The notes below the pieces were generated by a model. That model searched no databases, had not been told where the DNA came from, and saw only the letters and a list, made by a program, of their open reading frames with translations. The position numbers and the translations under genes are program-made. A DNA stretch of 64,000 nucleotides, taken from NCBI GenBank assembly GCA_031262695.1, contig JAISHF010000004.1:107993-171992 (forward strand), written 5' to 3'. Below, piece by piece: positions 1 to 64,000 of the stretch (position 1 is its first letter; each line of letters starts with the position of its first letter). The stretch is from Candidatus Nomurabacteria bacterium (GTDB taxonomy: Bacteria; Patescibacteriota; Saccharimonadia; Saccharimonadales; Saccharimonadaceae).

Positions 1-346
1 CAAAACGGGTAGCGGTGAGGCGGGTGGATTTGCCGGTGCGTTCACGCATATAGGTCAAGAAATTACGGCGGACTTTGCCGCGGGCGGTGATTTCAATCTT
101 GGTGATTAGTGGGCTATGGAGCAAAAAGCTCTTTTCAACGCCGATGCCGCTCGCAACCTTGCGGACGGTAAAACTAGCGGTATGGGAATTGAGGTTTTTG
201 GTGTTAATTACGGTGCCTTGGAACATCTGGACGCGTTCTTTGTCGCCTTCTTTGATTTTTTGATAGACTTTGACGGTGTCGCCAGTGCGGACGGCCACGG
301 TGGCGCGCTTTTGGCGGTCGTTGATTTGCTTTAATAATTCACTCAT
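1..346 (-). CDS. rplS: 50S ribosomal protein L19 (partial; C-terminus runs off the left edge)
   Basis: Reverse-strand translation from ATG at 346..344 gives MSELLKQINDRQKRATVAVRTGDTVKVYQKIKEGDKERVQMFQGTVINTKNLNSHTASFTVRKVASGIGVEKSF..., the L19 core. The + ORF 116..334 is its antisense shadow. Confidence 0.85.
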   Translation of the reverse strand, partial: MSELLKQINDRQKRATVAVRTGDTVKVYQKIKEGDKERVQMFQGTVINTKNLNSHTASFTVRKVASGIGVEKSFLLHSPLITKIEITARGKVRRNFLTYMRERTGKSTRLTATRF

Positions 347-421
347 AGGGCTATTTTATCACAGTTTGGCACAAAATTCAAGAGTTTTTATTATATTTAA
401 GGTGTGATATATTATATATGT

Positions 422-937
422 ATGAAAATTCATTTTAGCTTTCGGTCTAATGGCTTGGTGTTGGCACTGGCAGCGGTTGGTGTAGCGGCGGTGCTGGTTG
501 GGGTTGGAGCATTGAACGCACGGGCGGACGACAATTCGCAAACTTGTGATGAGTTGAAACAGTCGGCAAAAAATCAGTTAGAAAAAGATAATGCGATGCA
601 GGCGGCACTTTATCGGCGGTATGCACATATATTGGACGGTCTGATGCGGACGATGAATGCGCGGCTAATCTTGAATGGGCGGTCGATTTCGGCGCTGGCA
701 AAAATTACGGATGATTTTGCAGGGGAACTAGCGAATTTTAGCGGCACGCATGCGAATTATGAGCAGGCTGTGGATGGGTTTTTGACGGCAAAATGTGATA
801 CGGCGACAGAAACGGCGCGCGAGATTGGTAGTTTGCGAGAGAATATGATTTTTTCTAAGGAGCGGCTGGATGGTGGCTTGCAGGTATATCGTGATGGCAT
901 TGTGGCAGAAAGCGGGCAGGATTTATGGCAGCAGTAG
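422..937 (+). CDS. hypothetical secreted/membrane-anchored protein
   Basis: The track ORF starts at a GTG at 404. ATG at 422 (MKIHFSF...) lies 8 nt after a TGTGATATATT -10-like element. The hydrophobic N-terminus LVLALAAVGVAAVLVGVGA looks like a signal peptide. No family recognised. Confidence 0.4.
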   Translation: MKIHFSFRSNGLVLALAAVGVAAVLVGVGALNARADDNSQTCDELKQSAKNQLEKDNAMQAALYRRYAHILDGLMRTMNARLILNGRSISALAKITDDFAGELANFSGTHANYEQAVDGFLTAKCDTATETAREIGSLRENMIFSKERLDGGLQVYRDGIVAESGQDLWQQ

Positions 938-1254
938 GCGAAGTCAGCTCGATTGCTGCTGAGGCAGCGTTAGGGGAGCGGTCGAGCGAGGGGGTTTCGG
1001 GCGGCAGTAAATTAGTTTTGACAGTGATGGCGGCGATTGCGGTAGCGATTGGGATGGTAGCGGTGTCGCTGGCGTTATATTATCATTCGGGGGCGTATCT
1101 AGCGGATTCTTCAAGGGTTGGCGCCGAAAAGACTTTGCCGGTAGGTGATGATTGGCAGTTTGAGGCGGTCGGGCCGCTTACGGGCGAGGAGTTTGAACTA
1201 TTTATCAATCATTTTGACACGAATTTTAAGGCTGTCAAGCGCGCGAGTTTTTAG
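925..1254 (+). CDS. hypothetical membrane protein
   Basis: ORF overlaps the upstream stop. One clear TM segment (LVLTVMAAIAVAIGMVAVSLALYY). No family recognised. Confidence 0.35.
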   Translation: MAAVGEVSSIAAEAALGERSSEGVSGGSKLVLTVMAAIAVAIGMVAVSLALYYHSGAYLADSSRVGAEKTLPVGDDWQFEAVGPLTGEEFELFINHFDTNFKAVKRASF

Positions 1255-1269
1255 CGCAGACATGGCTTG

Positions 1270-3708
1270 CTACAGGTTTGTGCCTGCAATCAGTTCGGCA
1301 AGACGGGTGCGGAATGCGTCGCCTTGTTTGATGAGGAGGTTGATGCGGGCCTCAATGGCGGGCTCGGCGATGGAGATTTCACGGGCGATGTCAGTTTGTT
1401 TTTCTAGCGGTTTGAAAAAGTCGCGGAACTCGCCGAGTTCAGGGACGGTGCGGAGAGTGCGACCGAGCAGGCGTGGATAGTAGGCGAGGTCGTGGCCGCG
1501 AAAAAGCCGGTCAAGTTCTGGCCAATTACCGCGAATCCACGTAAAAGTTTGTAAGCGGGCGATGGGGTTGGCGAGTAGGCCGCTAATAAATGATAAAATA
1601 TCTTGCGGGCGGACGGTAGATTTGTCTAGTAGGCGAGAGAGAATCATTGCGACCATATCAGGGCGTTTAGTAGCGGTGACGGCAGCGGCGATGTCGTGTT
1701 GCAGTTCGGGGTCGGCGGTATTGGTATATTGTGTAAAGAGGTTATCTACGGCGGCGCCAAAATCAAAGCGAACGTGAGTAGCCAGAATCACGGCGCGAGT
1801 GTCGGGGTTGAGGGATTTAAGGTTGTTGACATCTATTTGCAAAATTTGGTTAATGACATCAGGATTCTCAGAATAGGCCATAAAATGCAAAATGGTAGTG
1901 CGGAGTTCAACGGCGTGCGGGGTGTCGTCGGGTAGCGGGTTCATGCCGAGTTTAGCATAACATTTTTGGGCGGCACGGCCGATAACCGTCTTGAATTGTT
2001 GCTCTTGCAAGGTGTCTGGCTCAATAAATGTGCGTAAAAAGTTGATTAAATATGTAGCGGCCGACCAAACGAGGTAGTCGGTTTCGTCTTGGAGTTCAGC
2101 GACGAGGTTTAACGCGAGTTCAATTGGTAATTCGCTAGCCTCGGCGAGAATGCGGGCGTCAGTTAAAAGACGGGCGCGTTCTTCTGGGGTGGCGGCGGCG
2201 AAGTTGTTGATTTTTTCAGCCGTGACGGGGAGCAAATAGTAGCCTGAGAGGTCGGTTTTGATAGTGGGTAATGGATATTTGGAGCCGTGACCGCGGCCGT
2301 GGAGGGTGAATTCGTGCTGTTTGTCGCCTTCAATTAGTGGATAATGTGGGTGAGTAAGCCAGTAGTCCATCAAATTTTTGGCATTTGGCAATTCGGCCCA
2401 GAGGTCGTCGGCGGTAGTATTCTTGAAGGCGTGTTTGGTGAAATAGCTGCGGAGGCCGGCATAAAATGTCTCAGCGCCAATCTCAGAAACGAGTTGGCCG
2501 AGCAGGCAAGCGCCTTTGGCGTAGACGATAGCGCCGTCAAAGAGGGTTTGGATTTCGTCGGGGCTGGTGATATTTTGGCGGACGGTCTGGACATTTGGCA
2601 GTAAGTCACGAGCCATGGCGTAAGCGCGTTCTTCCAAGTAAAAATCGTCCATCACTTTCCACTCAGGGAAGATGGTATTAACGCAAACATACTCAATATA
2701 GGTGGCGAAACTTTCGTTAAGCCAGAGGTCGTCCCACCAGCGCATAGTGACGAGGTTGCCGAACCATTGGTGGGAGATTTCGTGTGCAATGGTGAGGGCG
2801 ACTTGTTTTTTGGTGTCTAAACTTGCCTTTTCGCCTGCGATTAACATACTTTCGCGGTAGGTGATAAGGCCCCAGTTTTCCATCGCACCGGCCTCAAAAT
2901 CGGGTAGGGCGACTTGGTCTAATTTGGCGAGCGGATAAGGCACGCCAAAATGGTCTACGTAAAAATCTAGGGCGCGAGCAGCAATCTCATTGGCGAAAGT
3001 GAGGGTAGAATCAGGGTGGCAGGCGGTGGCATAAGTGGTGATTTGCGTGCCGTGAGTGCTAGTGGTAGAGACGGAGTGAAAGCCGCCAATCGCAAAGGCG
3101 AGCAAATAGGTGCTCATCGGTGGCGTCTTGTGGAAGGCGGTGCGAATGCGCTGATTTTCAAGTTGTAGGCGAGTGGCGATTGGGGTGTTGCCGAGGGCGT
3201 CGGCGGTAGGGTCATGAATCAGAACAAGGTGGAACTCGGCTTTGGCTTCGGGCTCGTCAACACAAGGGAAGACATTGCGAGCATAGTGGCTCTCAAACTG
3301 GGTGGCGACGATTTCGCGCTGGATTTCGCCGACATTGTAGGTGGAAAGATAGGCACCGGTCATTCTCTCGGTCGCGATTGGGGCTTGCCACGCGATGCTG
3401 AGCGTAATCGTATCAGGGCGCGCGCCGAGCTTATCGTCGCGGTCGGCAACTTCTTTGTCGTCGTTTTTGGTGGCACTTGGTGGCGTGATGTCGTGAACCG
3501 TCAAAATGTCATCAGTTTGGGTAAAATTAAGTTTGCGTTTATTCTGTCCGACTTCTAGAATCTTTAAGCCGTTGGCGTGCAACTTAACCTCTTTGCCTTT
3601 TGGCACACCGACCACCACCATCAGCCCATGAATCGTGCGTTCTGTCGTTTGCACATCCAGAACTAACTGATACGAAACTGGCTTAAATTGCTCAAATAAT
3701 CTTTCCAT
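1270..3708 (-). CDS. pepN: M1-family aminopeptidase N
   Basis: 812 aa. GAMEN exopeptidase motif (DFEAGAMENWG) and gluzincin motif HEISHQWFGNLVTMRWWDDLWLNESFA (HExxH-x18-E). Confidence 0.9.
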   Translation of the reverse strand: MERLFEQFKPVSYQLVLDVQTTERTIHGLMVVVGVPKGKEVKLHANGLKILEVGQNKRKLNFTQTDDILTVHDITPPSATKNDDKEVADRDDKLGARPDTITLSIAWQAPIATERMTGAYLSTYNVGEIQREIVATQFESHYARNVFPCVDEPEAKAEFHLVLIHDPTADALGNTPIATRLQLENQRIRTAFHKTPPMSTYLLAFAIGGFHSVSTTSTHGTQITTYATACHPDSTLTFANEIAARALDFYVDHFGVPYPLAKLDQVALPDFEAGAMENWGLITYRESMLIAGEKASLDTKKQVALTIAHEISHQWFGNLVTMRWWDDLWLNESFATYIEYVCVNTIFPEWKVMDDFYLEERAYAMARDLLPNVQTVRQNITSPDEIQTLFDGAIVYAKGACLLGQLVSEIGAETFYAGLRSYFTKHAFKNTTADDLWAELPNAKNLMDYWLTHPHYPLIEGDKQHEFTLHGRGHGSKYPLPTIKTDLSGYYLLPVTAEKINNFAAATPEERARLLTDARILAEASELPIELALNLVAELQDETDYLVWSAATYLINFLRTFIEPDTLQEQQFKTVIGRAAQKCYAKLGMNPLPDDTPHAVELRTTILHFMAYSENPDVINQILQIDVNNLKSLNPDTRAVILATHVRFDFGAAVDNLFTQYTNTADPELQHDIAAAVTATKRPDMVAMILSRLLDKSTVRPQDILSFISGLLANPIARLQTFTWIRGNWPELDRLFRGHDLAYYPRLLGRTLRTVPELGEFRDFFKPLEKQTDIAREISIAEPAIEARINLLIKQGDAFRTRLAELIAGTNL

Positions 3709-3715
3709 ACTTGAA

Positions 3716-4210
3716 TTATATCATAGATGTGGTGAGGGCATAGAGGGCAATGCCGGTGGCGACGGCGACATTGAAGGATTCTTTTTGGCCACGCATGGGG
3801 ATTTCTACAGTGTCGCTAACTTTATAAAGTTCGCTGCTCGGCAGACCGTGGCGTTCTTCGCCGACGACGAGGAGGATTTCGTTGCTTAACGGGGGTAGAT
3901 TGGGCAAAATGTGGCTATTTGGGGCTTGTTCTAGGGCGATAACTTGGGTGGATTTTGGTAAAACTTTATAAAGTTTGTCAATATCGTCGTAGTGGGCGAG
4001 TGTGAGGGTCTGCTCGGCGCCGAGTGATATTTTGGCGATTTTTTGGGTCATATTTTTGCGAATATGGGGTAGGCGAGGGTCATTTGGGAGTTCGGGGTAG
4101 GGGGTAGTGCCGATAAAATAGACATTAGCGACGCCAAAGCCGTCAGCGGTGCGGAGGATTGAAGCGACATTTTCGGTGCTACGCAAGTTCCAGAGAGCTA
4201 AGGAAATCAT
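3716..4210 (-). CDS. SpoU/TrmH-family RNA 2'-O-methyltransferase
   Basis: Likely start is MISLALWNLRSTENVASILRTADGFG (ATG 4210), which overlaps the upstream stop as ATGA. SPOUT-type C-terminus LLVVGEERHGLP...IPMRGQKESFNVAVATGIALY. Confidence 0.75.
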   Translation of the reverse strand: MISLALWNLRSTENVASILRTADGFGVANVYFIGTTPYPELPNDPRLPHIRKNMTQKIAKISLGAEQTLTLAHYDDIDKLYKVLPKSTQVIALEQAPNSHILPNLPPLSNEILLVVGEERHGLPSSELYKVSDTVEIPMRGQKESFNVAVATGIALYALTTSMI

Positions 4211-5034
4211 AGCACGCTTTCGGCCAGAGCGGCGATTTTGGGGGTTGGGTTCCAGATGGATAGCAAGAGGGCCTTGACGGCTGGCTCGCCGCCCCAGAGA
4301 GTGAGGGGGTTGTATTTGGTGGTGGGGAGGCTTGTTGAAATAACTTCGCCATTTTGGGCGACAAGGAAGTTGTCGTTTGCAAAAGTGGCAATGCCGCATT
4401 GGTAGGTGAGGGTGAGTTTGTGCAAAACTTCGGCGAGTTGAGGCAGCGGCATAGTAGAAGTGATGATTTTGGGGTAAAAAACCGATTTGAGGAGTTTTTG
4501 CAGTTGAGTGAAGGTGAGAAAGAGTTTGGCGTTCGGGTTTTCAAGTGGCAAGGCGGGGAGGAGTAAATCTATGGCGTCGCGAGTGATTAGCAGGGACTTT
4601 TTAGAAAAGGTTATTCCCGAGGCAGAATCGCCCTTATTGTCTTGGGAATAGCCTTGCTCTAAAAAGTTGCTAAAAACTTGGGCGGTTTCGGCGTTTTTGC
4701 CGAAGTCGCCGACGAATAAAATACCGTCGGCCCAAGCGGCGAGTTCTTGGAGGTCGTTTTCAGCGGCCTTGGTGAAGCCGAGCGATTTTGGGTCGCCCGA
4801 AAAAATGAAATCGGGATTTTTGGGGAGGAGTTTTTCTAGGGTTTTAGGGAATAAAACTTTCACCTCGCCTGCACCTAATTCTTTAGCCTTGGTGTAGGCA
4901 TAGTTTACGCCAGCAAAGCCCGCCGAACTGCCGCCGATGAGCAAGATTTTACCCATAAGGTCGCGGCGTTCGGGCGCTAAGAGGTTGTCGGTAAAAAGCG
5001 GCTTAGCGGCATCTTGAACGCGGAAAAAGTTCAT
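4207..5034 (-). CDS. YjeF C-terminal / carbohydrate-kinase-like protein (NAD(P)HX dehydratase-like, divergent)
   Basis: GKILLIGGSSAGFAGVNYAYTKAKELGAGEV resembles the GGSxxYxGA segment of NAD(P)H-hydrate dehydratases. The C-terminal GxGD motif is not clear. Confidence 0.4.
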   Translation of the reverse strand: MNFFRVQDAAKPLFTDNLLAPERRDLMGKILLIGGSSAGFAGVNYAYTKAKELGAGEVKVLFPKTLEKLLPKNPDFIFSGDPKSLGFTKAAENDLQELAAWADGILFVGDFGKNAETAQVFSNFLEQGYSQDNKGDSASGITFSKKSLLITRDAIDLLLPALPLENPNAKLFLTFTQLQKLLKSVFYPKIITSTMPLPQLAEVLHKLTLTYQCGIATFANDNFLVAQNGEVISTSLPTTKYNPLTLWGGEPAVKALLLSIWNPTPKIAALAESVL

Positions 5035-5801
5035 AATTTGACCTCCACGCTAATCGGGCAGTGGTCGGAGCCGCGGACCTGCTCGTAAATCTCGGCATTT
5101 TTGGCGGTAAGATTTTTGGCGAGGGCATAGTCAATCCGCCAACCATTCAGGCCGCGTTCGCGGACGCGAAAACTCCACCAAGTATATTGGATTTTGTCGG
5201 GGTTTTCTTCGCGCCAGATATCGCGAAAGCCGGCGGCAAGGTAGTTTTTGAAGTCTTGGCGCTCCTCTATGGTAAAGCCGTGAGCGCCTTTTTTGGTTTC
5301 GGGCTTGGCGACATCAATTGGTTCGTTGGCAACGTTAAAGTCGCCCATTAGCAGCGCATGGGGCTGATTTTTTAGCGAGCTGTTGATATAGGCGTCCCAT
5401 TTGACGCGGAGCGGAATGCGGCTCAAATCTTCTTTGCCGTTTGGGGCATACATATTGACGACGAGAATTTCGCCGATTTTGACGGCGGTCAGGCGGCCTT
5501 CGCTGCAAGCGTCGCCGTATTTATCAGATAAATCAGTTTTTTGTAAAATTATTTCTTTGGCGGCGAGAGATTTTTTGGTCCAGATGGCAGTGCCGGCGTA
5601 GCCTTTGCGTTTGGCGAAGGACCAGAACATCTCGTAGTCGGGAAATAGTTCGGCTAGTTTTAGCTCGGCGAGCTGTGATTCTTGGATTTTGATTTCTTGC
5701 AAGCCGAGAATGTCGGGGTTATATAACTTTATAAAGTTTTGCAGGTCGCCACGGTTGAGGATTGCCCTTAATCCATTGACGTTCCAAGAAAAAACCGTCA
5801 T
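5031..5801 (-). CDS. xth: exodeoxyribonuclease III (AP endonuclease)
   Basis: SWNVNGLRA, LGLQEIK, MGDFNVA and GSDHCPISVEV are typical ExoIII/APE1 EEP-fold motifs. Confidence 0.9.
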   Translation of the reverse strand: MTVFSWNVNGLRAILNRGDLQNFIKLYNPDILGLQEIKIQESQLAELKLAELFPDYEMFWSFAKRKGYAGTAIWTKKSLAAKEIILQKTDLSDKYGDACSEGRLTAVKIGEILVVNMYAPNGKEDLSRIPLRVKWDAYINSSLKNQPHALLMGDFNVANEPIDVAKPETKKGAHGFTIEERQDFKNYLAAGFRDIWREENPDKIQYTWWSFRVRERGLNGWRIDYALAKNLTAKNAEIYEQVRGSDHCPISVEVKL

Positions 5802-6274
5802 CTTGCTCCTTTGATGGCGCGGCGGGCTTCGCGGTCGCTGTCGCGGCGCTTGATGGTTTCGCGCTTGTCGTAGGATTTTTTGCCCTTGCCTAGGGCGATT
5901 TCTACCTTGACGAAGCGGCGAGCGGCAAAAAGTTTAGTTGGCACAATGGTGTAGCCGGCAGTGCGGGCGCTAGCGAGTTCTTGGAGTTGCTTTTTTTTGA
6001 CGAGCAACTTAATTGGGCTGGTGTCTATCACGCTTTCGCCGTCGTGGCCGCCGTTTTTGAGGCTAAAACTGGCGTTTTGTAGCCAGAGTTCGCCGTTGCG
6101 GACGACCACATAGGCGCCCTTCAGCTGAACGCGATTATCACGGACGGCACGGACTTGTTTGCCCGAAAGCACCAGCCCAGCGGTGAGATTTTCACTGAGA
6201 GTGTAGTCAAAATGCGCACGGCGATTGTCTACCACAGTGGGCTTTTTGGCTGGCTTATGCTTGGTTTTGGGCAT
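5798..6274 (-). CDS. smpB: SsrA-binding protein SmpB
   Basis: NRRAHFDYTLSE..., GYTIVPTKLF... and GKGKKSYDKRETIKRRDSDRE match SmpB. Start chosen at MPKTKHK (ATG 6274), just after the upstream gene's stop. The track start at 6295 is also possible. Confidence 0.88.
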   Translation of the reverse strand: MPKTKHKPAKKPTVVDNRRAHFDYTLSENLTAGLVLSGKQVRAVRDNRVQLKGAYVVVRNGELWLQNASFSLKNGGHDGESVIDTSPIKLLVKKKQLQELASARTAGYTIVPTKLFAARRFVKVEIALGKGKKSYDKRETIKRRDSDREARRAIKGAR

Positions 6275-6275
6275 T

Positions 6276-6545
6276 TTAGGCCTTTTTGCCCTCAATCTTG
6301 GCGATGGCGTCTAGGATTTTGGCGCGGTCAAAACCCTCAACGACAGCAACTAGTTTGTCGCCGTCGTAGATTTCGGTGGTTGGGTAGCCAGCCAAGTTCG
6401 GGTTGCTCTCGCCGTCTTTTTCTTTATAGGTGATACCACTGTCGTTTAACCAGTCCATTAGGGCGTGGCAATAGCCACACCAGCTGGCGCTCCAAACGAC
6501 AATTTTGGCTCTCTGACCCTTTACTTGTGTGTTATTTTCACTCAT
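6276..6545 (-). CDS. glutaredoxin/NrdH-like small redox protein
   Basis: 89 aa. KIVVWSASWCGYCHALMDWL contains a CxxC active site in a thioredoxin-fold context. Confidence 0.7.
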   Translation of the reverse strand: MSENNTQVKGQRAKIVVWSASWCGYCHALMDWLNDSGITYKEKDGESNPNLAGYPTTEIYDGDKLVAVVEGFDRAKILDAIAKIEGKKA

Positions 6546-7474
6546 AACCCCTCCTTTTTTAAGATTTCGCGCGCTTCTGCTACATTTTTCGTATCCATAA
6601 GTTTGGCTCTAAGGTCGCTAGCACCCCGCGTGCCATGCACATATACCTTAAAAAATCGCTTTAGTGGCTCATATTTGCTGATTTTGTATTGCTCCCAGAG
6701 GTCTAAATGATATTTGAGTAGTTCAATCAGTTTGGCAGGTGTGGGCTGGTGGCCGGTAAAGCAAAAGGGGTTGGCGAAGACGCCGCGACCAATCATGGCG
6801 CCGTCAAAACCGAATTTTTTGGCCATTTCTAACCCTGTTTCGGCATCAGGGATGTCGCCGTTGAAGATTAACTTAGTTTTAGGGGCGATTTCGTTTCGCA
6901 TAGCGACGATTTCGGGGATTAATTCGTAGTGGGCAGGGACTTTACTCATTTCTTTTTTGGTGCGAAGGTGGACGGTGAGGGCTTTGAGGTCTTGTTGCAG
7001 TAAAAACGGCAGCCAAGTTTGGTATTCTTCTACCTTGCTGTAGCCTAAGCGGGTCTTAACACTGACATCTATATCGGCGGTTTTGGTGGCCTTGATGATT
7101 TCGGCGACGAGGTCGGGCGACTTGATGAGGGCGGAGCCGCCACCACTTTTGACGACGTTTTTATCGGGGCAACCAGTATTGATGTCAACCGCAAGATAGC
7201 CGAGGTTTTTTAGCCCCTCGGCGAGTAGGGCGTAGTTCTCGGGGGTTTTGCCCCAGATTTGGGCGACAATTGGCTGCTCGCTCGGTAAAAATCGTAGGCG
7301 CTCCAAGGCGTTGGTGCGACCATTCTCGTTGGCATAACTATAAACGTTGGTAAATTCGGTAAAAAAGACATCGGGCCGCCCCGCCCGCGCCACAATTTGG
7401 CGAAAGACGATATCGGTCACGCCCTCCATTGGGGCGAGAACGGTAAATGGCTGCTTAAACTTATCCCAGAACAT
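6542..7474 (-). CDS. dus: tRNA-dihydrouridine synthase
   Basis: FTVLAPMEGVTDIVFRQ, VDINTGCPDKNVVKSGGGSAL and MIGRG are Dus-family motifs. Start taken at MFWDKFKQ. Confidence 0.85.
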   Translation of the reverse strand: MFWDKFKQPFTVLAPMEGVTDIVFRQIVARAGRPDVFFTEFTNVYSYANENGRTNALERLRFLPSEQPIVAQIWGKTPENYALLAEGLKNLGYLAVDINTGCPDKNVVKSGGGSALIKSPDLVAEIIKATKTADIDVSVKTRLGYSKVEEYQTWLPFLLQQDLKALTVHLRTKKEMSKVPAHYELIPEIVAMRNEIAPKTKLIFNGDIPDAETGLEMAKKFGFDGAMIGRGVFANPFCFTGHQPTPAKLIELLKYHLDLWEQYKISKYEPLKRFFKVYVHGTRGASDLRAKLMDTKNVAEAREILKKEGL

Positions 7475-7648
7475 ATCTATATTGTAACATATTAAAACTC
7501 CCAGACGCAATATTTCGCGTCTGGGAATTATGAAACACGCATTAGGCTAGGCAGGACACAGGCGGAGGACAAAACTGCCCCTTTTGTTTATACAGCCCTT
7601 ACGCGTGAATCAGGCAGAGGTGATTATACGCCGTAGTGCATGCAGTAG

Positions 7649-8011
7649 TTATGTGTGGGTTAGGATACTCAGTACGCTCGTGCCGATTTTTTGGATAAAT
7701 GTTTGGTTGCCGGCTTGCGATGTGCGGTAATATTCGGCGTCGGTATTCATAACCTGTTGTCCGGCCGAAGCGGTGGCATCGCGGACTGTGATTACACGGT
7801 CTAACTGCGGTGCGGGTTTACCTGGTTCGTGCGTGACGATTTTGTCGGTTGCGCCGAAAACTTTATCCCAGAAGGTTGGCTCGGAAACGGTTGCGTTAGA
7901 AACTGTATTGCTGCTATATCCGCTTGAACTGCCTGAGCTGGCACTATTCATAGCACTGGACATAGAGGCTACCGAACCGGGACGACTGCTGTAGCTATAG
8001 CCACTTGTCAT
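7649..8011 (-). CDS. hypothetical Ser-rich protein
   Basis: ORF with GGGGAGG about 12 nt upstream of ATG 8011 (MTSGYSYSS...). N-terminus is low-complexity Ser-rich. No family recognised. Confidence 0.3.
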   Translation of the reverse strand: MTSGYSYSSRPGSVASMSSAMNSASSGSSSGYSSNTVSNATVSEPTFWDKVFGATDKIVTHEPGKPAPQLDRVITVRDATASAGQQVMNTDAEYYRTSQAGNQTFIQKIGTSVLSILTHT

Positions 8012-8304
8012 TTTGATCACCTGCCTCCCCGTAAGTCGGGAAGGTCCTTTCATTAAAAGTACGCCGGTCGGCGCATTTTAATGAAGGGAAGGCAGCGACC
8101 GGTGTCTGTTAAGGTTATTTTAGCATACAAAATCACCGATGTAAAGTTGTTAAGGTTAAAGATTTTGCATTTTAGACTTGATTTTTGGGGCTGGGTGTGA
8201 TATAATAGAGGTAAGAAGAGAAATCTTGGAGGTAGGCGATATTCGCTATCTTTATGGGGTAAGCCCAAGAAATAATATTAAATATAAGTGGAAATAGGAG
8301 AATA

Positions 8305-10470
8305 ATGGAAAACGGCAAACAGCGAAGAGAAAGAATGCAAAAATTGCGTGATGAGCGACTAAAACAGTTGGCAGAAAAGCGTGAAATGCGTGAAGGTGGC
8401 AGCCGTGGCGGGGAAAATAGCGCACAAAGTGGCGTTTTGGGGGCGAGCGATCGGAGTTTTGGGGCGCGAAATCGTGGCAATAGTAGTGTCAATAGAGGTG
8501 GCAGTGGCGGTCAGGGCGGCGGCAACAAAAAAGACCGCTATGCACAATTAAAGCGGCAAAATGAGGCAGCACGACTACGGAATGAGGAGCGGCGCAAACA
8601 ACTCGGCGTGTCGTCGCGGGCGGGTGAGGTGACGCGGGCGCAACGGATGAAGAGCCATGATGTCGTGGCTCAGGCGAGTCAGCATCATATTGGTGTGCCA
8701 GTGAATAAGACACGCTATAATGGCACAAATGGCAAGCAATTAGAGCCGCGGCTCGCAAAAAATGCACCAAAAAACCCTGATGCAGTGCGGATTGTGGCAT
8801 TGGGTGGCCACGGCGAAATCGGTATCGGCAAAAATATGACGATGATTGAGTATAAAGACGAGATTATCGTGATTGATATGGGGGTGTTGTTTGCGAACGG
8901 CGACTATCCGGGAGTGAATTACCTGACGCCAAGCACCAAATATCTAGAAGATAATTTAGACAAGGTGAAGGCGATTTTGTTTACGCACGCCCACCTTGAC
9001 CACATTGGCGGCACGCGGCATATTTTGCCACGATTCAATCCGATGACGCCAGTTTATGCGACTGAGTTTACGATCAATATGATTAAAAAGCAAATGAGTG
9101 AATTGCCTGAACCGCCAGACACGAATTACCAAATTGTCAATGCGTTTGAGCATAAAGAGATTAAACTTTCGGAACATTTGTCGGTGGAGTTTGTGCATAC
9201 TTTGCACTCAATTCCGGGCAATGCGTCGCTGGTTCTGCGCACGCCGAATGGGGTGGTGCTGTATATGGGCGACTGGCGGTTTGAGAATAATCCTGTGGCA
9301 CCGGCGTTTGACATGCCGCGGCTAGAAGAAATCGCCAAAACTGAGGGGATTTCGTTGTTAATAAATGAGTCAACTAATATTGATAGCCCTGGCACACATC
9401 CGTATTCGGAGTTTGATATTGCCGAGAATATGGGGCGTGCGATGGATCGGGCCAATGGGCGGCTGATTATTTCGTGCTTTTCGTCGCAGGTGGTGCGAAT
9501 GCAACTTGTGCTAGATGAGGCGGCAAAACGTGGCAAAAAAGTGGCGTTTGCTGGGTTCTCAATGATTAACAACGTAGAAGTGGCGCTCCGCTCGCGGCAG
9601 ATTAAAGTACCAAAAGACACCGTGATGAAAATGGAAGATGTCGTCAAGATCCCAGAGGAAAAGGCGGTGATTGTCTGCACGGGGTCGCAGGGCGAGATGA
9701 ATGCGGTCTTAAACCGAATGGTGTCGGGTGAGCATAAGTATATCAAGATTAAGCCGACCGATACGGTGGTGTTCTCAAGCAACCCAATTCCGGGCAACGA
9801 GCCACACGTGACGGCGACGGTTTCGGGATTAATGCGTGAGGGCGCCGAGGTGATTCAGAATAACAAGGGGCATATTCACGGGCTTGGGCCACTGCATATT
9901 TCGGGCCACGCTTATTTTGACGACCATGTTAAGTTGGTGCAGACCTTGAAGCCGCTAAATTATCTACCAAATCACGGCGAGTTTTATATGTTGGAGCATA
10001 ACGCCGAGATGGCGGAGAATGTCTGTGGGATTCCACGAGAGCGAATTCTGGTGGTGGATGACGGCGATATTGTAGAGTTGGGACCAGATAAGCGAATTAA
10101 AAAGTCGGGGCGGATGCCGGTGGCGTCGGAACTTTGGGACGACGCTGGGCATATCGTGTCGGAGGCGGTGGTCAAAGACCGCATTCACATCTCAACTGAG
10201 GGGATTTTTGTGGTGGTGCTGACTTTTGCTCGTAAAACGGGCAAACTGATTAAGTCGCCAGATGTGATAAGCCGCGCGTTTATCTATATGGACGACGCCG
10301 AAGAGTTAATCGGCAAAGTGCGGCATTATATCCGCACCAAAACCGAACGTGGCGTGAATATGAACAAATTGGACGCCTTGAAGACAGACTTAAAAGAAGA
10401 CGTGGCGCATATCTTGTTTGATGCAACGGGCCGCACGCCAATCGTCTTGATTGCAACAAATTATATCTAA
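8305..10470 (+). CDS. rnj: ribonuclease J with an Arg/Gly-rich N-terminal extension of about 160 aa
   Basis: Metallo-beta-lactamase HAHLDHIGG and beta-CASP architecture, with typical RNase J blocks (GGHGEIGIGKNM, NPIPGNE, HISGHA). The N-terminus holds RGG-like low complexity (GGSRGGEN...NRGGSGGQGGGNKK). Confidence 0.9.
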   Translation: MENGKQRRERMQKLRDERLKQLAEKREMREGGSRGGENSAQSGVLGASDRSFGARNRGNSSVNRGGSGGQGGGNKKDRYAQLKRQNEAARLRNEERRKQLGVSSRAGEVTRAQRMKSHDVVAQASQHHIGVPVNKTRYNGTNGKQLEPRLAKNAPKNPDAVRIVALGGHGEIGIGKNMTMIEYKDEIIVIDMGVLFANGDYPGVNYLTPSTKYLEDNLDKVKAILFTHAHLDHIGGTRHILPRFNPMTPVYATEFTINMIKKQMSELPEPPDTNYQIVNAFEHKEIKLSEHLSVEFVHTLHSIPGNASLVLRTPNGVVLYMGDWRFENNPVAPAFDMPRLEEIAKTEGISLLINESTNIDSPGTHPYSEFDIAENMGRAMDRANGRLIISCFSSQVVRMQLVLDEAAKRGKKVAFAGFSMINNVEVALRSRQIKVPKDTVMKMEDVVKIPEEKAVIVCTGSQGEMNAVLNRMVSGEHKYIKIKPTDTVVFSSNPIPGNEPHVTATVSGLMREGAEVIQNNKGHIHGLGPLHISGHAYFDDHVKLVQTLKPLNYLPNHGEFYMLEHNAEMAENVCGIPRERILVVDDGDIVELGPDKRIKKSGRMPVASELWDDAGHIVSEAVVKDRIHISTEGIFVVVLTFARKTGKLIKSPDVISRAFIYMDDAEELIGKVRHYIRTKTERGVNMNKLDALKTDLKEDVAHILFDATGRTPIVLIATNYI

Positions 10471-10655
10471 GTTCTTGGCATATCTAATTCTATTTGCTCT
10501 ATTTTAAATAGATATCTCGCGGCGTCAAAGCGCGCCCCATTGCGGGATCTTCTATTTGTTTTCTGGGAATACCGACATAAAGGTGTGTCAGCCGCTGCGG
10601 ACGCTATTTTTGCTTGAACGTCAAATTCTTTGCTGTTTGCAAGCATAAGCGGGTA

Positions 10656-10684
10656 TTGACAATATATATGCGAGGTGATATAAT
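10656..10684 (+). promoter_or_regulatory. sigma70-like promoter of the methyltransferase/helicase operon
   Basis: TTGACA (10656-61), a 17-nt spacer ending in TG-A, then TATAAT (10679-84). ATG at 10693 is only 8 nt downstream. Confidence 0.6.
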
Positions 10685-10692
10685 ATAATTAT

Positions 10693-11351
<659 letters not shown>

Positions 11352-11352
<1 letters not shown>

Positions 11353-12983
11353 TGGCGAATGGCATTTTGACGCAGCTGTTAAACAGCGACCACAAGCCGG
11401 ATATTTTGGATTGTATTGCGAATCTCTCCAACGATGAGGTTTTTACGCCGCCGAAGATGGCGAATAAGGTTCTGGACGCCTTGCCGGCAGAAGTCTGGAC
11501 GAATTCGGAGTTGAAATGGCTTGACCCGGCGGTAAAAACTGGGGTATTCTTGCGTGAGATTGCGAAGCGGCTGATGGTGGGGCTGGCGGATGAATTTCCG
11601 GATGAAGAAAAGCGTCGTGAGCATATTTTTGGGCGAATGCTGTATGGAATTGCGATTACGGAACTCACGGCGCTAATGAGTCGGCGGAGTCTATATACTT
11701 CAAAAAACGCCGGCGGGGAGAAGTCTATTGCGCATTTTTCCGACAACGCCGGAAATATTGACTACGAAAACCGCGACCATAGTTTTGGCGCGGACGGAAA
11801 GTGCGTTTATTGTCGGTTAAGCCGAGATGAGGCAAAGCTCGGCAGTCGTAAAGATTCGCAAGAAAAACACGCCTATAAATTCATTCATTTAAGTAAGAAG
11901 GAGGTAGAAAATATGCATTTTGATGTAATTGTTGGCAATCCGCCGTATCAACTAAGTGATGGCGGATTTGGCGCCTCCGCTCGCCCGATTTATCATCTTT
12001 TTGTTGAGCAAGCCCGAAAACTAAATCCGCACTATATGGCGTTTATTATCCCGTCGCGTTGGTCGGTCGGTGGCGGTAAAGGATTGGGAAAATTCCGTGA
12101 TGATATGCTTAATGACCCGCATTTAAGACATATTTATGACTATCCCGACAGTAAGGATTGTTTTCCGGGCGTCGAGGTTAAGGGTGGGGTGATGTATTTT
12201 ATTTGGGACAAGACTTATAGTGGACGAACAAAAATTCATACAATTACGTCTGAGGAAGAATTGCCAACCGTTACGCTCGATTTACATAAGTTTAATTTTA
12301 TTATTCGCTATAAAGAATTGGCAGAGATTTTAGAAATCGTTTGGCCAAACGGTCCGGTTTCGACAGATGATTCGCGCTCTATCGGTAGCCAAATATCAGT
12401 GCTCAAGCCATATGGCTTGCGCACTGATATTTTCCGCGACCCCAGTAAATACGGTTTGCCACCTCTGTATAAATCGCCCGAAAAAGCCAATCCGAAAGCC
12501 CCGATTGGAGCATTACAAATTCACGGCCTTGATAACACTAAGCGGGCGATACGCTATGCGTCAGCGGACTATCCGTTGTCTGTGGGTAGGGATACGGTGA
12601 TGAAGTGGAAAGTCTTTGTGCCGAACGCCTATGGATGCGGAGCGCTAGGAGAAACGATACCGTCGCCGATTCTCGGCTCGCCGATTCAAATTTGTTCAGA
12701 GACTTATTTGCGATTTGGAACATGGGATACCAAAGACGAGGCGAGCGCGGCGTTGAAATATCTCAAAACAAAATTTTTCCGAGTGCTTGTTGGCGCGAAA
12801 AAGACGACACAACATACAACGAGAGACACTTATTCACTTGTGCCAATGCAAGATTTTACCGAAAAATCTGATATTGACTGGACGAAATCAATTCCAGAAC
12901 TTGACGCTCAACTTTATGCAAAATATAAATTGTCCGACGCGGAGATTAAGTTTATTGAAACGATGGTGAAGGAGATGATGTGA
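11352..12983 (+). CDS. N6-adenine DNA methyltransferase (gamma-class, Eco57I/TaqI-like) with a C-terminal target-recognition region
   Basis: EVFTPPKMANKVL (motif X), WLDPAVKTGVFL (motif I-like) and FDVIVGNPPYQ (motif IV NPPY), in the gamma-class order. Confidence 0.85.
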
Positions 12984-13390
12984 GTGCAATACAAGACATT
13001 AGAGCCATATTGAAAGAAGATATCCTGCCTTTGTTTAAAGCGGTTCCTCTGCGAGCAGATAAAATAGAAAAGAGAATAGACGAGTTACGTAGTTCCTATA
13101 AATATAATGGAAATTTTTACAATGATTTAAAGGACGGGGCATGGTTGGAAAAGATAGAAAAACCTGGGCTTATGTTGTCATTATATTTGAAACGCAAATG
13201 GTTGAAGGAAGCGAAGTTTAATATCTCATACAATCATACAAATATCATGTATATGCGGTTCGAGCTTATAAAGAAGTGGATTTCGAAAAAAGATCTTGGG
13301 TATATTAATTCATTGACTAGGAAAGACAGGTATGAGAACGATCAAGAGGCTGGAAATCAAGAGTTTATGGAATATATGGAGAAGAAATGA
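12980..13390 (+). CDS. hypothetical small protein, AT-rich insert inside the operon
   Basis: GTG start overlaps the upstream TGA, with AAGGAG 6 nt upstream. Its stop overlaps the next ATG (ATGA). Visibly more AT-rich than its neighbours. No family recognised. Confidence 0.45.
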   Translation: MSAIQDIRAILKEDILPLFKAVPLRADKIEKRIDELRSSYKYNGNFYNDLKDGAWLEKIEKPGLMLSLYLKRKWLKEAKFNISYNHTNIMYMRFELIKKWISKKDLGYINSLTRKDRYENDQEAGNQEFMEYMEKK

Positions 13391-15957
13391 ATAACGACTT
13401 ATTAAATTATCGCAAGAAGCCGTTGATTTATGTTTATGAAATGGCGGGGCAGACGGGGGTGAAGGTGGGGGATACGCATGTGGGGCGGGAGGACTTGAGT
13501 GATTATGAGGCGGTTGTTCATCGGATTAGCCAGAGTTTTACGGTTAAATTGCCGAATCCGCCGAAAATTTTGCATTATGAGGAGGCGATTACGGTTGGCG
13601 GTAAGTTTTTCCGGGACTACAGTGTGCACGAAAAACTAAAAGAGCGGGGCGTGAAACGCTTAGAGGGCGAGTGGTTTGAGATGGATATTGATACTGTAAA
13701 ATCGGTGATAAATGAAATAAAGACTGGAATGCATGTTGCCGATAGCGGGCGGACTGCGAATTTTGCGATGCGGCCGGAGCAGGCAAAAGCTGTGAATGAT
13801 ACAGCGGAGTATTTTACGAAATATCCGCGGGAGAAAGACGGAAAGGCGCCGCACTATCTTTGGAATGCGAAAATGCGGTTCGGTAAGACTTTTACGGCGT
13901 ATGAACTGGCGAAGAAAATGGGCTGGAAGCGGATTTTGGTGCTGACTTATAAGCCGGCGACGGAAAAAGCGTGGCGGGACGACTTGGCTGAACATGTGGA
14001 TTTTGATGGTTGGCAATTTATTGGCGCGCGGCGGAGCTGGGAGGAGGCAAACATTGATGAGAGTAAGCCAGTGGTGTGGTTTGCGTCGTATCAAGATGTG
14101 CTGGGGAAAAATCGCGATACTGGGGCAATAAAAGAGCGGCATAAGAAAATGCGCGAGATTGATTTTGATTGTCTTATTGTTGATGAATATCATTATGGGG
14201 CGTGGCGAGATACGGCGAAGGAGCTTTCGCGAGAAGAGGAAAATTTGGCGGATGATGTTTTGGAGGAGCGGCGGTTGGCGGCGGACATGCAAAAAACTGC
14301 CGAGGAGGATGAGAAAGAGATTGAGGCGATTGAAGAGACTTTGCCGATTACTACGAAAAACTATCTCTATCTTTCGGGGACACCGTTTCGGGCGTTGGCG
14401 ACGGGTGAGTTTTCTGAGGATCAGATTTTTAACTGGACTTATGCGGATGAACAGAGGAGCAAGCGTGAGTGGGGCGGGCGGGATGACGAGAATCCTTATG
14501 CGGAATTGTCAAACATCGTGATGATGACCTATCAGATGCCAGAGAGTTTGCGGGAGGTGGCAATGCAGGGAGAATTTAATGAGTTTGATTTGAATAAGTT
14601 TTTTGCGGCAAAGAAGACTGATGGCGAATGGCGATTTGTGCGAGAAAATGATGTGCAGAAATTCCTGAATAATTTGCGGGGGATTGACTTGGAGGTAGCG
14701 ATTGAGAACAAGATGGATTACAAGCGGCCGGCTTTGCCGTATGAAGACGCGCGGCTGTTATCTACTTTGACGCATACTTTTTGGTTTTTGCCGAATGTGG
14801 CGGCGTGCCGGGCGATGGAGAATTTGTTGCGGCGGGATGCATTTTTTCGCGATTATCAGATTATTCGGGCTGCTGGAAATGACACGCTGGGTGGAGATGC
14901 GGCGGTTGAGCCAGTGCGGGAGCGAATTGCGAATGGGTTGAATACGCGGACGATTACGCTGTCTTGCGCAAAGCTGACGACTGGCGTGACGGTACCAGAG
15001 TGGAGCGGGGTGCTGATGCTCAGGAATATTGAGGCGCCGGAAACTTATTTTCAGACGGCTTTTCGGGCGCAAAATCCGTGGGTTTTGCGTGGGCTGGATG
15101 ATCCAAAAGCGCGGGAAATTATCAAGCCGACCTGTTATATTTTGGATTTTGCACCGAGTCGGGCGTTGAAGTTGATGGCAAATTATTCTAATGAGCTTGG
15201 CGGCGTGAATGATAATCGGCGGCCAGAAACGCGACTGGAAGAATTCATTGAGTTTTTGCCGGTGCTTTGCTTTGATGGCGTGTCTATGACGCGGCTGGAT
15301 GCTGGGGCGATTTTGGATATTGCGACTTATGGAACGGCGTCAACGATGCTGGCGAAGCGATGGCAGTCGGCGCGGTTGGTGGATGTGACGAATGTGGTGC
15401 TGGAAAAGGTGTTGAATTCGCCAGAGGTTTTGGCGGCGTTGGAAAATTTGGAGCAGTTCCGCGGATTGTCGCAGGATTTATCCAAGGTGATTAATTCGGA
15501 GAAATTGCTTAAAAAGGCGAAGAAAGACCGCGAGAAAGACGGTGAAGAGCCAGACGAAAAGACTAAGAAAAAAGAGGGCGACGAGGAGAAGGAAAATCGC
15601 GGGTTTAAGAAGCAGTTGCGAGAAAAACTACTGAAATTTATTACGCGGATTCCAGTGTTTATGTATTTGACGGATTATCGCGAACAAAAATTGACGGATG
15701 TGATTCGTAATCTTGAGCCGGAGTTGTTTACGAAAATTACGGGGTTGTCGGTGAAGGATTTTGACAAAATGTGTGAGATTGGGGTGTTTAATCAGAACGA
15801 GTTAAATTCGGCGATTTTTCAGTTTAGGCGGTTTGAGGACTCGTCGCTGACCTATGCGGGTGGGCGGGAGTTATATGAGGATGATAAAATTGGCGGATTT
15901 GATACTTCTTTGACGCGGCGGGAAGTGGATGAGGTGATTGAGGCCGAGATTAGATAG
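13387..15957 (+). CDS. T5orf172 (GIY-YIG-like) domain fused to an SF2 DEAD/DEAH-type (ResIII-like) helicase; putative restriction/defence motor subunit
   Basis: The N-terminus LIYVYEMAGQTGVKVGDT...HEKL...EGEWFEM fits the T5orf172 pattern. Helicase motifs: RFGKTFTA (I), LIVDEYHYG (II), LSGTPFRA (III), LTTGVTVPE and QTAFRAQNP (V/VI). A Lys/Glu-rich segment sits near the C-terminus. Confidence 0.8.
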   Translation: MNNDLLNYRKKPLIYVYEMAGQTGVKVGDTHVGREDLSDYEAVVHRISQSFTVKLPNPPKILHYEEAITVGGKFFRDYSVHEKLKERGVKRLEGEWFEMDIDTVKSVINEIKTGMHVADSGRTANFAMRPEQAKAVNDTAEYFTKYPREKDGKAPHYLWNAKMRFGKTFTAYELAKKMGWKRILVLTYKPATEKAWRDDLAEHVDFDGWQFIGARRSWEEANIDESKPVVWFASYQDVLGKNRDTGAIKERHKKMREIDFDCLIVDEYHYGAWRDTAKELSREEENLADDVLEERRLAADMQKTAEEDEKEIEAIEETLPITTKNYLYLSGTPFRALATGEFSEDQIFNWTYADEQRSKREWGGRDDENPYAELSNIVMMTYQMPESLREVAMQGEFNEFDLNKFFAAKKTDGEWRFVRENDVQKFLNNLRGIDLEVAIENKMDYKRPALPYEDARLLSTLTHTFWFLPNVAACRAMENLLRRDAFFRDYQIIRAAGNDTLGGDAAVEPVRERIANGLNTRTITLSCAKLTTGVTVPEWSGVLMLRNIEAPETYFQTAFRAQNPWVLRGLDDPKAREIIKPTCYILDFAPSRALKLMANYSNELGGVNDNRRPETRLEEFIEFLPVLCFDGVSMTRLDAGAILDIATYGTASTMLAKRWQSARLVDVTNVVLEKVLNSPEVLAALENLEQFRGLSQDLSKVINSEKLLKKAKKDREKDGEEPDEKTKKKEGDEEKENRGFKKQLREKLLKFITRIPVFMYLTDYREQKLTDVIRNLEPELFTKITGLSVKDFDKMCEIGVFNQNELNSAIFQFRRFEDSSLTYAGGRELYEDDKIGGFDTSLTRREVDEVIEAEIR

Positions 15958-16009
15958 GCGACGTTAGTTTTGAAAATGCAAGGCGAAAAATTGAAGTCGT
16001 TGGGTTAGG

Positions 16010-17053
16010 CTAGGCGGCGTAGTTCTCGGTGGAGAATTCTAGGGCGTCAAGGAAAAGTTGGCGGTAGGCATAGAGGTTGTGTTGCTCGTCTATAAGGAGG
16101 ACGGATTTTTTGTAGGTGCTGTCGTCGGTGTTGCGATAGGAGATTGGGGCGATGTCGCCAGCCATCAGGACGGCATTGCCTATCATTCGGGCGGTGCGTT
16201 TGTTGCCGTCGCTGAAAGGTTGCAAATAAATTAAGAGGGCGCTAATCAGCAGGGCTTTTTCAATGGTGTTGGTTTTGGCGTTAATGAGGTCAATGGCGCG
16301 GGAGAGATTCTCGGTGATGGCAAATTGGTTATCAAGCGGTAGGTAATTGGTGCCAGTGATGCGGACGGCGTGCTTGCGGATGCCGAATTCGACACCGAGG
16401 CCTTGGGTGAGTGATTGGTGGACATCTAAGATGTCAGATAAGTTGAGCTTTTTGAAGTTGGCGAGATTGTTGCGGATGCGGTCAAAAGTAGCTTTGTGGT
16501 TGATAATCATAATCGCTTCGGCCTCGCTGTGGCCCTCGGCTTGTTCGCGGTATTTGAGGAGGGTTTCGGTTTCAATTTGGGAGTAGGTGTTGCCTTCTAA
16601 GCTGGCTGACTTCCAGGCAAAATCTACCGTGAAGCGTTCCAGTTCTTTGGCGTGGAGGTCGAGCGGCAAGTCGGCGACGCGCTTGCGGTAATCGGTGATT
16701 TTGCGGCTGAGGTTGCTGATATTTGGCAAGAGGTTGGTGGTGGCGAGTTTGTCAAAAAACTCGGAATTCGGCTCGGCGGTGAGGGTGCGTTGGTCTTGTG
16801 GTAGAGTAAAATAACTTTCTGGGTTGATTGGGCCAAGTAAGGTGCTGTTGATGACGTAAGCGGTGGTAGGGCCGGCGCCGAGAGGCTTGATTAGGTCGCG
16901 AGCGGCGAGAGTGGAGAGGTCGCGGGCGAGCGTGGCGCGCGAAAGGTCGTAGGTATTGTCGAGCCGCTCTAGTATTTCGGCAGGAGCGATTGGTGCAGGT
17001 GATTTGGTGATGAGATTATAAATTGCTTGTTGGCGCTTAGTTAATTCTTCCAT
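16010..17053 (-). CDS. Fic/Doc-family protein with an N-terminal winged-helix-like region and a degenerate active-site motif
   Basis: Core motif LQPFSDGNKRTARMIGN compared with the canonical HPFx(D/E)GN(G/K)R. SASLEGN matches the (S/T)xxxE(G/N) inhibitory motif. The N-terminus (RQQAIYNLI...LSRATLARDL) is HTH-like. Confidence 0.8.
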   Translation of the reverse strand: MEELTKRQQAIYNLITKSPAPIAPAEILERLDNTYDLSRATLARDLSTLAARDLIKPLGAGPTTAYVINSTLLGPINPESYFTLPQDQRTLTAEPNSEFFDKLATTNLLPNISNLSRKITDYRKRVADLPLDLHAKELERFTVDFAWKSASLEGNTYSQIETETLLKYREQAEGHSEAEAIMIINHKATFDRIRNNLANFKKLNLSDILDVHQSLTQGLGVEFGIRKHAVRITGTNYLPLDNQFAITENLSRAIDLINAKTNTIEKALLISALLIYLQPFSDGNKRTARMIGNAVLMAGDIAPISYRNTDDSTYKKSVLLIDEQHNLYAYRQLFLDALEFSTENYAA

Positions 17054-17087
17054 AGTTTTATTGTATCATATTGGTGCCGTAATCGTT

Positions 17088-17190
17088 GCAAAATGAGACG
17101 ATTTTGGGATAATCATCTCAAAATGAGACGATTTTGGGAAAATCTATGCAAAATGAGGCGATTTTTGGGGTTTTTGAGGCGATTTGGGGG
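17088..17190. repeat. about 3.5 tandem imperfect direct repeats with a 30-bp period
   Basis: CAAAATGAG(A/G)CGATTTTGGG at 17089, 17119 and 17149, plus a partial TGAGGCGATTTGGGGG at 17175. They lie between the prfB stop and the fic -10 element. Confidence 0.9.
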
Positions 17191-18282
17191 TTAGTTTTGG
17201 TTGTTTTGGCTGGCAAGCCACTCCAAATAGGCGTCGCTGAAGCCTGAAATGTGGCCGTCTAGGACGCGGCCGGCGTCGGTTTCTTCGTATTTGGTGCGGG
17301 TGTCTTTGACGAGGGTGTAGGGGTGGAGGACATAATTGCGGATTTGGCTACCCCAGTCGGCGGATTTGCCGGCGCGGAGGTTGTTCAGGCTTTCGGCGTG
17401 CTGTTCTTGACGCAGTTGTTCTAGTTTAGCCGCCAAAATCTTGAAGGCGAGTTCTTTGTTTTTGAGTTGGGAGCGTTCGTTTTGGATGGCGACAACGGTG
17501 TTGGTTGGTAAGTGGGTGATTCGCACGGCGGAATCGGTAGTATTGACGCTCTGCCCACCATGGCCGCCCGAGCGGTAGATGTCAATCCGTAAATCCTTGG
17601 GGTCAATCACGGTTTCGGCTTGCTCAATAATTGGCAGGACTTCTACGAGGGCAAAACTGGTTTGGCGGAGATTGTCGGCGTTAAAGGGCGAGAGGCGGAC
17701 GAGGCGATGGGTGCCGTGGTCGGATTTTAGTTGGCCGTAGGCATAGGGGCCGGCGATTTCTAGGACGCTGGTTTTGATGCCGGCCTCGTCGCCGGCTAAG
17801 CGTTCAATCTGGGTCGGCTTAAAGCCGTTTTGCTCGGCCCAGCGGAGATACATGCGCTCTAACATTGCCGCAAAATCCATGGCCTCGGTGCCGCCGACAC
17901 CAGCAGTGATGCGCAAAATGGCATTGCCAGAGTCGTATTCGCCAGTGTAAAGTAATTGCTTTCTAAGGACGGTATATTCCTTGACTACTGCTTCTAGGTC
18001 GTGTTCTAGCTCTTGTTTTTCCTCGGGGCTGGCATTGTCGCCAAGCAACAGGTCTAGTTCGGTAAGGTCTTGGAGTTTTTGATTGAGCGCTAGCCACGGC
18101 TCGGTGATTTTTTTGAGGGCCGAGAGTTCGGTGACGGTTTTTTCGGCTTTTTCTTGCTCGTTCCAAAAGTCGGGCTTGGCCATTTGGGCCTCAATCTCGG
18201 CGAGGCGGGTTTGTTTTTCGCTGATTTTGAGGGTTTTTAGGGCGTCTGCGACCTTTTGACTGAGTTCTTTAAGCGTTTTCAT
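17191..18282 (-). CDS. prfB: peptide chain release factor 2
   Basis: SPF tripeptide (RLSPFNA) and GGQ (SGGHGGQSVNTTDSAVRITHLPT). One uninterrupted ORF of 363 aa. Confidence 0.92.
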   Translation of the reverse strand: MKTLKELSQKVADALKTLKISEKQTRLAEIEAQMAKPDFWNEQEKAEKTVTELSALKKITEPWLALNQKLQDLTELDLLLGDNASPEEKQELEHDLEAVVKEYTVLRKQLLYTGEYDSGNAILRITAGVGGTEAMDFAAMLERMYLRWAEQNGFKPTQIERLAGDEAGIKTSVLEIAGPYAYGQLKSDHGTHRLVRLSPFNADNLRQTSFALVEVLPIIEQAETVIDPKDLRIDIYRSGGHGGQSVNTTDSAVRITHLPTNTVVAIQNERSQLKNKELAFKILAAKLEQLRQEQHAESLNNLRAGKSADWGSQIRNYVLHPYTLVKDTRTKYEETDAGRVLDGHISGFSDAYLEWLASQNNQN

Positions 18283-19213
18283 TTAGGCTACTTTCTATTT
18301 TATTAACTTCCATCACGAAATTCTCGCTAGGCAAATTGGTGGCTGGCACATAAAGCACGGTGTCGCCAGCGACCGCAAGAATGCTTGCAAGCTCGGTGGC
18401 GTCGGCGAGATTGTCGGCACGGTCAATAAGAGGGTCGCTGACGATAGAACTGTCGTTGGTGGCGGGTTGGATGATGATTTGGCGTTTAACGATATTGTCA
18501 GGGAAGTGGTGGGTAGAGATGACAATTGGCTGAGTAAAAGTTTTGATAGAAGTTTCGGCGAGTTCGGGGGTGGTGGAGTTGCCGTCGTCGTAATATTTGA
18601 CGCCGTTTATTTCGCGGATGAAGTCTAGGTGGTGGGGGAGCTCGTCAAAATTGGCGAGGGCATGCTGGATGAGCTCGGGCAGTAAATTGAAGTCGCTCGC
18701 GGCAATGGCGGCTGCGGCGGCACATTCGTACTGCCATACTCCGACGACCTTTAAAGTCGGTAGCGAAAAAGCGAGGTCGTCGGGATAGGCGACGAGCGAT
18801 TGGGCAAGGGTGCGATTGGCAAGCGCATAAGAATTGAGGTCGCGGCCGAGAAAAAAGGTCTTTGTGGCGTGGAGATTGGTGCTGCGGACGACGGGAATGT
18901 TGGTGTTGTCGTCGGTGGTTTGACTAATCACGAGACGCGGCAACGCAACGGCGAGGTCGGCAAGTTGCTCATTAGATAATATATATATAACAATGTCAAT
19001 ATTGGAGATGTCGCTGAGGGTATCGGTGTCGCGTAAAATACCGTATTCGGGGTTGGCAGTGGTGGCAACGAGATGGACTTTGTCGCCGAGACTGGTTGTG
19101 TTAAAATGAGCCTGAAAAATGGCTTGCAGCATAGCGGCGGTAGTGGTGCTATGAAAGCCAGCAAGACCGATAATTGGTGCAGGGCAATTTTGGAAAAAGT
19201 ATTTACTGTCCAT
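18269..19213 (-). CDS. MurD-like Mur-ligase homologue lacking conserved catalytic residues
   Basis: IIGLAGFHSTTTAAML versus ITGxNGKTTT; VGVWQYECAAAAAIA versus GxHNxxNAxAA; GVKYYDDGNSTTPEL versus GVxFxNDSKATN; TVLYVPAT versus VLLSPAC. The N-terminal Rossmann domain is absent. Confidence 0.5.
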   Translation of the reverse strand: MDSKYFFQNCPAPIIGLAGFHSTTTAAMLQAIFQAHFNTTSLGDKVHLVATTANPEYGILRDTDTLSDISNIDIVIYILSNEQLADLAVALPRLVISQTTDDNTNIPVVRSTNLHATKTFFLGRDLNSYALANRTLAQSLVAYPDDLAFSLPTLKVVGVWQYECAAAAAIAASDFNLLPELIQHALANFDELPHHLDFIREINGVKYYDDGNSTTPELAETSIKTFTQPIVISTHHFPDNIVKRQIIIQPATNDSSIVSDPLIDRADNLADATELASILAVAGDTVLYVPATNLPSENFVMEVNKIESSLNENA

Positions 19214-20489
19214 TACGCATTTTCTCTAGTTTGGCGCCAAGGTCGTCAATCAGTTTTTTGTCGCGTTTTTTGCCGACGGCGACAAGGGCGAGTTTGCCGT
19301 TTTGGAGGAATTCGGCGGCGATTTTTTGCATCCCCGATTTTGAAATAGCGTGAATCCGTTCTTCCATACGGTCATAGTCGTCAATCTCGCCGTAATTGAC
19401 ATAGCGACCAGTATAAAAATTACCGGTCGCGCCAACGGTTTGACCTTGCATTTGCAGGCGACCGAGGGCATAACTGTGGTTGGAGTTGACTTCTTCTTCG
19501 GAGATTTCGCCATCGGCAACTTTTTTTAGTTCGCGGACGATAATTTGGAAGAGCTTTTCCATCGTTTCGGCGTTGGCTTCGCCGCCAAAGTCCCAACTGG
19601 CGCTCTGCTGACCAAGTTGGGTCTCAGAAAAAATGCCATAGACAAGACCGCGGCGGCGGGCCTCACCGAAAATGCGGCTAGACATCGTGCCGTTTAGCAG
19701 GTGGTTAAGGCCACTCATAGCGTCAGACTCCTTGTTTTCTAGACGACGCGGCAAAACCAGCGAAAAACCGAACGAAACATTGTTGGCGTCGGTGCGGGGG
19801 ATGAGTTCAGGGGTGGCGTCGTTATAATTATCAACTGGGAATGGTAGTTCTATACCCGTTTCAAATTTAGCGTTTTCTAGGAGTTCTAAAATGCGGGCGG
19901 TGCGACCAGAAAAATTGCCAGCAATCACAAAACGGAGGTTTTTGGCGGTATGGGTCTTGTTGTAATGTTCCCAAACATCATCTAGCGTGATATTTGGCAA
20001 GAGTTTAAGGCGGTCTTGCAAGGTGAGGACCTGCTCGCCAATGCGGATTTGCAGTTCTGGCCAAAGCAGGCGCATATAATCGTTGAGGTAGCCGGTGAGC
20101 TCAGACTTGATGTTGCCGAGTTCGGCTTGTAATTCGGTTTCGTTAAATTTTGGTTCAGCGATGGAGAGTAATTGGAGGTCCAAAATGCGCTCCCACTCAA
20201 AATCGGCACATTCGGCAGAGTAGCAGACGAGGTTGTCGGAGGTGTAGGCGTTGTGATAGGCGCCATTTTTGGTAAAGTCGTTTTCAAATTCGGTTTGGTT
20301 TTTGTGGCGGGAATTGGCACCAAAGGCCATGTGCTCTAAGAGGTGGGCGACTTCATAGACCTCGGGCCTAGCAAAACGAAAGCCAGCGCGGAACAAAAAC
20401 TGAAAATTCATCACCGTGGCATCAGGAATATGCACAAACAGCCCCTTGGCGCCGTTTTTTAGTTTAACCTCTTTGACCGTATGTTTCAT
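19203..20489 (-). CDS. M16-family (insulinase/pitrilysin-like) zinc peptidase
   Basis: Inverted zinc motif HxxEH in VAHLLEHMAFG. Length and layout fit M16. Confidence 0.8.
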   Translation of the reverse strand: MKHTVKEVKLKNGAKGLFVHIPDATVMNFQFLFRAGFRFARPEVYEVAHLLEHMAFGANSRHKNQTEFENDFTKNGAYHNAYTSDNLVCYSAECADFEWERILDLQLLSIAEPKFNETELQAELGNIKSELTGYLNDYMRLLWPELQIRIGEQVLTLQDRLKLLPNITLDDVWEHYNKTHTAKNLRFVIAGNFSGRTARILELLENAKFETGIELPFPVDNYNDATPELIPRTDANNVSFGFSLVLPRRLENKESDAMSGLNHLLNGTMSSRIFGEARRRGLVYGIFSETQLGQQSASWDFGGEANAETMEKLFQIIVRELKKVADGEISEEEVNSNHSYALGRLQMQGQTVGATGNFYTGRYVNYGEIDDYDRMEERIHAISKSGMQKIAAEFLQNGKLALVAVGKKRDKKLIDDLGAKLEKMRNGQ

Positions 20490-20501
20490 AGGAATAGTAT
20501 A

Positions 20502-21725
20502 TCACGATTTTAGTTCTTTATAAGCGCGTTGCAGGATTTCAAGCATAATTTTGTAATTTTCGGGCTTAGTGTTTCTGGCACCTTTGGCGTAGAAGTAGAT
20601 AATATTATCCACGACTTCTAGCGCAACCTCAAATTTGACTTGGTCGTGGAGGAATTCCATAAACAGTGGTTCTAAAAGTTCAAAACTGGTGATTTTTTCT
20701 GGGTCGGTGGCAAAAACGTCGTAGCGGTCGTTGAACTTACGCCATTCTAACTGGACTTTTTGGTAGCCTTTGGGTTTGCGGTCAATTTTTTTGTTGGGCA
20801 TTACGAGGATGCCGCCGTAATTCTTGGGCACGGCAATTTGGCCGACGAGGTATTGCGGGTAAGGCACGCCGCCCATCTGATTATTGGTAGTTGGCGAGTA
20901 GGTATAAAGTTGGATTAAATTGCCTTGATAGAGGCCGATACAGTGGTTGTTGATGTCAGAAGTTTTGAAAGTGGAGTTGCTAAAAATTGTGCCGCGGCGT
21001 GGGAGGGTGAGCGTGCCCCAGTCGGGGCTATAAAACAGTTGGTTTTTGGTGGCAAAATCTTGCAATTCGGCGCGGAGCGTGCGCGGTGCGATAGTGGCGG
21101 GGTTGATGGCGGCAAGGCGTTTGCCGTCAAAAAGCCAAGTTTCGGTGTAGCCATAGAGGTGGTTGGTGTTGATAGTCTTGCTAGTTTGTTCGTCAATAAT
21201 AATGTCAGTGGCGTCGCAGGTGAAAGTGACGGCGGTTGGGCCGTCGGACGATTTGGCGATTTTGATGCCGCTTACGGCTTTGATTTCTATTTGGTTTTTG
21301 CGATGAAGTTGCTCTAAGGCTAGCAACATTAGCCCAGCGCGCTTGAAATATTCGGGCGTGGTGTAAGTCTTGATAGAGTTTAAGTTTTTCTCCTGCCAGT
21401 CGTGCTGGTATTTGCGGAATAAGTCCATGTAAGTTTTTTGTTCGGGGGTGGGATTAGCGATTTCGCGGGCAGCGGCTGTTTTTTGTTTTTTGCTCCAAAT
21501 AACCGCAAGGACGAAAATCACGACAAAAATTCCGACGCCAATAAAAGTGGCGACCGGATCGGCGTCGCTGCTGCCACTTGAACTTGAACTAGAACTGGAC
21601 GAGCTAGAGCTACTATACGAGCCGCCACCACCACCGCCACCCCCACCACCAGAGCTAGACCCGCCACCGCCAGCCATGGCAATGAGCGCTTGGATTTTTT
21701 GCAAATTTTCTGGCCAGAGTTTCAT
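20502..21725 (-). CDS. membrane protein with poly-Gly/poly-Ser N-terminus, one TM helix and a Tim44-like region
   Basis: GGGGSSSGGGGGGGGGGSYSSSSSSSSSSSSSGSS, then TM FIGVGIFVVIFVLAVIW, then FRKYQHDWQEKNLNSIKTYTTPEYF (Tim44-like pattern). Start taken at MKLWPENL (ATG 21725). Confidence 0.5.
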   Translation of the reverse strand: MKLWPENLQKIQALIAMAGGGGSSSGGGGGGGGGGSYSSSSSSSSSSSSSGSSDADPVATFIGVGIFVVIFVLAVIWSKKQKTAAAREIANPTPEQKTYMDLFRKYQHDWQEKNLNSIKTYTTPEYFKRAGLMLLALEQLHRKNQIEIKAVSGIKIAKSSDGPTAVTFTCDATDIIIDEQTSKTINTNHLYGYTETWLFDGKRLAAINPATIAPRTLRAELQDFATKNQLFYSPDWGTLTLPRRGTIFSNSTFKTSDINNHCIGLYQGNLIQLYTYSPTTNNQMGGVPYPQYLVGQIAVPKNYGGILVMPNKKIDRKPKGYQKVQLEWRKFNDRYDVFATDPEKITSFELLEPLFMEFLHDQVKFEVALEVVDNIIYFYAKGARNTKPENYKIMLEILQRAYKELKS

Positions 21726-21802
21726 GTATATATTATACACAATTTTAGGCAACTTTGTGCGATTTGGTGGTCTTGGTAGTTTGTGATATAATTGTTGTAA
21801 AT

Positions 21803-22147
21803 ATGGGAAAATGTGTCAAAACGCTTGTGGTTACAAGGCAAATTGGGGTGGCGCATTGTGCGGATGAAGGCGATGTGAAGATTTTGCGGGAGTTGGAGCG
21901 GGCGACCGTCAAGGTGGCAGCTAAACAAAAGGTGGTTGCTGAGCGAGTAGTGCCTGGGCGGTCGCGGAATCCATTGGAGCGGGTGCGGAATCGTTGCGTG
22001 CGTGAGCTAAAAGGAATTTTTGCGACTTATTTATCTGGCGATTATATGCGAGATGACAATTCGCCGTTGTCGTTGGGACAAATCAAGACGATTGGCGAGC
22101 TGGTTGATGGCGACTTGTCGGACGGCGTGCTAGGGTTGCTTCGCTAG
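21803..22147 (+). CDS. hypothetical protein
   Basis: ATG 21803 lies 10 nt after TGTGATATAAT (21783-92). 114 aa. The 3' end overlaps the convergent glgP by 18 nt. No family recognised. Confidence 0.3.
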   Translation: MGKCVKTLVVTRQIGVAHCADEGDVKILRELERATVKVAAKQKVVAERVVPGRSRNPLERVRNRCVRELKGIFATYLSGDYMRDDNSPLSLGQIKTIGELVDGDLSDGVLGLLR

Positions 22148-23899
22148 CAGGTGCAGGTAATCGCGCAACATTCTCGCACCAGAGATGGTTGGGAGATAGG
22201 CGGCAAGTTGGTTTTGTAGTTGGGCAGTGAGGCTGGCGTCGTCGCGGAGTAATTTGCAGGCCTGTGTCATATTTTGATAGAGGCTCTGAACCTCGTCGCT
22301 TTCGGTTTCGCTTGCGATTTTGAGGTAGGTGGCGGGCGAGATATCGGCGACGCCGCCATCTTCGGTTGAGATGAGGATTTGCAGGTTGGCAAGGTCTTTT
22401 TCCCATGAGGTGCCGCAGGCTTCCATGCCGACGATTGGGTTGTTTATCGCAATGTCAGCGCCTACGCTTAGGGCATAAGCAAGTTTTTCGTCATAGTCGG
22501 CAAGGTAAAAAACGCGGTTTTTGAGTTCTGGGTCGGCGGCAACGGCGTGCATAATTTGCTGCAAGTGCGACATCATATTGTCGTCGCCGGTATGGACGCG
22601 GCCAGCCAAAATGTAGTAGGCATTATTCTGCACAAGAATCTCGTGGAGGCGATTTGGGTCAGAAAAAGCGAGCCACGGCCGCTTATAATCCACGAAACGG
22701 CGTTTGAAGTTGAAGACGATGGCGTCGTCGGGGATTATGATATTGCGTTCTTTGAGGGCGGCGTTGAGTATTTTGCGGCCTTCGGTTTTTTGGGTGCGAA
22801 TTTGCTCGGCGGTAAGATTTTGTAGATTGTCTTGGTAGTCGTGGGTCGGCAGATTATATTTTGACAATAAGTCAAGTTCGTGGTAGAGTTTGAGCGTGCT
22901 AGGCAAGACCCATTTTGCAACATCTATACCGTTAGTGACGGCGTTAAAATGGATGCGGTTGCCGTCTAGGTCGTGGTAGTTGGCGATGCGGGCGTGGAGT
23001 TTAGATACACCTGACTTAATGCCGGCTAATTCTAGCGTGATACTAGAAAGCTGCAATGGGGCATTGGTGTTGTCGGTGAGGCGGTCGGTGGCGGCATGTT
23101 TGACATGCTCGTCGCTATCGGGGAACTGGGCCATCACCCAGCGAGCGACGGACTTACTCTTGAGGTTTGGTAGCACGAATTCGGCGAATTGCGCGCGGGT
23201 AAAACTGGCTTCGGCAGCTTGGACAAGGGTGTGATTGGTGTATAGAGTATGCTCGCGGACATATTCTAGGGCGGCGAAAATATGCATCCCATTAGAAACT
23301 AAATCGTCCAAACGGGCAAGTGCGGCAAAGAAGCAGGGCGTTTCGTTGAGTTGCATGGTGCTCGGTTTGAAGCCGGCGAGTTTGAGGGCTTGATAGCCTG
23401 CAAAGCCGAGCGCGACCTCTTGGAAAAGGCGGTGGTTAGAACAGCCGGCGTCAGCATAGAGCTCACGGAAGTTTGGGTCATAGATGGTCAAAAGTGTGGT
23501 TGAGCCTAATTGCTTACGCCAAACTTCAATTTTGATATTTTCGGCAAAAACGGTGGCGAGATTGGCAGCACCAAGCAGTTCAAATCCATTAGTTGAGGGG
23601 TGGGTTTTAAGGAGAATATTCTCTAAATTATGATTTTTGTCAAAAACTTGGTGTTGTTCAACGGGGTAAAAAGGCGTAACGAGGACAAATGGCACATCAA
23701 GTTGCTCGGCGACGCGGCGAGTGTCGGCGGCGAGGATGCCGAGACCGCCGCCGCCGCGGATGCCGTTTTCTTGATCGTAAAGTTCCATTGTAAAATAAGT
23801 GTAAGGCCGCTCGGCGCTGAGATGGAGGTCGTTTTCACTAGCGGCAAAACCAAGCTTGCCTTGCGGCGAATTACTGGTTGTTTTGCCCACCGTTGCCAT
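22130..23899 (-). CDS. glgP: alpha-glucan (glycogen/maltodextrin) phosphorylase, short GT35 form
   Basis: GGGGLGILAADT, GVSKLHA and EACGTSWEK (PLP-lysine block EASGTSxMK) are characteristic of the alpha-glucan phosphorylase subfamily. Confidence 0.8.
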   Translation of the reverse strand: MATVGKTTSNSPQGKLGFAASENDLHLSAERPYTYFTMELYDQENGIRGGGGLGILAADTRRVAEQLDVPFVLVTPFYPVEQHQVFDKNHNLENILLKTHPSTNGFELLGAANLATVFAENIKIEVWRKQLGSTTLLTIYDPNFRELYADAGCSNHRLFQEVALGFAGYQALKLAGFKPSTMQLNETPCFFAALARLDDLVSNGMHIFAALEYVREHTLYTNHTLVQAAEASFTRAQFAEFVLPNLKSKSVARWVMAQFPDSDEHVKHAATDRLTDNTNAPLQLSSITLELAGIKSGVSKLHARIANYHDLDGNRIHFNAVTNGIDVAKWVLPSTLKLYHELDLLSKYNLPTHDYQDNLQNLTAEQIRTQKTEGRKILNAALKERNIIIPDDAIVFNFKRRFVDYKRPWLAFSDPNRLHEILVQNNAYYILAGRVHTGDDNMMSHLQQIMHAVAADPELKNRVFYLADYDEKLAYALSVGADIAINNPIVGMEACGTSWEKDLANLQILISTEDGGVADISPATYLKIASETESDEVQSLYQNMTQACKLLRDDASLTAQLQNQLAAYLPTISGARMLRDYLHLLAKQP

Positions 23900-23901
23900 G
23901 A

Positions 23902-24759
23902 TTATTCCGTTGAAATTGCGATTTTTAAGATGTCGTCTTGAGTAATCTGGCTGGAGTCGGTGAGTGAGTAAAGGATGCCGCCGTTGGCCCAGATAGCGTC
24001 ATGGCCTTGGACGTAGATAGTAAGGCCATTGCTAAAAATGCTCTCAGGGTCGGCGAAGATGCTTTTGGCATAATCGGCGACTTGGTGGGAGTCAAAGGTA
24101 GATTTGCGTGCGGTGAAAGTGTAGGAGTCGTCGTTTTTGGTGTATTCGGTGATGAGGGTGTTGTCTTCTACCTTGGCGACACCGTTGATGCTATAGCCGG
24201 CTGGCTTGTAGGCAGGCAGATTGACAGAGATACCGAGCTCGGTGGCGCGGACGCGAACGGAGATGTCGGGGAGATTGAGGTAGACGAGAAAGCCAGTAAC
24301 GAGCAGGGCAAAGCCAGCAAAAGCGAGGCCAGCCCAGACCTTTCGGCGGGCGATAGCATATTTTTTGAGCGGTTCGTTAACGGGGCTTTGGACGGGGGTG
24401 ATTTTAGAATTATCCACAGGCGGAATTTCAGAGTTTTCCACAGGTGTATCAGTAGTGTTATCGGCAGGATTTGGCGAGAAGTTTTCCACAGGCTCTTTTT
24501 CAGAGTTTTCCACAGGTTCTTTTACGGCTTTTGCGAGGGGTGACGGGGTCGGTTTTGGCTCAGGGGCGACTTTGGTCTTTTTGACAGTGATAACATTGGG
24601 GTCGGCGAGCGTAAGAAGTTTTGGTTGGTGCTTGATGATTCTGACCGGTTTATCTAGAACTGTGACTGGCGTGATGCTTGGCGTGGTTGCGCGTGATACC
24701 GTAACCGTTTTTTGCGATGCTATCTTGATAGCGCTTAATTTTGAACCTGGCAAACTCAT
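23902..24759 (-). CDS. hypothetical single-pass membrane protein with PVEN repeats
   Basis: GAGGAGG lies 8 nt upstream of ATG 24759 (MSLPGSK...). TM WAGLAFAGFALLVTGFLVYL. Repeated (E/T)PVEN(S/F) units. Confidence 0.4.
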   Translation of the reverse strand: MSLPGSKLSAIKIASQKTVTVSRATTPSITPVTVLDKPVRIIKHQPKLLTLADPNVITVKKTKVAPEPKPTPSPLAKAVKEPVENSEKEPVENFSPNPADNTTDTPVENSEIPPVDNSKITPVQSPVNEPLKKYAIARRKVWAGLAFAGFALLVTGFLVYLNLPDISVRVRATELGISVNLPAYKPAGYSINGVAKVEDNTLITEYTKNDDSYTFTARKSTFDSHQVADYAKSIFADPESIFSNGLTIYVQGHDAIWANGGILYSLTDSSQITQDDILKIAISTE

Positions 24760-24900
24760 AACAGATACCTCCTCATACCTCTCCTTTGTGCTTATATTTA
24801 GTATAAGCGTTAGCGTCGGAGTTTGCAATATTGACATTTTGGGAGAAGTGTGGCATAATGAGGGAGTGAGGGGGGCTTTTTGTTGTATTTAGGATAATTT

Positions 24901-24988
24901 TGGCGGAAGCGAGAGGATTCGAACCTCCGAAGAGTTGCCCCTTACACGCTTTCCAAGCGTGCTCCTTAAACCACTCGGACACACTTCC
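24901..24988 (-). tRNA. tRNA-Ser (anticodon GGA)
   Basis: Reverse complement folds as a cloverleaf: acceptor GGAAGTG/CGCTTCC, anticodon arm CACGC-TTGGAAA-GCGTG, long variable arm, T-loop GGTTCGAATCC, encoded CCA. Confidence 0.9.
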
Positions 24989-25083
24989 TTATCAAACTTT
25001 TTAGAAAAAAGTTTGGCAAAAACTTTAGTTAAAAGAATTGGCTAGAATGAATCTAGCTCAATTCTTAGTTTATTATATCATAT

Positions 25084-25584
25084 TTAGTCGGTGTTGACCA
25101 TGGCGGGGCGGATGACCTCGCCATTTAAGGTGTAGCCGGAGCGGAGTTCGGCGGTAATTTGCTCGCCGTTTTCGCCGCTGGCGACGGCCTCGTGAAAATT
25201 GGGGTCGAATTTAGTGCCAGCAGTGGCGGGGATTTTGGCGACGCCGAGGGCGGCAAGGGTGATGTCTAATTTTTTAGTGAGACCAGCGATACCTTGCGCC
25301 CAGGTGTTATCGGCGAGGTCGGCGGGGATGTGGGCGGCGGCAAGTTCAATATCGTCTAAAATAGGAAGCATTTTGGCGATAGTTTTGCGTTCGGCGGCGG
25401 CGACGAGGAGGGATTTTTCGCGGTCGGTGTTTTTGCGGTAGTTCTCAAAGTCGGCGCGAAGGCGTTGGAGGTCGGCAGTTAGTTGGGCAGTGTCGGGCAG
25501 GGCACTAGGCGTGGCTTGGGCTGTGGTGGGCTGTGCGGTGTCGGTGGTTGGCACGGCTGGTGGGGTGGCATCTTTTTTACTCAT
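25084..25584 (-). CDS. grpE: nucleotide exchange factor GrpE
   Basis: LQRLRADFENYRKNTDREK and the C-terminal beta-domain (FDPNFHEAV...GYTLNGEVIRPAMV) match GrpE. Confidence 0.9.
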   Translation of the reverse strand: MSKKDATPPAVPTTDTAQPTTAQATPSALPDTAQLTADLQRLRADFENYRKNTDREKSLLVAAAERKTIAKMLPILDDIELAAAHIPADLADNTWAQGIAGLTKKLDITLAALGVAKIPATAGTKFDPNFHEAVASGENGEQITAELRSGYTLNGEVIRPAMVNTD

Positions 25585-25647
25585 ATAATATATATACAGG
25601 ATTTAGGGCGATTTTGCAAGGTGGGTGGATTGTGATAAAATAAAGGC

Positions 25648-26904
25648 ATGAGCATAACCCGTATTAAAGAGCAGTTGGCAGAGAACCGCATATTGCGTGG
25701 GGCGATTATGCTGGTGGTGGCGGCAGTGGCGTTTGTATTGGCGGTGCAGATGTCAGCCTTGCCGGTAGGCGAGGCAAAAACGCTTAGCGAGTTAGACAAA
25801 GAGATTGCGGCGATGACTGAGAAGATTTTGCAGTACCAAAAGCAGATTGCTGAATATCGCGAGCAAGCGGACAGTTTGTCCGTGCAGATTGGGATTTTAC
25901 GAGCCGAGGAGGCGGCGATTCAGGGGCAAATCGATCTTTCGGAGCTACAGAAGCGGCAACTGGAAGATCAGATTGCAAATACAGAGCAGCGGATTGCGGA
26001 TACGGAAATGCGGTTGGGCGAGGTGATTGTTGATGTTTATCTGGCGCGCGACTTGACGCCGCTTGAGCGGGCGTTATCAACTAAGGATATTTCGGAGTTT
26101 ATAGATAAAGAAATGGCAATGTCGGTAGTGTCTAATGAGTTGCAACAGACGGCGCAGGAACTTAGGCTACTGAAACAGCAACTAGACGAGGACAAATTGG
26201 GGGTGGAGAAGATTCTGAATGACCAGACGACACAGCGGAATAATTTGGCAGCGACGCGAGCACAACAGCAGCACTTATTGGCGGTAACTAAGGGCACAGA
26301 ACAGGGGTATCAGAATATGAAGAATGCGGCCGAGAAGGATTTGGCGACGCTAAATGCCGAGCGGCTGGCGTTGTGGCAAGAGGTTAATGGTGGTTCAAAT
26401 GACATCAATCGTAAGCCGGGCACCAAGGCGATGCGGAATTATACGGGGCTGCTGGGGTGCGCTGGGTCAGGGTCGGGTTATCCGAATCATGCGGCGGGTT
26501 TGTGGGGGTCGCGTTATGGGTGTAATTATGGGCTTGATAATGGTATTGACGCATGGGGGATGTATAACCGTGAATGTGTGAGTTATGCGGCGTGGGCGCT
26601 TTGGAATCGGTTTGGCAAGCACGTGACGGGGTTTGGCGGACAGGGAAATGCCAAGCAGTGGCCAGATACGGCGCCGCGGTTGATGGGAGCGGTGGCGAAT
26701 AATATTCCAGCGGTGGGGGCGGCGGCAGTGTGGGATTACCAAAACCCGAAGTCAAAATATGGCCATGTGATGATTGTAGAGCAGATTTACGGCGACGGTT
26801 GGATTCGGGTGTCGCAGTTTAACTATGGCACGCGGGGTGGTGAATATTCGCTGATGGATATTCCGATTGATAGCGCGGTGTATGTGCATTTTCGGAATCG
26901 GTAA
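25648..26904 (+). CDS. secreted coiled-coil + CHAP-domain peptidoglycan hydrolase (PcsB-like)
   Basis: N-terminal TM/signal, a long heptad-rich region, and a C-terminal CHAP block: NRECVSYAAWAL...KYGHVMIVEQI...VSQFNY (Cys/His pair). Confidence 0.8.
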   Translation: MSITRIKEQLAENRILRGAIMLVVAAVAFVLAVQMSALPVGEAKTLSELDKEIAAMTEKILQYQKQIAEYREQADSLSVQIGILRAEEAAIQGQIDLSELQKRQLEDQIANTEQRIADTEMRLGEVIVDVYLARDLTPLERALSTKDISEFIDKEMAMSVVSNELQQTAQELRLLKQQLDEDKLGVEKILNDQTTQRNNLAATRAQQQHLLAVTKGTEQGYQNMKNAAEKDLATLNAERLALWQEVNGGSNDINRKPGTKAMRNYTGLLGCAGSGSGYPNHAAGLWGSRYGCNYGLDNGIDAWGMYNRECVSYAAWALWNRFGKHVTGFGGQGNAKQWPDTAPRLMGAVANNIPAVGAAAVWDYQNPKSKYGHVMIVEQIYGDGWIRVSQFNYGTRGGEYSLMDIPIDSAVYVHFRNR

Positions 26905-26946
26905 GGCTTGCAAATTTTGGTGGGGTGTGGTATATTTTGAGGGTGG

Positions 26947-27023
26947 GGGCGGTTAGCTCAGTTGGCTAGAGCGCGTCTTTGACGTAGACGAGGTCATAGG
27001 TTCGACTCCTATATCGCCCACCA
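26947..27023 (+). tRNA. tRNA-Val (anticodon GAC)
   Basis: GGGCGGT acceptor, D-arm GCTCAGTTGGCTAGAGC, anticodon arm CGTCT-TTGACGT-AGACG, T-arm ATAGGTTCGACTCCTAT, encoded CCA. Confidence 0.9.
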
Positions 27024-27050
27024 AACACATTTGTAAGAATAAAGGAAATT

Positions 27051-29147
27051 ATGGCAGAAAAGCAAGTCGCACTAGAAAATCTTCGTAATGTTGGGATTAT
27101 CGCGCATATTGACGCGGGCAAAACTACGGTTACTGAGGGTATTTTGTATCGCACGGGGATTAACCACAAGATTGGCACGGTGCGGGGCGACGACGGCGGT
27201 GCGACGACCGACTGGATGGAGCAGGAGAAGGAACGCGGTATCACGATTACTTCGGCGGCGGTGACTTGTTTCTGGAAGGACCATAAAATTAATATTATTG
27301 ATACGCCGGGGCATATTGACTTTACGGCTGAGGTGGAGCGGTCGCTTCGCGTGCTGGACGGTGCCGTGACGGTGTTTGACGGTAAAATGGGCGTGGAGGC
27401 GCAATCAGAGACGGTTTGGCGGCAGGCGAACAAATATGGCGTGCCGCGGATTTGCTTTATTAACAAAATCAACCAGATTGGTGGCGATTTTTACAAGTCA
27501 TTGGAGTCAATTCACAAGCGTTTGTCAAAAAATGCTCTGGCGATTCATCTGCCGATTGGTTTTGAGAAGGATATTTGTGGTGTAGTTGATTTGATTAACA
27601 TGAAGGCTTATACCTATAAGGACTTCCACGACCACGAGTTGGTGGAGGGTGAAATCCCTGCCGATATGTTGGAGAAGGCGAAGAATGCACGTAGCCTGTT
27701 GGTTGAGAATGCTGTTGAGGCCGAAGAAGAGCTGATGAACAAGTTCTTTGAGGGTGGCGAAGAGGCAATTACAGAGGAGGAATTGAAGCGAGGCTTGCGT
27801 AAGCGAGTGCTGGCGGGCGACTTTTTCTTGGTGACGGGTGGCGATGGGCGTGGCGTGATTGTGGAGAAGTTGCTTGATTTGATGAACGATTACTTGCCGT
27901 CGCCGCTAGATATTGCGGCAATTTGGGGCAAAGACCCAAAGACTGGCGACGAAATTGAGCGTAAGCCAAGCGAGAGTGAGCCGATGAGCGCCTTGGCGTT
28001 TAAGATTGCGACCGACCCATTTGTTGGTAAGTTGATTTTCGTGCGGGTGTATTCGGGCAAACTTTCGGCTGGTTCGTATGTGCTAAATGCAACAACGGGC
28101 GATAAAGAGCGGGTTGGCCGCTTGGTGCGGATGCACGCCGACAAGCGTGAGGACATTACGGAGATTGGTGCGGGCGACATTGCGGCGGTCGTGGGCTTGA
28201 AGAACACGACTACCGGCACGACGCTTTGCGATGTGGCGCACCCGATTATTTTGGAGAGCATTGACTTTCCTGACCCACCAGTTTCTATCGCAGTTGAGCC
28301 AAAAACTAAGGCCGACCAAGAGAAAATGGGGATCGGTTTGGGGCGGCTAGCTGAGGAAGACCCAACTTTCCGTGTGCATACTGATGAAGAAACCGGGCAA
28401 ACGATTTTGTCGGGTATGGGCGAATTACACCTGGAGATTATCATTGACCGCTTGAAGCGCGAGTTCAATGTTGAGGCGAATACGGGCGAGCCACAAGTGG
28501 CATTTAGGGAGACGATTAAGAGCACGGCTGAGGCGCAGGGTAAACACATCAAACAATCTGGTGGTCGTGGTCAATATGGTGATGTTTGGGTCAAGTTTGA
28601 GCCGAACGAGCCGGGCAAGGGCTTTGAGTTTATTGACACAATTAAGGGTGGTGTGGTGCCGCTAGAATACCGCAAGCCGACGATGGAGGGCATTAAAGAG
28701 ACTTTGGAGGGCGGCGTGATTGCTGGTTATCCAGTAGTTGATGTTAAGGCGACGCTTTATGATGGCTCTTACCATGATGTCGACTCTTCGGAGCTTGCGT
28801 TCCATTTGGCTGGTGTTTTGGCGACTCGCGAGGGCATCAAAAAGGCGCATCCAGTGATTTTGGAGCCGGTGATGAAGTTGGAGGCGACGACGCCAGAGGA
28901 GTTTATGGGTGATGTGATTGGCGACTTGAACTCACGTCGTGGCCGGATTGACGCGATGGAAGATTTGCAAGGTGGAGCGAAGTTAATTCGGGCGTTTGTG
29001 CCGCTGGCGAACTTGTTTGGCTATACTTCTGACTTGCGGTCTTTGACGCAAGGTCGGGCGGCGTCTACAATGGAGCTCTCGGCCTATGAAGAAGTCCCAC
29101 CAAATGTGGCGGCCGAAATCATTGAAAAACGTGCTGGCAAAAAATAA
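27051..29147 (+). CDS. fusA: translation elongation factor G
   Basis: [20 protein letters not shown] and NKINQ G-domain motifs. 698 aa with the full five-domain length. Confidence 0.95.
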
Positions 29148-29637
29148 AGTTTTAGCGGACTTAACAAACACCTCGCAAGGCGGGGTGTTTGTGGTGCAGA
29201 CTGACACCGTGCAAGGCTGGGGTGCGTGGCTGGATGACGAGGCGGGAATTCGTGAATTGATGCGATTAAAAAGCCGTGAACTTGATGATAGTAAAGTTTT
29301 TTCGTTAGTTACTCTTGGAGTAGATTTGGCAAAATATGTGGAATTGGACGATTTTGCAGCAAAAATTGTGGCAAAATATGGTGAGCAGCCGCTGACTCTG
29401 GTTTTGCCGAAAAATCCTGAATTCAAGCATTGGTATTTTGATAGCCGAGTGGAAATTGGCTGGCGAACGCCAAGCACGGCGGCGATGCAGGAGCTAGCAA
29501 AGCGGCCATTTTTGCTAACGAGCGCCAACGAACGTGGCGGCACACCAAAATCAAATGGTGGCACGCCGACCACAGTGGTGCGAATTAAAAATGACACGGT
29601 TGAAGTTCTACGACAAGGCGATTGTGATATAATGTAA
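29104..29637 (+). CDS. tsaC: L-threonylcarbamoyladenylate synthase (TsaC/YrdC family); start uncertain
   Basis: [14 protein letters not shown] (PTDTVYG-like), PLTLVLPKN and [11 protein letters not shown] fit YrdC. Family-like N-terminal residues ([13 protein letters not shown]) lie before the first post-fusA start codon (GTG 29185). The ATG candidates (29104, 29086) overlap fusA. Confidence 0.6.
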
Positions 29638-29639
29638 AT

Positions 29640-29801
29640 ATGAATAAGAAAAAAGTAGTTAAAAACGCCGTAGCAAACGAGCGGCTTGAAAAATTGAAGG
29701 TATCGCTAGAATCAAAAAAGATTGCGGAGAAATATGCATCTGGGGAAGTTTCGGCGAGAGAGGCGGCGCGTAAAATCCGAGCTAGATACGGGGTGCTATG
29801 A
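29640..29801 (+). CDS. VbhA-like small antitoxin of a Fic toxin (53 aa; too short for the ORF track)
   Basis: My translation: MNKKKVVKNAVANERLEKLKVSLESKKIAEKYASGEVSAREAARKIRARYGVL. NAVANERLEKL resembles the VbhA NALASQRLEGL inhibitory helix. Its stop overlaps the fic ATG (ATGA). TGATATAAT lies 6 nt before the ATG. Confidence 0.55.
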   Translation: MNKKKVVKNAVANERLEKLKVSLESKKIAEKYASGEVSAREAARKIRARYGVL

Positions 29802-30394
29802 CGGATTTCGTCGATCCGTATATTGATGAGTCGACTGGTGAATTAAGGAATCTTTTAGGGGTTAAAACGGCCAAGGAGTTCGCAAACATTGAGCCACAAA
29901 TTGTTTTTGCTAATGAGTTAGAGCTAGAATCGCTGGATATACCACGCACAAATGATTTAGCGGAATTATGTGCGATACATAAATAGCTTTTTAAGGGTAT
30001 TTATGGCTGGGCTGGCAAGATTCGGGTGGTAGATATTCGCAAAAATGTTCCTGGGGCGGAATATTTTTTGGTGAAATCTAAAATTTTCACTGCCTCGGAG
30101 TATGTTTTTGGGGAGTTGGCAAAAGAGAATAATTTGACTGGTCTAGATAAGGAAAAATTTGTAGAACGTTTGGCGTATTTTTATGATCAGGTCAATTTCA
30201 TACACCCTTTTCGAGAGGGCAACGGGCGAACGCAGCGGGTGTTTTTCAGTAGAATTGCCAAGGATGTTGGCTTTGAGATTGACTGGGATTTAATAGTTGG
30301 CGAGGAGAACGATAAGGCTTCTAGATTAGCTGCCGAGAAAATGGACTTACACTTGTTGATAGAAATGTTTAATAAAATTGTGGAGGAGGCATAA
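29798..30394 (+). pseudogene. class I Fic (VbhT-like) toxin gene interrupted by a single in-frame TAG
   Basis: ORFs 29798..29986 and 30026..30394 are in the same frame. Read across TAG 29984-86 they give ...LAELCAIHK*LFKGIYGWAGKIRVVDIRKN...NFIHPFREGNGRTQRVFF..., a continuous Fic fold with an intact HPFxEGNGRxxR motif. Confidence 0.75.
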
Positions 30395-30396
30395 TT

Positions 30397-31092
30397 ATGA
30401 AAGCGATCTTATTTTCTTCGGATTTTGCGATACTTGACGCAACAACAGAACTTGAAAGGTTGGTCGGTAAGCCTGCCAAAGATATTAACTTTGTTATCAT
30501 AAATGAGGGCTTCATACCAGAAAAAGGTGACGACAATTCATTTTTCGTGGATGGTATGCACTTTATAAAACATCATTTTGGCAATTTTTATTTGTTGAAT
30601 TTACAGGCGATGCCAAAAGAGCAAATATTGGAGCGCATAGAGAAAAGCGACGCATTTTTTTGTTTCGGTGGGACAAGTGGTTATTTGATGAAGGTGCTTA
30701 ATGAGAGCGGCTTGGCAGAAGAATTGCCTGCATTGCTAAAAGATAGGGTGTGGTGTGGCAGTTCTGCTGGGTCAATGGTGTTTGGGTATGCGCCCAGTAA
30801 AAAGCTATCAAAAGACCTGTGGGGTGGAACGGAATTCGAGGACAAAAAAGATTGGGGTGTTGATAAGTATATGGAGTTCGCACCAGTTTGTATCTTGGCA
30901 CACATGTATGGTGGCGATTTATCGGCCGATCCGCATGATTTTAGTGTTATCAAGAATTCGGCGACGATGAGCGTACCCGTCTATGCTTTAAGTGATTGGA
31001 GCGCTGTTGTGGTTGATGGTGATGATATTAAATGTATTGGCGAACATTGGACTAAGTGCAATAATGGGGTTATTGTAGAAAACCAAAAATAG
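30397..31092 (+). CDS. S51-family peptidase E-like / class I glutamine-amidotransferase-like protein
   Basis: DAFFCFGGTSGYLMKVL and VWCGSSAGSMVFG resemble the GGNTF and G-SAG nucleophile blocks of peptidase E. Confidence 0.55.
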   Translation: MKAILFSSDFAILDATTELERLVGKPAKDINFVIINEGFIPEKGDDNSFFVDGMHFIKHHFGNFYLLNLQAMPKEQILERIEKSDAFFCFGGTSGYLMKVLNESGLAEELPALLKDRVWCGSSAGSMVFGYAPSKKLSKDLWGGTEFEDKKDWGVDKYMEFAPVCILAHMYGGDLSADPHDFSVIKNSATMSVPVYALSDWSAVVVDGDDIKCIGEHWTKCNNGVIVENQK

Positions 31093-31162
31093 CAATTTGC
31101 GTGTATTGTGAAAAGCCGAGTGAGTGTTTGACTTATGTGTTGGCGCAATATATAAGTTGTAG

Positions 31163-33118
31163 CTAGGTATGGGATTCGAGGTCGCGGATTTGGTCGCGGA
31201 GTTTGGTGGCGTCTTCGAAGCGGAGTTCGGCGGCGGCCATTTGCATTTGGCCGGTAAGTTCGTGGATGATTTCTTTGATTTCGCTCTTCGGGACTTTTTT
31301 CAGGTCTAATTTGGTTGGTTCGTTCTTTTTTGGGGCGACGGCACGGAGGCCCTCGCTGATATTTTTGCTGATGCCTTCTGGGGTAATGCCGTGTTCTTCG
31401 TTGTATTTTTGTTGAATCGCGCGGCGTTTTTCGGTTTCGCTGATGGCTTTCGCCATACTGTCAGTAATATTATCGGCATACATTAGGACTTGGCCGTTCA
31501 AGTGGCGGGCGGCGCGGCCGATAGTCTGGATTAAGGCGCTCTCACTACGCAAAAAGCCTTCTTTGTCAGCGTCCAAAATGGCAACGAGCGAAACTTCTGG
31601 TAGGTCTAGCCCTTCACGGAGTAGGTTGATGCCGACCAAAACATCATAAACGCCAGCGCGGAGGTCGCGGAGAATGTCGGAGCGTTCTAGGGTGGCGACA
31701 TCAGAGTGGAGATAGGCAGTTTTGACTTTGAGTTCTTGCAGATAAATCGTGAGGTCTTCGGCCATTTTTTTGGTTAGGGTAGTCACTAGCACACGCTCGC
31801 CTTTGGCGACGCGTTTATCTATTTCTTCTACGAGGTCGTCAACTTGGTTGCGAATCGGGCGGACGATAATTTCGGGGTCTAATAGCCCTGTTGGGCGGAC
31901 AACTTGTTGGACTGGGTCGGGCGAGACGCCGAGTTCAAATTCGCTGGGGGTGGCGGAAACAAAAATCACTTTGTTGATTTTTTGATAAAATTCGTCAAAT
32001 TTGAGAGGGCGGTTGTCTAGTGCAGAAGGCAGGCGAAAGCCATAGTCAACGAGATTTTGCTTGCGGGCGCGGTCGCCGTTGTGCATACCGCGGACTTGCG
32101 GTAGGGTCATATGGCTTTCGTCAACGATAAGTAGGAAATCGTCGGGGAAGTAGTCAATTAGAGTGCTTGGCGGCACGCCTTCGTCGCGACCAGAGAGGTG
32201 GCGGGAGTAGTTTTCAATGCCTTTGACAAAGCCAGTCTCGCTAAGCATTTCTAGGTCGTATTTGGTCCGTTGAGCGAGGCGTTCGGCCTCTAAGTGGCGG
32301 CCTTGTTGCAAAAAGTAAGCATGGCGGTCTTTGAATTCTTCTTGAATACGAGTGATGGCGGCAAGGGTTTTTTCTTTGGGCGTGGCATAATGGGAATTTG
32401 GGAAGAGGAATATCTCGGATTGCTCGGCGACGGTTTTACCAGTCAGCGGGTCAATTAGGGTCAAGCGCTCAATTTTGTCAAAGTTCAGTTCAATGCGAAT
32501 GGCACGTTCCTCGCCAGCAGGAAAAATATCCACAACATCACCTTTTACACGGAACGTTCCACGCTTAAAGTCGATATCGTTGCGATGATATAAAATATTT
32601 GTCAAGAAGCGGACCAGCCACTGAACAGGGCGTTCGTCGCCGACTTTGAGGAGAAGCGACATATCTTGATAGTCGCTGGGGTCGCCGATACCATAGATGC
32701 AGGAGACACTGGCGACGACAATGACATCTTCACGCGTGAGGAGGGCAGCGGTGGCGGCGTGGCGCATTTTTTCAATTTCGTCGTTGATGGCGCTGTCTTT
32801 TTCAATATAGGTGTCGCTGGCGGCAATGTAGGCCTCTGGCTGGTAGTAGTCAAAATAGGAGACGAAATAATGAACGGCGTTATTGGGGAAGAACTCCTTG
32901 AACTCGGCGAAAAGTTGGGCGGCGAGGGTCTTGTTGTGGGCGAGAACGAGGGTGGGGCGGCCGTAGTTTTTGATGACATTGGCCATGGTGAAAGTTTTGC
33001 CACTGCCCGTGACGCCAAGTAAAGTTTGCTCGCGGTAGAGATTTAGCCCCTTGCCAAGGGCGGCAATAGCTTTCGGCTGGTCACCAGCGGGTTGATACTT
33101 GCTAACAAGGTCAAACAT
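31163..33118 (-). CDS. uvrB: excinuclease ABC subunit B
   Basis: [11 protein letters not shown] Walker A, helicase motifs (VDESH, SATP), and the C-terminal UVR domain ([20 protein letters not shown]). Confidence 0.95.
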
Positions 33119-33147
33119 ATGTATAATTATAGCATAAAAGGAGGCGT

Positions 33148-33528
33148 ATGGACAAGATTGTGGAGATGCTACAAGGGGTGTTTTTTATTGCAACAGAGGA
33201 TGGCGACCAGCCACGGGTGCGGCCGTTTGATGGGGCGGCGTTGATAGATGATAAGATTTATATTGAGACTTTGCGTGAGAAAAATGTTGCTAAGCAGTTG
33301 ATTCTGAACCCAAAATGTGAGGTTTTTGCGATGGGCGACTTGGGGCAGGTGCGGTTTTCGGCGGTGGCGCGGCTAGCTGAGGGTGATGAGGCTGAGGAGG
33401 CGATTGCGGCGATTGGCAAGTATCATGAGGGCGCAACGGATAAAGTGGCGATTTTTGCGTTAGAAAATATTTTGGCTAAACTGACCGACCGTGATGGTGC
33501 GATAAGTGAGATTGCGGGGGTAATTTAG
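33148..33528 (+). CDS. pyridoxamine 5'-phosphate oxidase-like FMN-binding split-barrel protein
   Basis: [16 protein letters not shown] and the 126-aa size fit the PNPOx-like family. AAGGAGG SD 5 nt upstream of the ATG. Confidence 0.5.
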
Positions 33529-33572
33529 GCGTAAATGTAATGCAAATGTATATACAATGTATATACAGCTGA

Positions 33573-34007
33573 TTATTTGGTGCAAACTAGTTTGACGGCG
33601 ACGTCAATGTCGCTAGCGCCAAAGGGCTCTTTGGGCGTAATTTGGGCGACGGTTTGTTTTTTGTTGCAGCCGGATTCTTCTAAAAAGCGGGCTTTAAGGG
33701 CGGTTTCGTTGGCATTCTTGCCGACGAAGATGTCGCCAAGGGGGATGAGCATACCGTTTCGCTCGGATAGATTGCGGAGATAGGAGGTGGCTTTTTCGGC
33801 GCCGCTTTCGGTGAAGATACGTTCATGGTAATCGGCGTAATAATTACGGGCTAATTCGCCAAGTTTGCGAGTGAGATATTCATCATTGTAGAACCACCAG
33901 CCATTGTGATAAGCGAGAAACCAAGTGCCGCTGACGCCGAGCAATAAAATTGCTAAGATAATACACCAGATACGGAGGGCTTTTTGATGCTTTTTTGGCC
34001 TTTTCAT
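33573..34007 (-). CDS. hypothetical membrane-anchored protein
   Basis: N-terminal TM (IWCIILAILLLGVSGTWFLAY). TGATATAAT lies 6 nt upstream of the ATG. No family recognised. Confidence 0.35.
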   Translation of the reverse strand: MKRPKKHQKALRIWCIILAILLLGVSGTWFLAYHNGWWFYNDEYLTRKLGELARNYYADYHERIFTESGAEKATSYLRNLSERNGMLIPLGDIFVGKNANETALKARFLEESGCNKKQTVAQITPKEPFGASDIDVAVKLVCTK

Positions 34008-34043
34008 ATTGTTATTATATCACGCTCGTGCTAAAATAAAAGT

Positions 34044-35429
34044 ATGAATTTTTGGCAAAAAGTAAAAGCAGTGTTGACGACGCCGATTGGTGGTAGTGGC
34101 AAGCAGGCGACTGGTGCACCAGAGATTGCAAAGCCGATTCCTGCGGCAAGCGCGGTGGTGAGCGGGGCGACTGGCACACCGACAATCCCAGCGGCGGCAG
34201 TGATAAACGCTTTGAATGACGGCGTGATGGCACTGGATAGATTTGGAAATATTCGGCTAGTTAATCCGGCGGCGCTGCGTTTGGCGGGCTTCGCCTTGAC
34301 AAATGATGCGGTTGGGCTGAATTATTCTAGTGTGGTGATGTTATTTGACGCGGCTGATAATGCGATTCCAGATAACGACAACCCGATTCGGGTGGCGCTC
34401 AGCAAAAGCACCAATTTTACGAGTCGCAACTTGAAGATTTTTAACCAAGAGCAAAAAACGACGCTACCGATTGCTTTGCAGGTGACTTATTCGGTAGAGG
34501 ACGATGCGGTGATTGTGGTGTATAGCGATATTTCAGATGAGGTGCAAGAGAGCCGCGACCAGTTGGCGTTTGTTTCTACGGCGTCGCACGAGATGCGCAC
34601 CCCTGTGGCGGAGATTGAGGGGTATTTGAGTATCGTGCTTGACCCCGCAAGCGCAAGTGTAGATACGCGGGCACGGGACTATGTTAATAAGGCGCATACG
34701 GCGGCGCTACATCTTGGCACGCTGTTGCAGCAATTATTAGATACAACTCGGCTCTCTGACCATCAGATGACGCCGCAATTTCAGGCGGTGGAGGTGGGGG
34801 CTTTGTTGCTAGATATTGCGACGCAGGCGGTGCCGCTGGCGGCGCAAAAGCAGCAGGTGCTGTCGCTGGATTCGGTGCCGCTTTCGGCGACGACGAGCGC
34901 GCGGGTCAAGCAACTGCTTTATGCCAAGATTGACCCAGATTTTTTGCGTGAGATTGTTAATCAGTTGTTAGAAAACGCCTTCAAATATACGCCAGCGGGC
35001 GGACGAATTGATATTTCGGCGGTTGGCAATGAGCGCGAGGTGGCGGTGATGGTGCGTGATACAGGGGTGGGGATTCCGCAGACTGATTTGCCACATGTGT
35101 TCCAAAAGTTCTATCGGGTAGATAATTCGGATACGCGCGAGCAGGGTGGTTCGGGGCTGGGGCTGTTTATCGCCTCGCAACGAGCCGAGGCGATGGGCGG
35201 CAAACTGTATGCTGAGAGCCAAGTTGGACAGGGGTCGGTGTTTTATTTGCGTTTTCCGCGGATTTCTGAGCAGCAATATCAAGAAGAGCAAAATGCCGCC
35301 GCGATGCAGGTTGGCACAAGTGTGGCGGATGTGGCGGCGGGGGCAGGTGTGGCGGAGGCGACTACTGGGGCGGGCGTTAGCGCAGCAACAGAGGTGCCAG
35401 CTGGTGCAAATCCAGCAAACTCAGTTTAG
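34044..35429 (+). CDS. soluble PAS-domain sensor histidine kinase (no adjacent response regulator)
   Basis: H-box FVSTASHEMRTPVAEIEGYL. N box LLENAFKYTP. G1 DTGVGI. G2 GGSGLGLFIA. No TM segment. Confidence 0.8.
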   Translation: MNFWQKVKAVLTTPIGGSGKQATGAPEIAKPIPAASAVVSGATGTPTIPAAAVINALNDGVMALDRFGNIRLVNPAALRLAGFALTNDAVGLNYSSVVMLFDAADNAIPDNDNPIRVALSKSTNFTSRNLKIFNQEQKTTLPIALQVTYSVEDDAVIVVYSDISDEVQESRDQLAFVSTASHEMRTPVAEIEGYLSIVLDPASASVDTRARDYVNKAHTAALHLGTLLQQLLDTTRLSDHQMTPQFQAVEVGALLLDIATQAVPLAAQKQQVLSLDSVPLSATTSARVKQLLYAKIDPDFLREIVNQLLENAFKYTPAGGRIDISAVGNEREVAVMVRDTGVGIPQTDLPHVFQKFYRVDNSDTREQGGSGLGLFIASQRAEAMGGKLYAESQVGQGSVFYLRFPRISEQQYQEEQNAAAMQVGTSVADVAAGAGVAEATTGAGVSAATEVPAGANPANSV

Positions 35430-35432
35430 GTA

Positions 35433-35461
35433 TTGACTTTTAAGCACAAGTGTGATATAAT
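35433..35461 (+). promoter_or_regulatory. promoter cassette copy 1 (upstream of the r-protein operon)
   Basis: TTGACT-TTTAAGCACAAGTGTGA-TATAAT, a 17-nt spacer with an extended -10 TG. Confidence 0.6.
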
Positions 35462-35519
35462 GTAGGTTGATGGGGGCTTTACTGTTGCCTGAAAAGCCTA
35501 AAAAAGTTGTGGAAAACTC

Positions 35520-35548
35520 TTGCAAAAGAGGGAAAAGTTTGATATAAT
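35520..35548 (+). promoter_or_regulatory. second tandem promoter upstream of rplC
   Basis: TTGCAA-17 nt-TATAAT (tttGATATAAT), followed by an 80-nt leader containing the TTTAGT...ACTAAA stem around the palindrome GTAGGCCTAC. Confidence 0.5.
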
Positions 35549-35630
35549 ATAGGAAACTTGGTGTTTTAGTAGGCCTACGGGAACCACTAAACCCGAGGAT
35601 TTATTAAGTAAAAAAGAAGAAAGGACAGGG

Positions 35631-36257
35631 ATGAAAGTCATCTTAGGCACCAAACTTGGTATGACCCAACTCATCGGTGAGGACGGGGTGATTACACCTG
35701 TCACGCTGTTGCAAGCGGGCCCATGCAAAGTGGCGCAAGTGAAAACCATCGACGCCGACGGTTATCGGGCGGCACAAATTGTTCAATCGGCAGCAAAAAC
35801 TGCGGGTAAATTAACAAGCAAGCCAGTGCAAGGTCATTTGGCAAAGAACAGCATTGAGGGCGGCGTTAGCGCAATCCGCGAGTTTCGTATCGGCGAAAAA
35901 GACGAAGTTAAGAGTGGCGACGAACTAACCGTCGCTAATTTTAGTCTGGGCGACAAGGTCCGTGTGAGTGGCATCTCTAAGGGCAAGGGCTTTGCCGGCA
36001 CGGTTAAGCGGCACAACTTTAACGAGAGTCGCAATACGCACGGTTTTAAGGGTAACATTCGCCGTGTTGGCTCAATCGGCTCAATGTATCCGCAAAAAGT
36101 GATGAAGGGCAAGAAAATGCCGGGTCGGATGGGTGCTGAGCGGGTGACGGTCGCGGGCTTGACAGTGGCGCTAGTTGATATTGAAAACAACCTCCTTGGT
36201 ATCAAGGGGGCGATTCCGGGTCCAAAAAAAGGTCTAATTGAGGTGCGAGGAGAATAA
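35631..36257 (+). CDS. rplC: 50S ribosomal protein L3
   Basis: MKVILGTKLGMTQLIGEDGVITPVTLL... and GKGFAGTVKRHNF match L3. Confidence 0.95.
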   Translation: MKVILGTKLGMTQLIGEDGVITPVTLLQAGPCKVAQVKTIDADGYRAAQIVQSAAKTAGKLTSKPVQGHLAKNSIEGGVSAIREFRIGEKDEVKSGDELTVANFSLGDKVRVSGISKGKGFAGTVKRHNFNESRNTHGFKGNIRRVGSIGSMYPQKVMKGKKMPGRMGAERVTVAGLTVALVDIENNLLGIKGAIPGPKKGLIEVRGE

Positions 36258-36258
36258 T

Positions 36259-36873
36259 ATGGCAGAGATTAAATTAGACAAGAACGTATTTGGCGTCAAG
36301 GTAGAAAACCACGAACTATTGAAGGTTGCCTACAACGCCTACTTGGCCGAGAGCCGGATGGCAAATGCTAAGACCTTAAAACGCGGCGAAGTCCGCGGCG
36401 GTGGCAAAAAGCCATGGAAGCAAAAGGGCACGGGGCGCGCGCGCTTTGGTTCAACCCGCAACCCGATTTGGCGGGGCGGTGGTATCGCCTTTGGTCCAAC
36501 AGGGGAGCAAAACTACAAGTTGAAGCTCTCAAAGACGGCGAAAAAGGTGGCTTTGCGACAGGCGTTGTCATTACAAAACACAGCGAAGAAATTGGCGGTG
36601 GTCGCCGATTTTGCGCCAAAAGAGATGAAAACCAAGTTGGCATTGAAGTTTTTGGCCGATAATGGCGTTAAAGACGAAAATGTTTTGTTAGTTGTGGCGG
36701 AGAAGACAGATGAAATCGTGCGTTCAACTGACAATATTGCAAACTTGCAGGTGGTGCGGGCAACTTATTTGACGGTATTTGACATTTTGAATGCGGATAA
36801 GATTTTGATTACCGAGAGTGCCTTGCCAGTGGTGGCTGAGTGGCTAGCAGGCGACAAGGAGGGCAAGAAATGA
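36259..36873 (+). CDS. rplD: 50S ribosomal protein L4
   Basis: RGGGKKPWKQKGTGRARFGSTRNPIWRGGGIAFGP matches L4. Start at MAEIKLDK. Confidence 0.95.
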   Translation: MAEIKLDKNVFGVKVENHELLKVAYNAYLAESRMANAKTLKRGEVRGGGKKPWKQKGTGRARFGSTRNPIWRGGGIAFGPTGEQNYKLKLSKTAKKVALRQALSLQNTAKKLAVVADFAPKEMKTKLALKFLADNGVKDENVLLVVAEKTDEIVRSTDNIANLQVVRATYLTVFDILNADKILITESALPVVAEWLAGDKEGKK

Positions 36874-37370
36874 GCAAACAAGAAGTAGCCGCAAAAACGG
36901 CAAAGGTAGAAAAGGCGGCAAAAGTGGCCGAGGCAGAAATCGTTAAGCCGATTGTGTTGCCAGTGAATAGCGAAAAGGCCTTTCGTCTGTCGCATGACGG
37001 GATCTACATGTTTAAGGTGCCAGCCAAGATGAGCAAGCAGATGATTGCAAAGATGGTGTCCGAGGGCTTTAAGGTTAAGGTGCTTGGCGTGACTGTGTCG
37101 GTACGTAAGGGCAAGATGACTCGCGCCTCAAAGGGTGTAAAGCGTGTGCCAATTCAGATTCAGCGACCAGATGTGCGTTTTGCGTATGTTCGTTTGGCGG
37201 CGGGTGAGAAGTTGCCGTTCTTTGATGAGCAAGAGGCTGAACTAAAGAAAGCGACGGCAGCCGAGGCGAAGACTGAAAAAGCGGCAGAAAAAGACGCCAA
37301 GAAGGCTGAAAAGGCTGAGGCGAAGGCTGAAATTAAGGCTGAAAAGGCAGAAAAGAAAGGCAAGAAATGA
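36870..37370 (+). CDS. rplW: 50S ribosomal protein L23 with Lys/Ala/Glu-rich extensions
   Basis: L23 core (SEKAFRL...YMFKVPAKMSKQMIAKMVSEGFKVKVLGV) plus the tail [40 protein letters not shown] overlap with rplD. Confidence 0.85.
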   Translation: MSKQEVAAKTAKVEKAAKVAEAEIVKPIVLPVNSEKAFRLSHDGIYMFKVPAKMSKQMIAKMVSEGFKVKVLGVTVSVRKGKMTRASKGVKRVPIQIQRPDVRFAYVRLAAGEKLPFFDEQEAELKKATAAEAKTEKAAEKDAKKAEKAEAKAEIKAEKAEKKGKK

Positions 37371-38218
37371 GTATTAAGCAATATCGCCCAACTACGCCAG
37401 CACGACGCCAGATGACGACGGCTGACTACTCGGAAATCACCACCGATAAGCCATTGAAGTCACTTTTGGCACGTAAAAACCAAAAATCAGGTCGCAACAA
37501 CGCTGGTAAAATTAGCGTGCGACATCGTGGCGGTGGTGCAAAAAAGCACTATCGCTTGGTGGATTTCCGGATGCTACCGCTTAAAGATGGCAAATTGACC
37601 TTGACGATTGAAGAAATTGAATATGACCCAAATCGCTCGGCACGGATTGCGCGGGTCAAGGACCAAGAGGGTGTTTATCACTACATTTTGGCGGATAGCA
37701 ATATGCAAAAGGATGCAACGATTACCGTTGGTAAAGATGCGCCGATTGAGACTTCTAACCGCTTAACTTTGGAGCAGATTCCAGTTGGTTCATATATCTA
37801 TGCGATTGAGTTGGTAGCGGGCAAGGGTGCGCAGTTGGTGCGTTCGGCTGGGTCTAGCGCACAGTTAGTGGCGCGTGAGGGTGAATACGCCAGCGTCAAG
37901 ATGCCAAGCGGTGAAGTGCGCAAAATTGCGGTTAATGCAATGGCGTCTATCGGCGTGGTCGGCAATGCGCAGCATCAGAATATTAGCTATGGCAAGGCAG
38001 GTCGCACGCGACATCGCGGGATTCGTCCAACGGTGCGTGGCGTGGTGATGAATGCCACAGACCACCCACACGGTGGTGGTGACGGTGGTCGTCACGGCTC
38101 AGGTAAGCCACCACGCACGCCGTGGGGTCAGTTGACGCTTGGTTTCCGCACCCGCAACAACAAGCGCACCAATAAGATGATTGTCGTCAGCCGACATAAT
38201 GCGAAAAGGGGTAAATAA
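37367..38218 (+). CDS. rplB: 50S ribosomal protein L2
   Basis: [22 protein letters not shown] and [13 protein letters not shown] match L2. Confidence 0.97.
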
Positions 38219-38505
38219 TGAGTAGGTCGCTTAAAAAAGGTCCATTTTTGGACTACAAATTAATGAAGAAGATTGCAGCGCTTGGTGCGGACGACCGCAC
38301 AGTGATCAAGACTTGGGCGCGCGGTTCGGTGATTGCGCCAGAGATGGTCGGCCGGACGATTGCGGTCCATAACGGCAAAATGCATATTCCAGTATTTGTG
38401 AGTGAGAATATGGTTGGTCATAAACTCGGTGAGTTTTCGCCAACTCGTAAGTTTAAGAAGCACGGCGGCAAGAAGGCAGCCGAGGCAGCAAAGGCAAAGG
38501 CGTAA
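38218..38505 (+). CDS. rpsS: 30S ribosomal protein S19
   Basis: [12 protein letters not shown]...[33 protein letters not shown] matches S19. Confidence 0.97.
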
Positions 38506-38506
38506 T

Positions 38507-38971
38507 ATGGCAGAAAATAACGAATATATCTTTACACATGCGATTGCCAAAGGTGTGCAATCAGCACCTCGCAAGACCAATGTAGTGGCGGCATTGGTGC
38601 GGGCGCGGTCAGTTGATGATGCATTAGTAATTTTGGATCATACGCCACGTCGCTCGGCGCTTGCCGTCAAGAAGACAATTATGAGTGCTAAGGCGAACTT
38701 GCTAGATAAGCACCGGATTGACCCGAAGACGATTGTGATTACACGAATTATGGTGACGGCTGGCACAAGGATTCGCCGCTACATTCCAGCATCACGCGGT
38801 CGGGCTTTGCCTTACGAAAAGGTCAGTAGCAATATTTTTGTAGAAGTTGCGGGTTTGCCAAAGGCAGAAAAGGTGGCAAAAACGGCAATAACTGAATCAA
38901 AAACAGATGAAAAAGCGGCAATAACTGAAAAGAAGGCCGCCAAAGCAGATGAAAAGAAAGGGGAAAAGTAA
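38507..38971 (+). CDS. rplV: 50S ribosomal protein L22 with a Lys/Ala/Glu-rich C-terminal tail
   Basis: SAPRKTNVVAALVRARSVDDALVILDHTPRRSA matches L22. Tail KTAITESKTDEKAAITEKKAAKADEKKGEK. Confidence 0.9.
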   Translation: MAENNEYIFTHAIAKGVQSAPRKTNVVAALVRARSVDDALVILDHTPRRSALAVKKTIMSAKANLLDKHRIDPKTIVITRIMVTAGTRIRRYIPASRGRALPYEKVSSNIFVEVAGLPKAEKVAKTAITESKTDEKAAITEKKAAKADEKKGEK

Positions 38972-39597
38972 TGGGACAAAAAGTTGATCCACGCAGTTTT
39001 CGTCTGCAAGTTTCTAAGGATTGGGCGTCTAACTGGTTTGCGCCAAAGACTGATTTTAAGAAATGGCTCTTGCAAGACATTAAAATTCGCGAGTTTATTG
39101 AGAAAAAGTATTCCGAGCGACCAACGATTGCTGGTATCAAGATTGAGCGTTCGCACAACTTGGTGACAGTGACGATTGCGACGGCGAAGGCGGGTGTGAT
39201 TATCGGTCGCGGTGGTGTCGGTATTAACGATTTGAAAGCCGAATTGGAAAAAATTACGAGTATGCCAGTGCGAATTGATGTTGACGAGGTGAAGAAGCCA
39301 GAATTGTCGGCAAAACTGGTGGCGGAGAATATCGCAGCCCAGTTGGCGCGTCGGATTAACTTCCGCCGAGCGACTAAGATGGCAGCACAAAGCACGATGG
39401 CGGCGGGCGCCAAAGGTATTCGTATTGAGGTGTCTGGGCGGTTAAACGGCGCCGAGATGAGCCGCAGTGAGCGCTTGATTGAGGGCTCGGTGCCGCTACA
39501 TACCTTGCGGGCGGATGTTGACTTTTATATTGCACGCTCACAGACGATTGCTGGTATTGTCGGTGTAAAAGTTTGGATTTATAAGGGGGAGAAATAA
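38971..39597 (+). CDS. rpsC: 30S ribosomal protein S3
   Basis: MGQKVDPRSFRL..., a KH-domain block and GRLNGAEMSRSE match S3. Confidence 0.97.
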   Translation: MGQKVDPRSFRLQVSKDWASNWFAPKTDFKKWLLQDIKIREFIEKKYSERPTIAGIKIERSHNLVTVTIATAKAGVIIGRGGVGINDLKAELEKITSMPVRIDVDEVKKPELSAKLVAENIAAQLARRINFRRATKMAAQSTMAAGAKGIRIEVSGRLNGAEMSRSERLIEGSVPLHTLRADVDFYIARSQTIAGIVGVKVWIYKGEK

Positions 39598-39598
39598 G

Positions 39599-40018
39599 AT
39601 GGCAATTAAAATCCCAGCCCGTGTGATGCACCGCAAAGTGCGTAAGGGCAAAAATGGCGGTATCGCGACTCGTGGCAACACGGTGGCGTTTGGCGATTTT
39701 GGTTTGATGAGCTTAGACAACGAGCGAATTGACGCGCGCCAGATTGAGGCGGCTCGTCAGGCAATGACCCGCCACATTAAGCGTGGTGGCAAGATTTGGA
39801 TTCGGATTTTTCCACATACGCCAGTCAGCAAGAAGCCGTTAGATGTGAAAATGGGTAGTGGTAAGGGCGATTTGGACCGCTATGTGGCAAAAGTTAAGGC
39901 TGGCACGGTGATGTTTGAGATTGCTGATGTGGCAGAAGAAGTTGCGCGCGAGGCTTTGCGGCTTGCTGGTCACAAGTTGCCAGTGCGTGTAAAAATTGTA
40001 AAAAGAGGAGAATTCTAA
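39599..40018 (+). CDS. rplP: 50S ribosomal protein L16
   Basis: [44 protein letters not shown] matches L16. Confidence 0.95.
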
Positions 40019-40311
40019 TGGCACTTACGAAAATCGGAACAGTGGTGTCGGCAAAACGCGACAAGACGATTACGGTCGCCGTGGAATCGCGTCAAATGCA
40101 CCCACTTTATCGCAAGCAATATACGGTGACCCGCAAATACACGGCTCACGATGAGAACAACGAGGCAAAATTGAATGACCGCGTGCAGATTTCAGAAACC
40201 CGACCATACTCTAAGACAAAGACTTGGAAGATGGACAAGATTTTGGCGCACGCGCACGAAGTGATTGTCTTGCAAGACGATACAGCAGAGGCTGAGGGGA
40301 GCGAAAAATGA
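40018..40311 (+). CDS. rpsQ: 30S ribosomal protein S17
   Basis: [64 protein letters not shown] matches S17. Its start overlaps the rplP stop (TAATG). Confidence 0.95.
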
Positions 40312-40676
40312 TTCAAGAAATGACAAGATTACATGTAGCAGATAACAGTGGCGCGAAGGAGCTCGGCGTAATCCGTATCCTTGGCGGCACGGGGCGGCGC
40401 TATGCACGGATTGGTGATGTTGTGGTGGCAAGCGTTAAAGACGCCAACCCAGCTGGCAATACCAAGAAAAAATCAGTAGTCAAGGCAGTAATTGTGCGGA
40501 CACGTCGCGAAACCGTGCGCCCAGACGGCTCGACGATTCGCTTTGATGATAATGCGGCCGTGTTGGTTAACGAAGATAAGACGCCAAAAGGCACCCGTGT
40601 CTTTGGACCGATTCCGCGTGAACTCCGCGACCTTGGTTATGCCAAGATTATTAGCTTAGCACCGGAGGTACTATAA
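40308..40676 (+). CDS. rplN: 50S ribosomal protein L14
   Basis: [18 protein letters not shown]...FGPIPRELR match L14. Confidence 0.97.
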
Positions 40677-40996
40677 TGGCAAGTCGGATTATTAAGGGTG
40701 ATTTGGTGAAAATCACGATGGGCGACAACAAGGGCAAGACGGGTAAAGTGTTGCGAGTTGACCCAGCAAAAGGCGTCGCTTATATAGATGGTATCGGCAA
40801 CCGCGAGCGCCACTATAAGGCGAACCAATATATGCAAGGCGGCAAGCGCGAAATTCAGGTCGGCGTGGCGCTTAGCAAGTTGGCGGTTGTTGTGGATGAC
40901 AAGACTGGCAAGACGAGCCGGATTGGCTTTAAGAAGAATGAAAAAGGCAAGTTGGTGCGTATCGCAAAACAACATGGCAATAAGGAGATTAAATAA
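40676..40996 (+). CDS. rplX: 50S ribosomal protein L24
   Basis: IKGDLVKITMGDNKGKTGKVLRV is the KOW motif. Confidence 0.93.
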   Translation: MASRIIKGDLVKITMGDNKGKTGKVLRVDPAKGVAYIDGIGNRERHYKANQYMQGGKREIQVGVALSKLAVVVDDKTGKTSRIGFKKNEKGKLVRIAKQHGNKEIK

Positions 40997-41592
40997 TGGC
41001 GGGGAAGAAAGAGGCGGTGATGCAACCGCGTTTGAAAGCATTGTATGACAATGAACTACGAGCAAAATTGCAAGCGGAACTAGGCTTGAAAAATGTGATG
41101 CAAGTGCCCGTATTGCAAAAAGTGGTCGTAGCGACAGGCACGGGCAAGAAAAAGGAAGACAAGAAATACCTAGAAATTGCCAAAAACACAATTGAAAAGA
41201 TTACTGGACAATACGCAACCGCGCGTATCGCTAAAAAGTCAATTGCAAGCTTTAAGATTCGCAAGGGCATGGGCGGCGCGCTTGGCTATATGACGACTTT
41301 GCGTGGCGCTAAAATGTATGAGTTTGTGGATCGTTTGATTAATGTGGCGCTGCCACACACTCGCGACTTCCGCGGGGTGTCAGCGAAGGCATTTGATAAG
41401 AGTGGCAACTATGCGCTTGGGATTAAAGAGCAAAACATTTTTACTGAACTTTCGTTTGAGGAATTGCAGATTTTGCACGGGTTGCAGGTGATTTTTGTGA
41501 TTAAAAATGGCAGTGCCGAGAAGAGTAAGGCTTTGCTTGCGGCGTTTGGGATGCCGTTTGAGCGAGATGCGCAAGAGAAAGGGGCGAAGTAA
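40996..41592 (+). CDS. rplE: 50S ribosomal protein L5
   Basis: [15 protein letters not shown]...[29 protein letters not shown] matches L5. Confidence 0.95.
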
Positions 41593-41861
41593 TGGCAAAG
41601 AAGTCAATGGTCTTAAAGGACCAAAAGCGTGAAGCGATGTACCAAAAATACGCCGCGAAACGTGCCGAACTGAAAATGGCAGGCGATTATGACGGTTTGC
41701 AGAAGTTGCCACGCAATTCGAGCCCGACTCGTCGCAAGAATCGCGACATGCTGACTGGCCGACCACGTGGTTATATGCGCCGATTTGGCCTAGATCGTCT
41801 GAATTTCCGAGAAAAAGCAAGCAAGGGTGAGATCCCTGGCGTAATAAAGAGTAGTTGGTAA
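41592..41861 (+). CDS. rpsN: 30S ribosomal protein S14 (long, non-zinc form)
   Basis: 89 aa. [13 protein letters not shown]...[26 protein letters not shown]...IPGVIKSSW. No CxxC pairs. Confidence 0.93.
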
Positions 41862-41868
41862 GGAGGAG

Positions 41869-42264
41869 ATGACAATGCAAAGTACAGATAAAATTGCCGA
41901 CCTCATCACAAGGATTCGGAATGCAATTAACGCAGGCCACAACGAGGTGGCGATGCCGTCAGCAAAATTGACGGTGGCAGTGGCGAATAAATTACAGGCC
42001 GCAGGCTATATTGCTGAGGTTAAAGTTGAGCCAGCCAAGCCGCGCGATATTCTACATATTGTGATTGCTAAGAATGAGCCAGTAATCTCAGAGATTACAC
42101 GGGTATCAAAGCCAGGCCGCCGCGTATATGTCGGTGCCGAGGAGATGCCACGAGTTAAATCGGGGCGAGGTTTAGCAATCGTTAGCACTTCACGCGGGAT
42201 TATGACGAGTTTTGAAGCGAAAAAGGCTCGTGTGGGCGGTGAAGTATTATTGAAAGTTTGGTAA
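41869..42264 (+). CDS. rpsH: 30S ribosomal protein S8
   Basis: DKIADLITRIRNAINAGH...IVSTSRGIMT match S8. Confidence 0.95.
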   Translation: MTMQSTDKIADLITRIRNAINAGHNEVAMPSAKLTVAVANKLQAAGYIAEVKVEPAKPRDILHIVIAKNEPVISEITRVSKPGRRVYVGAEEMPRVKSGRGLAIVSTSRGIMTSFEAKKARVGGEVLLKVW

Positions 42265-42285
42265 AATAAGGAAAGAAAGGAAAGT

Positions 42286-42822
42286 ATGAGTCGAATCGGA
42301 AAACTACCCATCAGCATACCAGCGGGCGTGACAATCACGGTTGGCGATAGCGATATTACGGTCGCGGGCGCCAAAGGCACGCTTAAATTGGCACAGCAAG
42401 ATGGTATTAAAGTAGAGGTGGCAGATAATGTTGCTACCGTAACACGGGCTAATGACGAGCCGGCAGTGCGGGCAAAGCACGGCTTGCAACGAACACTGTT
42501 AAATAACGCAGTAATTGGCGTAAGTAAGGGTTTTGAGAAAAAACTAGAAATCAACGGCGTTGGTTTTCGCTTGAATGGCGGTGGCCAAGAGATTGAAATG
42601 GCGCTTGGTTTCTCGCACCCTGTTAAATACAAGGCGCCAGAGGGCGTGCAACTAGAAACCAATAAGATGGAAATTACCGTTAAGGGGATTGATAAGCAGG
42701 CGGTTGGCCAAGTGGCAGCAGAAATCCGCAGTATCAAGAAGCCAGAGCCATACAAGGGCAAGGGTATTAAATATGCTGATGAGCGGATTTTGCGTAAAGC
42801 AGGAAAGGCAGGTAAGAAATGA
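42286..42822 (+). CDS. rplF: 50S ribosomal protein L6
   Basis: [19 protein letters not shown]...[14 protein letters not shown] match L6. Confidence 0.95.
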
Positions 42823-43172
42823 GCGAGTTAGAAAATAAAATGCAAAAGGCGGCACGTCGCGCGAGCCGTGTGCGAGCGAAGGTTAGCGGCACGAGCGAGC
42901 GACCACGTTTGGCGGTGCGGATTAGCAATTTGCATATTGAGGCACAAGTAATTGATGATACTAAACATGCAACTTTGGCGGCCGCAACGACGGTTGGCAA
43001 GAAATTAACTGGCACAAAGACAGAAAAAGCCGCAGTAATTGGTGCGGAAATCGCCAAAGCAGCAAAAAAGGCAGGTGTGAAGAAGGTGGTCTTGGATCGT
43101 GGTAGTCGAAAATACGCGGGGCGGCTGGTGGCTTTGGCCGACGCGGCGCGCAAGGAAGGATTGGAGTTCTAA
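42819..43172 (+). CDS. rplR: 50S ribosomal protein L18
   Basis: [20 protein letters not shown]...[28 protein letters not shown] match L18. Confidence 0.95.
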
Positions 43173-43825
43173 TGGCAGACGTAAATAATGAACAAGTGGC
43201 TGAGAACAAGGCAAATGTGAGTACAGACAATATTCAGTCAGAGTTTACAGTGGTTAATGAGCAAGGCACGACACGGGCGTTTAGTAAAGATGGCGAGCGT
43301 GGGCGTGGCGGTCGGGGCGGCCGTGATAATCGTGGCCGTGGACGGCGTGATGAGGCACAGGCGCCAAAAGAGTTTGAAGAAGTAACTGTGGCGATTGACC
43401 GTGTGGCACGTGTAGTGAAGGGTGGCCGACGCTTCCGCTTCAAGGCACTGGTTGCCGTTGGCGATGGCAAAAATCGTGTTGGCGTTGGCGTGGCGAAAGG
43501 TCAAGACGTGACAGCAGCCGTAAATAAGGCGACTGACCGTGCTAAAAAGAACATCATTAAGATTAACTTGGAAAAAACGACAATCCCACACGAAGTTATG
43601 GCAAAAGAAACTGGCGCAGTTGTGCTAATGAAGCCAGCCCCAGAGGGTTTTGGTATCGTGGCTGGCGGTGTGGTGCGGACGATTTTGGGACTTACTGGCA
43701 TCAAAAACGTTAGTTCTAAGTCGCTTGGCTCAACTAACAAGGTAAACATTGCCTATGCGACGATTAAGGGGTTGGCAAGTTTGCAGCCAAAATCGGAGTG
43801 GATTACCCGAAAGGATACAAAATGA
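43172..43825 (+). CDS. rpsE: 30S ribosomal protein S5 with an RGG-rich N-terminal extension
   Basis: VAIDRVARVVKGGRRFRFKALVAVGDGKNRVGVGVAKG is the S5 core. It is preceded by GERGRGGRGGRDNRGRGRRDE. Confidence 0.95.
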   Translation: MADVNNEQVAENKANVSTDNIQSEFTVVNEQGTTRAFSKDGERGRGGRGGRDNRGRGRRDEAQAPKEFEEVTVAIDRVARVVKGGRRFRFKALVAVGDGKNRVGVGVAKGQDVTAAVNKATDRAKKNIIKINLEKTTIPHEVMAKETGAVVLMKPAPEGFGIVAGGVVRTILGLTGIKNVSSKSLGSTNKVNIAYATIKGLASLQPKSEWITRKDTK

Positions 43826-44286
43826 AATTTAACGAATTAGAAGTAGCAGCAAAACCGAGCCGTAAGCGGATTGGACGTGGTATTTCGGCTGGGCAAGGCA
43901 AAACGGCTGGCCGTGGTACTAAGGGGCAAAAGGCTCGCACCGGCCACAGCAAGATGCGCGCTACCTTTATGGGTGGCCAGCGGTCAATTATGCAGGCGGT
44001 GCCAAAATTGAAGGGCTTTAAGAGCCTACACAAAGCGGCCGAGGTGGTTTATTTGGACCAACTGAACGGTATCGCTAAGGCGGATAACTTTACATTGGCT
44101 GAGGCGGGCTTGACATCGTCGCCATTTGTGCGGGTCAAAGTGATTGCGCGCGGCGAATTGAAGAGCAAAGTTGAGCTAAAAGTGCAGTTTGCAAGCAAAA
44201 CGGCGGTAGCCGCGGTTGAAAAAGCGGGTGGCAAATTTGTAAAAACTGCTGTGCCAATGCGTGAAGCAGTTAAGACTACAGAGTAA
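43822..44286 (+). CDS. rplO: 50S ribosomal protein L15
   Basis: RKRIGRGISAGQGKTAGRGTKGQKARTG matches L15. The ATG overlaps the rpsE stop (ATGA), leaving no room for rpmD (L30). Confidence 0.95.
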   Translation: MKFNELEVAAKPSRKRIGRGISAGQGKTAGRGTKGQKARTGHSKMRATFMGGQRSIMQAVPKLKGFKSLHKAAEVVYLDQLNGIAKADNFTLAEAGLTSSPFVRVKVIARGELKSKVELKVQFASKTAVAAVEKAGGKFVKTAVPMREAVKTTE

Positions 44287-44304
44287 AATCACTCAAAAAC
44301 CCAA

Positions 44305-44339
44305 AAAAGATAGGCCAGAGAAAATCTGGCCTATCTTTT
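44305..44339. terminator. bidirectional rho-independent terminator after rplO
   Basis: Perfect 15-bp stem AAAAGATAGGCCAGA / TCTGGCCTATCTTTT with a 5-nt loop, and A/T runs on both sides. Confidence 0.8.
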
Positions 44340-44340
44340 C

Positions 44341-44369
44341 ATTATATCATACTTATGCTTAAAAGTCAA
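44341..44369 (-). promoter_or_regulatory. promoter cassette copy 2 (orphan; faces the rplO terminator)
   Basis: Minus strand reads TTGACT-TTTAAGCATAAGTATGA-TATAAT. No ORF or RNA gene follows before the terminator hairpin. Confidence 0.5.
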
Positions 44370-44380
44370 TAGTTATACAT

Positions 44381-44407
44381 AAAAACCGCCATATTTTGGC
44401 GGTTTTT
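44381..44407. terminator. terminator hairpin downstream of the tRNA-Lys/tRNA-Asn pair
   Basis: AAAAACCGCC-atatttt-GGCGGTTTTT. Confidence 0.75.
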
Positions 44408-44416
44408 AGATGATTT

Positions 44417-44491
44417 TGGCTCCCCGGACTGGACTCGAACCAGTAACCTCGAAGTTAACAGCTTCTTGCTCCACCATTGAGCTACCGAGGA
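44417..44491 (-). tRNA. tRNA-Asn (anticodon GTT)
   Basis: Reverse complement: TCCTCGG acceptor (one U-G pair), D-arm GCTCAATGGTGGAGC, anticodon loop CTGTTAA, T-arm ACTGGTTCGAGTCCAGT, encoded CCA. Confidence 0.88.
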
Positions 44492-44505
44492 CCATGTAAT
44501 TGAAC

Positions 44506-44581
44506 TGGTGAGACGGGCGGGGCTCGAACCCGCGACACCAAGGTTAAAAGCCTCGTGCTCTACCAACTGAGCTACCGTCCC
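44506..44581 (-). tRNA. tRNA-Lys (anticodon TTT)
   Basis: Reverse complement: GGGACGG acceptor, D-arm GCTCAGTTGGTAGAGC, anticodon arm CGAGG-CTTTTAA-CCTTG, T-arm GCGGGTTCGAGCCCCGC, encoded CCA. Confidence 0.9.
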
Positions 44582-44689
44582 ATATAGGAACAACATCATT
44601 ATATCACACTTGGAGTTGTTAGTAAAGACTTGCAAGCCGAAAAAGATTCGGCTATAATATAATCTCAAATAACTTATTTAAGGAGTAGT

Positions 44690-45523
44690 ATGTATAAGCA
44701 GCCAACTAAGGCAATCATCACGGACGCAGGGTTTGCGAGTCGGTTTTTGCCGATTACCAAGACAATCCCGAAGGCGATGATTCCACTCGGCGCCAAGCCA
44801 GTGATGCAACTAATTGTTGAGGAGTGTGTAGAGGCGGGGATTAGCGAGATTATTATTGTGGCCACCCCTGGCACGATGAGTAAGGCGATTTATGATGATT
44901 ATTTTCATAATGAAAGCGCTAATGTTAAGACGCTTTTAGATAAGCAGGGTAAGGCCGAGCGTTTTGTGCCAGTGCAAGAGGTGTTGAGTTTTCCAAAAAT
45001 TACGGTGATTGAGCAGGATGCGTCGTTGCCTTATGGCAACGCTTCGCCGATTGTGAGCGCGCGTGAGTTTATCAATGATGACGAGGCGTTTTTGGTGCTT
45101 TATAGCGACGACGTCGTGTTTGGTGCGTCTGACGCGAAGGCTTTGATGAATGCCTATAAAGCAAATCCAGAGGTTAAAGCGGTGATTATGGCGCAAGAAA
45201 TGCCCGATGAAGTGCTGAGCAAATATGGTATTATCAAGTTGAAGGACACTGAAAAGCACACCCTAGACCATATTGTAGAGAAGCCGAAGCAAGATGCACC
45301 GTCGAACTTGACTTCTTACGGGCGTTATCTGTTGACGCCAGAGATTTTTGCTAAATTGGATGAAACTGGCTTAGACGGCGAACTCTGGACGGTGGACGGT
45401 ATTACTCGTCTCGCTGCTGAGGGTGATGTGTTGGTCGAAAAAACCGCCGGTCAGTGGATGACTACTGGCGATCCAGCGGCTTATTTGGCAGCACAAAATA
45501 AATATGCCGAATTGAATAAATAG
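44690..45523 (+). CDS. galU: UTP--glucose-1-phosphate uridylyltransferase
   Basis: AIITDAGFASRFLPITKTIPKAMIPLGAKPVMQLIVEE matches the GalU N-terminal nucleotide-binding block. AAGGAG SD. Confidence 0.85.
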   Translation: MYKQPTKAIITDAGFASRFLPITKTIPKAMIPLGAKPVMQLIVEECVEAGISEIIIVATPGTMSKAIYDDYFHNESANVKTLLDKQGKAERFVPVQEVLSFPKITVIEQDASLPYGNASPIVSAREFINDDEAFLVLYSDDVVFGASDAKALMNAYKANPEVKAVIMAQEMPDEVLSKYGIIKLKDTEKHTLDHIVEKPKQDAPSNLTSYGRYLLTPEIFAKLDETGLDGELWTVDGITRLAAEGDVLVEKTAGQWMTTGDPAAYLAAQNKYAELNK

Positions 45524-45534
45524 ACTTAAAAGTG

Positions 45535-45563
45535 TTGACATGGTGCGGAAAATGCTATATAAT
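45535..45563 (+). promoter_or_regulatory. promoter of the stand-alone rpsJ
   Basis: TTGACA-17 nt-TATAAT, followed by a leader of about 60 nt with GAGAAGGAG before the ATG. Confidence 0.55.
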
Positions 45564-45630
45564 AAGCAATATAAATTAACGCTCGTGCGAGAACTAGGAA
45601 TAGGTTACGCCGAGAGAAGGAGATCACAAG

Positions 45631-45948
45631 ATGAGTGAAGTAGATGGGCTAAGGATTCGTATCCGATTGAAGGCGTATGACTATCGCCTGATTGACCAGA
45701 GTGCAAAGCGGATTGTAGAGACGGCGATTCGCACAGGGGCAAAAGTGAGCGGGCCGGTGCCGCTACCAACTAAAAAATCAACCTTTACAGTGGTGAAAAG
45801 CCCACACGTTTATAAAAAAGGTGGCGAGGCGTTTGAGATGCGGATTCATAAGCGCTTGATTGACGTGCTAGAAGCGACGCCAAAGACGATTGAAGAACTA
45901 CAAAACCTTGTTTTGCCATCTGGTGTTGATGCTGAAATCAAAATGTAA
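45631..45948 (+). CDS. rpsJ: 30S ribosomal protein S10
   Basis: [71 protein letters not shown] matches S10. Confidence 0.96.
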
Positions 45949-45962
45949 GAAAAGAAAATACG

Positions 45963-45996
45963 AAAATTGAGCCAGATTTATTCTGGCTCAATTTTC
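45963..45996 (+). terminator. rho-independent terminator after rpsJ
   Basis: 14-bp stem AAAATTGAGCCAGA / TCTGGCTCAATTTT, 5-nt loop, T-run. Confidence 0.8.
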
Positions 45997-46048
45997 TTAA
46001 ATAGATTTTCTTAGGCAGTTTTCTTTTCTAAAAAGAAAACCGATAGTT

Positions 46049-46123
46049 TGGCTAGGGTGGAGGGATTCGAACCCCCGAATGTCAGGACCAAAACCTGATG
46101 CCTTACCGCTTGGCGACACCCTA
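46049..46123 (-). tRNA. tRNA-Gln (anticodon TTG)
   Basis: Reverse complement: TAGGGTG acceptor (U1-A72), anticodon arm TCAGG-TTTTGGT-CCTGA, T-arm GGGGGTTCGAATCCCTC, encoded CCA. TATAAT lies about 8 nt upstream. Confidence 0.88.
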
Positions 46124-46241
46124 ACGCTCTTGTATTATACTTGATTTTGCTGAAAAACGCAAGGTTTTTGTGGCTATGGAGGTAGATTTTAAGGGTTTTT
46201 AGTGATTTATAAGATTTTTGGAAGATTTTTAGCAAAAACTA

Positions 46242-46270
46242 TTGACATTGTGCTTATGGTATGATATAAT
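46242..46270 (+). promoter_or_regulatory. promoter of the surface-protein gene
   Basis: TTGACA-17 nt (ending TGA)-TATAAT. Confidence 0.55.
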
Positions 46271-46296
46271 GGAGTAAAGGACAAATATAACAAAAA

Positions 46297-47325
46297 ATGA
46301 AAAACAAACAGAAAGGTAGCATGAAAAAACAAATCATAGGCACGATGCTCGCGAGCGCGGTAATCTTGGCGGCGGTCGGGGCGACGGGAGTGGTGAACGA
46401 CAGGATGTCGGCAGCGACTGATGTAGAGATAAGCGTAGAGGTGCTGCCGTCAAACGTAAGCTATGAGATTACTGACCCTGTGAACGGGGCGACGATTACC
46501 GACCCGAATTACGCCTTGAAGGTGCGGACGATTCGGAACGCGAGCATGAAGTTTTATAATTGTTATGGCAGCCAGATTGCCGATTGTGGCAAGGTAATGG
46601 ATGGGTATCCGAATGGTGTCGGTTATATCTCGGCGACGACAATAAATAATCCTGACGAGTGGTCAAATATTGAGTTTAATGCGAGCTTTTTGCGGACTGA
46701 GCAGGGGCAACACCGTTTGATGGTGATTGGTTTTGATGCGGATGATGTGGCGGTTGATCAGGGGACTTCTGTGTATGTGAATTATGTTTATAGCAATCCA
46801 AACCCAAATCCACCAGTCAACCCAAATCCACCAGCACCAGAGCCAGCGAAGCCGACCTTGACGGTTGAAGTGGTCGGTGGCACCGAGAAAGATGGCGCGA
46901 TTGTTTTGCCAAAAGGCGACAACATCCAGATTAAGGTATCATATAGTGATATTGCTAAATTGGGCGTAGGGGCTGGCGACAAGGATTTGACAGGTTCTTG
47001 CCAACCGATTCCGGCAGACAAGAACTCGGGGATGATAACTTGCACGATACCGAAAAAGGACCTCTTTAATTATATCAAAGAAGGCAACTATTATGTCGGT
47101 CGGATGTCATTAGTGTTGTTTGGCAAAGATAAGGACGGCAATGTGCTGGTAACCAAAACGATTAACTTGGTGGACATCTCGGATATTGATGCACCAAATA
47201 CTGGCTTGAACGAGGGCTTTTTGGCGGTGGCGAACGAAGATTTGTTCCTTGGCGGTGTGGTAGCGCTACTGGCAATGGGCTTGATGACGGTATATATCTT
47301 ATTCCGTCGGGCAAATAAAGCTTAG
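46297..47325 (+). CDS. cell-surface protein with a signal peptide and a sortase-type C-terminal sorting signal
   Basis: N-terminal signal IIGTMLASAVILAAVGATG. Pro/Asn linker NPNPNPPVNPNPPAPEP. C-terminus APNTG + hydrophobic LFLGGVVALLAMGLMTVYILF + RRANKA. Confidence 0.6.
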   Translation: MKNKQKGSMKKQIIGTMLASAVILAAVGATGVVNDRMSAATDVEISVEVLPSNVSYEITDPVNGATITDPNYALKVRTIRNASMKFYNCYGSQIADCGKVMDGYPNGVGYISATTINNPDEWSNIEFNASFLRTEQGQHRLMVIGFDADDVAVDQGTSVYVNYVYSNPNPNPPVNPNPPAPEPAKPTLTVEVVGGTEKDGAIVLPKGDNIQIKVSYSDIAKLGVGAGDKDLTGSCQPIPADKNSGMITCTIPKKDLFNYIKEGNYYVGRMSLVLFGKDKDGNVLVTKTINLVDISDIDAPNTGLNEGFLAVANEDLFLGGVVALLAMGLMTVYILFRRANKA

Positions 47326-47376
47326 ATAATTAAGAAAATCGCCTCTTGTTGGGGCGATTTTTGATATAATAGATAT

Positions 47377-50300
47377 ATGAAGTTGAACGAGCAGCAGCAA
47401 CGGGCAGTTGAGACGATAGAGGGGCCAGTGTTGGTGGTGGCGGGGCCTGGCACGGGCAAAACACAGTTGCTCGCGGCACGGGTGGCCAATATTTTGAAAC
47501 AGACTGATGCGGCGCCAGAGAATATTTTGTGTTTGACTTTTACAAACGACGGCGCGCGGAATATGCGGGAACGGCTGCGGAGCTTGATTGGTGAGGCGAG
47601 CTATAAGGTGACGGTCGGGACTTATCACGAGTTTGGCGCAGCGATTTTGCGAGATTACCCAGAATATTTTGTGGAGCGGCGATACCTGAATTTGATTGAC
47701 GACTTGAAGGCCTACCAGATTTTTAACGGCCTAGTTGAAAAAATGAGTTATACTAACGGTCTGCGACATATTGAATGGCGAGGCGTGAGGGGGCTGATTT
47801 CGGATGTTAAGCGGGCGGCGTTGACGCCAGATGCTTTGCGAGCGATTGCGGCAGAAAATGAGCGAGTGGCGGGCAAGTTGGAGCAAGTGGCGAACGAGAT
47901 TTTTCCGCCGCGAATGCCGAGCAAGTTAGAGCAGGCGCTACCAATCTACGATAAATGGGCGGAGGCGCTTAACTCCTCAGAAACTGGCTTGCAAAATGTC
48001 GCTAGTGTGCCGTCGCTCATGCAAACCTATTTGACAGAGTATAATTTGGCGCGGGCGGCGGCGGAGGCGAGCGAGAAGACGACGCCGCTAAATGAATATA
48101 AGGCGAGCATTTTGGCGAGGGTGGAGGGTAGGTTTTGCTTGAAGGCGCGGAAGGCGAACGAGCGGCTTGGGCGGCTCGCGGAAGTCTATGAGGAATACAA
48201 TAATATCACGCGGGCGGAGGGGCTGTATGATTATGATGATATAATTTTGGCGGCGATTAAAGCGATTAGCGAGAATAGTGATCTTAGGGCGGAATTGCAG
48301 GAGCAATATCAGTATGTATTGTTGGACGAATATCAAGATACGAATGCGGCGCAGAGCAAGATTGTGGAATTGTTGCTGGACAATCCGGTATGGGAGGGGC
48401 GGCCAAATGTGTTGGCGGTAGGTGATGACGACCAGGCAATCTATGCTTTTCAGGGGGCGTTAGCGTCAAATTTGACGGAGTTTGCGGAACGATATCGGGG
48501 CGTGGAAAAGATTTATTTGGAGAAAAATTATCGTTCGGGGGCGGCGATTGTGGATTTTGCAGCGAATTTTCGGCAGACAATTCAGGACGGGGTATTTAAG
48601 GATAAAACTTTGGAGTTGGCGACTGGGCAAGAAGCGGCGATTCGGCGACTGGATTTTAAGAGTGATGTGGCGGAGCGGAATTGGGTGGCGGCGCAAATTC
48701 GGGAGCTGCTGGCGTCAGGTGTGCCGGCACATGAGATTGCGGTTTTGGCGCGCAAAAATGCGGAACTCGCAAGCGTAGCAAAACACTTAGGCGGGGTAAA
48801 AATTCGTTTTGACCAGCAAAATGACATCTTGACCGAAACGAAAATCGTGCGGGAGTTTTTGGATTTGTGTCGGCTGTTAGTGGCAATTACAGAAAAATCA
48901 GCAAACGAGGACGAACTGGCAGCGCGGGTATTTTATGCCGAGCGATGGAAGTTGCCAGTGGCAGAATTATATCGGATTGCGCGCGTAAAAGACGGTTGGA
49001 TATCGGCGATGTTGGCGAGTGAGGCAGCCGAAACGCGAGCGGCGGCAGAAAAAGTGTTGGAACTGGCTGGAGAATTGGCGGAGGTGCCGCTAAATGAGGC
49101 AATTTATGAGATAGCCAAGGATTGGCAGGCGGCGGATGCAGAATTATACGAGTTGAATTCGGCGTTATTGATTTTGCAACATGCAGTTAGCGCAAGCAGT
49201 GGGGAGACGGAGGCGGGCGGCAAGTTAACTTCTGAGAACGGGCAAGCAGAAGAGGCACGACCACTGCTGACGCTGAAGAATCTGGTGCGATATGCGGACA
49301 ATATGATTGCGGCGGGGCTAAATTTGTTGGATGCAAGCCCGTATCGGGCGGCAGAGTCAGCAGTGAGTTTGCTCTCGGCACATAAGGCCAAGGGGTTAGA
49401 GTTTGAATATGTGTTTATTATCGGCGCACATAATTCTAATTGGGTGAAGACAAATAGCCACCGTGGTTCAACTTTGCCGCCGAATTTGCAGGCGATAAAT
49501 CCGTCGGGCGACCGTGATGATGACCGGCGGCGACTACTCTATGTAGCGGCGACAAGGGCGAAAAATACATTATATATTACGCGTGCTCGGGCGACTTTTG
49601 AGGGCAAGAATTTGATGCCGATTGAGTATTTGGATGAGCGTGATGAAGATGGACGGACGGTGGCGTGGGCTTTGCCTGAGGGCTATCGTGAGGTGGCGAG
49701 TGGTGAGGCGGCGGATGAGCGGCCAGATGTGGCGGTTTTGGCGGAGGAGGTGAGTAGGCTTGTTAGTAGCCCTGATTTGCCGACGATTGCGGCGGAGTTT
49801 ACGGCGAATTATGCGCTGTCGCCAAGTGATTTAAATAATTTTATAGATGATGAGTATGGTGGGGCGGCGGCGTTCTACCAGCAAAAAGTGCTAAAAATGC
49901 CGAGTGCACCAAATTACAATATGGCTTTTGGCACGGTGGTGCATAGCGTGTTGCAAGATGTGGCTGAGGCGGCAAATCGGGGTGAGCGATTGGCGATAGA
50001 GGAGATTTTGCTGCGGTTTCGTAAGGGCATACAAGAGTTGCGGGGTGTATCGGAAAACGATCGGCGGTTGATGAGTGAGCAGGGCGAGTTTGTGCTACCA
50101 AGGTGGTTGGCGGTGAACGAGACGATTTTGGCACAAAATGGCGTGCTGACGGAACGTCCGTTCCGCCGAGAAAAAAATGGCGTGCGGTTGCTTGGGCGGA
50201 TTGACCGAATTGAGCCGAGTGGCGGCGGGGCTGGGCGGACAGTAGTAGATTTTAAGACGGGCGCGGCAGGTTCGGCAAACAGCAACAAATCGCATAAGGC

Positions 50301-50601
50301 ACGGTTGCAGTTGTATTTTTATAAGATTTTGCTAGAAGGCACGGCGGGCGAGCCGATCCGTCAAGGTCGGGTGGATTTCGTGTCGGTTGATAGCGATGAG
50401 AAGGTGGCGAAATCGCTTTTGGTAGAGTTTGAGCCAGAGGAAGAGGCGTTAGTCTGGCAGCTAATTCAGTTGGTTTGGCAAAAAGTTTTGAAAATGGACT
50501 TTCAAAACTTAGTAAAAACAGAGGCGGCAAACGGCGGCACGCAGAGTTTTCGGGAGTTCTTAGAGGTGAAAATTGCAGCATTAGATGGGGCGAAGGTTTA
50601 G
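47377..50601 (+). CDS. UvrD/PcrA-like SF1 helicase fused to a C-terminal RecB/AddB-type PD-(D/E)xK nuclease
   Basis: VVAGPGTGKT (Walker A), VLLDEYQDTN (motif II), YRSG and VAATRAK (motif VI). C-terminus GRIDRIE...VVDFKTG...QLYFYK is the RecB-nuclease signature. Confidence 0.8.
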   Translation: MKLNEQQQRAVETIEGPVLVVAGPGTGKTQLLAARVANILKQTDAAPENILCLTFTNDGARNMRERLRSLIGEASYKVTVGTYHEFGAAILRDYPEYFVERRYLNLIDDLKAYQIFNGLVEKMSYTNGLRHIEWRGVRGLISDVKRAALTPDALRAIAAENERVAGKLEQVANEIFPPRMPSKLEQALPIYDKWAEALNSSETGLQNVASVPSLMQTYLTEYNLARAAAEASEKTTPLNEYKASILARVEGRFCLKARKANERLGRLAEVYEEYNNITRAEGLYDYDDIILAAIKAISENSDLRAELQEQYQYVLLDEYQDTNAAQSKIVELLLDNPVWEGRPNVLAVGDDDQAIYAFQGALASNLTEFAERYRGVEKIYLEKNYRSGAAIVDFAANFRQTIQDGVFKDKTLELATGQEAAIRRLDFKSDVAERNWVAAQIRELLASGVPAHEIAVLARKNAELASVAKHLGGVKIRFDQQNDILTETKIVREFLDLCRLLVAITEKSANEDELAARVFYAERWKLPVAELYRIARVKDGWISAMLASEAAETRAAAEKVLELAGELAEVPLNEAIYEIAKDWQAADAELYELNSALLILQHAVSASSGETEAGGKLTSENGQAEEARPLLTLKNLVRYADNMIAAGLNLLDASPYRAAESAVSLLSAHKAKGLEFEYVFIIGAHNSNWVKTNSHRGSTLPPNLQAINPSGDRDDDRRRLLYVAATRAKNTLYITRARATFEGKNLMPIEYLDERDEDGRTVAWALPEGYREVASGEAADERPDVAVLAEEVSRLVSSPDLPTIAAEFTANYALSPSDLNNFIDDEYGGAAAFYQQKVLKMPSAPNYNMAFGTVVHSVLQDVAEAANRGERLAIEEILLRFRKGIQELRGVSENDRRLMSEQGEFVLPRWLAVNETILAQNGVLTERPFRREKNGVRLLGRIDRIEPSGGGAGRTVVDFKTGAAGSANSNKSHKARLQLYFYKILLEGTAGEPIRQGRVDFVSVDSDEKVAKSLLVEFEPEEEALVWQLIQLVWQKVLKMDFQNLVKTEAANGGTQSFREFLEVKIAALDGAKV

Positions 50602-50651
50602 GATGTGGCTTAGACGCTTGAAATCTAAACAAAAAGACATATAATATATAT

Positions 50652-52931
50652 ATGGGTAAGAAGAAGACCAAAAATAAGCGAGTAGCAGGGCGCAAAAAGC
50701 CCGCGCCAGAGGATAATTCGCCAAAGCATGATGTGCCGTATGGTTTTTGGGCGCAAATTGGGGCGATTTTGATGCTGGCAGTGGCGGTGTTTTTGGTTTT
50801 GTCGTGGTTCGGCAAAGGAGGCGCACTCCTGGCAGTGATTTTTAGGCTGGGCTATGGCCTGATTGGGATTGGCTACTTCTTTATTCCGCCGATGATTGTC
50901 TATCTGGCGGTGTTAGTATTTCGTTCAAGCGAAAATCGAATCCCGCGGTCAGTATTAGCAGGGTCAATATTGCTGTTGGTGTGGCTGGCCTGTGCAGGCG
51001 GCGTTTTGCCAGATTTAATTAAGGCCTTTCCGAAGGAGGGCGGCGGTTTGATCGGCGGCTGGGCGCACGATGCGTTGGTTGGTAGTCGTTGGCTAACGGC
51101 TGGCGTGGCGTTATTTGGCATAATTTTAGTGATTTTAATTACGGAATTATTTGTTTTGAAGTTGTCGCCGCTCACAGTATTAAAAAAGTTATTTGGCAAA
51201 AAAACTAAGGCGCCAGTAGACGAAACCGCTAAGGCGGGCGGGCGAGTAGATCTGAGTGGCGAGGCAGCAAAGGCAGAAGAAAAGCCGCTGGCAAAGTTGC
51301 CAAAGAGTTGGTTCGGCAAGCGGCAGAAGGTGGTCGGAGCAGCAACTGGCTCCTCGGCCCGCTCTGCGTCAGGTTCCGCAAATGGAACACTGGCAGGCCG
51401 CTCAGGCCAAGTCCTTAGCCCTTCGGAGCCAGCTGCTTCCCCGACCAACTGGCGGTTGCCGAGCGTGGAATTACTAGACAAAAAGCAAACACCAGCAGAT
51501 GCAGGGAATATTCAGCAAAATGCACAAATTATCAAGAATACCTTTGAGCAATTTGGCATTGATGTCAAAATGGACGGCGCTGATGTTGGCCCAAGAGTGA
51601 CTCGTTATACGCTCAGGCCGCCAAGTGGGGTTAACTTGTCGCGGATTGTGGCGCTAGACCGTGAATTATCGTTGAATTTGGCGGTAGATAAAGTGCGGAT
51701 TGAGGCGCCGATTGCTGGCACGAGTTTGGTCGGCATTGAATTGCCAAATGTCAAACAGGCGAGTGTTGGGCTGCGTAGCGTTCTAGATAGCGCCGAATGG
51801 AAGGCGAATAGCGACCCGCTGACGTTTGCGCTAGGCAAAGATATTTCGGGTGCGGCGGTGATGACGAACCTAGCAAAAATGCCGCACTTGCTGATTGCTG
51901 GCACAACTGGCTCGGGTAAGTCGGTGATGAGCAATGTGCTGATTACTTCACTTTTGTATCGTAATTCGCCAGATAAACTCAGGATGATTATTATTGACCC
52001 AAAACAGGTGGAGATGAGCCAATATCGTGACATCCCACACTTGGAGGCACCGATTATCACACGGACTGAGGATGCTTTGCAAGCTTTGAAGTGGGCGGCA
52101 AATGAGATGGACCGACGCTATGGCCTGATGAGCAAGAGTGGCGCGAAAAAGATTGATGACTATAATGCGTGGCTAATCAAAAAGCAGGCCGAGCAGGCCA
52201 AGGCGGGTGAGGCAGGTAACCCGATTGATGATGAATTCGCGGCTTTGCACGACGGCCCAATGCCATATATGGTGATTGTGATTGACGAGATGGCGGACCT
52301 GATGATGCAGTCGGGTAAGGAGATGGAGGCGCACATTGTGCGGGTGGCGCAAAAGGGGCGCGCGGCAGGTATGCACTTGGTGTTGGCAACCCAGCGGCCA
52401 GAAGTGAAGGTAGTGACGGGCTTGATTAAGGCAAATGTGCCGGGGCGGATTGCCTTTGCGGTGTCAAATCAGGTGGATAGTCGGGTGATGATTGACGCAA
52501 GTGGCGCGGAGAAGTTGCTCGGGCAGGGTGATGGTTTGCTTTTGACGACCGAGATGATGGGTAAGCCAGTGCGAATTCAGGGTGCTTTTGTTTCGGATAG
52601 TGAGGTAGATGCGGTAGTGAAGTTCTTGAAGTCGCAAAGTGGGCCACGTTATAATGAGGAGGTTTTGAAGGCGACGGGCGATACGGCGGCTGTGGGTGCA
52701 ACGACCGATTTGGCATCGGGCGAGCCGAGCCAAGACGCAAAAGACGCATTGCAACTATTTATTGAGCAAAACAAAGTTTCTACCTCTATGTTGCAGACTT
52801 ATTTGCGGTTGGGGCATGGTCGGGCAGCACGGGCGGTACTAGAATTAGAGGCACGCGGGGCGATTGGCAACGACCCGTCGGGTGGTCGTGGCAAGGTTGT
52901 GCTAATGTCGTCGGTTGATGAGTTAGTGTAG
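50652..52931 (+). CDS. ftsK: DNA translocase FtsK
   Basis: N-terminal TM helices, then motor domain LIAGTTGSGKSV and VIVIDEMADLM, then a C-terminal gamma winged-helix (STSMLQTYLRLGHGRAARAVLELEARG). Confidence 0.92.
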   Translation: MGKKKTKNKRVAGRKKPAPEDNSPKHDVPYGFWAQIGAILMLAVAVFLVLSWFGKGGALLAVIFRLGYGLIGIGYFFIPPMIVYLAVLVFRSSENRIPRSVLAGSILLLVWLACAGGVLPDLIKAFPKEGGGLIGGWAHDALVGSRWLTAGVALFGIILVILITELFVLKLSPLTVLKKLFGKKTKAPVDETAKAGGRVDLSGEAAKAEEKPLAKLPKSWFGKRQKVVGAATGSSARSASGSANGTLAGRSGQVLSPSEPAASPTNWRLPSVELLDKKQTPADAGNIQQNAQIIKNTFEQFGIDVKMDGADVGPRVTRYTLRPPSGVNLSRIVALDRELSLNLAVDKVRIEAPIAGTSLVGIELPNVKQASVGLRSVLDSAEWKANSDPLTFALGKDISGAAVMTNLAKMPHLLIAGTTGSGKSVMSNVLITSLLYRNSPDKLRMIIIDPKQVEMSQYRDIPHLEAPIITRTEDALQALKWAANEMDRRYGLMSKSGAKKIDDYNAWLIKKQAEQAKAGEAGNPIDDEFAALHDGPMPYMVIVIDEMADLMMQSGKEMEAHIVRVAQKGRAAGMHLVLATQRPEVKVVTGLIKANVPGRIAFAVSNQVDSRVMIDASGAEKLLGQGDGLLLTTEMMGKPVRIQGAFVSDSEVDAVVKFLKSQSGPRYNEEVLKATGDTAAVGATTDLASGEPSQDAKDALQLFIEQNKVSTSMLQTYLRLGHGRAARAVLELEARGAIGNDPSGGRGKVVLMSSVDELV

Positions 52932-53049
52932 GGCTATTTGATGTTCGGGTATGTTCGGTTTTTGTGAGGCTGATGTTCGGTTTTGTTCGGTTTTACAGAT
53001 GAGAATAGCACTCTTGCAGTTTGTTTGCTAGTTTGCTATAATATATATT

Positions 53050-53919
53050 ATGGCAAAAAAAGATTATTATGAAGTTTTGGGTGTGGCGAAGGGCGCATCG
53101 GATGATGAAATCAAAAAGGCTTTTCGCAAGGCGGCGGTGGCAAGTCATCCTGATAAGACTGGTGGTGATGACAGCAAGTTTAAGGAAGTCAACGAAGCTT
53201 ATGAGGTCTTGAAAGATCATGACAAGCGAGCGCGTTATGACCAATTTGGCCATGCGGGCGTCGGGCAGGGCGCAGGTGGTTTTGGTGGTGCGGGCAGTGC
53301 TGGCTACGGCGGATTTGGTGGGCAAAATGTCAGTTTTGATTTTGGCGATTTTGGCGACCTTGGTGATATTTTTGGTAGTATGTTTGGTTTTGGTGGCGGC
53401 AAGGCAAGGTCGCGGCGAGGTGCGGATTATCAGACGAGTGTAACGATTGATTTTTTGGATGCTGTTTTTGGCACAACACGTGAAATTGGCTTGCATAATG
53501 GCGATAAAATTAAAGTAAAAATTCCGGCAGGGATTGATGATGGCATGAGCATTCGGCTTTCGGGCAAGGGCGGCGACGGTGCCAATGGCGGTGGCAAGGG
53601 TGATTTGTATGTGCAGGTGCGGGTATTGCCAAGCGATAAATGGACGCGTGAGGGTAGCATTATTCTGAGTCAGATTGAAGTTGATATGATTACGGCGGCA
53701 TTAGGTGGCGAGGCGGATGTAGAAACAGTGGACGGCAACGTCGTGATGAAGATTCCAGCCGGCACGCAAAGTGGCACGGAGTTTAAGCTCTCGGGCAAGG
53801 GTGCGGTTGATCCGCGATATAGCGACGGGCGGCGGGGGCCGCAGATTGTGCGGGTGCAAGTCAAGACGCCAACTAATCTTACGCGCAAGCAAAAAGAAAA
53901 ATTACGCGATATCTTTTGA
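53050..53919 (+). CDS. J-domain co-chaperone, DnaJ class II/CbpA-like (no zinc-finger domain)
   Basis: DYYEVLGV...HPDK J-domain, a G/F-rich linker, then C-terminal beta-domains. No CxxCxGxG repeats anywhere. Confidence 0.85.
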   Translation: MAKKDYYEVLGVAKGASDDEIKKAFRKAAVASHPDKTGGDDSKFKEVNEAYEVLKDHDKRARYDQFGHAGVGQGAGGFGGAGSAGYGGFGGQNVSFDFGDFGDLGDIFGSMFGFGGGKARSRRGADYQTSVTIDFLDAVFGTTREIGLHNGDKIKVKIPAGIDDGMSIRLSGKGGDGANGGGKGDLYVQVRVLPSDKWTREGSIILSQIEVDMITAALGGEADVETVDGNVVMKIPAGTQSGTEFKLSGKGAVDPRYSDGRRGPQIVRVQVKTPTNLTRKQKEKLRDIF

Positions 53920-53948
53920 TATTTTGAAGAGCCAGCATTGCTTGCTAT

Positions 53949-55322
53949 TCAAGAGACAACATTTTCTAGCCAGAGGACGAGTTCTTCTAGCAAGAATTTG
54001 TCGTTGTTAGGGTCTTTACTTGCGGCGGCCATTTCTTTTTGGAATTCGGGGAGGCGGGCTTGGAGCTTGGCGGTGCGGTAGGCGTGCCAGATGGCGGCGT
54101 CAGACTTAGTGAGGGATTTTGGAAAATTACGGGCTTTGTAGAGTGGCAATAATTTGGCGAGGCGTTCGTCGGTGAAATTGGGGTCAAAATCGGCGAGCTT
54201 TTGGGCGTCGGCACTCCGGACGGCGGCCATTTTGGGCTTGTCGGAGTCGGGAGCGAAGCCGTCGTAAAGTGTGCAGTCGGGGTCATCGGAATGTGGAAAT
54301 GGCGGTAGTTCTTTGGCGGAGGCGACGCGGGCGGCGAAGGTCGGGTCGCTTTGGAGTTTGGCGAGGTTCTGCTGGATTTTTATGAGGTCAATTTGGAGTC
54401 GTTCTTGGTCGGCGGGTTGCAGAACGGCGAGCGGGGCAATGGCGGGGCAGCGATTAAAGCGGAGTTCTTTGACGGGGAGTGGCTGGTAGTCCTCGGGGCG
54501 TTTATCATAAGGAATCTGGACGTGTTTTTTGAGTTCTGATTCGCTCATGGCTATAAAAGGTGCTGGGTCAACTTGGAGGTCATAAACATAGGTGCCTTGC
54601 TGGGTCGGAGCGATTGGGAAAACGATGGTGGTTTTGAGCGGATAATGGTAGCGGCCCGAGGTATAAACGAAAGGTTTGCCGTTCATAACGAGTTGCTCTA
54701 CGGCGGACTTGTTGCGGATTTTGAAGAGGTAGTCAAAGATTTGTGGCTGTTTGGTTTTGAGTAATTTGGCGACGGCAATCAGAGCTTCAACATCCGAAAG
54801 GGCGTCGTGGGCTTTGGCGTGGAGTAGGCCGTTGGCACTTGATAAGTCGGTGAGTTTATTGCTGGGCTTGCCGTCTTTTTCGGTCCAGTTGATGCCGTCG
54901 GGGCGGAGGGCGCGAGTCATACGGACGACATCAAGGAGGTCCCAACGTGAGCGGTTATCAGCCCATTGCCAGGTGTAAGCATCGTAAAAGTTGCGAAAAA
55001 AGAGATTGCGGATGAATTCGTCGTCAAAACGGATATTGTTGTAGCCGATAGCGACGGTGTCGGGCGTAAAGACCTCGTCGGCTAACAGATGTGAAAGTTC
55101 AGCCTCGGTGAGGCCGTCGGTTTGGGTTGCTTGTGGCGTGATGCCAGTGGTCAAGATGGCAAAAGGGCTAGGCAGGATTTCTTTGGATAATTTGACGAGT
55201 AAATTGTAGGGTTCGCCGATAGGATTGAAGCTTTCGTCAGTGCGGATGCCGGCGAATTGCATAATGCGGTCGGTTTTGGGGCTGAGGCCGCTGGTTTCTA
55301 AATCATAAAAGAAGTAGGTCAT
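53949..55322 (-). CDS. sbcB: exodeoxyribonuclease I
   Basis: FFFYDLETSGLSPKTDRIMQFAGIR (ExoI), YNNIRFDDEF (ExoII), AHDALSDVEA (ExoIII, DEDDh). Length fits ExoI. Confidence 0.85.
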   Translation of the reverse strand: MTYFFYDLETSGLSPKTDRIMQFAGIRTDESFNPIGEPYNLLVKLSKEILPSPFAILTTGITPQATQTDGLTEAELSHLLADEVFTPDTVAIGYNNIRFDDEFIRNLFFRNFYDAYTWQWADNRSRWDLLDVVRMTRALRPDGINWTEKDGKPSNKLTDLSSANGLLHAKAHDALSDVEALIAVAKLLKTKQPQIFDYLFKIRNKSAVEQLVMNGKPFVYTSGRYHYPLKTTIVFPIAPTQQGTYVYDLQVDPAPFIAMSESELKKHVQIPYDKRPEDYQPLPVKELRFNRCPAIAPLAVLQPADQERLQIDLIKIQQNLAKLQSDPTFAARVASAKELPPFPHSDDPDCTLYDGFAPDSDKPKMAAVRSADAQKLADFDPNFTDERLAKLLPLYKARNFPKSLTKSDAAIWHAYRTAKLQARLPEFQKEMAAASKDPNNDKFLLEELVLWLENVVS

Positions 55323-55364
55323 AGATATATTATATCACGCATAGCCATGAAGTTGGCGTGGCAA

Positions 55365-56621
55365 CTAGAAATTTTTGATGACATCGGTATAGATAGCGAT
55401 AAGGCGGGCGAGAGTGTGGCGCAGGTCGTGGTTTTTGGCGATTTTGAGGGAATATTTGGACATTTTGCGGGCGAGTTTAGGGTTATTAAGGATGATAGCG
55501 AGGGCGTCAGCGGTAGCGGTGGGGTCGTCGGGTGGCACGAGGAAGCCGTTTTGCTGGTTTTGCACAAGTTCGGGCAGGGCGCCGGCTTGGACGGCGACGG
55601 CGGGCAGACCAGAGGCGAGGGCTTCAATGAGGACGATGCTTTGGGTCTCGGTGGTGCTGGTAATGACAAAAACATTGGCAGTGCGGTAGACTTTGGGCAG
55701 GTCTAGCCCAAGGATTTTGCCGGTAAATTGCACGGAGTCGCTAATTTTGAGGCGGTGGGCGAGTTTTTCAAGGTTGGACTTGTCGTTGCCGTCGCCGACA
55801 ATGACAAAATGGGCGTTTGGGATTTTGGTGAGCAACTTAGCGAAGGCGCGGATGGCGACGGAGAGCGATTTTTCGGCGTCTAGGCGGCCGACATAAAGCA
55901 CGATTGGCTTGTTGGTTGGGATTTGGTATTTTTTATAGATAGATTTGGGCGCAGGAGCGGGGTGAAAGCGGCTTAAATCTACGCCGTTAGAGAGTGGCTC
56001 AATCGGTTTTGGCGGTTCACGAAAAAGCCGTTTTTTGGGGGCGAGATCGCGGACGGCGAGTTCGGTTGGCATAGTGGCGTATTCGGCACGGGTTAAAAAG
56101 GAGGTGTAGAATTTGCGAACGACGGCGTTTAGGGGGCGTTTGGCGACGCCGACAAATTTGAGTTGGGCGGTGAGGTTCTCTGGGTAGGAGTGGCCAGTGG
56201 CAACAATCGGGATATGGCGTTTTTTGGCGTAGCGATAGACGGAGAGGGCGATTGGGCCGGGGGTTTGGTTGTGGATGATGTCGGGGTGGAAGGCGTCAAG
56301 GAACTTTTGGATGTCGTTATAGGGGTAAAAACTGACATGGATGCCGTTTTTATAGGCGATTTGGGGGATTTTGTGGCCAAAAATCGTGCGGGCTTCGGGG
56401 ATTTGCTCAATCTGGTCGGGGTAGAATGGTACGCGAATTGAGGGTAGGCGAACAACGCGAAATTGCTTATCGTTTTCAATTACGAAGTCGCCAGTGATGC
56501 TTGGGGCGAGAACGACGACATTGTGGCCCAGTTTGGCGAGGCCATGGGCGAGGTTAAAAGAAAAAGCGGCAACGCCGTCAATCATAGGGTAATAGAGGTC
56601 GCTAGAAATCACGATATTCAT
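55365..56621 (-). CDS. GT4-family glycosyltransferase
   Basis: N-terminal MIDGVAAFSFNLAHGL (GT4 N-domain). C-terminal EALASGLPAVA with E-x7-E context. Start taken at ATG 56621 (MNIVISS), since the track start is a TTG. Confidence 0.8.
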   Translation of the reverse strand: MNIVISSDLYYPMIDGVAAFSFNLAHGLAKLGHNVVVLAPSITGDFVIENDKQFRVVRLPSIRVPFYPDQIEQIPEARTIFGHKIPQIAYKNGIHVSFYPYNDIQKFLDAFHPDIIHNQTPGPIALSVYRYAKKRHIPIVATGHSYPENLTAQLKFVGVAKRPLNAVVRKFYTSFLTRAEYATMPTELAVRDLAPKKRLFREPPKPIEPLSNGVDLSRFHPAPAPKSIYKKYQIPTNKPIVLYVGRLDAEKSLSVAIRAFAKLLTKIPNAHFVIVGDGNDKSNLEKLAHRLKISDSVQFTGKILGLDLPKVYRTANVFVITSTTETQSIVLIEALASGLPAVAVQAGALPELVQNQQNGFLVPPDDPTATADALAIILNNPKLARKMSKYSLKIAKNHDLRHTLARLIAIYTDVIKNF

Positions 56622-56675
56622 AATATAAGTATAGCACAAAGAACTCGCAAACCGCTAGGGGGTGCCAGTATCTCC

Positions 56676-56704
56676 ATTATATCACACTTATGCTTAAAAG
56701 TCAA
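56676..56704 (-). promoter_or_regulatory. promoter cassette copy 3 (upstream of the glycosyltransferase/sbcB unit)
   Basis: Minus strand reads TTGACT-TTTAAGCATAAGTGTGA-TATAAT. Confidence 0.55.
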
Positions 56705-56708
56705 GAGT

Positions 56709-58112
56709 TTAGTGTAAATAGGCGTTAAGAATAGCAGTGAGGTCGCGGGCGGGTTTGACAAATTGGTTTTTGATGGTGTAGGGGGCGATGGCGGCGGTAA
56801 AGCCGAGTTTTTTTGCCTCGTTAATGCGTTTTTCGGGGGTGGAAACTGAGCGGATTTCGCCACCTAAGCCGACTTCGCCAAAGACGACGAGGTCGTCTGC
56901 GAGTTTGCGGCTGGCGGCAGCACTGGCGATTGCCATACAGACGGCAAGGTCGGCGGCGGCGTCGGTAAGGCGGATGCCGCCGACGACGTTGACAAAAATA
57001 TCTTTGTCGGACAAGGTGAGCTTGGTGCGTTGCTCTAAAACGGCGATTAACAGATTGAGGCGGTTTAAGTCAAAACCGCTGGCAGTGCGCTTGGGGTAGC
57101 CGAAACTACTTTTGCTGACGAGGGCTTGGATTTCTACAAGGAGCGGGCGGGTGCCGTCAATCGCGGCAAAAATAATTGAGCCGTCTACGTTTTGGCGTTC
57201 GGCAAGCAGGGCGGCGGAAGGGTTTTTGACCTCGCTCAAGCCTTTGTCGTGCATCTCAAAAATGGCGAGTTCAGAGGTGGCGCCAAAGCGGTTTTTGCTG
57301 GCGCGGATGGTTTTGAAACCGCCATAGCGGTCGCCCTCAAAATTAAGCACAACATCAACCATATGCTCTAAGGTCTTTGGACCAGCGAGGTTGCCGTCTT
57401 TGGTGACGTGGCCGACGAGCATAAGGGCGGTGCCAGTGGCTTTGGCGGCACGGATGAGGAGGTTGCCAGAGTTGGCAACTTGGGCGACGCCACCGGGGGC
57501 GCCAGCGATTTCGGCGACAGCGAGAGTCTGGACGGAATCTACGATGATAAATTTGTATTTGTTGGCGAGAATAGTTTGTGAGATGTCGTTGGTAGAAGTG
57601 CTGCTGGCGAAATCGAGGGTGAGGGGTGGCTGGGTGGCTTGTGAGTTGGCGGACATGGTGGCGTGAGTGGTCTTTGGCGTTTTGCCAGCAAGCCGCAAGG
57701 CGCGGGCGCGGACCTGCGGGGCGGATTCTTCGCCCGAAATGTATAAAACAGGGACATGTCGCGCGATAATCGTGGCGATTTGCATCAAAAGCGTAGACTT
57801 GCCGATGCCGGGCTGCCCAGTGAGTAGCGAAACGCTACCTGATAAGATGCCGCCGCCGAGGACGAGGTCAAGATCGGGAAAGCCAGTGGAGAGGCGGGCG
57901 GCTTCGGCGTCGTCGGTGGCCGTAGCATAGATATTTTCGGCGTGCAGGGTTTTGCCGGTTTTTTCAGCCAAACTTACGGTGTTTTTGACTTCCGGGGCGC
58001 CGGCTTGCTCCAAGAGAGTCTCCCACTCGCCACAAGAGGAGCATTGCCCAAGCCATTTCGGGAAAGTGGCGCCACAATTAGAGCAAACGAATAGGCGGCG
58101 GATTTTGCTCAT
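56709..58112 (-). CDS. radA: DNA repair protein RadA/Sms
   Basis: Zinc ribbon CSNCGATFPKWLGQCSSCGEW, Walker A GQPGIGKSTL, KNRFG motif, and a Lon-like C-terminal domain. Confidence 0.93.
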   Translation of the reverse strand: MSKIRRLFVCSNCGATFPKWLGQCSSCGEWETLLEQAGAPEVKNTVSLAEKTGKTLHAENIYATATDDAEAARLSTGFPDLDLVLGGGILSGSVSLLTGQPGIGKSTLLMQIATIIARHVPVLYISGEESAPQVRARALRLAGKTPKTTHATMSANSQATQPPLTLDFASSTSTNDISQTILANKYKFIIVDSVQTLAVAEIAGAPGGVAQVANSGNLLIRAAKATGTALMLVGHVTKDGNLAGPKTLEHMVDVVLNFEGDRYGGFKTIRASKNRFGATSELAIFEMHDKGLSEVKNPSAALLAERQNVDGSIIFAAIDGTRPLLVEIQALVSKSSFGYPKRTASGFDLNRLNLLIAVLEQRTKLTLSDKDIFVNVVGGIRLTDAAADLAVCMAIASAAASRKLADDLVVFGEVGLGGEIRSVSTPEKRINEAKKLGFTAAIAPYTIKNQFVKPARDLTAILNAYLH

Positions 58113-58999
58113 ACAATTACCGTCGGCACCTTGATTTGGGGGTGAGATTCGTAATTTTGCAACTCAAAATCGTCAATTTTGAAGTCGTCAATGGTTTTTT
58201 GGTTGCCGTTGATGACGAGCTTAGGGAATTTGTAGGGTTTATGCGTTAGTTGTTCACGGGCAGCGGCTAGTTGGTTGTCATAAAGGTGGGCATCAGAGAT
58301 AGAAATGACCAGTTCGCGGGCTTCTAGGCCGGTGATTTTGGCGACCATCATTAAAAGCGCGGCATATTGGCAGATGTTGAAGGGTAGTCCTAAGAAGACA
58401 TCACTAGAACGCTGAAAGAGGTGGAGGTAGAGTTTGCCTTTGATGACATCAAACTGAAAGAGGGTGTGGCAGGGCGGCAAGCGCATTTCGTCCAACTCGC
58501 CAGCATTCCAGCCGCTGACGATAATCGCCTTGCTATCTGGATTGTGCTTGATTTGCTCAATCGCCCACGCTAATTGGTCGATTTCGGTAGCCGAACCTTG
58601 GTGTGGGCAAGGTTTGCGCCAATGACGCCACTGAACGCCATAAATGCGGCCGAGTGTGCCCTCGCTAACAGAGGTGGGGTCCTCAAAACCGTCCCAGATA
58701 TTGACCTTGTGGTCTTGGAGATATTTGGGCGTAGTGCAATCGCCAGAGATAAACCAGAGCATTTCGTGGAGCGGCCATTTGAAAGGAGTTTTTTTGGTGG
58801 TAAGGAGCGGGAAACCATAGCGGAGGTCAAAACTGAGTTGAGCGCCAAAAACGCTCTTGAGGTTGGCGATGCCGCGGGATTTTTTGCTTTTGCCATCTTT
58901 GAGAATGCGTGCGAGTAGCCGTAAATATTGGTACTCAGGATGGATTTTTACGGCTGACGCCGAGTTGGGCTTCGCCCGATTAGGCTGGCTCTTACTCAT
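58109..58999 (-). CDS. thyA: thymidylate synthase (ThyA type)
   Basis: LPPCHTLFQF and FQRSSDVFLGLPFNICQYAALL match ThyA. Confidence 0.93.
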   Translation of the reverse strand: MSKSQPNRAKPNSASAVKIHPEYQYLRLLARILKDGKSKKSRGIANLKSVFGAQLSFDLRYGFPLLTTKKTPFKWPLHEMLWFISGDCTTPKYLQDHKVNIWDGFEDPTSVSEGTLGRIYGVQWRHWRKPCPHQGSATEIDQLAWAIEQIKHNPDSKAIIVSGWNAGELDEMRLPPCHTLFQFDVIKGKLYLHLFQRSSDVFLGLPFNICQYAALLMMVAKITGLEARELVISISDAHLYDNQLAAAREQLTHKPYKFPKLVINGNQKTIDDFKIDDFELQNYESHPQIKVPTVIV

Positions 59000-59442
59000 T
59001 TGCTCTCCTTTATCTTAACTATTTTTATATCATTTTCTTGTAGTAGTTGCAAGCCGGCCTTGTCCCACCAGTCGTAGAGGTAATATAATTCTTTGACGCC
59101 AGTTTGGGCGATTGCTTTGGCGCAGTTGATACAGGGCGACATGGTGAGGAGAATGATGGCGTCAGTGAGGTTAATTTGGTTGGTTTTGGCGGCTTGGATG
59201 GTGGCGACTTCGGCGTGAATGACCTCTGGGCGGGTGATGAGTTTGCGGAGCTTTTCGCCGTTCTCGGTAATTTCAATCTCGTCTTCCATCGGGCCGCCAG
59301 TCGGGTTATGGTTGACACCGCTACTAATAATCGCGCCGTTTTTAATGATAAAGCAAGCGACGCCGCCGAGTTTGGCGGGCACGGATTTGGCCATTTTTTT
59401 GAGTGGGGCGATAAAATCTTTAATTTCCATACTTTTTTTCAT
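58996..59442 (-). CDS. dCMP/CMP deaminase
   Basis: HAEV...PCINCAKAI is the zinc-binding cytidine/deoxycytidylate deaminase motif. Confidence 0.85.
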   Translation of the reverse strand: MKKSMEIKDFIAPLKKMAKSVPAKLGGVACFIIKNGAIISSGVNHNPTGGPMEDEIEITENGEKLRKLITRPEVIHAEVATIQAAKTNQINLTDAIILLTMSPCINCAKAIAQTGVKELYYLYDWWDKAGLQLLQENDIKIVKIKESK

Positions 59443-59938
59443 ACCTTTTGGCGAGTTTTGTCAAATCTTCGCCCAGAGCTTGGTATTTTTGGGCGTTTTG
59501 TAGAGGGGTGAACTTCATCTGGCGATAGTTCCAAACTGAGAGGTCGGGAGCGTCAAACGGCACGCAATGATAATGGATATGCTCAACGGAACTCTGTGAG
59601 GAGGTGCCGTTTTTTTGGATAAACTGCACGCCTTTAATGCCCCAGACCTTGCGGATGATTTTTTGGGCGATATACATTAGTTCGCGGACGGCCTCCCATT
59701 CCTCGGGGGTAAATTCTTTGACGCTCCGCAAATGGCGGCGTGGCACGATTAACATATGGCCATCTATATAAGCAAACAGGGAAATTGTCAAGACGACATC
59801 GGATTTTTCGTAGATGATATAGCGGTCGCGGAGGTCGCAAAAACAACATTTGCCGACGGTCTGCCAGATTTGGTCGTATTTGCCAGTAATCCGAGCGTCG
59901 CGGTAGGTGATTTGCTTTTTGCTTAGGGGGTCGTCCAT
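59420..59938 (-). CDS. HIT (histidine triad) family nucleotide hydrolase/transferase
   Basis: Histidine triad VEHIHYHCVPF. Confidence 0.75.
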   Translation of the reverse strand: MDDPLSKKQITYRDARITGKYDQIWQTVGKCCFCDLRDRYIIYEKSDVVLTISLFAYIDGHMLIVPRRHLRSVKEFTPEEWEAVRELMYIAQKIIRKVWGIKGVQFIQKNGTSSQSSVEHIHYHCVPFDAPDLSVWNYRQMKFTPLQNAQKYQALGEDLTKLAKRYEKKYGN

Positions 59939-59939
59939 A

Positions 59940-60509
59940 TTATTCCTTTAACGGGTCCTTGCGGTATTGCATAAAGTCTTTGAGCGTATCCGATAAGCCG
60001 CCGCCGATGGCGCGGGCGAGGATTTTGGAGGTGGAGATGTTGGTGCTTTGGCGGTCTACGACGACGGTTTTGCCGCCGGATTTTTCAACAATGCGGTTCT
60101 CAACCGAGTTTTGCCAGTCGGCGGCCCAATCTTCTTTGACGGTGAAATAGACGTCTGGCTTGAGTAGCCCAAGGCTGGGTGCGCAAGATGGCTCAGGGAC
60201 AATCGTCACAAAATCAACGCAACGCAGGGCGGCAACGACTTCGGCACGGACCTTTTCGCCTAGGATTGGCTTGTTTGGGCCTTTGACCTTAGAAATCGCC
60301 CTGTCGCCGACCACGCCGACGACTAAAACATCACCGAGTTTTTTGCCTTCTTCAAGGTAGCGAGTTTGCCCGACGTGCATTAAATCCCACGACCCCGCCG
60401 TAAAAACCACGCTTTTGCCCGCCGCTCGCAACTTGTCGCCGAGTTCCAAGAGATCACTCTGGGAAATTAGGCGTTTCTTAAAACTGCTTGGCATCGCCGC
60501 AGCACTCAT
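59940..60509 (-). CDS. cytidylyltransferase-like nucleotidyltransferase (RfaE domain II/TagD-like)
   Basis: VVFTAGSWDLMHVGQTRYLEEGKKLGDVLVVGVVGD resembles FTNGCFDxxHxGH...LGDxLxVGxNSD. Confidence 0.65.
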   Translation of the reverse strand: MSAAAMPSSFKKRLISQSDLLELGDKLRAAGKSVVFTAGSWDLMHVGQTRYLEEGKKLGDVLVVGVVGDRAISKVKGPNKPILGEKVRAEVVAALRCVDFVTIVPEPSCAPSLGLLKPDVYFTVKEDWAADWQNSVENRIVEKSGGKTVVVDRQSTNISTSKILARAIGGGLSDTLKDFMQYRKDPLKE

Positions 60510-61570
60510 ATATCCTCCAATATTTTTCTACTTACTAGTATATCACGAGTGCGGCAAAAATGATAGTTATTTTCTAAACTTTCATACGGATTATGGGCTA
60601 AAAACTTATAAAAATCAAAAATCAAGAAGAAATTGGTTAGCTGAGCAAAGATTTTTGCAGGGAAAACGCAAGAATAGCCCTTGCAGAGGAAGTATTTGCG
60701 AATTTGGCCAGGGGCTTTGGGGCAATCCACGAGCAAAAAAGCATAGGTGCGAGCAAGGTCTATCAGGGGTGAGCCGAGGGCAGATTTTTCAAAGTCAATG
60801 ATGCCCGATATGCGAGGTGAGCAGGGGTCATCACAGGCACGAACACAGGGCGCTTGGCTGCCGTCCCAGAGGATATTGCCGCGAACAAAATCAAGGTGGA
60901 GGGGCTGCCGGGGGAGGTTCTGTAAGGTGTCGGAGGCGAGAAAACTGGCGATTTTGGCGTGATTTTGGCGAGTTTTGAGGTGCAATTTGCGTTTTAAGGC
61001 GTTTTTAACCCCTTCTCGTGCAAAATAGGCCTGCATCTGGGTGTTATGGCTTACTAATTCTTGAAGGGCATCTGGTAGGCTAGGTGTGCTAGGTGGCGTC
61101 TGCCCGCCTAGCGCTACGTGCAACTCAGCAAGTGATTTGCCAAGTGCTTTGAGGTGTTTTCTAGTGTAGGCTTCCCAAGGAATCGTGTCGCCGTCTAGCC
61201 AAAAATAGAGCCGCGCAAAGCGGGTTTGGCCGTTTGAGGCGATTTTAAGGGTCTTAGGGCTTGCAAGGGTGCGAACTGGCATACCAGCAAGGTGGGCGAT
61301 TTCGGCAACCTTGTCAGCGTTTTTGATGCGTTTTAGCACATCTGGCTCGTTTTTTAACAGTAGTAGGTTGTATCTGGCATCGCCGGCCAAAACGCCAAAA
61401 CTGTGGTTGCGATAGCCGTGGTTATAGGCAAAAATACAGGGGCGAGCCAACCCAAAAGCCTGCGCCAGCCGCAAAACATTAGCATCAGAAATCGGCGGAT
61501 TCTGAGGAGCGACGGCATTAATGGCGTAGCCTTCGCACATATTATGGCGTTTAGAAAAATCTCCCTGCAT
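60506..61570 (-). CDS. APH/choline-kinase-fold phosphotransferase
   Basis: LHLDFVRGNILWD (HxDxxxxN catalytic loop) and IIDFEKSALGSPLIDLA (DFE metal-binding). Confidence 0.7.
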   Translation of the reverse strand: MQGDFSKRHNMCEGYAINAVAPQNPPISDANVLRLAQAFGLARPCIFAYNHGYRNHSFGVLAGDARYNLLLLKNEPDVLKRIKNADKVAEIAHLAGMPVRTLASPKTLKIASNGQTRFARLYFWLDGDTIPWEAYTRKHLKALGKSLAELHVALGGQTPPSTPSLPDALQELVSHNTQMQAYFAREGVKNALKRKLHLKTRQNHAKIASFLASDTLQNLPRQPLHLDFVRGNILWDGSQAPCVRACDDPCSPRISGIIDFEKSALGSPLIDLARTYAFLLVDCPKAPGQIRKYFLCKGYSCVFPAKIFAQLTNFFLIFDFYKFLAHNPYESLENNYHFCRTRDILVSRKILEDI

Positions 61571-61708
61571 ATAGATTATTTTAGCACGTTTTGACTCGGT
61601 TATGGAATATTTTGCGGTTTGCGAGCGTGGCAGGGCGGCTCGGTGGCGACGATTATGATAATATTAAGGTATAATTATTGCTAATGTATATAAAATAGCA
61701 TAAAAGTA

Positions 61709-61737
61709 TTGACTTTTGGTGTTTAGTGTGATATAAT
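61709..61737 (+). promoter_or_regulatory. promoter (variant of the cassette) driving the long leader
   Basis: TTGACT-TTTGGTGTTTAGTGTGA-TATAAT. Confidence 0.55.
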
Positions 61738-61743
61738 GTAATC

Positions 61744-62074
61744 AGCATCCGAATGGGCGGGAGGCCTAGGGCGGGTGTGCGCACTAACAAGTTAGATTTT
61801 TACACATTGAGGCGTTGAACGCGCCGAAAAAATTATTGGCTTTGCAAAATAACCGCTGAGAGGCGGGATTTTGGCAATTTAGAATGAGCCGCGGCGGGGT
61901 GGTTTGTTTAGATAGTTTTTTCGGTGCGTTTAGACGCATCAAAACCCGATGGTAGCCTGAAGTGTTGGCGCCACGGGTTGTGGCACCAGATTTATTTTGT
62001 GCCACGTGTCGGGGCAAATAAATTATATTTAGTTGCCCCGAGAACGGGGCGGCGGAAAAAGGAGGATTCTTTTT
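61744..62074 (+). other. ORF-free, highly structured 5' leader or ncRNA candidate of about 330 nt
   Basis: No credible + strand ORF. Multiple hairpins include overlapping alternatives: GCCAC/GTGGC versus GTGGCAC/GTGCCAC, and CGGGGCAA/TTGCCCCG versus GCCCCG/CGGGGC. Ends at AAAAAGGAGG-N8-ATG. Confidence 0.45.
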
Positions 62075-64000
62075 ATGTCAAGTAAGAAGAAAATCACCAT
62101 TGCCGCTCTGGTAGGAGCGGTGTTAATTGCGCTGTTAGTTGGTGGCATTATTGCCCTTACGACAGCCAAGATTCCGGATGATCCGGAGGCAGCACGCGCA
62201 TTCTTTTTTGCCTTGACCAATGGAACGTTAACCAGTGAAGATTTGGCTAACGAAAAGGATAGCCGGGATTATACCCCGACGAGAATGACGCAGATTGTAG
62301 GCGAAAATCTCTATGCGGCAAGCCAAAAGCAAACCGCGCGGGACATTTATAAGCTTGCAAAAGAAGAAGGAGCCCGTTTCGGGTTCCGCAAACCGACGGA
62401 CACTAATTATGGGCTGAACGCATTTTATGCGGAGCATGCCTTCTTCATCACTATGGAGGAAGAAGTTGTGAGCAAGTCGTTCACAGAACAGTCTTATCCA
62501 GTGATGGTTTCTGACGGCATAATTTATGTCGCGGAAAAGGGCGTGCTTTATAAGTTGGCGGTTAGCCAGCCGGATGCGTTTATAGCCGAGATGATTAGCG
62601 ACTATGTTGACTACGACAAAGACGTTAGAGCTAAGGTTATTCCTGCTCGCAGGAGCAGCATCACGGCGGACGACACGATGGAAGCGTTTATTGGCCTAAA
62701 TTTATGGGGCAAGAAATCCGTTTGGAATTTCTTGACCAACGGTTTAGGGAACTGGACGCCGAAAACGAGCGACGCTGAATGCCAAGAAAATGCAGTGATT
62801 GTTGCTTATGACAACCCGCCTTGGAATGTTGACGGCATTTGGTATGTTGGCAACAAGGAATTTGGCAAGGTTAATGAAGGGGCCGAGATGATAAATTTCT
62901 GGTTCCCTGAATTGCCGATGAGCGAGACACTACAGTTGTCTGACAGGATTTTGCTCGGGTCGCCGGAATATTTAAGGCGGCAAGGCATAATGCTGTTTCC
63001 GAAGTTGAGTGATGCTGTTAAGGCTAACCTCGGTGGCGGTGATGGCAACGGTACAACGACAAGAGCAACAACACCGTATAACCCGAATCCGAATCCGAAC
63101 CCGACGACAACCACACCGGCACCGACACCGGCACCGACAACGACAACGACGCCGAAACCGGCAGTGACGACGGCTCCGACAACGACTACGCCGAAGGCAA
63201 CGACGACCACAGCCGTAACCACGGCACCGAAAAAGACGATTTCGTCAATCTCGGTGACGCCGGCAAGCTGGGAATTGGAGCAGGGCGAGAGTATGTTGTT
63301 TGAGGCGATTGCTTATTACAATGACGGCACGCGTGAGGACGTGACTTATGCGGCGACTTGGAAGACCAATGTCGGTGCTAATTACGGCGTAAGTATGAGC
63401 GGCAACATTTTGATGGCTGCTGATAATGCGACACCGATGAGTGATGTTGCGGTTTGGGCAGAATGGGACGGCAAGCGTTCTAATTATGCGATGGGTGACA
63501 TTATCGGAGTGGAAGAAGAGGATTTAATCACTCTAAACCCAACTCTGGTAAATATCAGCTATACCGGTGGCTCGGCGACATTTATTCTTGACGCAACGCA
63601 GCCTTGGGCGGTTTCAGACTGGCACGGCGGCTTTGCGGGGACGCTTTCACATCTGCAAGGGGCGGCTGGGCAGCATCGTTTGACGGTGACATTGCCGGCC
63701 AACGACCGTGCAGTGGTGCGGACTTGGTTTATTACCTTTAAGACGTCAGGCGGAGCAACAGCGACACTGACAGTCAGCCAAGGTTTGAACCCGGGCGGCA
63801 CGCCGTCGCAGATTGATCCGGCAGACCCGATTCCGGGCGGCACATTCCAACCTGAATATGGCTATGACGGCAATAATGACGGAACGCCTGACCCGATAAA
63901 CAACCCTGACCCGGGCACGCCGTCTTACCACACTGACCATCCGGAACATAATCCGAATGACCCGGCGAATCCGGGGCAGACGGTAATTCCGGATTCCGTT
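62075..64000 (+). CDS. large membrane-anchored surface protein (partial; continues past the window)
   Basis: My translation from ATG 62075 stays open to the window end, so it is absent from the track. N-terminal TM ITIAALVGAVLIALLVGGIIAL. Thr/Pro linker NPNPNPNPTTTTPAPTPAPTTTTTPKP.... A Big_2-like segment (ISVTPASWELEQGESMLFEAIAYYNDGTREDVT). A BACON-like segment (ISYTGGSATFILDATQPWAVSDW...RTWFITFKTSGGATATLTVSQ). Confidence 0.7.
   Translation, partial: MSSKKKITIAALVGAVLIALLVGGIIALTTAKIPDDPEAARAFFFALTNGTLTSEDLANEKDSRDYTPTRMTQIVGENLYAASQKQTARDIYKLAKEEGARFGFRKPTDTNYGLNAFYAEHAFFITMEEEVVSKSFTEQSYPVMVSDGIIYVAEKGVLYKLAVSQPDAFIAEMISDYVDYDKDVRAKVIPARRSSITADDTMEAFIGLNLWGKKSVWNFLTNGLGNWTPKTSDAECQENAVIVAYDNPPWNVDGIWYVGNKEFGKVNEGAEMINFWFPELPMSETLQLSDRILLGSPEYLRRQGIMLFPKLSDAVKANLGGGDGNGTTTRATTPYNPNPNPNPTTTTPAPTPAPTTTTTPKPAVTTAPTTTTPKATTTTAVTTAPKKTISSISVTPASWELEQGESMLFEAIAYYNDGTREDVTYAATWKTNVGANYGVSMSGNILMAADNATPMSDVAVWAEWDGKRSNYAMGDIIGVEEEDLITLNPTLVNISYTGGSATFILDATQPWAVSDWHGGFAGTLSHLQGAAGQHRLTVTLPANDRAVVRTWFITFKTSGGATATLTVSQGLNPGGTPSQIDPADPIPGGTFQPEYGYDGNNDGTPDPINNPDPGTPSYHTDHPEHNPNDPANPGQTVIPDSV

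Follow-up and report, generated by a model that had tools for sequence, protein, structure and literature searches.

To our knowledge, all biochemically characterised ATP-dependent restriction enzymes, belonging to Types I, ISP and III, cut DNA by means of PD-(D/E)xK nuclease domains. In the Type ISP enzymes LlaGI and LlaBIII, one polypeptide carries an Mrr-type nuclease of this kind, followed by an SF2 double-stranded DNA translocase, a connector and a gamma-class N6-adenine methyltransferase with its own target-recognition region. Type I systems, such as EcoR124I, use a separate R subunit (HsdR), in which an SF2 motor stands between an N-terminal nuclease and a helical C-terminal region, together with HsdM and HsdS, while Type III systems pair a Res subunit, whose helicase is N-terminal and whose PD-(D/E)xK nuclease domain is C-terminal, with a beta-class Mod methyltransferase.

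The T5orf172 domain, annotated in the past as a DNA-binding domain, is known from other settings. The nearest studied analogue of the locus described here is the dnmA(yeeA)-yeeB-yeeC trio of B. subtilis and Vibrio crassostreae, which combines a T5orf172 protein with an SF2 helicase and an N6-adenine methyltransferase, and for which joint action as a Type I-like restriction-modification (R-M) system was suggested in 2009 (PMC2731913, PMC9973331). The B. subtilis trio displayed neither restriction nor anti-phage activity (PMC9973331); the Vibrio homologues, for their part, affected phage sensitivity, according to a citation in the same paper. ICP1 Odn (Gp88) is a T5orf172 nuclease whose E180A mutant is dead both in vivo and in vitro (PMC8263062).

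The window analysed here, a 64,000-nucleotide stretch of DNA from a Candidatus Nomurabacteria bacterium, contains a four-gene, translationally coupled operon in which all four ORFs are intact and the junctions overlap. A promoter-like sequence of the form TTGACA-17-TATAAT (10656..10684, + strand), found by a consensus scan only, matches the consensus at 12 of 12 positions, is TG-extended and lies 8 nt before the first ATG of the cassette. The first gene (10693..11352, +) encodes a 219-aa "half" methyltransferase; of the motifs of a gamma-class N6-adenine methyltransferase it has only those for AdoMet binding (X, I, II and III), and it lacks NPPY. It gave weak methyltransferase matches in Pfam, PADLOC, NCBIfam and PHROGs, and is homologous to a separate 248-aa gene located beside a fused Enterococcus system (see below). 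The second gene (11352..12983, +) encodes a 543-aa Eco57I-family N6-adenine DNA methyltransferase, with the motifs DEVFTPP, LDPAVKTGVF and VGNPPYQ and a C-terminal target-recognition region (PF07669, E = 9.5e-33; PADLOC MTase_II, 2.5e-60). The motif order X-I-II-III-IV points to the gamma class, and the protein aligns over its whole length with the methyltransferase part at the C terminus of the fused Enterococcus protein. A 136-aa ORF without annotation (12980..13390, +) follows, translationally coupled on both sides, and the operon ends with the gene for an 856-aa protein, hereafter the R protein (13387..15957, +), whose ATG start lies in an ATGA overlap with the preceding ORF.

Linkage of the R gene to the two methyltransferase genes was strict. 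The half-methyltransferase and Eco57I methyltransferase genes were present upstream of the R gene, on the same strand, in all 59 related loci with enough flanking sequence, which were distributed across many phyla and some archaea. The half-methyltransferase gene was never fused and is a universal partner of the cassette. An interpretation of the two methyltransferase genes as a single frameshifted one was discarded, given that they are separate in 59/59 loci, also beside the fused enzyme, and show no mutual similarity. The PADLOC REase_MTase_IIG profile spanned both main components, with positions 150-808 on the R protein and 864-1359 on the 543-aa methyltransferase. The 136-aa ORF behaved differently: it had no match in four HMM libraries, and no homologue was found in 80 related loci. 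The slot that it occupies, between the methyltransferase and R genes, is empty in 34 of the 59 cassettes, and in relatives it holds AAA_15/AAA_21, Schlafen-AlbA_2, DUF1016, RhuM or transposase genes; it is a variable "hitch-hiker" slot. Genes for AAA_15, DUF1016, RhuM and Schlafen proteins are often found within Type I R-M operons, which tolerate the same inserted accessory genes. The 136-aa ORF was therefore ruled out as a core component and is probably an accessory one, the cassette proper comprising three genes.

The cassette is flanked by housekeeping genes in the window and shows a GC dip, and it can be regarded as a horizontally acquired defence islet. A phage origin was dismissed, because relatives occurred in just 5 of 50,697 phage records. 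DISARM, BREX, MADS and Hachiman were likewise rejected as identities, as the matches to them in PADLOC or NCBIfam were only marginal.

The R protein consists of three parts: an N-terminal T5orf172 domain (residues 12-113; 13420..13725, +), a complete SF2 motor (residues ~126-590; 13762..15156, +) and a nearly all-helical C-terminal third (residues ~591-856; 15157..15954, +). All the motifs quoted in the first-pass annotation were located in their places, namely LIYVYEMAGQTGVKVGDT (residues 13-30), VHEKL (80-84), LEGEWFEM (92-99), the Walker A GKT (166-168), DEYH (266-269), SGTP (330-333), QTAFRAQN (556-563) and a Lys/Glu-rich stretch (709-736). The full-length AF2 model had a pLDDT of 82.6. 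Searches of the PDB by sequence and by profile, using the full protein, a family profile and an N-domain profile, yielded nothing significant, and at this level the PDB appears to hold no solved relative of the R protein.

The assignment of the N-terminal region to T5orf172, anticipated by the first-pass annotation, was borne out by a match to PF10544 above the gathering threshold in the full protein (residues 14-111, E = 7.4e-4, 20.4 bits for a cut-off of 20), which improved in the isolated domain (E = 3.4e-5, 24.7 bits). PF10544 also matched 26 of 26 diverse homologues, with a best E-value of 3e-13, so that a chance match in the R protein can be set aside. The domain has the order b1-b2-a1-b3-a2-b4-a3 and bears the motif set of the family: Tyr in b1, K-[IV]-G-x-T in b2, Arg in a1, acid-x3-His-x2-Leu in a2, and E-W-F. 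Among 117 homologues (49-71% identity), P12, Y15, K26, G28, T30, R46, D77 and E95 were invariant and H81 and W96 almost invariant; all of Y15, K26-G28-T30, R46, D77, H81, L84 and E95-W96 were invariant or at least 90% conserved. Y15, K26, R46, D77, H81 and E95 are the candidate catalytic residues. The AF2 model of the domain (pLDDT 87.7) found its best structural matches, in BFVD, among viral T5orf172 proteins, with a probability of 1.0 but E-values of just 3e-3 to 1e-2. Odn aligns with the R protein with its Arg, acid-x3-His and acid-Trp motifs in register. The Odn Arg falls on R46, and E180, at position -4 from the conserved His, falls on D77, the acid being Glu in Odn and Asp in the R protein. 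The two proteins differ in their surroundings, since in Odn a RepA-like DNA-binding domain does the targeting and neither a motor nor a methyltransferase partner is present.

The relation of the domain to canonical GIY-YIG nucleases, also part of the first-pass description, was less straightforward. In a Foldseek search of the N-domain model against the PDB, the best E-value was 0.29 and no GIY-YIG entry appeared in the top 50; Foldseek performs weakly on small domains, so this does not prove absence. PF01541, the canonical GIY-YIG profile, matched 0 of 26 R-protein homologues even at E<=10, and hhalign of the family against I-TevI and YhbQ gave probabilities of 1% or less. The MUG113 profile, which we take to belong to the same Pfam clan as T5orf172, matched 26/26 homologues at E<=10 and 22/26 at E<=0.01. 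With regard to the canonical GIY-YIG positions, a Tyr for the first one (Y15), an Arg (R46) and an acid (D77, E95 being a further one) are invariant, and the position of the second Tyr is occupied by Lys (K26); the equivalence with I-TevI residues is taken by way of Odn and the alignment in PMC8263062. The T5orf172 label stands, while the link to GIY-YIG rests on the Pfam clan assignment and published alignments and was not reproduced by Foldseek or hhalign. Since these two methods and Pfam gave no canonical GIY-YIG signal, we do not claim membership as independently demonstrated.

The motor was as complete as proposed. ResIII (PF04851) matched residues 126-278 (E = 3.6e-8), and the motifs of its two RecA-like domains, GKT, DEYH, SGTP and QxxFRxQ (556-562), were invariant in the 117 homologues. 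With the full-length model, Foldseek retrieved Snf2-family remodellers, LlaBIII (4xqk), ZorD and HsdR of EcoR124I with E-values of 5e-12 to 1e-9. The highest query TM-score, 0.35, corresponded to LlaBIII (4xqk_A; E = 9e-11 over 920 columns), and the HsdR structures reached 0.33-0.34. The predicted motor thus resembles double-stranded DNA translocases, namely Snf2 remodellers, LlaBIII and HsdR.

For its part, the C-terminal third, which includes Lys/Glu-rich helices at 694-752, is nearly all helix in the AF2 model. Its conserved appearance was corroborated by the conservation computed along the homologues (0.7-0.84 over residues 741-820), and the alignment to the PADLOC IIG profile extends into it as far as residue 784. 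It presumably docks on the methyltransferase. Pfam gave zero matches in this third even at E<=10 and, together with the all-helical model, this led us to reject a second nuclease there. No PD-(D/E)xK domain was detected by Pfam or in the AF2 model across the whole 856-aa protein, so the contrast drawn in the first-pass annotation with the nucleases of Type I and Type III enzymes holds, T5orf172 being the only nuclease-type domain that was found.

The family comprises at least 598 species and at least 850 clusters at 50% identity. On plasmids of Firmicutes, the modules are fused in the order T5orf172-helicase-methyltransferase; such T5orf172-ResIII-Eco57I chains, found in Enterococcus and Bacillus plasmid proteins and in P0249, keep the same candidate catalytic residues, the polar residues of the N-domain being conserved also in fused proteins that are 31% identical. 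On plasmids the cassette adjoins toxin-antitoxin, DUF262 and TIR genes, and its carriers include Enterococcus optrA/fexA resistance plasmids. RefSeq labels members "GIY-YIG nuclease family protein", and defence-finding tools now class the family loosely as "Type IIG" or plain "helicase". R-M relatives with a helicase and a GIY-YIG domain were mentioned in 2009 and 2013 (PMC2731913, PMC3553950), so that the novelty implied by the first-pass annotation is lower than it seemed. The cassette type is very widespread and annotated in databases, and apparently has no bench study: the searchable literature on T5orf172-helicase R-M contained passing remarks alone, with no biochemical or genetic test found.

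When compared with the described systems, the cassette shares with Type ISP the order of nuclease, motor, connector and methyltransferase, and its fused relatives even have the single-chain layout of Type ISP, with a different nuclease. It differs from Type ISP in its T5orf172 domain, in being split, the R gene following that of the methyltransferase, and in the half-methyltransferase subunit, which is always there; moreover, phmmer and profile searches detected no sequence similarity between LlaBIII or LlaGI and the R protein. The separate R subunit and its layout recall Type I HsdR, whose nuclease fold is nonetheless a different one. Unlike Type I operons, the cassette has no S-like ORF, and its methyltransferase is of the Eco57I/TaqI type, not HsdM; the lack of an HsdS gene places specificity within the methyltransferase. 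From Type III it differs in the N-terminal position of the T5orf172 domain, in the helical C-terminal third and in the gamma class indicated for the methyltransferase. In the DnmA-YeeB-YeeC trio the helicase and T5orf172 are separate, with T5orf172 at the C terminus of YeeC, whereas in the window it is fused to the N terminus of the motor; besides, DnmA is MmeI-like, while the window methyltransferase matches Eco57I (PF07669) and not MmeI, and has a small partner. Some observations count against an R-M reading, namely the presence of the half-methyltransferase, the Lys in place of the second GIY-YIG Tyr, the lack of a Foldseek, hhalign or Pfam match to canonical GIY-YIG, the past annotation of T5orf172 as a DNA-binding domain, and the inactivity of the B. 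subtilis analogue.

We consider it probable that the R protein is the restriction subunit of an R-M system that uses ATP to translocate DNA and has a T5orf172 nuclease, its build being similar to a split Type ISP or to Type I. The invariance of catalytic-type residues, the register with the Odn acid and the 59/59 linkage to methyltransferase genes make an R-M effector with a non-PD-(D/E)xK nuclease the best reading, in line with the first-pass proposal of a candidate effector, the nuclease activity being deduced from sequence. According to this model, the promoter-like site at 10656-10684 would act as a strong promoter for the four genes, and their translation would be coupled. The target-recognition region of the 543-aa methyltransferase would bind a short, probably asymmetric site, where N6-methylation of adenine would mark self DNA, and the AdoMet-binding 219-aa protein would be part of the modification or sensing module. 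At an unmethylated site the R subunit, docked via its helical C-terminal domain, would be engaged, and its Snf2/HsdR/LlaBIII-like motor would use ATP to draw in double-stranded DNA. The T5orf172 domain, on a flexible linker (residues 116-122), would then cut or nick away from the site, triggered by stalled translocation or by the collision of two enzymes.

Other readings were weighed against this one. An unlikely one is a BREX-like, methylation-linked defence without cleavage by T5orf172, in which the domain would be a DNA-binding or clamp module, or a replication-blocking nickase, and the motor would displace or stall phage replication without double-strand breaks. UniProt still lists viral T5orf172 proteins under the name "DNA-binding domain", no link by fold or profile to GIY-YIG enzymes of proven catalytic activity was reproduced, and the second Tyr is replaced by Lys, all in accordance with such a role. 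However, Y15, K26, R46, D77, H81 and E95 are conserved over distant phyla and in the 31%-identical fused proteins, a polar-residue invariance that fits an active site, and the acid aligned with D77 is essential for the Odn nuclease (PMC8263062). It is quite improbable, too, that the cassette is a relic, its methyltransferase serving as an orphan epigenetic regulator and its R subunit having lost restriction activity, the situation proposed for DnmA-YeeB-YeeC of B. subtilis. The lack of restriction by that analogue (PMC9973331), an apparently small host genome and the location among housekeeping genes would suit a relic, but the four ORFs are intact and coupled, a perfect consensus promoter precedes them, and none of the residues invariant in the 117 homologues is missing from the R protein, whether in the ATPase motifs or among the candidate nuclease residues.

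Finally, we regard as very remote the idea that the true nuclease lies elsewhere, in the 136-aa ORF or hidden in the C-terminal third or the methyltransferases, with T5orf172 as an accessory. The complete lack of annotation of the 136-aa ORF and the presence of a DUF1016 PD-(D/E)xK protein in the same slot of some relatives would agree with it. Against this, no homologue of the ORF exists in the 80 loci and the slot is vacant in most cassettes, which excludes it from the core of the system; the helical C-terminal third gave no domain match, and the large methyltransferase begins directly at motif X, so that a nuclease would not fit at its N terminus.

For the window alone, the R-M reading chiefly provides a clean annotation of a defence islet. 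For the family, it implies that a motor-plus-methyltransferase logic has been built on a different nuclease fold. Canonical GIY-YIG members are reported to be monomeric and to nick one strand after the other, according to PMC8263062 and the title of the I-BmoI study that it cites. If a nuclease of this clan is indeed coupled to a translocase, its cleavage geometry could differ from that of Types I, ISP and III. Tentatively, and with some doubt, the family might even constitute a distinct ATP-dependent restriction class, in which a GIY-YIG-clan domain is mounted on a Snf2/HsdR-like translocase and the obligatory half-methyltransferase has a part in cofactor sensing or licensing; we know of no characterised R-M type that has a stand-alone AdoMet-binding subunit of this kind as a component. 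The characterisation of one member would account for this subunit, would test T5orf172 domains as general motor-driven nucleases, and would give REBASE and the defence-finding tools a new sub-type.

The open reading frame at 13387..15957 (+) is real, begins with ATG, overlaps the preceding ORF through ATGA, and encodes a protein of 856 aa (the R protein). The first-pass annotation had read it as a T5orf172 (GIY-YIG-like) domain fused to an SF2 helicase, and the motifs behind that reading were all located: the T5orf172-like strings at residues 13 to 30, 80 to 84 and 92 to 99, the helicase motifs GKT (166 to 168), DEYH (266 to 269), SGTP (330 to 333) and QTAFRAQN (556 to 563), and the Lys/Glu-rich stretch at 709 to 736. 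In Pfam searches ResIII matched residues 126 to 278 (E 3.6e-8), and T5orf172 (PF10544) matched residues 14 to 111 with 20.4 bits for the whole protein, barely above the cut-off of 20 bits. The isolated N-terminal domain (N-domain, residues 12 to 113) passed clearly (24.7 bits, E 3.4e-5), and all 26 of the 26 diverse homologues examined also matched PF10544 (best E 3e-13), confirming that the match is not due to chance. The significant matches in the R protein and its homologues support the proposed candidate nuclease with a fold other than PD-(D/E)xK, and both the observation and the interpretation of the first-pass annotation hold.

A search of a 5.8-billion-protein collection rendered at least 8000 matches to the R protein. 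Among the best 120, 117 were full length (∼820 to 890 aa, 49 to 71% identity), and these were aligned. All SF2 motor motifs were invariant, as were P12, Y15, K26, G28, T30, R46, A67, F75, D77 and E95 in the N-domain, whereas I14, Y17, P56, H81, L84 and W96 were conserved in at least 90% of the sequences.

The AlphaFold2 model of the full-length protein (pLDDT 82.6) comprised the N-domain, a low-confidence linker (residues 116 to 122), a motor of two RecA-like domains, and a near-entirely helical region (residues ∼591 to 856). No sequence-level relatives were detectable in the PDB. The structural matches of the full model in the PDB (Foldseek) were dsDNA translocases, namely, the Snf2-family remodellers ISW1, Chd1 and SsoRad54, ZorD, and HsdR of EcoR124I; the highest query TM-score (0.35) was obtained with the Type ISP enzyme LlaBIII (4xqk_A, E 9e-11).

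The N-domain, modelled separately (pLDDT 87.7), showed the order b1-b2-a1-b3-a2-b4-a3. [quoted passage not shown] The canonical GIY-YIG family (PF01541) matched none of the family members tested, no GIY-YIG entry in the PDB matched the N-domain model (best E, 0.29; Foldseek), and hhalign comparisons with approximate sequences of I-TevI and YhbQ were negative. Among viral models, the best structural matches were T5orf172 proteins, with a probability of 1.0 and E values of only 3e-3 to 1e-2. Since the link to canonical enzymes was not reproduced, assignment to the GIY-YIG superfamily rests on the Pfam clan and on a published alignment (PMC8263062).

The R gene is the last of four ORFs joined by stop/start overlaps (TAATG, GTGA and ATGA, in order) and preceded by a putative promoter of perfect consensus, TTGACA-17-TATAAT, at 10656..10684 (+). 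The first (10693..11352, +; 219 aa) carries AdoMet-binding motifs X, I, II and III (GEVFT, FLEPACGNGNF, YGVDI and LLVGDML) and no NPPY; of a gamma-class N6A methyltransferase it comprises only the half that binds AdoMet, and it showed no similarity to the N-terminal half of the next product. The second (11352..12983, +; 543 aa) is an Eco57I-family N6A methyltransferase (PF07669, E 9.5e-33) with NPPY at 196 to 199. Its motif I, LDPAVKTGVF, has Lys in place of the usual first Gly, and a conserved Cys/His cluster (Y-C-s-K ... H-x-w ... C-x2-C, residues ∼115 to 165), which may bind zinc, is inserted between motif II/III and NPPY. The third (12980..13390, +; 136 aa), coupled on both sides, drew no match from Pfam, NCBIfam, PADLOC or PHROGs; it may represent a new accessory or defence gene embedded in the cassette.

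The cassette is flanked by housekeeping genes, with peptidase M1, SpoU, Dus and RNase J upstream, and with M16 peptidases and a peptide-chain release factor bearing PCRF and RF-1 domains downstream. The RNase J (8305..10470, +) carries an Arg/Gly/Ser/Asn-rich, low-complexity extension of ∼170 aa ahead of its metallo-beta-lactamase domain. GC content falls to 0.435 within the cassette (12 to 14 kb), compared to ∼0.50 around it; GC skew on the + strand is positive across the whole 64 kb (0.10 to 0.38), independently of gene orientation. Convergent with the R gene is a Fic/DOC gene (16010..17053, −), whose product has an HTH-like N-terminal region and matched SoFic (E 3.5e-15) and PDC-S04 in PADLOC. 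The cassette has the appearance of a small defence islet gained by horizontal transfer, of which the Fic/DOC gene may be a second defence gene.

Relatives of the R protein were present in at least 598 genomes scanned at one genome per species. The 80 loci among the matches listed covered many bacterial phyla and several archaea, the nearest being from Candidatus Saccharibacteria (61 to 62% identity). Each of the 59 loci with sufficient upstream sequence carried homologues of the 219-aa and 543-aa proteins ahead of the R gene on the same strand, never fused to each other. The R gene followed the methyltransferase gene within 150 bp in 34 of the 59; elsewhere the gap held AAA_15/AAA_21 ATPases, Schlafen-AlbA_2, DUF1016 PD-(D/E)xK, RhuM or a Tn5-type transposase, all common hitch-hikers inside Type I restriction-modification operons. 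The 136-aa ORF, with no homologue in the 80 loci, occupies this variable slot, and the closest relative (69% identity) has a cassette without an insert. In plasmid-borne copies, the three cassette genes adjoin toxin-antitoxin, DUF262 and TIR genes.

An exhaustive search of representatives at 50% identity yielded 850 clusters at E≤1e-30 and 3063 at E≤1e-3, nearly all complete members having 100 to 165 residues N-terminal to the motor, and fused forms of 1100 to 1470 aa were found repeatedly. P0249, one such representative, matched T5orf172, ResIII and Eco57I within one chain. P0262 (1299 aa), a helicase-Eco57I fusion related to these forms, has a motor that begins at residue ∼10 and so lacks an N-terminal nuclease domain; it represents a variant devoid of the nuclease unless the gene call is truncated. 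The R protein also aligned (∼31% identity, residues 14 to 664) with plasmid proteins of Enterococcus, Bacillus, Staphylococcus and other Firmicutes; Enterococcus accounted for 32 of the 81 matching tblastn records, many of them plasmids. On E. faecalis p1 (NZ_MH830363.1; locus L081, 4217..9326), the match falls within a 1456-aa "Eco57I ... domain-containing protein" with a T5orf172-like N terminus, ResIII and Eco57I, the last 490 residues of which align end to end with the 543-aa methyltransferase (E 3e-58). A separate gene ahead of it encodes a 248-aa protein homologous (E 1e-18) to the 219-aa product. On conjugative resistance plasmids of Enterococcus, this two-gene version directly adjoins optrA and fexA. 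The PADLOC profile REase_MTase_IIG (1359 positions) accommodated both window proteins, the R protein on 150 to 808 and the methyltransferase on 864 to 1359; this fit and the fused relatives therefore identify the window system as the split form of a single-chain nuclease-motor-methyltransferase enzyme, an arrangement of Type ISP architecture with another nuclease and an additional small subunit.

From the domain identities, residue conservation, gene linkage, fusion and structural class observed, we infer the enzymatic activities and cleavage geometry. The cassette probably encodes an ATP-dependent, translocating restriction-modification system, in which the Eco57I-type methyltransferase would recognise and methylate a short site, the R subunit would dock via its helical C terminus, its Snf2/HsdR-like motor would translocate dsDNA, and the tethered T5orf172 domain would cleave.

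That the T5orf172 domain is non-cleaving (BREX-like) or only nicks seems rather improbable. The T5orf172 protein Odn (Gp88) of ICP1 cleaves DNA, and its E180A mutant is dead in vivo and in vitro (PMC8263062). E180 lies within DTEQRIHEEL, 4 residues ahead of the conserved His, and profile alignment (hhalign) placed it on the invariant D77; H184 of Odn fell on H81, its Arg on R46, and its D-W on E95-W96. Despite the weak score, the motif register is unambiguous. The N-domain therefore keeps the Arg and the acid expected for catalysis; the acid is Asp rather than the Glu of Odn, and the second Tyr of canonical enzymes is replaced by Lys throughout the family. The candidate catalytic residues are also present in the E. 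faecalis fused protein (∼31% identity) and at loci with an apparently late tblastn start. A relic whose methyltransferase acts as an orphan, as argued for B. subtilis dnmA-yeeB-yeeC (PMC9973331), is unlikely. It is highly improbable that a hidden nuclease elsewhere does the cutting; in the C-terminal third of the R protein (residues ∼591 to 856), where a separate recognised nuclease was sought, Pfam gave no match, even at E≤10.

The proposed translocating system would operate in the manner of Type ISP and Type I enzymes, yet falls outside both: unlike Type ISP, it lacks an Mrr or PD-(D/E)xK nuclease and is multigene rather than single chain, and unlike Type I, it lacks HsdS. Type III was ruled out by the opposite position and different fold of the nuclease and by the gamma-class methyltransferase. 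A set of three separate proteins that together provide the same activities, the methyltransferase being MmeI-like, was proposed in 2009 to form a Type I-like restriction-modification system (PMC2731913), and restriction-modification relatives with helicase and GIY-YIG were mentioned in 2013 (PMC3553950). We found no published characterisation of the T5orf172-helicase family, and the R protein belongs to a very large, already annotated and experimentally untouched family. Tentatively, this family may represent a distinct class, in which a restriction enzyme of GIY-YIG type is driven by a motor and has as an obligatory subunit a half-methyltransferase that binds AdoMet.
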